NCBI GenBank assembly: GCA_047617785.1
Contig: JBLGBK010000012.1
Location: 1-17,929, forward strand
Source: Colwellia polaris
GTDB taxonomy: Archaea; Nanohalarchaeota; Nanosalinia; Nanosalinales; Nanosalinaceae
Length of the DNA: 17,929 nucleotides
Direction of reading: 5' to 3'
Shown here: positions 1 to 17,929 of the stretch, piece by piece
Position numbering within the stretch: the stretch's first letter is position 1
How the letters are laid out: every line of letters starts with the position of its first letter
The notes under the pieces: model-generated
Seen by the model: the letters and a program-made list of their open reading frames with translations, nothing else
Databases searched by the model: none
Told to the model about the DNA's origin: nothing
Made by a program: the position numbers and the translations under genes

Positions 1-7
1 AGGTCTT

Positions 8-82
8 AGCCCCGTCCGGGATTTGAACCCGGGATCTATCCCTTACGAGGGGATCGCTCTAGCCAGACTGAGCCAACGAGGC
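8..82 (-). tRNA. tRNA-Thr (anticodon CGU), intronless, CCA not encoded
   Basis: The reverse complement folds as a cloverleaf: acceptor GCCTCGT/ACGGGGC, D arm GCTC-AGTCTGGCTA-GAGC, anticodon arm ATCCC-CT CGT AA-GGGAT, variable region AGATC, T arm CCGGG-TTCAAAT-CCCGG, discriminator T at position 8. Confidence 0.97.
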
Positions 83-142
83 GTGTTTGTGTAGAGAGTT
101 GTTCTGTAGAGTTTTTTATGTCTGCCAGGGGGTGTTACCTGT

Positions 143-150
143 TTTATATA
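143..150 (+). promoter_or_regulatory. TATA box for the DUF2582 gene
   Basis: TTTATATA lies about 40 nt before ATG 191, with an SD-like AGGTG at 177-181. Confidence 0.55.
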
Positions 151-190
151 CTGTTAGCTGTAATTTTTGTAATATAAGGTGTTAATTTGA

Positions 191-388
191 ATGGATGATA
201 GAATTGGAAATTTAGCAGGTGAGGTTTACCGTTTATTGGATGATGGCGGTGAGCACTCTCTTAATAAGGTCTGTAAAGCTGTAAATGCGCCCCGATCTAA
301 AGTGAATATGGCGATCGGGTGGCTTGCTCGTGAGGATAAGCTTGAGTTTGTGGATAAGCAGAGAGGTACTGCGGTACAGCTCAAGTAA
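191..388 (+). CDS. DUF2582-family winged helix-turn-helix small protein
   Basis: 65 aa with the motifs IG.LAG.VY.LL and MAIGWLAREDKL, typical of DUF2582. Confidence 0.85.
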   Translation: MDDRIGNLAGEVYRLLDDGGEHSLNKVCKAVNAPRSKVNMAIGWLAREDKLEFVDKQRGTAVQLK

Positions 389-423
389 AACTGTTTTATT
401 ATTCTCTTCCCTAATTTATCTGT

Positions 424-1380
424 ATGAGTTCTCTTGATTCCGGTGCAAGAACTATTGTCGAACAGTGTCTAAATATCCAAAAAGATGAATCCGTACTCGT
501 TCTTAACGACGGGAATGATGCCGATTTAATAAACACGCTAACACGTTTTCTGCAACAAAATGATTATGACTATACTTTGAAAGAGTATCCGGAACCAGAG
601 AACCATGGTGAAGAGCCACCTCAAGAAATAGCTGAGGCTATGAAAAACTACGATGTTGTGATCGCACCTACACTCAAATCTCTTTCACATACAGAAGCAC
701 GTATTAAGGCCTGTGAATCAGGTAGCCGCGTGGCAACTCTACCAACTATAACTAAAGAGATCTGGAATACTTCTCTCCAGGCCGATTACAAAGAGGTTGA
801 ACGCATAACTAAGAAAGCATATGAGCTACTGGAAGATACTTCTGAGGTCAGGATCAAAACACCTTCAGGAACCGATCTTACATTGGAGGTGAACATCGAG
901 TTTTTCCACAAGGACACAGGTATTATCCAAGAACCAGGCGACTTCGGCAACCTTCCTGCTGGAGAGGCAGACGGCGGAGTCGTAGACGCGAACGGCATGC
1001 TTGTAACCGATCACTTCCCTTTCGCACCGGCAGGAACCAAGGTCGAAATCAAAGATGCTGAAGCGGTATCGGTCGAACATGTAGATGAGGAAGTATCTGA
1101 ATTAGCCGAAGCATTCGAAGAATACGAAGGCGCAAAAAATGTTGCAGAGTTCGGTTTCGGAACCAATCCTAAAGCAACCCTGATCGGAAACGTTCTTCAG
1201 GATGAGAAAGTGCTTGGAACCATTCATGTCGCGTTTGGAGATAACTCTAGCTACATTCCGGAAGAGCATGAAAGGCGTCAGAGCTGTGAAATACACTGGG
1301 ATACCATCTGTGAATCGCCGACTGTCTGGTTCGATGATCAGAAGGTTCTGGACCAAGGCAAACCAGTTTTCCTCGACTAG
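424..1380 (+). CDS. Aminopeptidase, peptidase M29 / AmpS-like (archaeal leucyl aminopeptidase type)
   Basis: Motifs SLSHT.AR, TPSGTDL, GNLPAGE, AEFGFGTNP, DEKVLGTIHVAFGDN and IHWD. TATA-like TTTTATT about 23 nt upstream. Confidence 0.9.
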   Translation: MSSLDSGARTIVEQCLNIQKDESVLVLNDGNDADLINTLTRFLQQNDYDYTLKEYPEPENHGEEPPQEIAEAMKNYDVVIAPTLKSLSHTEARIKACESGSRVATLPTITKEIWNTSLQADYKEVERITKKAYELLEDTSEVRIKTPSGTDLTLEVNIEFFHKDTGIIQEPGDFGNLPAGEADGGVVDANGMLVTDHFPFAPAGTKVEIKDAEAVSVEHVDEEVSELAEAFEEYEGAKNVAEFGFGTNPKATLIGNVLQDEKVLGTIHVAFGDNSSYIPEEHERRQSCEIHWDTICESPTVWFDDQKVLDQGKPVFLD

Positions 1381-1419
1381 ATTTTAAGTACTGGCTTCAA
1401 CAATCATTGCCTTGTATAG

Positions 1420-3114
1420 ATGGGAATATTCGACTCCTCAAATAAAGTAAAGGAGAATCTTTCAGAAGCCATGAAAGAGACCCAGCAAATCTCTGAGTCT
1501 AAAGTAAAGGCTGAAAGCTCCGAATCAGATAAAGAATGGACGCATATGATGGATGCGATCCGTAATCTCAAGTCCCGTCTTAACCAGGTTAAGAAAAACC
1601 AAGAAAGTATAGAAAATAAAAATGAAAAGCTGGAAGATGAGCTTGATTCTGTTGAAGAGGAGTTGGAAGGCATTGATAGAGATGATGAAACTGTTGAACA
1701 GGTAAAAAGACAGTTAAATGAGGTTCAATCTCAGTTCCGTGAAATGGGAGGTATTGAGAACCTTGTACAGCTAAAAGAAGATACTGAAAGCGTTCTTGAA
1801 GAAGTTGAAGAAATGGATCATGAAGTTGAAGTCGAAGCTGATAGAGTAGAAGATATCTACCAGGAGCTTCAGGAGAAAGAAGAAGCTATCGATCAAGTTG
1901 TTCAGGACCAGGAAGAGCTACGCGAGGACTTTAGCCAGCTACTTGACCGGTTTGATGACTTATCAATGGAGTATAGCGAACTTCCATCATCTGAAGAGTT
2001 CAGCAACGTAATGAATCAGCTTAAGTCGCAAAAAAAGGTTATAGAATCTGTTGTACCAGCTCTGGAATCGGCTTTCGACGATATTGAAGATATTGAAGAA
2101 AAATCCATAGTTACACTCGAGGATCTCGGCCAGCTTGAAGATCGTATTGAGAGCAAGAAGGTCGATAAAGAACAGTTTGAACAGCTGGAAAAAGAGGTTT
2201 CCGTAGTAGAAGATACTACTTCTGAAAATGATAATAAGATCAAATCTTTGAACGAGAAGATTTCTCGTATAAACAATAAGACCCAGCAGATTGAGGAATT
2301 GAGAGAAGATATCACCGAGCTTGAAGACGAGGTTAACGATAATATAGAAGATCTTAGAGAGGAAAGACAGGAAGATATTGATGGTCTGCGCAGCGACTTT
2401 GACACGCTTCTAGAGGATTACCCCGATAGAGAAGAAGTACACGATCTCGAAGAAGATATTCATTTTGTTGTTGAAGAGCAAAAGGAGCTTGAATCAGAGC
2501 TCTCTGACTCTCTGAAGGATTTGGAGAAAAAGGTTCATAACCTGGCTATTGAGGAGAAAGTTGATCGGTCTCAGTTCAAACAGCGTATACAGGAAATTAG
2601 AGGAGATCAACTGGTCGAAATCGGTCAATTACGTAAAGAACTGAATAAGATTGAGTTAGATGAAAAGATAGATAAGTCCGAGCTGGAGGAAGAGATGACA
2701 GATCTCAAACAGGAGATTGAAGTACAGCTCCGCTTATCTGAGAATGAGTTACGTGAACGACATGCAACCAAATCAGAGCTTCAGGGCCTATGGGATGCGA
2801 TAGATGTAGTTGAGGAAAAAATAAAGACAGAGAGGGCTGCTGGCGAAGAAAATTCTCGCGCTGTTGAACAGGTTAGAGAGGACCTTGAAAGCTTTGAGGA
2901 AGGTGTTGACTCAAGACTATCTCATAAAGCCGAACGCAATCAGATTCAAAATGTTAAGAACAATCTTGCCAGCTTAGAGAGCAGAGTAAATCAGCTGGAG
3001 GATAGGCATGACGAAGAGTTTGTAACAGAGTCCGAGTTCCATAGCTTCAAGGAGAAGGTCGAACAGATATCCGATCTGCTTCTGAAGGTTACCAAGAAAG
3101 TGACTTCTAAGTAA
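1420..3114 (+). CDS. Long acidic coiled-coil protein of unknown function
   Basis: 564 aa, E/D/K/L/Q-rich heptad pattern throughout and very few Pro. No Walker motifs and no transmembrane helix seen. Confidence 0.85.
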   Translation: MGIFDSSNKVKENLSEAMKETQQISESKVKAESSESDKEWTHMMDAIRNLKSRLNQVKKNQESIENKNEKLEDELDSVEEELEGIDRDDETVEQVKRQLNEVQSQFREMGGIENLVQLKEDTESVLEEVEEMDHEVEVEADRVEDIYQELQEKEEAIDQVVQDQEELREDFSQLLDRFDDLSMEYSELPSSEEFSNVMNQLKSQKKVIESVVPALESAFDDIEDIEEKSIVTLEDLGQLEDRIESKKVDKEQFEQLEKEVSVVEDTTSENDNKIKSLNEKISRINNKTQQIEELREDITELEDEVNDNIEDLREERQEDIDGLRSDFDTLLEDYPDREEVHDLEEDIHFVVEEQKELESELSDSLKDLEKKVHNLAIEEKVDRSQFKQRIQEIRGDQLVEIGQLRKELNKIELDEKIDKSELEEEMTDLKQEIEVQLRLSENELRERHATKSELQGLWDAIDVVEEKIKTERAAGEENSRAVEQVREDLESFEEGVDSRLSHKAERNQIQNVKNNLASLESRVNQLEDRHDEEFVTESEFHSFKEKVEQISDLLLKVTKKVTSK

Positions 3115-3118
3115 GAAG

Positions 3119-3126
3119 TTTTAAAA
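3119..3126 (+). promoter_or_regulatory. TATA box for the leader ORF / DUF5794-like transcript
   Basis: TTTTAAAA ends 24 nt before ATG 3151, the same spacing seen at other apparently leaderless genes in this window. Confidence 0.55.
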
Positions 3127-3150
3127 TATTGGATCTGTATTAACAGTTCT

Positions 3151-3261
3151 ATGCGCGGAAAAGTACATTCAGGAAATGTTTCTGTATCAACCGGTGCTAT
3201 GCCGTGCATGAATTTCTCTAAGTCCAAGTTTAATTTTGCTAATATCTTTACCTGGAAGTAA
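3151..3261 (+). CDS. Putative leader peptide (36 aa uORF): MRGKVHSGNVSVSTGAMPCMNFSKSKFNFANIFTWK
   Basis: ATG sits at leaderless distance from a TATA box, and the frame is open to TAA 3259-3261. The ORF is below the ORF-track size cutoff. Translation is not proven. Confidence 0.45.
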   Translation: MRGKVHSGNVSVSTGAMPCMNFSKSKFNFANIFTWK

Positions 3262-3332
3262 GTTATCTCTTTCCAGGACGCCTTGACCATTAAAATCGGT
3301 CTCTCTACGTATTTCTCCTTTCAAGGTGTTCC
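3251..3332 (+). promoter_or_regulatory. Structured 5' leader: stop-codon hairpin and anti-Shine-Dalgarno helix
   Basis: CCTGGAA (3251-3257) pairs with TTCCAGG (3271-3277). GGACGCCTTGA (3276-3286) pairs with TCAAGGTGTTC (3321-3331) over 11 bp with 2 G-U pairs, covering SD AGGTG 3324-3328. Confidence 0.5.
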
Positions 3333-3335
3333 AAA

Positions 3336-4034
3336 ATAGATATTCTACCTGACTCTGGCGCCCAACGGCTTCTGTTCGTCCTCGCACTACCGTTGCTAGA
3401 TGGTGTGTTCGCCACCTTGCTTGTGACTGGGGCAGTACAGACATTCTCCGAGATCCTTACAGTAGCATTAACTATATTTACAGGAGCTGGAGCGCTAGCT
3501 ATACTTTATTCTGAATCAGGAAGCAGAGAGGAGGCGCAGAAAATGGTTAAACAGGTGGCTCCTTATCTTGTATCAGGAGCATTAATTGTGGCGTTAGTAG
3601 CGCCGGTATTCGAACAAATCTTCTATCTATCACGGCTTCGGTACGCTGCAGCAATTGCAGTATTGGTTATAGCCCTGAAAATATCAGAAGTAGATATAGC
3701 AGAGAAATTCACAGTTCCAAGCATCATAGTTACAGGAATGGCTCTTTCCTTGAAGCAGCCAGCCTCTATAGCCATAACCTCGGGTTATGTTGCTCCAGCT
3801 CTACTAACTGTGGCTACAGCGCTGCTTGTACTATACGCAGCAACCTACCTTGATCCGGAAAGACTCAACTTGGATATTATACGGGGTGCGGGAACATTGG
3901 TTCTTATATTGGTTAGTTTATCTCTCCTAGGGTTGAACATACCTTCGCATCTAAGTTTGGCGGTTCTTTCTACGGCCGTGGCTGCTGCGTCAAGACCTGA
4001 AGTTCAGAACTGGGCGCTTCTTACCTCGAAATAA
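3336..4034 (+). CDS. DUF5794-like multi-pass membrane protein (haloarchaeal family), probable ATA start
   Basis: Hydrophobic multi-TM protein. GAQRLLFVLALPLLDGVF resembles the haloarchaeal DUF5794 N-terminus as I recall it (GATKLLATVM.LPLVDGIF), so the similarity extends upstream of the track's TTG 3393. There is an in-frame stop at 3291-3293 and no ATG or GTG before 3393. ATA 3336 lies 7 nt after AGGTG. Confidence 0.7.
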   Translation: MDILPDSGAQRLLFVLALPLLDGVFATLLVTGAVQTFSEILTVALTIFTGAGALAILYSESGSREEAQKMVKQVAPYLVSGALIVALVAPVFEQIFYLSRLRYAAAIAVLVIALKISEVDIAEKFTVPSIIVTGMALSLKQPASIAITSGYVAPALLTVATALLVLYAATYLDPERLNLDIIRGAGTLVLILVSLSLLGLNIPSHLSLAVLSTAVAAASRPEVQNWALLTSK

Positions 4035-4399
4035 GTGTCAGAGCTGTTCATAAGCTTTGCAACCAATCTTTCTCTTAGAGGTCTGAAGACAAGTGCTATT
4101 CCTGCTAGATCTGTTATCAACCCGGGAGTAAGTAGGAAGATTCCGGCAAATACAATCATAGCGCCTTCAACCATGTTACGTGATGCTTCTCCCGCAGTCA
4201 CTGACTGCTGTAGTTTCATCAGTATATGGATGCCTTCTCTTCGGATCAGATGAGCTCCTATTATACCTGTTAGTAGTATTACGCCTATTGTCTGTACAAA
4301 TCCAATGCTTTCTGCCACTACAAACAGCAGGTAGAAATCTATGAACGGCAATGCAAGCAGCAGAACTAGCAAATATCCTATCATTTTTCTCCCGTACAC
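4004..4399 (-). CDS. fxsA: FxsA-family membrane protein
   Basis: Motifs LP.ID.YLL..V...IG...T...ILLTG.IG..L.RREG and AGIFLLTPGLITDLAG. Start is GTG 4399 or ATG 4384. The 3' end overlaps the DUF5794-like gene by 31 nt. Confidence 0.9.
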   Translation of the reverse strand: MYGRKMIGYLLVLLLALPFIDFYLLFVVAESIGFVQTIGVILLTGIIGAHLIRREGIHILMKLQQSVTAGEASRNMVEGAMIVFAGIFLLTPGLITDLAGIALVFRPLRERLVAKLMNSSDTYFEVRSAQF

Positions 4400-4419
4400 A
4401 TTATTGACGTAGGTTAGCG

Positions 4420-4426
4420 TTTAAAA
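4420..4426. promoter_or_regulatory. Probable shared bidirectional TATA box (fxsA / peptidase operon)
   Basis: TTTAAAA lies 20 nt from GTG 4399 (minus strand) and 22 nt from ATG 4449 (plus strand), in a 49 nt gap. Confidence 0.55.
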
Positions 4427-4448
4427 TCTGAGTGCCGCTTCTATATAC

Positions 4449-5489
4449 ATGAAACAACTTCTGAAAAAACTGGTTAACACCTCCGGAGTATCGGGAAACG
4501 AACACCGAATTAGAGAAACAATCCGAAAAGAAATAGCGGACCATGCTGATGAGATTGAAGAAGACAACATGGGCAATCTCATCGCACGAAAGAACCCGGA
4601 AGCAGATAAAACACTTCTTCTCGATGCTCACATGGACCAAATCGGTCTAGCAGTTAGAAGAATCGATGAAGAAGGATTTCTACGTATATCAAGCGTAGGA
4701 GGGATATATCCTGTAAGTGTGGCGAATCAGAGAGTGAATATTCACACGTCGGAAGGCGAAGATATCAAGGGGGTTATCGGTATGAGGCCGGCCCACGTCG
4801 TACAAGGAGAGAACCAAGGCTTGCCAGATATGAACAAGATATTTGTTGACATCGGGGCAGAAGACAAACAGGACGTACTTGATAAAGGAATTAGAGTAGG
4901 CGATTACATAAGCTATGACACTGGTTTTGAAGAACTTGCAAATGACTATGTAACAGGCCCTGCGCTTGACAACCGCGTAGGATGTACATTGCTTATAGAT
5001 GCATTCAAGAATTTCGATGAGAGCTATGAAATGATTGCTCTATTCTCTTCACAGGAAGAAATAGGTGGTAAAGGTGTAAAAACCTCTGTATTTGGTCTTG
5101 AACCTGATGTAGCAGTTTCACTTGAGGTTTCGCAGGCTGGAGACGTACCTCACATCGATGTAGATGAATCAGATGAGTACACAGGTCAAGGGTTCGGTAT
5201 AACTATGATTGAAGAAGGAGGCCGTGCAATAACAGTTCCGGAACCTGTTAGGAACTGGCTGATAGATACAGCAGAAGAAAAAGATTATAATTACAAAAGG
5301 AAGCTGTACGATAGAGGTAAGACAAATGCAGCACAGATAAGATTTCTGAAAGAGGGTATTCCAGCAGGAGTGGTCGTTATTCCGACAAGGCATATTCACT
5401 CGCCGGTTGAAACAGTAAAGATGTCGGATATAGAAAAGACAACGGAGTATGTGTCAGATATTTTCGATACATTTCCGCAGTATTTCTAG
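4449..5489 (+). CDS. M42-family (TET/FrvX-like) metallo-aminopeptidase
   Basis: Motifs GVSGNE, DNMGNL, DAHMDQIG, ALDNRVG, QEEIG and HIHSPVE. Confidence 0.93.
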   Translation: MKQLLKKLVNTSGVSGNEHRIRETIRKEIADHADEIEEDNMGNLIARKNPEADKTLLLDAHMDQIGLAVRRIDEEGFLRISSVGGIYPVSVANQRVNIHTSEGEDIKGVIGMRPAHVVQGENQGLPDMNKIFVDIGAEDKQDVLDKGIRVGDYISYDTGFEELANDYVTGPALDNRVGCTLLIDAFKNFDESYEMIALFSSQEEIGGKGVKTSVFGLEPDVAVSLEVSQAGDVPHIDVDESDEYTGQGFGITMIEEGGRAITVPEPVRNWLIDTAEEKDYNYKRKLYDRGKTNAAQIRFLKEGIPAGVVVIPTRHIHSPVETVKMSDIEKTTEYVSDIFDTFPQYF

Positions 5490-5501
5490 GAGGTTTTCAG
5501 A

Positions 5502-7268
5502 ATGGTAAAAGAACGAGAAGAAATAGAACAGCAGTACAAATGGGATTTAACGGAAATCTTCGAAAGCGAGGAAGAGTGGAGGGAGAAACGCAGCCAGGTT
5601 GAAGAAGAACTCGATGAGATAGAAGAGTACAAAGGCCAACTAACAAACTCGGCGCAAACTCTGCTCAACGGGTTAAAGGCAAAAGACAACCTGATGCGCG
5701 ATATTTCCAATCTAGCAGCATATGCGAGGATGAAGACGCATGAGGACATGAGCGATCAGAAGGCACAGGAGTTGAAGTCAAAGGCCGACTCGCTTCAGAG
5801 CCAGGCTGCTTCAAAAGTTGGTTTCTACCAGCCAGAGATCAAGAAACTATCCAGAGAACAGTTTGAAAGTTATATAGAAGAGGAAGAAGAGCTTGAAGAG
5901 TACAGACACTACATCCGGAACATTCTGCGCCTTCATAACCATATTCTTGATACTGAAACCGAGTCGATGCTGAATGATCTTGGAGAAATTCTTTCTACAC
6001 CTCAAGAAACCTATTCAATGCTTACTAACGCAGATCTAACCTTTCCGACTGTTGAAAGAGAGGGTGAGGAGGTACAGATCACTAATGCTAACTTCACGAA
6101 GCTGTTGAAGGATGAAGACAGAGATTTCAGGAAAGAAGTGTATAATGGTTTCTATGAGCGTATAGGCCAGTTTAGGAACAGTATTACTACGATGCTAGAT
6201 AAGGAAATCCGGAAGAATGTGAAGATGTCGCGTATCAGGAACTACGATACAGCCCGGAAAGCATCTCTCAAGCAGGATAACATTCCTATATCAGTCTACG
6301 ATAATCTCGTGGATACGGTTGAAGACAATCTTGATGTTCTACACAGACATCTTGAGCTTAAGAAACAGGTTCAGGATCTTGATGAACTGGAGATGCATGA
6401 CATATACATGCCGATAACCGAAAAAGAGCAACCAGAAATCGAATATGAGGAAGCAAAACAGCATGTTCTGGAAGCATTACAGCCTCTGGGCGAAGAATAT
6501 GTGGATAAGGCGGAAGAATTCCTCGAAAATCGGTGGATAGATGTTTACGAGAACAAAGGTAAGCGAAGCGGAGCGTACAGCGGAGGAACATATGATACGC
6601 CATCATACATCCTGCTGAACTATCAGGAAGATGTGAATTCAATGTACACTCTTGCGCACGAGCTTGGCCACTCTCTTCACTCTGAACTTGCAAATCAAGA
6701 GCAGGGTTACTTGGATAGTCAGTACAAGATCTTCGTTGCGGAAATTGCAAGCACGTTGAACGAAATTCTACTTACACGTCATCTGCTAGAGAAAGGTAAG
6801 TATAAGGAGCATGCGCTTGACTACGTTCTAGAGGGTTTCCGGAACACACTTTTCCGGCAAACGCTGTTTGCAGACTTTGAAAGACAGACTCATGAACGTG
6901 TTGAGAACGGCGATCCATTAACTGCGGATATACTCGGCGAGATGTATGGTGAGAAGAAGAAGGAATATTACAAACCGGTTCAGATGGACGAGGAAATTAA
7001 GAAGGAATGGATGCGCATACCGCATTTCTACTATGATTTCTATGTCTTCCAGTACTCTACAGGTTTGTCGGCCGCGCACGCAATAATCGATGAAGTGATT
7101 GAAGAAGGCAACGCCGAAGACTATCTGGATATGCTTAGAAAAGGAGGCAGTGATTATCCTTTAGAAGTGCTTGAAGATCTAGGGGTCGATATGCGCAAAC
7201 CTGAGGCAGTAGAGAAGGCTATTGAAAGATATGAGAGACGTGTAGAAGCTATGGAAGAAGCAATTTAG
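5502..7268 (+). CDS. pepF: Oligoendopeptidase F (peptidase M3B)
   Basis: Motifs YKWDL, RWIDVYENKGKRSGAYS, TLAHELGHSLH, FVAEIAST and WMRIPHFY. SD GGAGG at 5489-5493. Confidence 0.95.
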   Translation: MVKEREEIEQQYKWDLTEIFESEEEWREKRSQVEEELDEIEEYKGQLTNSAQTLLNGLKAKDNLMRDISNLAAYARMKTHEDMSDQKAQELKSKADSLQSQAASKVGFYQPEIKKLSREQFESYIEEEEELEEYRHYIRNILRLHNHILDTETESMLNDLGEILSTPQETYSMLTNADLTFPTVEREGEEVQITNANFTKLLKDEDRDFRKEVYNGFYERIGQFRNSITTMLDKEIRKNVKMSRIRNYDTARKASLKQDNIPISVYDNLVDTVEDNLDVLHRHLELKKQVQDLDELEMHDIYMPITEKEQPEIEYEEAKQHVLEALQPLGEEYVDKAEEFLENRWIDVYENKGKRSGAYSGGTYDTPSYILLNYQEDVNSMYTLAHELGHSLHSELANQEQGYLDSQYKIFVAEIASTLNEILLTRHLLEKGKYKEHALDYVLEGFRNTLFRQTLFADFERQTHERVENGDPLTADILGEMYGEKKKEYYKPVQMDEEIKKEWMRIPHFYYDFYVFQYSTGLSAAHAIIDEVIEEGNAEDYLDMLRKGGSDYPLEVLEDLGVDMRKPEAVEKAIERYERRVEAMEEAI

Positions 7269-7283
7269 AGGTGTAAAATTATT

Positions 7284-8777
7284 ATGTCAGAAAAATTTGA
7301 ACAACTTGAAGAAGAGCTTAAAATGCTTCAAAACCTTGAGTATATTGAAGACCTTCTTTCCTGGGATAAAGAGGTTATGATGCCTGAGGGAGGTCAGAAA
7401 GCCCGTGTACATCAGCAATCAACAGTTTCTAAGCTTCAACGCCGTATTATTACAGGTGACAAGTTAGATGGTCTTTTAAAGGATATTGAACGTTCTGAGC
7501 TTAACCAACGCCAGGAAGCTCTGCTTAGAGAGGTTGAAAAAGATAAGAGGAAAGCAGAGGCTGTTCCTGAGGAGTTGATGGAGAGGATATCAGAGACCTC
7601 GTCTGAAGGTATCGAAGTATGGCGCGAAGCTCGTGAGGAGAATGACTTCGAGTCGTTTGCTGAAATCCTTGGAGAAATTGTAGGGTTGTATAGAGAATAT
7701 GCTAACCATATTAATCCTGATTCAGAGCCTTATAAGGTGCTCTTCAAGGACTACGAGCCATTTCTCAAGTTTGAATCTATGGAGGAGATAATGGAAGAGG
7801 TAAAAACGAACCTTGTGCCTTTGATTGAGGACATACATGACTCTAATGTGGATATAAACAAAGGATTTTTTGAAGGCGGGTTTGACGAAGAAACGCAGAA
7901 AAAACTATGCAAGAATATCGCGCGGGATATAGGTCTGCCAGAAAGTTCTAATCGTGTAGACGTTTCAACACACCCGTTTACGTCAGGAAACACTTTTGAT
8001 ACGCGTATAACTACTCGTTACAATGCGAATGACTTGTCTGAAAGTGTTTTAGTTACTATGCATGAAGGAGGTCATGCGCTCTACCAGCAAGACCTTCCGG
8101 AAGATGAATATAATTCTCCTATAGGTGCTTCAAGAGAGTTAGGAGTCCACGAGTCTCAGTCACGACTATGGGAGAATCATGTAGGACGTTCAAAAGTATT
8201 CTGGAAATACATGCTTCCAAAACTTGAGGAAAACTTCTCTGAAAGTATTGGAAAAGATACTCTGGAGGCGTGCTACGAATCAATTAACCATGTAAGAGAA
8301 GACAATACCGTCCGTTTCAACGCTGATGAACTTACTTACCATCTCCATATATTGATCCGATTTGAGATAGAAAGAAAATTAATTAACGGAGAAATCGAAG
8401 TTGAAGAGCTTCCGGAAATCTGGAATAAAAAATATGAGAAGTATCTGGGTGTTACGCCAGATAACCATAAAGAAGGTGTTATGCAGGATATTCACTGGGC
8501 AGGAGGCAATTTCGGGTACTTCCCAACATACACTCTAGGTAGTGTTCTCTCTGCACAATTATTTGATGCGGCCGAGAGCGAGATTGACAACCTAGATCAA
8601 AAAATTGAGGAAGGTAACTTCGAGCCGTTGCGTGACTGGCTACGTGAGAATGTCCACCAGCACGGAAAGTTATACGAAACCGAGGAGCTTGTAAAGAAGG
8701 CCACTGGCGAGAAACCTACTCCGGAACCTTTCCTTGACTATGTCGAGGAGAAGTATTCAGAACTCTACAACCTCTAA
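7284..8777 (+). CDS. Carboxypeptidase Taq family (peptidase M32)
   Basis: Motifs LLSWD, HPF, DTRITTRY, HEGGHALY, HESQSRLWEN, ADELTY.LH, QDIHW and GYFPTY.LG. SD GAGGTG at 7268-7273. Confidence 0.96.
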   Translation: MSEKFEQLEEELKMLQNLEYIEDLLSWDKEVMMPEGGQKARVHQQSTVSKLQRRIITGDKLDGLLKDIERSELNQRQEALLREVEKDKRKAEAVPEELMERISETSSEGIEVWREAREENDFESFAEILGEIVGLYREYANHINPDSEPYKVLFKDYEPFLKFESMEEIMEEVKTNLVPLIEDIHDSNVDINKGFFEGGFDEETQKKLCKNIARDIGLPESSNRVDVSTHPFTSGNTFDTRITTRYNANDLSESVLVTMHEGGHALYQQDLPEDEYNSPIGASRELGVHESQSRLWENHVGRSKVFWKYMLPKLEENFSESIGKDTLEACYESINHVREDNTVRFNADELTYHLHILIRFEIERKLINGEIEVEELPEIWNKKYEKYLGVTPDNHKEGVMQDIHWAGGNFGYFPTYTLGSVLSAQLFDAAESEIDNLDQKIEEGNFEPLRDWLRENVHQHGKLYETEELVKKATGEKPTPEPFLDYVEEKYSELYNL

Positions 8778-9108
8778 CTATCTTCTTCTATCTCTTTTTC
8801 TTTCGCTACAACCTGCAGACTGCATGTGAAGATCTGCTCGACCACTTATTTCTACTGTTTCATTATAATATGAGTTCTGGGCGGCTGAATATGGCCGCGT
8901 TGATCGATCCAGATTTTTCTATCTGGAAGAATGTGTGTTGGTTGTATCTACTGAGGTTGCTTACAGCGCCTTCGACTGCTATATATTTGCCGAGCATCAA
9001 CTTATCTGCTTCTTCTGGAGGTACATCTTCGGGTTCTGCAGAGAAGGTTGTTGTACTGAGCAAGATAAGCTCTGTTACTGTGGCTAAAACAAGTGTCTTG
9101 TCCTTCAG
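8774..9108 (-). pseudogene. Frameshifted membrane-anchored OB-fold nucleic-acid-binding protein
   Basis: Frame 1 reads LKDKTLVLATVTELILLS...GKYIAVEGAV...FFQIEKSGSINAAIF..ELIL*. After a shift near 8865 it continues NETVEISGRADLH. After a second shift near 8820 it continues SLQVVAKEKEIEEDS* (TAG 8774-8776). Together these complete an OB fold. Confidence 0.75.
8781..8804 (+). terminator. Pyrimidine/T-rich archaeal terminator-like tract after the peptidase operon
   Basis: TCTTCTTCTATCTCTTTTTCTTTC directly follows the M32 stop codon. Confidence 0.4.
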
Positions 9109-9641
9109 AACTTGATTTCTTCCAGAACTCTGTACTCAGCTCCTTCCTCGCTGAGCCTTGATTCATATACTTTCACGGAACTGACTTTGATTTGGCCGAA
9201 GAAGTAGTCCTTGTATTCCCGCATTCCTTTCCTAAGCTTCTTCTTTTTCTTTCTCGTCAGGTTATCGACGCGGAACAATGTAATATGTGGATGAAACTCG
9301 TGGCTATTATCGGAAACCAAGTCGTGACTGCTTGCCTCTTCGTGCAATTTCTGAAACTCTTCAGCTTCTACTCCGGCCCAAACTACGCGTATATGATCAT
9401 TCGAAGGGAAAGCACCGACCCCTTCGATATCAGAGTTGAAGCTGTTAAGATCAACTTGTTTCAGATGTTTGATAAGGTGTTGAACTTCTTCTGCGTCTAA
9501 ATCTTGGAAGAATTCGAGCGTAATATGCATTTTTTCCGGAGGTATTGTCCGGAAGTTCATGTCGAGTGTTTGCTGGATGTACTGCAATTCATCCAGAATC
9601 TCGTCGTTTTCGATTTCTACGGCGGTGAATACCCGCGTCAT
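9105..9641 (-). CDS. thpR: RNA 2',3'-cyclic phosphodiesterase (2H family, ThpR/LigT)
   Basis: N-terminal R.F.A, two HxT motifs (MHITLEF, PHITLFR), GVGAFP...RVVWAG and YESRL. Confidence 0.93.
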   Translation of the reverse strand: MTRVFTAVEIENDEILDELQYIQQTLDMNFRTIPPEKMHITLEFFQDLDAEEVQHLIKHLKQVDLNSFNSDIEGVGAFPSNDHIRVVWAGVEAEEFQKLHEEASSHDLVSDNSHEFHPHITLFRVDNLTRKKKKKLRKGMREYKDYFFGQIKVSSVKVYESRLSEEGAEYRVLEEIKF

Positions 9642-9704
9642 TGTTTACATTTTTAACCGTTCGATACGTATAAACTATTAATACAGAAGGTGTAACAATT
9701 AATT

Positions 9705-9965
9705 ATGGCTGAAAAACCACGGGCGACGGAACTGACTGGGAAAACTATAGTATCTGAAGAACATGGTAAGAAGTTCGGAACTGTAGAAGATATCTCTTAT
9801 GTATCAGATACTGGCGAACTCATGAATATTCTAATCACTGATACTACAAAGCACTTAACCGATGCTAACCTACAGCAGGACCGTAAAGGACGAAGCATTA
9901 TACCTTTCTCCTCTGTAAGGAGTATTGGAGACTTCGTGATTGTCTCAGAAGACGAGATTGTTTAG
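9705..9965 (+). CDS. PRC-barrel protein, CdpB-like (archaeal cell-division PRC family)
   Basis: Pattern L.GK.IVS..GK.FG.VEDI....TGEL..I...IPFSSVRSIGDFVIV. Confidence 0.85.
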   Translation: MAEKPRATELTGKTIVSEEHGKKFGTVEDISYVSDTGELMNILITDTTKHLTDANLQQDRKGRSIIPFSSVRSIGDFVIVSEDEIV

Positions 9966-9995
9966 AGAAACTCTCTTTTCTGTTAATCGCAAGTC

Positions 9996-10730
9996 TTATT
10001 CATTTCTACTTGATATTTTTTCGGCTTCTTCTTTCAAAATTTTACTTGTCTTCTTGAGTACTGTTGATCTAAAACGATAGTCCTCTCGAAGCTCGTCGCA
10101 CCATTCTGCTGCGTGTAAAAGCAGGGATTCTTGGAGATGGGATACTTCTTCTGACATTTCTCCGTCTTTGCCGGTGAAATATCTCAGGCTTTCTTCTCTA
10201 GCTTTCTCAGCGAATTCATCGCTGATTTCAATTCCTGCTTCTTTTGCTGCATAGAAATACCACTCTAGGTCGAGTATGGCGACTGTAAGAAGGTATTGAT
10301 CTACTATTCCGTTTGTATGCTCTGTTGGTTTTTTATCGTCTATCTTAAGATCTTCTGGTCTGCTGTAGTCGGGATAATCTAGGTTTTTCAGGCTGCCATA
10401 TTCTTTGGCGGTATCTTTACCCAGCTTGTGGTTGTTAGAGTCCATCAGGAAGAAAATTTTGTCGATAGGGAAGGATAGCCATTCCTCTAGTAGTTGGTAC
10501 CATTCTGTATCTCCAATAAAAACTGCAGAAATTAGCTTCTTGGCGTCAGGGCTTATTTCTTCATCTTCAGAGTTGAAACTTTGGAGAGCTTCTTTCTTAT
10601 TTTTCTTAATCTCTCCAGTCTCTAGGTCGATATCTTCAGAGACTTTCAGAATAAAGTCTGCATCAGCCTCAAAGTATCGTTTAGGATTTTCCTCTATAAC
10701 CTTGCCTGCCCACAAGCGATATAGGCTCAT
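9996..10730 (-). CDS. Hypothetical acidic, mostly helical protein (244 aa)
   Basis: Long ORF with host-like acidic composition. No motif recognised. Confidence 0.75.
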   Translation of the reverse strand: MSLYRLWAGKVIEENPKRYFEADADFILKVSEDIDLETGEIKKNKKEALQSFNSEDEEISPDAKKLISAVFIGDTEWYQLLEEWLSFPIDKIFFLMDSNNHKLGKDTAKEYGSLKNLDYPDYSRPEDLKIDDKKPTEHTNGIVDQYLLTVAILDLEWYFYAAKEAGIEISDEFAEKAREESLRYFTGKDGEMSEEVSHLQESLLLHAAEWCDELREDYRFRSTVLKKTSKILKEEAEKISSRNE

Positions 10731-10781
10731 CTCTTGGTATTGTTAAGGCGGACTTATTAGGGTTGGGAAATAGAGGAGGTG

Positions 10782-11738
10782 TTAAGCATCCTCTATTCCT
10801 TTATCTGTGATCTCGAAGACGGCTTCACCTTCCGGCAGGTAAGGGCTGTCTTCTAGTCGTGCTACGCGCGTGTCTTTCTTTCCTTTTCTGAGGTATACGA
10901 TTACTGCGCAGTTGTGTGCGACAATATTCCCTCCAATTGCTTTTGTAGGGTCTCCAAACATTTGGTCTGGATTGTCCATAACTTGGTTGGTAACTACTAC
11001 TGCTACATTGTATGTGTTGGCTACTTTCAGCAGTGTTGACATGTGCTTGTTTAGCTTCTGTTGTCTGTTTGCTAGTTCTCCTCGTCCTACGTACTCTGAT
11101 CTGAAATGAGCCATTAGTGAGTCAACCACTATTAGTCCGATGTCGTTATCGTTACAGATTTGCTTGGCCTTTTCAGCTAGAAGCATTTGGTGGTCGGAGT
11201 TCATGGCTCTTGCTACGAAGATGTTGTCAAGTACTTCTTCAGGATCCATTCCTTGACTTTCTGCCATTTCTTCGACTCTTTCTGGTGTGAAAGTGTCTTC
11301 TGTGTCTATGTAGATCGCTCCTTTGTCCATGCCGCCTTCTTCTTCGCTTTTCTGTACGTTTACGGCTAGGTGATGTCCAATCTGTGTTTTTCCTGCGGAG
11401 AATTCTCCGTAGATCTCTGTGATTGATTGTGTTTCGATTCCGCCTCCCAGGATGTCGTTGAAATCTGGGCTTGCGGTTGCAATCTTCTTCATCTCTTTCC
11501 GCTGTTCCATCTTTTCGGTTCCTGTTTCAAATCCTCCGACATCTGCGAGATCTTTTGCGGAGTTAACGATGCTTTCGGCTGCTGATTCACCGATTCCATC
11601 GACTTTGCCCGATAGTTCGCCTGCTTTCATGTTGGCGATCTCCATCAGGTTGCTAAGTCCTTCGTCCTTTAGTCTTTCTGCTGTTTTTCCTCCTACGCCG
11701 TCTAAGTCTTCTAGTTCTATGTCGTCTTTATCTGCCAT
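10782..11738 (-). CDS. radA: DNA repair and recombination protein RadA
   Basis: N-terminal HhH (LEDLDGVG), GFETG polymerisation motif, Walker A GEFSAGKT, YIDTEDTF, Walker B LIVVDS and GRGELANRQQKL. No intein. SD GGAGG at 11750-11754. Confidence 0.97.
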   Translation of the reverse strand: MADKDDIELEDLDGVGGKTAERLKDEGLSNLMEIANMKAGELSGKVDGIGESAAESIVNSAKDLADVGGFETGTEKMEQRKEMKKIATASPDFNDILGGGIETQSITEIYGEFSAGKTQIGHHLAVNVQKSEEEGGMDKGAIYIDTEDTFTPERVEEMAESQGMDPEEVLDNIFVARAMNSDHQMLLAEKAKQICNDNDIGLIVVDSLMAHFRSEYVGRGELANRQQKLNKHMSTLLKVANTYNVAVVVTNQVMDNPDQMFGDPTKAIGGNIVAHNCAVIVYLRKGKKDTRVARLEDSPYLPEGEAVFEITDKGIEDA

Positions 11739-11758
11739 TGTGTTGTTCCCCTCCTAAA

Positions 11759-12766
11759 TTATGCTTCTAATACTTCCAGTAGCTGTTCGATGTTTTCTTC
11801 GATGTCGATCGTTTCTATGTCGTTGACAAGTATTTCAAGACTGTCGAAATAGTCATTGTGTCGTGTGCGTCCTTCTACTGCAATTTCTTTTCCTATTGCT
11901 TCTTCTACTCCTTCTTCGACTGCTTCCATGTCTCCGTCTTTCTCCTCTTCTTCGCTCATTCCAAGGATTTCTCGTGCGTTGTCTCCGAAGAATACTACGC
12001 GCATGTTTCCTGTTCCATCGTCTATTACGCCGGAGACAGCTAGTCGGTGATCAGGATCTTCAACTTCTTTTCCTTCGTCGGTTTCGAGATCTCCGTCGTC
12101 GTTCTCTCTTACTGTGTCGCCTGTTTCAGGGTCGACTCGGTAGAAAGGATTGTTTGTGTACATCGCCATTAGCATTCCTTTGACTTTGTACGAGCTGTTT
12201 TCTGATCTTACTTCTCGAATATTGCTTTCTGTTGTTGTGTTGGCTTTTCTTGTTTCTTCGTCAATTTCTGGTACTTCGTCTTCGTCAGCCATTGCGACCT
12301 GCGCGTCGTCTCCTAGACGGATTTCTGCGTTTCCGTCGTCGTCTTCTATTGTGTATGCGCCGCCGATTTCGATTGCGTCTTCTTCCTGTATTTTGTCGGT
12401 TATCTGTGTTTGTTCGTCCCAGAGAGTCATTCTGATTGTTCCGGTGTCGTCTCCTAGGACTACGTTTTGAACTTTTCCGTCTTCCTCATCGTCGTCTCTT
12501 TCGAATGTGTTGAGGTCGGAGATTCGTACTACGCGGGCTTTGAAGTTTACTTTCCGCATGTCTGGTACGATATTATCTATTTTCAGGTCTTCGTTGGCGG
12601 TTTCTGAGATTTGTACGCCGTGTTCTTTAGCGACTAGGTGTGCTGCTCCTTCTTCGCTGACCAGTCCGGAGAACTCCTCCATTTTTTCTTCTACTTTCTC
12701 CTTTACGTCGTCTTCCTCAAGTTCTGATTCCTCGACTATGAGGGCGATTATTTTGTCCATCTTCAT
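11759..12766 (-). CDS. rpa: Replication protein A (archaeal RPA: N-terminal helical domain plus two OB folds)
   Basis: Motifs GLVSEEGAA.LVA.E.GV, GKV.NVVLGDDTGTIR.TLW and IDDGTG.MRVVFF. Ends 20 nt upstream of radA on the same strand. Confidence 0.9.
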   Translation of the reverse strand: MKMDKIIALIVEESELEEDDVKEKVEEKMEEFSGLVSEEGAAHLVAKEHGVQISETANEDLKIDNIVPDMRKVNFKARVVRISDLNTFERDDDEEDGKVQNVVLGDDTGTIRMTLWDEQTQITDKIQEEDAIEIGGAYTIEDDDGNAEIRLGDDAQVAMADEDEVPEIDEETRKANTTTESNIREVRSENSSYKVKGMLMAMYTNNPFYRVDPETGDTVRENDDGDLETDEGKEVEDPDHRLAVSGVIDDGTGNMRVVFFGDNAREILGMSEEEEKDGDMEAVEEGVEEAIGKEIAVEGRTRHNDYFDSLEILVNDIETIDIEENIEQLLEVLEA

Positions 12767-12787
12767 AGTTAATTGAATTATATGGAA

Positions 12788-12813
12788 ACCTTAAATCGGT
12801 GATGATTTAGGGT
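12788..12813. promoter_or_regulatory. Inverted repeat overlapping the rpa-radA TATA box
   Basis: ACCTTAAATC-N6-GATTTAGGGT (9/10 arm match). Minus-strand TTTAAG is about 23 nt before the rpa ATG. Confidence 0.5.
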
Positions 12814-12847
12814 GTTAGAAGTTGGTTATTGCGTGTTTAGATATGTG

Positions 12848-12867
12848 TAAAATAGAAAAGAAGAGAA
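12848..12867 (-). terminator. T-rich terminator-like tract after the histone gene
   Basis: The minus strand reads TTCTCTTCTTTTCTATTTTA directly after the histone stop codon. Confidence 0.45.
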
Positions 12868-13065
12868 TTATTGAAGAGCGTCTTTGATGTCTTCTTTTCG
12901 GACTGTCTTCCGGCCATCTTCTTTTGCGATTGCGATTGCTTCTTCTGCGACATCTCCTGCAAATGTTTCAAGTACTTCGCCTAGAAGGTCGGCTGCGTCT
13001 TCTGCTACTCTCTTGTTTCCTTCATCTTTGATCATGTCCTTCATCTTTGTGTTAGAGAATTCCAT
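12868..13065 (-). CDS. Archaeal histone (HMf-fold singlet, 65 aa)
   Basis: From ATG 13065 (MEFSNTKM...) it aligns without gaps to HMfB, keeping G16, R19-V20 and G-R-K-T-x-x-x-E-D-I. Confidence 0.93.
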   Translation of the reverse strand: MEFSNTKMKDMIKDEGNKRVAEDAADLLGEVLETFAGDVAEEAIAIAKEDGRKTVRKEDIKDALQ

Positions 13066-13192
13066 TGTTGCTTCACAGACAGTAAAGTTTCCATAAACGC
13101 ATAAAAAGGGCACCTTATCTCGGTTTCAACCCTAGACGTTAAGTGTATCAAAACCTGTGTTGTATTGTTAGAGGGGAGGAGGAAAATTACAG

Positions 13193-13459
13193 GTGTCAGA
13201 ACCACTTAGAGAGCTTTTCGTGCGTGAAAAGCCGGTAAGACTTCTTATAGAAATAAACAATCCGCGTACTGAGAACTATGCCTCGGAATTATCTAAATCT
13301 GTTGACTGTACATATTCCCACGCTGTACGTGTGATTCAACGGATGGAGAAGAATGGTCTGGTTGAGACAGAGGAGAAAGGAAGGAAGAAAAACATCTTCC
13401 TGACTGATAAAGGTACGAGGATAGCTAAGAGACTTAGTGACCTTCTTTCTGAGTTCTAA
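13193..13459 (+). CDS. Winged-helix (MarR-like) DNA-binding regulator
   Basis: Pattern YASELSKSVDCTYSH..R.I..MEKNGLV....KGR.K...LTDKG. GTG start with GGAGGAGG at 13175-13182. Confidence 0.88.
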   Translation: MSEPLRELFVREKPVRLLIEINNPRTENYASELSKSVDCTYSHAVRVIQRMEKNGLVETEEKGRKKNIFLTDKGTRIAKRLSDLLSEF

Positions 13460-13483
13460 AAATTTATTGAGGTATCTGTTTCT

Positions 13484-14218
13484 CTATATTGCTGCTTTCA
13501 GATAAGGTATTGAGTACATTATTGCAACACCTATTGAAAACATGATTAGGTGCAGATCCCATCGGTCTTCGGTCTTGAACTCTGGTAGAAGGTCGCTTCC
13601 GGCTATAAATACGAAGTTTCCAACTACTAGAGGGAGCAGAATGGGCACGGTTGATGCAGATAATTGAGATAGTCCGAGGACAAGTCCTGCACCTAGGAAC
13701 ATGAATAAGCTGATTCCTATGTTTACGCCTAGGGCTTTCAGCTGTGAGAATCCTCCTTCGACCATGACACCGAAGTCGCCGAGTTCTTTCGGAATCTTGT
13801 GTGCGATGATCGCTATTGTTGCGGCTATTCCTGCAGATGTTGATGCTAGGAAGCTGGTAGCTATCAGTATTCCATCGAGTATGTTGTGTACGCTATCTCC
13901 TGCTGCTAGAACGTATGGTAGTGGTTCTTTGTGTCTTCCTGTATGGTGGCAGTGCCAGTGAACTATTCTTTCTAGGAAGAATGATCCGATCATTCCTGCG
14001 ATGATGAGCAGACCTGTTTCGCGTCCATAGCTGTATTCGTTTGCTAGTCTGAATACAAGGTGTATGAATACTCCTCCGAATATGGTTCCTGCTGCGAGAG
14101 ATATCAGGAAGGGGGTCAGTTTCTCGAAATCTCTGTCTGATATGAATAGAAAGAATGCGCCGATTGCAGAGAATAATGCGGTTATTCCTAGTGCGATTAA
14201 TGTTTGGTGTAGGCTCAT
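13484..14218 (-). CDS. ZIP-family divalent metal transporter
   Basis: About 8 TM segments, with SLAAG....G..FIHL, a His-rich loop (HWHCHH), TM4 HNILDG, TM5 HKIPKELGDF and FIAGSDLLPE. ATG 14218 is preferred over the track's TTG 14227. Confidence 0.92.
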   Translation of the reverse strand: MSLHQTLIALGITALFSAIGAFFLFISDRDFEKLTPFLISLAAGTIFGGVFIHLVFRLANEYSYGRETGLLIIAGMIGSFFLERIVHWHCHHTGRHKEPLPYVLAAGDSVHNILDGILIATSFLASTSAGIAATIAIIAHKIPKELGDFGVMVEGGFSQLKALGVNIGISLFMFLGAGLVLGLSQLSASTVPILLPLVVGNFVFIAGSDLLPEFKTEDRWDLHLIMFSIGVAIMYSIPYLKAAI

Positions 14219-14230
14219 GCACAACAAAAC

Positions 14231-14262
14231 GGTTAATAACTTTTTAAGTAATGCTATTAATC
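14231..14262. promoter_or_regulatory. NikR-type operator around a shared bidirectional TATA box
   Basis: TTAATA (14233-14238)-N16-TATTAA (14255-14260). Extended arms GGTTAATAAC/GCTATTAATC match 8/10. TTTTTAAG (14241-14248) lies in the spacer, about 22 nt from each ATG. Confidence 0.7.
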
Positions 14263-14269
14263 AGGTGTT

Positions 14270-14656
14270 ATGGAAATAATAAGTCTCTCGCTGGATGAGG
14301 AAACAATGGGAAAAATCGAAGAAATACAGCAGGAATCAAGCTTCAACGGTCGAAGCGAACTATTCAGAAAAGCAATAGAAAACTTGCACCAAGAAACAAT
14401 CAATAATCAAAGCTTAAGCGGCCAACTTAACGCAGTAATAGTTGTAAGGCATCCACATAAGAAAGAACAGAGAATAGGATCTATAGCGCATGATTTCGAC
14501 GAAGTAATCACTACACAACTCCACAGCAAGCTGGATGGTGAAAACTGTCTGGAAGTATTCCACACAAACGGAAAGGCAAACAAAGTCATTGAATTCTTCA
14601 ACGAACTAGAAGGCAGCAAACACACAGAAGCAGTTAACATCCTACCACAGAGCTAA
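14270..14656 (+). CDS. NikR-family metal-responsive regulator (RHH plus NikR C-terminal domain)
   Basis: RHH domain IISLSL...GRSELFRKAI and C-terminal domain AH....I.TQLHSKL...CLEVF. Confidence 0.88.
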   Translation: MEIISLSLDEETMGKIEEIQQESSFNGRSELFRKAIENLHQETINNQSLSGQLNAVIVVRHPHKKEQRIGSIAHDFDEVITTQLHSKLDGENCLEVFHTNGKANKVIEFFNELEGSKHTEAVNILPQS

Positions 14657-14686
14657 GAAATTTTTCTTAATGGCTTATTTGATCGT

Positions 14687-15307
14687 TTATTCGCTGTACA
14701 GTATAACGTCTACGTTATCATCTTTACCGCCAGGAGCCCACCAGAAATCGACATCAGGGTTAACATCGGCTTTTAGCTTTCCATTATAACCTGAGGTAAC
14801 ATGTTCGGAAGGCTGTATAGTATAAAGTTCGACATAATCAGGCTCAACACGCTCAACAGCATCCATAAAACCAAAAGCATAGTCACAAACGTTGTTAGAA
14901 ATAATCATATCTGCCGAACCCTCATAGTCTTCTACATTTCCTACCTGAGAACTGTCAGGCTCTAAAACGTTTTCTCCAATTTCTCCTATTATACCAGGAT
15001 AGGTTGTTCCTACATCACCAAGTTCTCTGAGCGTTTGGTTCTCCACGTTCCGAGTTATATCTGAAGGCGGTTCGCCAGAATTTAGCCTTTCAGCTATATC
15101 CGCCTGAATATCCATAGTTCTCTCTTTAACGTCGATAGACTCGACATGTGAATCAGGGTAACGAGACTTGATAGTCCACGCAATAAGTTCTCCTCCAACA
15201 ACCAAAATGTGAGAGTTCTCAGACTCAAAACCCTTTTCCTCAAAATAGTCCAGCACGTCGTCGTAATAGGTTTTGTGAGTATTACCTACTGGATATACTT
15301 CCTCCAT
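14687..15307 (-). CDS. Hypothetical protein, possible degenerate class I SAM-methyltransferase fold
   Basis: ILVVGG, VESIDV, GNVEDY and ADMIISNNV occur in class I MTase motif order. The ORF looks real (acidic), but the function is weakly supported. Alternative TTG start at 15316. Confidence 0.55.
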   Translation of the reverse strand: MEEVYPVGNTHKTYYDDVLDYFEEKGFESENSHILVVGGELIAWTIKSRYPDSHVESIDVKERTMDIQADIAERLNSGEPPSDITRNVENQTLRELGDVGTTYPGIIGEIGENVLEPDSSQVGNVEDYEGSADMIISNNVCDYAFGFMDAVERVEPDYVELYTIQPSEHVTSGYNGKLKADVNPDVDFWWAPGGKDDNVDVILYSE

Positions 15308-15375
15308 AACTATCAAAGATCAACAATAATTTTTGAATATGCTGATTTAAAGAATCAAGACTACAATTATACCTT

Positions 15376-15753
15376 ATGAAACTAGCACACACCATGCTAC
15401 GGACCGGTTCGCCGGATGAGATGGTTAAATTTTATACAGAAGCCTTCAACATGGAGATGAAGCGAAAGAAGGAAATGGATACTTTCACGCTATACTTCAT
15501 CGGTCACCCGGGCCAGACAGCAGAAATCGAACTAACATACAACCACGGAGAAGACGACAAGTACGATAAAGGAGAGGGATTCGGCCACATCGCAATTCAC
15601 AGCCCAGAGGATATGACGCTTCAGGAAGCATACGACAAAGCTGTAGACGCAGGTGGAGAAGACTATCGTCCGCCAGAAGAATGTCCTGGAGACTACGCAT
15701 TCGTAAAGGATCCGGAAGGTTATGAAGTTGAGATACTGGCTCGCTCCAGTTAA
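15376..15753 (+). CDS. gloA: Glyoxalase I (lactoylglutathione lyase) / VOC family
   Basis: Motifs HTMLR, FY...F.M, FTLYF.G, ELTYN, YDKG.GFGHIA and AFVKDPEGY.VE. Confidence 0.85.
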   Translation: MKLAHTMLRTGSPDEMVKFYTEAFNMEMKRKKEMDTFTLYFIGHPGQTAEIELTYNHGEDDKYDKGEGFGHIAIHSPEDMTLQEAYDKAVDAGGEDYRPPEECPGDYAFVKDPEGYEVEILARSS

Positions 15754-15771
15754 ACACTCTATTTTCGAAAA

Positions 15772-16725
15772 ATGACTTTCTATACTGCTTCGAAGGAAGA
15801 TAGAGAAAAACTGAAACAGCCGCGTGGGGACACTTTTCAGGATGAAGAGCTTATTGAGCAGCTGAAGAAGAGAGAGTATAGCAAAGTGATCACGGTAGGT
15901 GACAGGGTCTCTCAGGATATAGCAGATTCCGATATAGATGCTGATTTGTCGATAGTTGATGGCAGCATCCAACGTGAAGATGTAGGCAAAGACCATTTCG
16001 AGGAGATAAACTCTGAAAGAACTTTCAGGACAGAGAATCCTGCAGGTGAAATAACTGAAGAAGCGTGGCGTACAGTCCGGAAAGCCTCAGCGCTTACGTG
16101 CGAGACCAAGATTATCGTTGATGGTGAAGAAGATCTTCTGGCACTACCTGTTACATTGTTCGCACCCGAAGATGCAGTTATTGTATACGGCCACTGGAAG
16201 GAGGGAGCAGTGCTTATGGAAGCCAGCGAAGAGAATAAAGACTTCATAGAGGAAATAGTTTCCTCCGATAGATCTGAACACTTGATTGTAGGCGGTAGCT
16301 GGGACATATTCCACTCCGGTCATCGATACATAATCCTCTCCGCACTAGATAAGGGAGAAAAAATAGATATCGGGATCACCTCAAATGAAATGATAGAGGA
16401 AAAACTAGGCCAAGCTCCTGAAGACAGTTTCAAAGAAAGAAGACAGAATATCAAGGATTTCCTTCGCTCGCTGAGCAGGTTCGAAGACGCACGATTGATA
16501 GAGATAAACGATATCTACGGTAACGCAGTAGAAGAAGGAGAATCATTACTTATCGCACCTGAATCCAGAAACAATGCCGAAAAGATTAACACTCGTAGAG
16601 AGGAACAAGGCAGAGAACCGATAAATATCGAAGTGGTGCAGAAACTAAAGTCTGTAAATGGAGAGCCGATATCATCCACCTATATCAGGGCAGGGGAAAT
16701 AGATCAGAACGGCATGGAAAACTGA
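15772..16725 (+). CDS. Fusion of GTP-dependent dephospho-CoA kinase (DUF359) and archaeal phosphopantetheine adenylyltransferase
   Basis: N-terminal half: TVGD.VS, IVDG, NPAG.IT, VDGEEDLLALP, IVYG. C-terminal half: VGGSWD.FHSGH (HxGH), GITS, IN..R...G..P, ISST.IRAGEID.NG. Confidence 0.9.
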   Translation: MTFYTASKEDREKLKQPRGDTFQDEELIEQLKKREYSKVITVGDRVSQDIADSDIDADLSIVDGSIQREDVGKDHFEEINSERTFRTENPAGEITEEAWRTVRKASALTCETKIIVDGEEDLLALPVTLFAPEDAVIVYGHWKEGAVLMEASEENKDFIEEIVSSDRSEHLIVGGSWDIFHSGHRYIILSALDKGEKIDIGITSNEMIEEKLGQAPEDSFKERRQNIKDFLRSLSRFEDARLIEINDIYGNAVEEGESLLIAPESRNNAEKINTRREEQGREPINIEVVQKLKSVNGEPISSTYIRAGEIDQNGMEN

Positions 16726-16734
16726 TTCTAATAC

Positions 16735-17223
16735 TCACATCAGTGCTTCAATGTTCGACTTCACCAGTTTTGCCTCATAATCGGCAGCATAATCTTTCAG
16801 TTCTTCCACTTCCATATCATCTCTCACACGATAACTTATCTGATCGATGATTTCACCTTCATCCATCTCACTTTCTATTCTGTGGAGCGTTGCACCACTC
16901 ACATCTACCCCTCTTTCAATCACGCGGCAGTATACATCAAGTCCTTTGAAGGCTGGTAGTATCGAGGGATGCATGTTGTACATCTCGCACTCAACCTGCT
17001 CCAGAAACCCTGGGGAAAAAAGCCGCCGATAACCCAGGCTAATTGCGGTGGAAACACCCTTCGAATCAAGCACCTCCAGAATTCTATCCTCATCGTGTTC
17101 CAGGTTCAGGAACTTATCCTCACATACCTGATTCAGAACATCTCGATCACTAATAATCAGATCGAACTCGTCCTTCAACCTCTCCAGCACACGTCCGTTC
17201 TCAGATACGAAAGCTGCTTTCAC
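16735..17223 (-). CDS. Formyltransferase, PurN-like fold
   Basis: NMHPSILPAFKG and SGATLH.....MDEG.II carry the catalytic N, H and D. GTG start. Confidence 0.8.
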   Translation of the reverse strand: MKAAFVSENGRVLERLKDEFDLIISDRDVLNQVCEDKFLNLEHDEDRILEVLDSKGVSTAISLGYRRLFSPGFLEQVECEMYNMHPSILPAFKGLDVYCRVIERGVDVSGATLHRIESEMDEGEIIDQISYRVRDDMEVEELKDYAADYEAKLVKSNIEALM

Positions 17224-17472
17224 ATGTCTACTTCAACTTCCCAAGCTAAAAAATCTGGTTTTCAACCCTCTCAGAACTCACATCATCTCTATGAGTGTTC
17301 GTTCTTCATGAACACTATGTTGTTAGTAAATAACGAACATTCAAATGTTTTTAAATACTTTTGTTTTGTTTCTGAAGTGATAACGCTTCTTGAATGATTG
17401 TTTGGATTTAATGAACAACCCGGGTTGTAGCTTGGAGCCGTGAAAATTAAGTCAGAATAGATTTAATGATAT

Positions 17473-17745
17473 TTAATCTAGACTCTCTATAAGATCTTCA
17501 TCTCCGGCTATATTCGCAAAAGTCTCCAATAACTCGGTGAAAACTTCTCTAGTAGCTTCTTCATGGCGTAAAGTAACCGAGAGGTAGTCGAATTCGGCTT
17601 CTTCTGGCAACTTCTCTAACCTGAATTTGAGTTCGTCTTCGCCAAAATACCAGCCTAGGCTAGACGCCTATCTTAATTTCGAGATTTTCTGCAGGCGTCG
17701 GATATTTGACAGTTCGTACTGATCAAATTTTCTTAGTTTTATGTA
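17473..17745 (-). pseudogene. Decayed gene remnant encoding an acidic C-terminal fragment
   Basis: Open stretch 17473-17667 reads ASSLGWYFGEDELKFRLEKLPEEAEFDYL...IESLD* and has no ATG. The same frame upstream is broken by in-frame stops. Confidence 0.5.
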
Positions 17746-17803
17746 TTATCGCTTGCCGACAAATTTTTATGTTTTGTAAGTGACAACTAATTCTGATCTA
17801 TTT

Positions 17804-17927
17804 TGGTGGTGTTTTCCGAGAACACTCCATAACAAAGAAGGTATATCGCGAACTGTTGAGTCGAGTGCGTCTACCAAATCAGGGATAGTATACCTTCTTT
17901 ATTATATGCCTGATTTGTCTGGCGTAC
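17804..17927 (+). ncRNA. Candidate structured RNA or mobile-element end (may continue past the window)
   Basis: Hairpin at 17804-17829, a long interrupted hairpin at 17865-17927, and a 16/17 inverted repeat between 17829-17845 and 17889-17905. Confidence 0.35.
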
Positions 17928-17929
17928 CC

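Follow-up and report, generated by a model that had tools for sequence, protein, structure and literature searches.

Leader-peptide and RNA-switch regulation is textbook knowledge in bacteria. In attenuators of the ermC/cat type, a short leader ORF is translated, the ribosome-binding site or start of the main gene lies in a helix, an exclusive second helix uses leader codons, and which of the helices forms depends on where the ribosome stands on the leader.

In the pepNL-pepN system of Escherichia coli, as the relevant passages of PMC11890864 describe it, the small ORF encodes a 14-aa peptide, its UGA stop codon is read through by Trp-tRNA, and the SD-masking stem is, according to the authors, seemingly unaffected by arrest. 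A mycobacterial leaderless polycysteine uORF is presented as an attenuator of operonic genes in the cited part of bioRxiv 10.1101/834739, and coupling of termination and reinitiation is described for Haloferax and bacteria in passages of PMC6728339 and PMC10666635. Ribo-seq has revealed small ORFs in the 5' UTRs of Haloferax volcanii, and the authors, in passages of PMC10117724 and PMC7261190, find them 'reminiscent of' genes for leader peptides or of regulatory uORFs. Our literature search found no archaeal leader-peptide or RNA-switch case with a worked-out mechanism; the term 'DUF5794' was not found, and none of the papers found describes the element reported here.

A structured leader upstream of a DUF5794 gene

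The window, that is, the whole 17,929-nt stretch of DNA analyzed here, harbors a leader followed by a gene for a DUF5794 membrane protein. The features are as follows.

3119-3126, + strand: TATA-like box TTTTAAAA, read from the sequence, 24 nt 5' of the uORF ATG at 3151
3151-3261, + strand: uORF of 36 codons plus TAA, from the ORF listing, peptide MRGKVHSGNVSVSTGAMPCMNFSKSKFNFANIFTWK
3151-3158, + strand: 5' arm AUGCGCGG of the 5' hairpin (H1), taking in the uORF start codon, paired with 3202-3209 in the MFE fold
3202-3209, + strand: 3' arm CCGUGCAU of H1, paired with 3151-3158 in the MFE fold
3241-3247, + strand: alternative partner AAUAUCU within the uORF, predicted to pair with 3338-3344
3251-3257, + strand: 5' arm CCUGGAA of the stop hairpin, within Thr, Trp, and Lys codons, from interaction prediction and the MFE fold
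3271-3277, + strand: 3' arm UUCCAGG of the stop hairpin, by predicted pairing, its last two G common to the anti-SD helix
3276-3286, + strand: masking (anti-SD) segment GGACGCCUUGA, partner 3321-3331, also in the MFE fold
3321-3331, + strand: masked segment UCAAGGUGUUC, carrying the SD AGGUG at 3324-3328, partner 3276-3286
3336-4034, + strand: DUF5794 membrane-protein gene, by homology, with ATA at 3336 and the stop TAA at 4032-4034
3338-3344, + strand: start-region arm AGAUAUU, by predicted pairing, comprising the last base of the start codon and DUF5794 codons 2-3

All sequence features that the initial annotation had listed at 3119-4034 were found where it placed them, including the TATA box 24 nt before the 36-codon uORF, the hairpin CCTGGAA/TTCCAGG with the uORF stop in its loop, and the 11-bp helix over the SD AGGTG that has GG in common with this hairpin; the protein that it had called DUF5794-like matched DUF5794 (PF19107, E 5.2e-15). 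Its leader length of about 185 nt holds if the gene starts at 3336, the start position of the homologs, although the codon there is ATA. The claim that the window has almost no intergenic DNA was overstated, as it also has gaps of 327, 354, and 717 nt.

The stop hairpin has a 13-nt loop with the uORF stop codon (3259-3261) inside, and the masking helix comprises 11 bp, two of them G-U pairs, at -16.8 kcal/mol, with a Watson-Crick core (3278-3286/3321-3329) that covers the AGGTG at 3324-3328. The predicted fold of the 200-nt leader has an energy of -46.6 kcal/mol (z -2.70; 3/200 shuffles fold as well), and all window helices occur in its MFE fold. The stop hairpin and the masking helix can coexist there because they overlap by 2 nt only (GG 3276-3277). 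The uORF AUG is fully paired in H1 in this fold, so leaderless initiation should be hindered; masking of the uORF AUG by H1 was rejected as a general rule, with at least 2 of its 3 nt paired in just 11/35 leaders. A small stem, GACC 3285-3288 with GGTC 3298-3301, suggested earlier as a further competitor, is present in the window but absent from both congeners.

No known RNA or tRNA was found in the window gap, and Rfam gave no match at E <= 1 in the leaders of the window, 18 nanohaloarchaeal loci, and 19 halobacterial loci. The minus-strand ORFs 2991-3290 and 3187-3444 were discarded as genes: they are without a Pfam match, and for the minus-strand ORF of the window, the matching frame of locus L002 has, by eye, stops directly upstream of the conserved stretch. 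In 35 loci, the three antisense frames contain 36, 17, and 171 stops.

The uORF is conserved as a frame more than as a peptide

A leaderless-looking uORF of 29-42 codons was identified 5' of the DUF5794 gene in 44/44 leaders examined (24 from the 27 loci first analyzed, 11/11 and 9/9 from further loci), and the 3 of the 27 loci that lack it are second copies of the gene, without a leader. Lack of conservation of both the uORF and the anti-SD helix, which would have spoken against the attenuator proposed in the initial annotation, is not what we see: the uORF is present in 3/3 genomes of the window's genus and in all 41 further leaders. Over 35 uORFs, the uORF frame contains no stops, compared with 72 and 88 in the two remaining frames, and after dinucleotide shuffling, the frame remains open with a mean probability of 0.17. 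A TATA-like heptamer begins 28-36 nt 5' of the uORF ATG in 23/24 related loci. The TSS is therefore likely to lie at or within a few nucleotides of the uORF ATG, to judge from this spacing, and the uORF would be leaderless. The uORF stop lies 33-91 nt 5' of the DUF5794 start in nanohaloarchaeal leaders (74 nt in the window, 33-56 nt in other genera).

The C-terminal half of the window uORF is rich in Phe, Lys, Asn, Thr, and Trp. Among the last 18 residues of the uORFs, Phe makes up 18%, Trp 3.5%, and Lys 14.4%, with Asp and Glu together at 2.8% versus 21.7% in window proteins; the absence of Asp and Glu remarked on earlier is true of the whole window peptide, but across leaders it applies to the C-terminal part only. 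Phe in these last 18 residues reaches 5 times the level of window proteins, long tandem runs are absent, and both Phe codons are used (TTT 63, TTC 34). This composition is kept, but the sequence is not: the peptides have a mean identity of 29%, with Met1 the only invariant residue. The median pN/pS is 0.63 for the uORF versus 0.25 for the main gene, the uORF value being higher in 15/17 within-genus pairs, which gives no support to a peptide-specific form of the ribosome stalling proposed in the initial annotation. Selection on the uORF peptide sequence is weak, which, on these comparisons, speaks against a sequence-specific arrest peptide but is compatible with translation-dependent unmasking. 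The peptide matches no family in Pfam or NCBIfam, and among 1.84 billion representative proteins, there were only 4 true relatives (38-68 aa), all from the same leaders.

Three helices recur and covary

Across genera, 3 helices recur and covary, namely, the 5' hairpin, the hairpin around the uORF stop, and the helix masking the DUF5794 start. An H1-type hairpin was predicted in 35/35 leaders, and its cognate arms pair at -21.79 kcal/mol versus -16.14 kcal/mol for non-cognate arms (0/5000 permutations as low); the corresponding values for the stop hairpin are -13.85 and -9.95 kcal/mol (also 0/5000), with the reservation that related genomes are not independent, so these permutation counts overstate significance. 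For the stop hairpin, 82.8% of cells in alignment A4 (21 sequences) are paired versus 27-51% when slid, and both-sided changes occur in 7/14 pairs. In 32/32 leaders outside the window's genus, the distance between the end of the stop codon and the first nucleotide of the 3' arm of this hairpin is -3 to +4 nt.

In most genera, the masking helix is formed by CCAGGACCAU with AUGGUUCUGG, has 10 bp, and covers the AUG, the masked element usually being AUG plus codons 2-4. For this anti-start helix, 90.9% of cells are paired versus 25-47% when slid, and loci L024 (CCGG/CCGG) and L011 are compensated variants of it. The stop hairpin and the masking helix overlap in these genera by the 4 bases CCAG, common to the 3' arm of the one and the masking segment of the other. 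An SD-like motif lies 10-17 nt 5' of the DUF5794 start in 35/35 leaders. In other genera, the model leaves the AUG unpaired with a probability of 0.37 in free RNA; the value falls to 0.21 when a ribosome stands 6 codons short of the stop and rises to 0.48 when the uORF stop occupies the A site. This modelled unmasking is modest and noisy, and it is absent both in the window's genus and in one genus with the masking segment farther from the stop.

Exclusive linkage to DUF5794

We built a covariance model of the stop hairpin and anti-start helix (R1), which matched 43 places in 42/70 genomes of the window's order, 42 of the 43 places being directly 5' of DUF5794. Among the records matched are a Candidatus Nanohalobium MAG and the strains SG9 and M3_22. 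The DUF5794 leader element is about 190 nt long and conserved across more than 20 genera. In the metagenome collection, a degenerate pattern scan for leaders of the window's genus returned 4 places, all unrelated to DUF5794.

Halobacterial DUF5794 genes have long conserved leaders too. There, the distance between uORF stop and main ATG is -6 to +4 nt, and RNAalifold recovered only a 4-pair 3' hairpin.

The window's genus carries a divergent variant

Judged by its sequence, the window leader is a divergent variant of the common nanohaloarchaeal design. The layout is the same (TATA box, leaderless-looking uORF, 5' hairpin, stop hairpin, masked initiation site, and DUF5794), and in the window's genus, the SD is masked, not the AUG. 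The anti-SD helix is retained there at 8-11 bp, overlaps the stop hairpin by just 2 nt, and has its counterpart in the anti-start helix of other genera; its retention, together with the covariation of the stop hairpin, supports this part of the initial annotation. H1 is retained in 3/3 congeners with one G-C to A-U exchange involving both sides, as is the bipartite helix 3241-3247/3338-3344 (3/3 congeners, -9.6 to -10.0 kcal/mol). The gap from the uORF stop to the 3' arm of the stop hairpin is 9, 14, and 14 nt in the genus. R1 matched 0/3 of its genomes, with 6.8 bits (E 1.5) for the best match in the window, at 3226-3289, and 13.7 and 11.5 bits in the congeners.

The first canonical in-frame start of the window gene is TTG 3393, the use of which would remove conserved residues. 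For the protein, an AF2 model was obtained with a pLDDT of 79.7. Foldseek found nothing in PDB at E <= 0.001, the best VIA-align Z of 9.3 was to a designed helical protein and lies in a range common for helical bundles, and an Atlas search with the protein returned no named neighbors besides DUF5794. With fold and family matches limited to DUF5794, the earlier label 'transporter-like' is unsupported.

A candidate mechanism and its alternatives

We consider it rather probable, from the comparisons above, that the leader is a cis-acting translational control element for DUF5794. The mRNA probably begins at the uORF AUG. In naked RNA, the DUF5794 initiation site would be locked in a helix by the segment just 3' of the uORF stop, the 5' edge of which would double as the 3' arm of the stop hairpin. 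A ribosome that reads the uORF to its end would melt the stop hairpin and, at the uORF stop, cover or displace the masking segment, so that the DUF5794 start would become free for initiation. If the ribosome were instead held earlier, in the Phe/Lys/Asn-rich stretch, the masking segment could pair fully and the gene would be off. The ribosome position would thus set the masking, and DUF5794 synthesis would be gated by uORF translation and the sites of ribosome dwelling. As for the signal, the Phe/Trp/Lys-rich nascent peptide might itself act as a sensory arrest peptide in the archaeal exit tunnel. With a small molecule or the Phe-tRNA supply as the cue, it would delay elongation or termination and thereby switch on the membrane protein. 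We regard this extension as unlikely; if true, it would be the first archaeal arrest-peptide attenuator, and a related uORF leader on halobacterial DUF5794 genes would suggest a single regulatory logic, common to host and symbiont lineages or passed between them.

The leader could also serve mainly as a structured RNA sensor (of a riboswitch-like kind, or a thermometer, a salt sensor, or a protein-binding site), its 5' hairpin and helices answering to a ligand or condition, with the ORF as an accessory to the expression platform. Synonymous sites of the uORF are indeed constrained, with pS lower than in the main gene in 16/17 pairs, the N-terminal half of the peptide diverges freely while the 5' hairpin covaries, and the halobacterial genes have long conserved leaders as well. 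Against a sensor of this kind stand the frame that stays open in every leader despite divergence (0 stops versus 72 and 88) and the fixed position of the stop codon relative to the hairpin; further, there is no Rfam match at E <= 1, and we saw no conserved multi-helix junction or invariant core resembling a ligand pocket in the leader alignments, the mean column identity of which is 41-47%, and we hold this explanation to be improbable. Equally doubtful in our view is that the uORF product is a functional small protein, such as a basic and aromatic peptide at the membrane surface that works together with DUF5794 or in trans, the helices doing no more than couple its translation to that of DUF5794. 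The conserved C-terminal composition with both Phe codons in use and the strict linkage to DUF5794 would suit such a protein, but a median pN/pS of 0.63, an average identity of 29% with no invariant residue beyond Met1, and the lack of Pfam and NCBIfam families or of relatives outside the same leaders (4 in 1.84 billion proteins) would not.

For the window species in particular, the element may be a decaying relic, its leader diverged, its AUG lost, and its helices persisting by descent only. At the start position, the window has ATA and L002 has CTG, R1 fails in 3/3 genomes of the genus, and an ACGYRTTTCT stretch in the genus lines up with ATGGTTCTGG, the start in other genera. However, the main gene is intact, with purifying selection acting on it in the genus (pN/pS 0.02-0.18), the 3' end of the uORF is identical over 24 nt in the 3 species while flanking coding DNA differs, the frame survives 3- and 6-nt indels (36, 34, and 35 codons), and all helices are kept in both congeners, which makes decay very improbable.

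Comparison with described systems and significance

Read as a translational control element, the DUF5794 leader resembles ermC/cat-type attenuators in the short upstream ORF kept open (44/44 leaders; 0, 72, and 88 stops by frame) and in the initiation site placed in a helix (11 bp over the SD in the window, 10 bp over the AUG in other genera). An exclusive second helix using leader codons would be a further parallel: stop hairpin and masking segment have CCAG in common in other genera, an overlap of the kind known from bacterial attenuators, and only GG in the window, where both helices coexist in the MFE fold. Unlike those attenuators, it is archaeal, its uORF looks leaderless and ends in a hairpin loop, it usually masks AUG plus codons 2-4 rather than the SD, and its peptide is unrelated and weakly constrained. 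Set beside a pheL-like amino-acid attenuator, the uORF C-terminus has 18% Phe with both codons and is without long tandem runs.

With pepNL-pepN, in the passages of PMC11890864 cited, the leaders have in common that translation of a small ORF regulates the downstream gene there, with arrest at its stop codon, and that stem-loops are predicted at the small-ORF stop and at the SD/start of the main gene; that system is bacterial, whereas in DUF5794 leaders, the 2 helices overlap. The mycobacterial polycysteine uORFs, as far as the cited part of bioRxiv 10.1101/834739 goes, are leaderless short first cistrons, as the DUF5794 uORFs appear to be, and depend on ribosome behavior at the codons of one amino acid, here possibly Phe, at 18%; DUF5794 uORFs differ in being archaeal, in lacking tandem single-codon runs, and in the prominence of conserved RNA helices. 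In termination-reinitiation, too, translation of an upstream ORF promotes that of the next, and the halobacterial DUF5794 leaders (-6 to +4 nt) fit this, but the nanohaloarchaeal stop lies 33-91 nt 5' of the start, farther away than the overlaps or very short distances in the title of PMC10666635, and a structural unmasking step would be needed instead. The small ORFs of H. volcanii establish that archaeal uORFs exist; the cited passages of PMC10117724 and PMC7261190 contain no mechanism or RNA switch.

The DUF5794 leader is a compact and testable archaeal candidate, for which natural compensatory variants can guide mutagenesis, and it gives a first functional handle on DUF5794. Given such careful guarding in genomes of less than 1.3 Mb, the DUF5794 gene is probably dose-sensitive or condition-specific, and if the leader works as proposed, DPANN archaea with reduced genomes would retain elaborate post-transcriptional control.

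Leader architecture

All the sequence features on which the initial annotation had built a candidate translational attenuator of the ermC/cat type were identified in the window at the same coordinates. The region upstream of the DUF5794 membrane-protein gene comprised the following:

1420-3114: upstream gene, coding for an acidic 564-aa coiled-coil protein (ORF call)
3119-3126: TATA-like TTTTAAAA (sequence)
3151-3261: upstream ORF (uORF) of 36 codons, with ATG at 3151 and TAA at 3259-3261 (ORF call)
3251-3257 with 3271-3277: stop hairpin CCTGGAA / TTCCAGG, with a 13-nt loop containing the stop (repeat search)
3278-3286 with 3321-3329: helix ACGCCTTGA / TCAAGGTGT (repeat search)
3241-3247 with 3338-3344: pair AATATCT / AGATATT (repeat search)

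Once G-U pairs were allowed, the described 11-bp helix (3276-3286 with 3321-3331) over AGGTG (3324-3328) was obtained at -16.8 kcal/mol. The 200-nt leader had a fold energy of -46.6 kcal/mol (z -2.70), equalled by 3 of 200 shuffles, and its minimum free energy fold combined the anti-SD helix and the stop hairpin with a 5' helix in which 3151-3158, uORF AUG included, pair with 3202-3209. No tRNA or Rfam family was found in the leader gap of the window. Elsewhere in the window, stretches lacking an ORF of at least 90 aa were present at 12767-13483 (717 nt), 8778-9104 (327 nt), and 9642-9995 (354 nt), and the minus strand gave a weak C/D-box-like Rfam match at 13464-13527, whose 27.4 bits fall short of the gathering score (38).

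Conservation of the uORF

The protein search identified DUF5794 in 25 of 41 related genomes, at 28 places. An ATG-initiated ORF of 31-42 codons, ending 33-91 nt before the DUF5794 start, was present in 24 of the 27 loci parsed; in the remaining 3 (L018, L027, and L028), DUF5794 is a second copy, and the same genomes carry another copy with the leader. The uORF was also found in 11 of 11 and 9 of 9 further genomes, giving a total of 44 leaders. Over 35 uORFs, the uORF frame contained 0 stops, and the other 2 sense frames contained 72 and 88, with at least 1 stop in 31 and 33 leaders, respectively; the mean chance of an open frame after dinucleotide shuffling was 0.17. Within the window's genus, the frame was intact despite length changes of 3 and 6 nt (36, 34, and 35 codons). 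In 23 of 24 loci, the uORF ATG was preceded by a TATA-like heptamer starting 28-36 nt away and, given the usual archaeal spacing between TATA box and transcription start, transcription would therefore begin at about the uORF AUG.

We compared 17 within-genus pairs, in which pN/pS ranged from 0.19 to 0.95 (median 0.63) in the uORF and from 0.02 to 0.46 (median 0.25) in the main gene, being higher in the uORF in 15 pairs, and pS was lower in the uORF in 16. Constraint is therefore stronger on the RNA and the open frame than on the peptide sequence. The peptides had a mean identity of 29%, and their composition is distinctive despite this weak constraint. In the last 18 positions of 30 of the 35 peptides (5 near-duplicates dropped), Phe (18.0%), Trp (3.5%), and Lys (14.4%) occurred at 5.0, 4.8, and 2.2 times their frequency in the window proteins, Asp and Glu together made up 2.8% (21.7% in window proteins), and Tyr 0% (2.9% in window proteins). 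Phe was encoded by 63 TTT and 34 TTC codons. A Pfam and NCBIfam search of the uORF peptide returned no family, and its only true relatives among 1.84 billion representative proteins were 4, all from the same leaders.

Conserved helices

In genera other than that of the window, the leader layout was constant: a 5' hairpin (H1) in the first 55-65 nt, a Phe/Lys/Asn-rich linker, a stop-codon hairpin (H2), and a helix masking the DUF5794 start (H3). The 5' arm of H2 consists of Gly-Ala/Thr codons (CUGGGGC, UGGGACC, GGAGCC, GGAACCAA, and others), and its 3' arm began -3 to +4 nt from the stop-codon end in 32 of 32 leaders. H3 pairs CCAGGACCAU with AUGGUUCUGG, the first 4 DUF5794 codons, and all of 35 leaders carried a SD-like word within its loop, 10-17 nt upstream of the start. 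Since H2 (3' arm) and H3 (5' arm) both use the same CCAG, full H2 and full H3 are mutually exclusive.

Cognate arms paired more stably than non-cognate arms in H1 (-21.79 vs. -16.14 kcal/mol), H2 (-13.85 vs. -9.95), and H3 (-17.91 vs. -15.99), with permutations as low in 0, 0, and 1 of 5000, respectively, counts that overstate significance because related genomes are not independent. On a 21-sequence alignment, H2 with a short form of H3 paired in 82.8% of cells, against 27-51% with the partner slid, and both-sided changes at 7 of 14 pairs were matched by 0 of 500 shuffles; the full 10-bp H3 paired in 90.9% of cells, against 25-47% when slid. RNAalifold, unaided, recovered H3 and part of H2 on this alignment. 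At one locus (L024), H3 was kept by a both-sided change, CCGG with CCGG, in which Leu becomes Pro, and another (L011) had a shifted H3 pairing, GGCGUGCC with GGCAUGCU.

Specificity and range of the leader

Of 70 genomes of the order, 42 contained matches to the covariance model of H2 and H3 (R1), at 43 places in total, and DUF5794 lay directly downstream of 42 of these places (by motif in 29 of 30 fetched loci, by protein-search coordinates for the thirtieth and 3 more, and in 9 of 10 checked separately). The sole exception, the weakest match (E 2.9e-4), fell within an ftsY-like gene. Among loci from named genome records, R1 matched 30 of the 38 closer ones and none of the 22 halobacterial ones. 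The leader guards only 1 DUF5794 paralog group. Second copies lacking the uORF leader were seen at L018, L027, L028, L070, L075, L091, and L096; that in the window's own genome (L028, G000:C20:4040-4669) was 41% identical, with no uORF and no R1 match.

[quoted passage not shown]

Halobacterial DUF5794 genes (L097-L118, from Halorhabdus, Halovenus, Halostagnicola, and uncultured relatives) also had a conserved leader, about 190-270 nt before the ATG. A script detected a TATA-like box in 14 loci, 24-30 nt ahead of an ATG, and a frame of 58-87 codons from that ATG spanned the whole leader, its stop falling between -6 and +4 nt relative to the DUF5794 ATG (found by script in 20 of 21 loci; the remaining one, L098, reads like L102, and L112 was left out). 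Retention of this ORF is not proven, because the leader DNA is GC-rich and leaves few stops in the other frames too. A GGCC-ACGGGUGA-GGCC hairpin preceded the stop. Inspection by eye also suggested that the 5' GACUCCGC pairs with a GCGGAGU some 100 nt further on and that variants of the two are compensated. The halobacterial leaders gave no R1 match, and an Rfam search of 19 halobacterial and 18 nanohaloarchaeal DUF5794 leaders matched no family at E <= 1.

A divergent variant in the window's genus

R1 did not detect the window leader (6.8 bits, E 1.5) and matched 0 of 3 genomes of its genus, with the 2 congeners (L002 and L003) scoring 13.7 and 11.5 bits. The window leader is a divergent variant whose design is kept in all 3 species. 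H1 spanned 8-12 bp, AUG included, with one both-sided exchange, and the stop hairpin 8-9 bp. The anti-SD helix described in the window was present in all 3 (8-11 bp, -14.3 to -16.8 kcal/mol), with one-sided changes only, a pattern indistinguishable from plain sequence conservation. The GACC/GGTC stem proposed as its competitor was not conserved. The overlap between stop hairpin and anti-SD helix in the window is only 2 nt. A bipartite pairing between the 3' end of the uORF and the start region was likewise kept in these species (-9.6 to -10.0 kcal/mol) and may account for 24 nt at the uORF end that are identical in the 3 species. In a MAFFT alignment, the spacer of the window's genus (3306-3318 in the window; ACGCGTTTCTGA in L002 and L003) aligned with the ATGGTTCTGGA start of other genera; as judged by eye, some 30 nt carrying a new SD and start may have been gained in the genus, the old start being left as a relic.

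The DUF5794 gene and its start

The stop-to-stop frame 3294-4034 matched DUF5794 (PF19107, E 5.2e-15). Homologs of 77-78% identity covered the query from residue 1, beginning M(D/I)I..DSGAQRLL, which places the homologous start at 3336. The codon there is ATA in the window (3336-3338), CTG in L002, and ATG in L003; the first canonical in-frame start, TTG at 3393, would drop conserved residues. Near-identical database proteins were called from internal starts (203-205 aa), which would indirectly fit ATA being fixed. At the homologous DUF5794 start, several lineages carry a non-canonical codon: the window has ATA, and CTG stands in both L002 and L125. One whole genus and L041 have GTG. A SD-like word 10-17 nt upstream was kept in every case. 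DUF5794 initiation may be tolerant of near-cognate codons.

The AlphaFold model was an all-helical membrane protein (pLDDT 79.7). The protein had been called transporter-like, a description that is not established, as no fold match or Atlas neighbour informing on function was found. On the minus strand, a convergent gene of the FxsA family (PF04186, E 4.1e-26; 4004-4399) overlapped the DUF5794 3' end by 31 nt (4004-4034).

Proposed translational attenuation

In the best reading, translation of the uORF would unmask the DUF5794 initiation site. With a modelled ribosome footprint of 31 nt in other genera, the probability of an unpaired AUG was 0.37 in free RNA, 0.21 with the ribosome 6 codons before the stop, and 0.48 with the stop codon in the A site. 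The direction of this shift agrees with unmasking, its size is modest and noisy, and the modelled unmasking was absent in the window's genus. A Haloferax study reports 27-nt footprints and abundant leaderless mRNAs (PMC7261190). Candidate signals would be the supply of Phe-tRNA or the rate of elongation, delayed termination, or H1 control of leaderless initiation.

No published description of the leader element and no archaeal attenuator were found in the literature searches. Neither "DUF5794" nor "nanohaloarchae" with "uORF" returned a paper, and "Nanohaloarchaeota" with "riboswitch" returned nothing relevant at the level of titles and abstracts. A Haloferax Ribo-seq study describes sORFs in 5' UTRs as "reminiscent of" regulatory uORFs (PMC10117724). 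The attenuator interpretation is partly supported: evidence for the architecture, and for its conservation, is solid, and we infer the mechanism of stalling and the signal behind it. As a regulatory element, the leader belongs to a known kind, of which it is a new archaeal variant.
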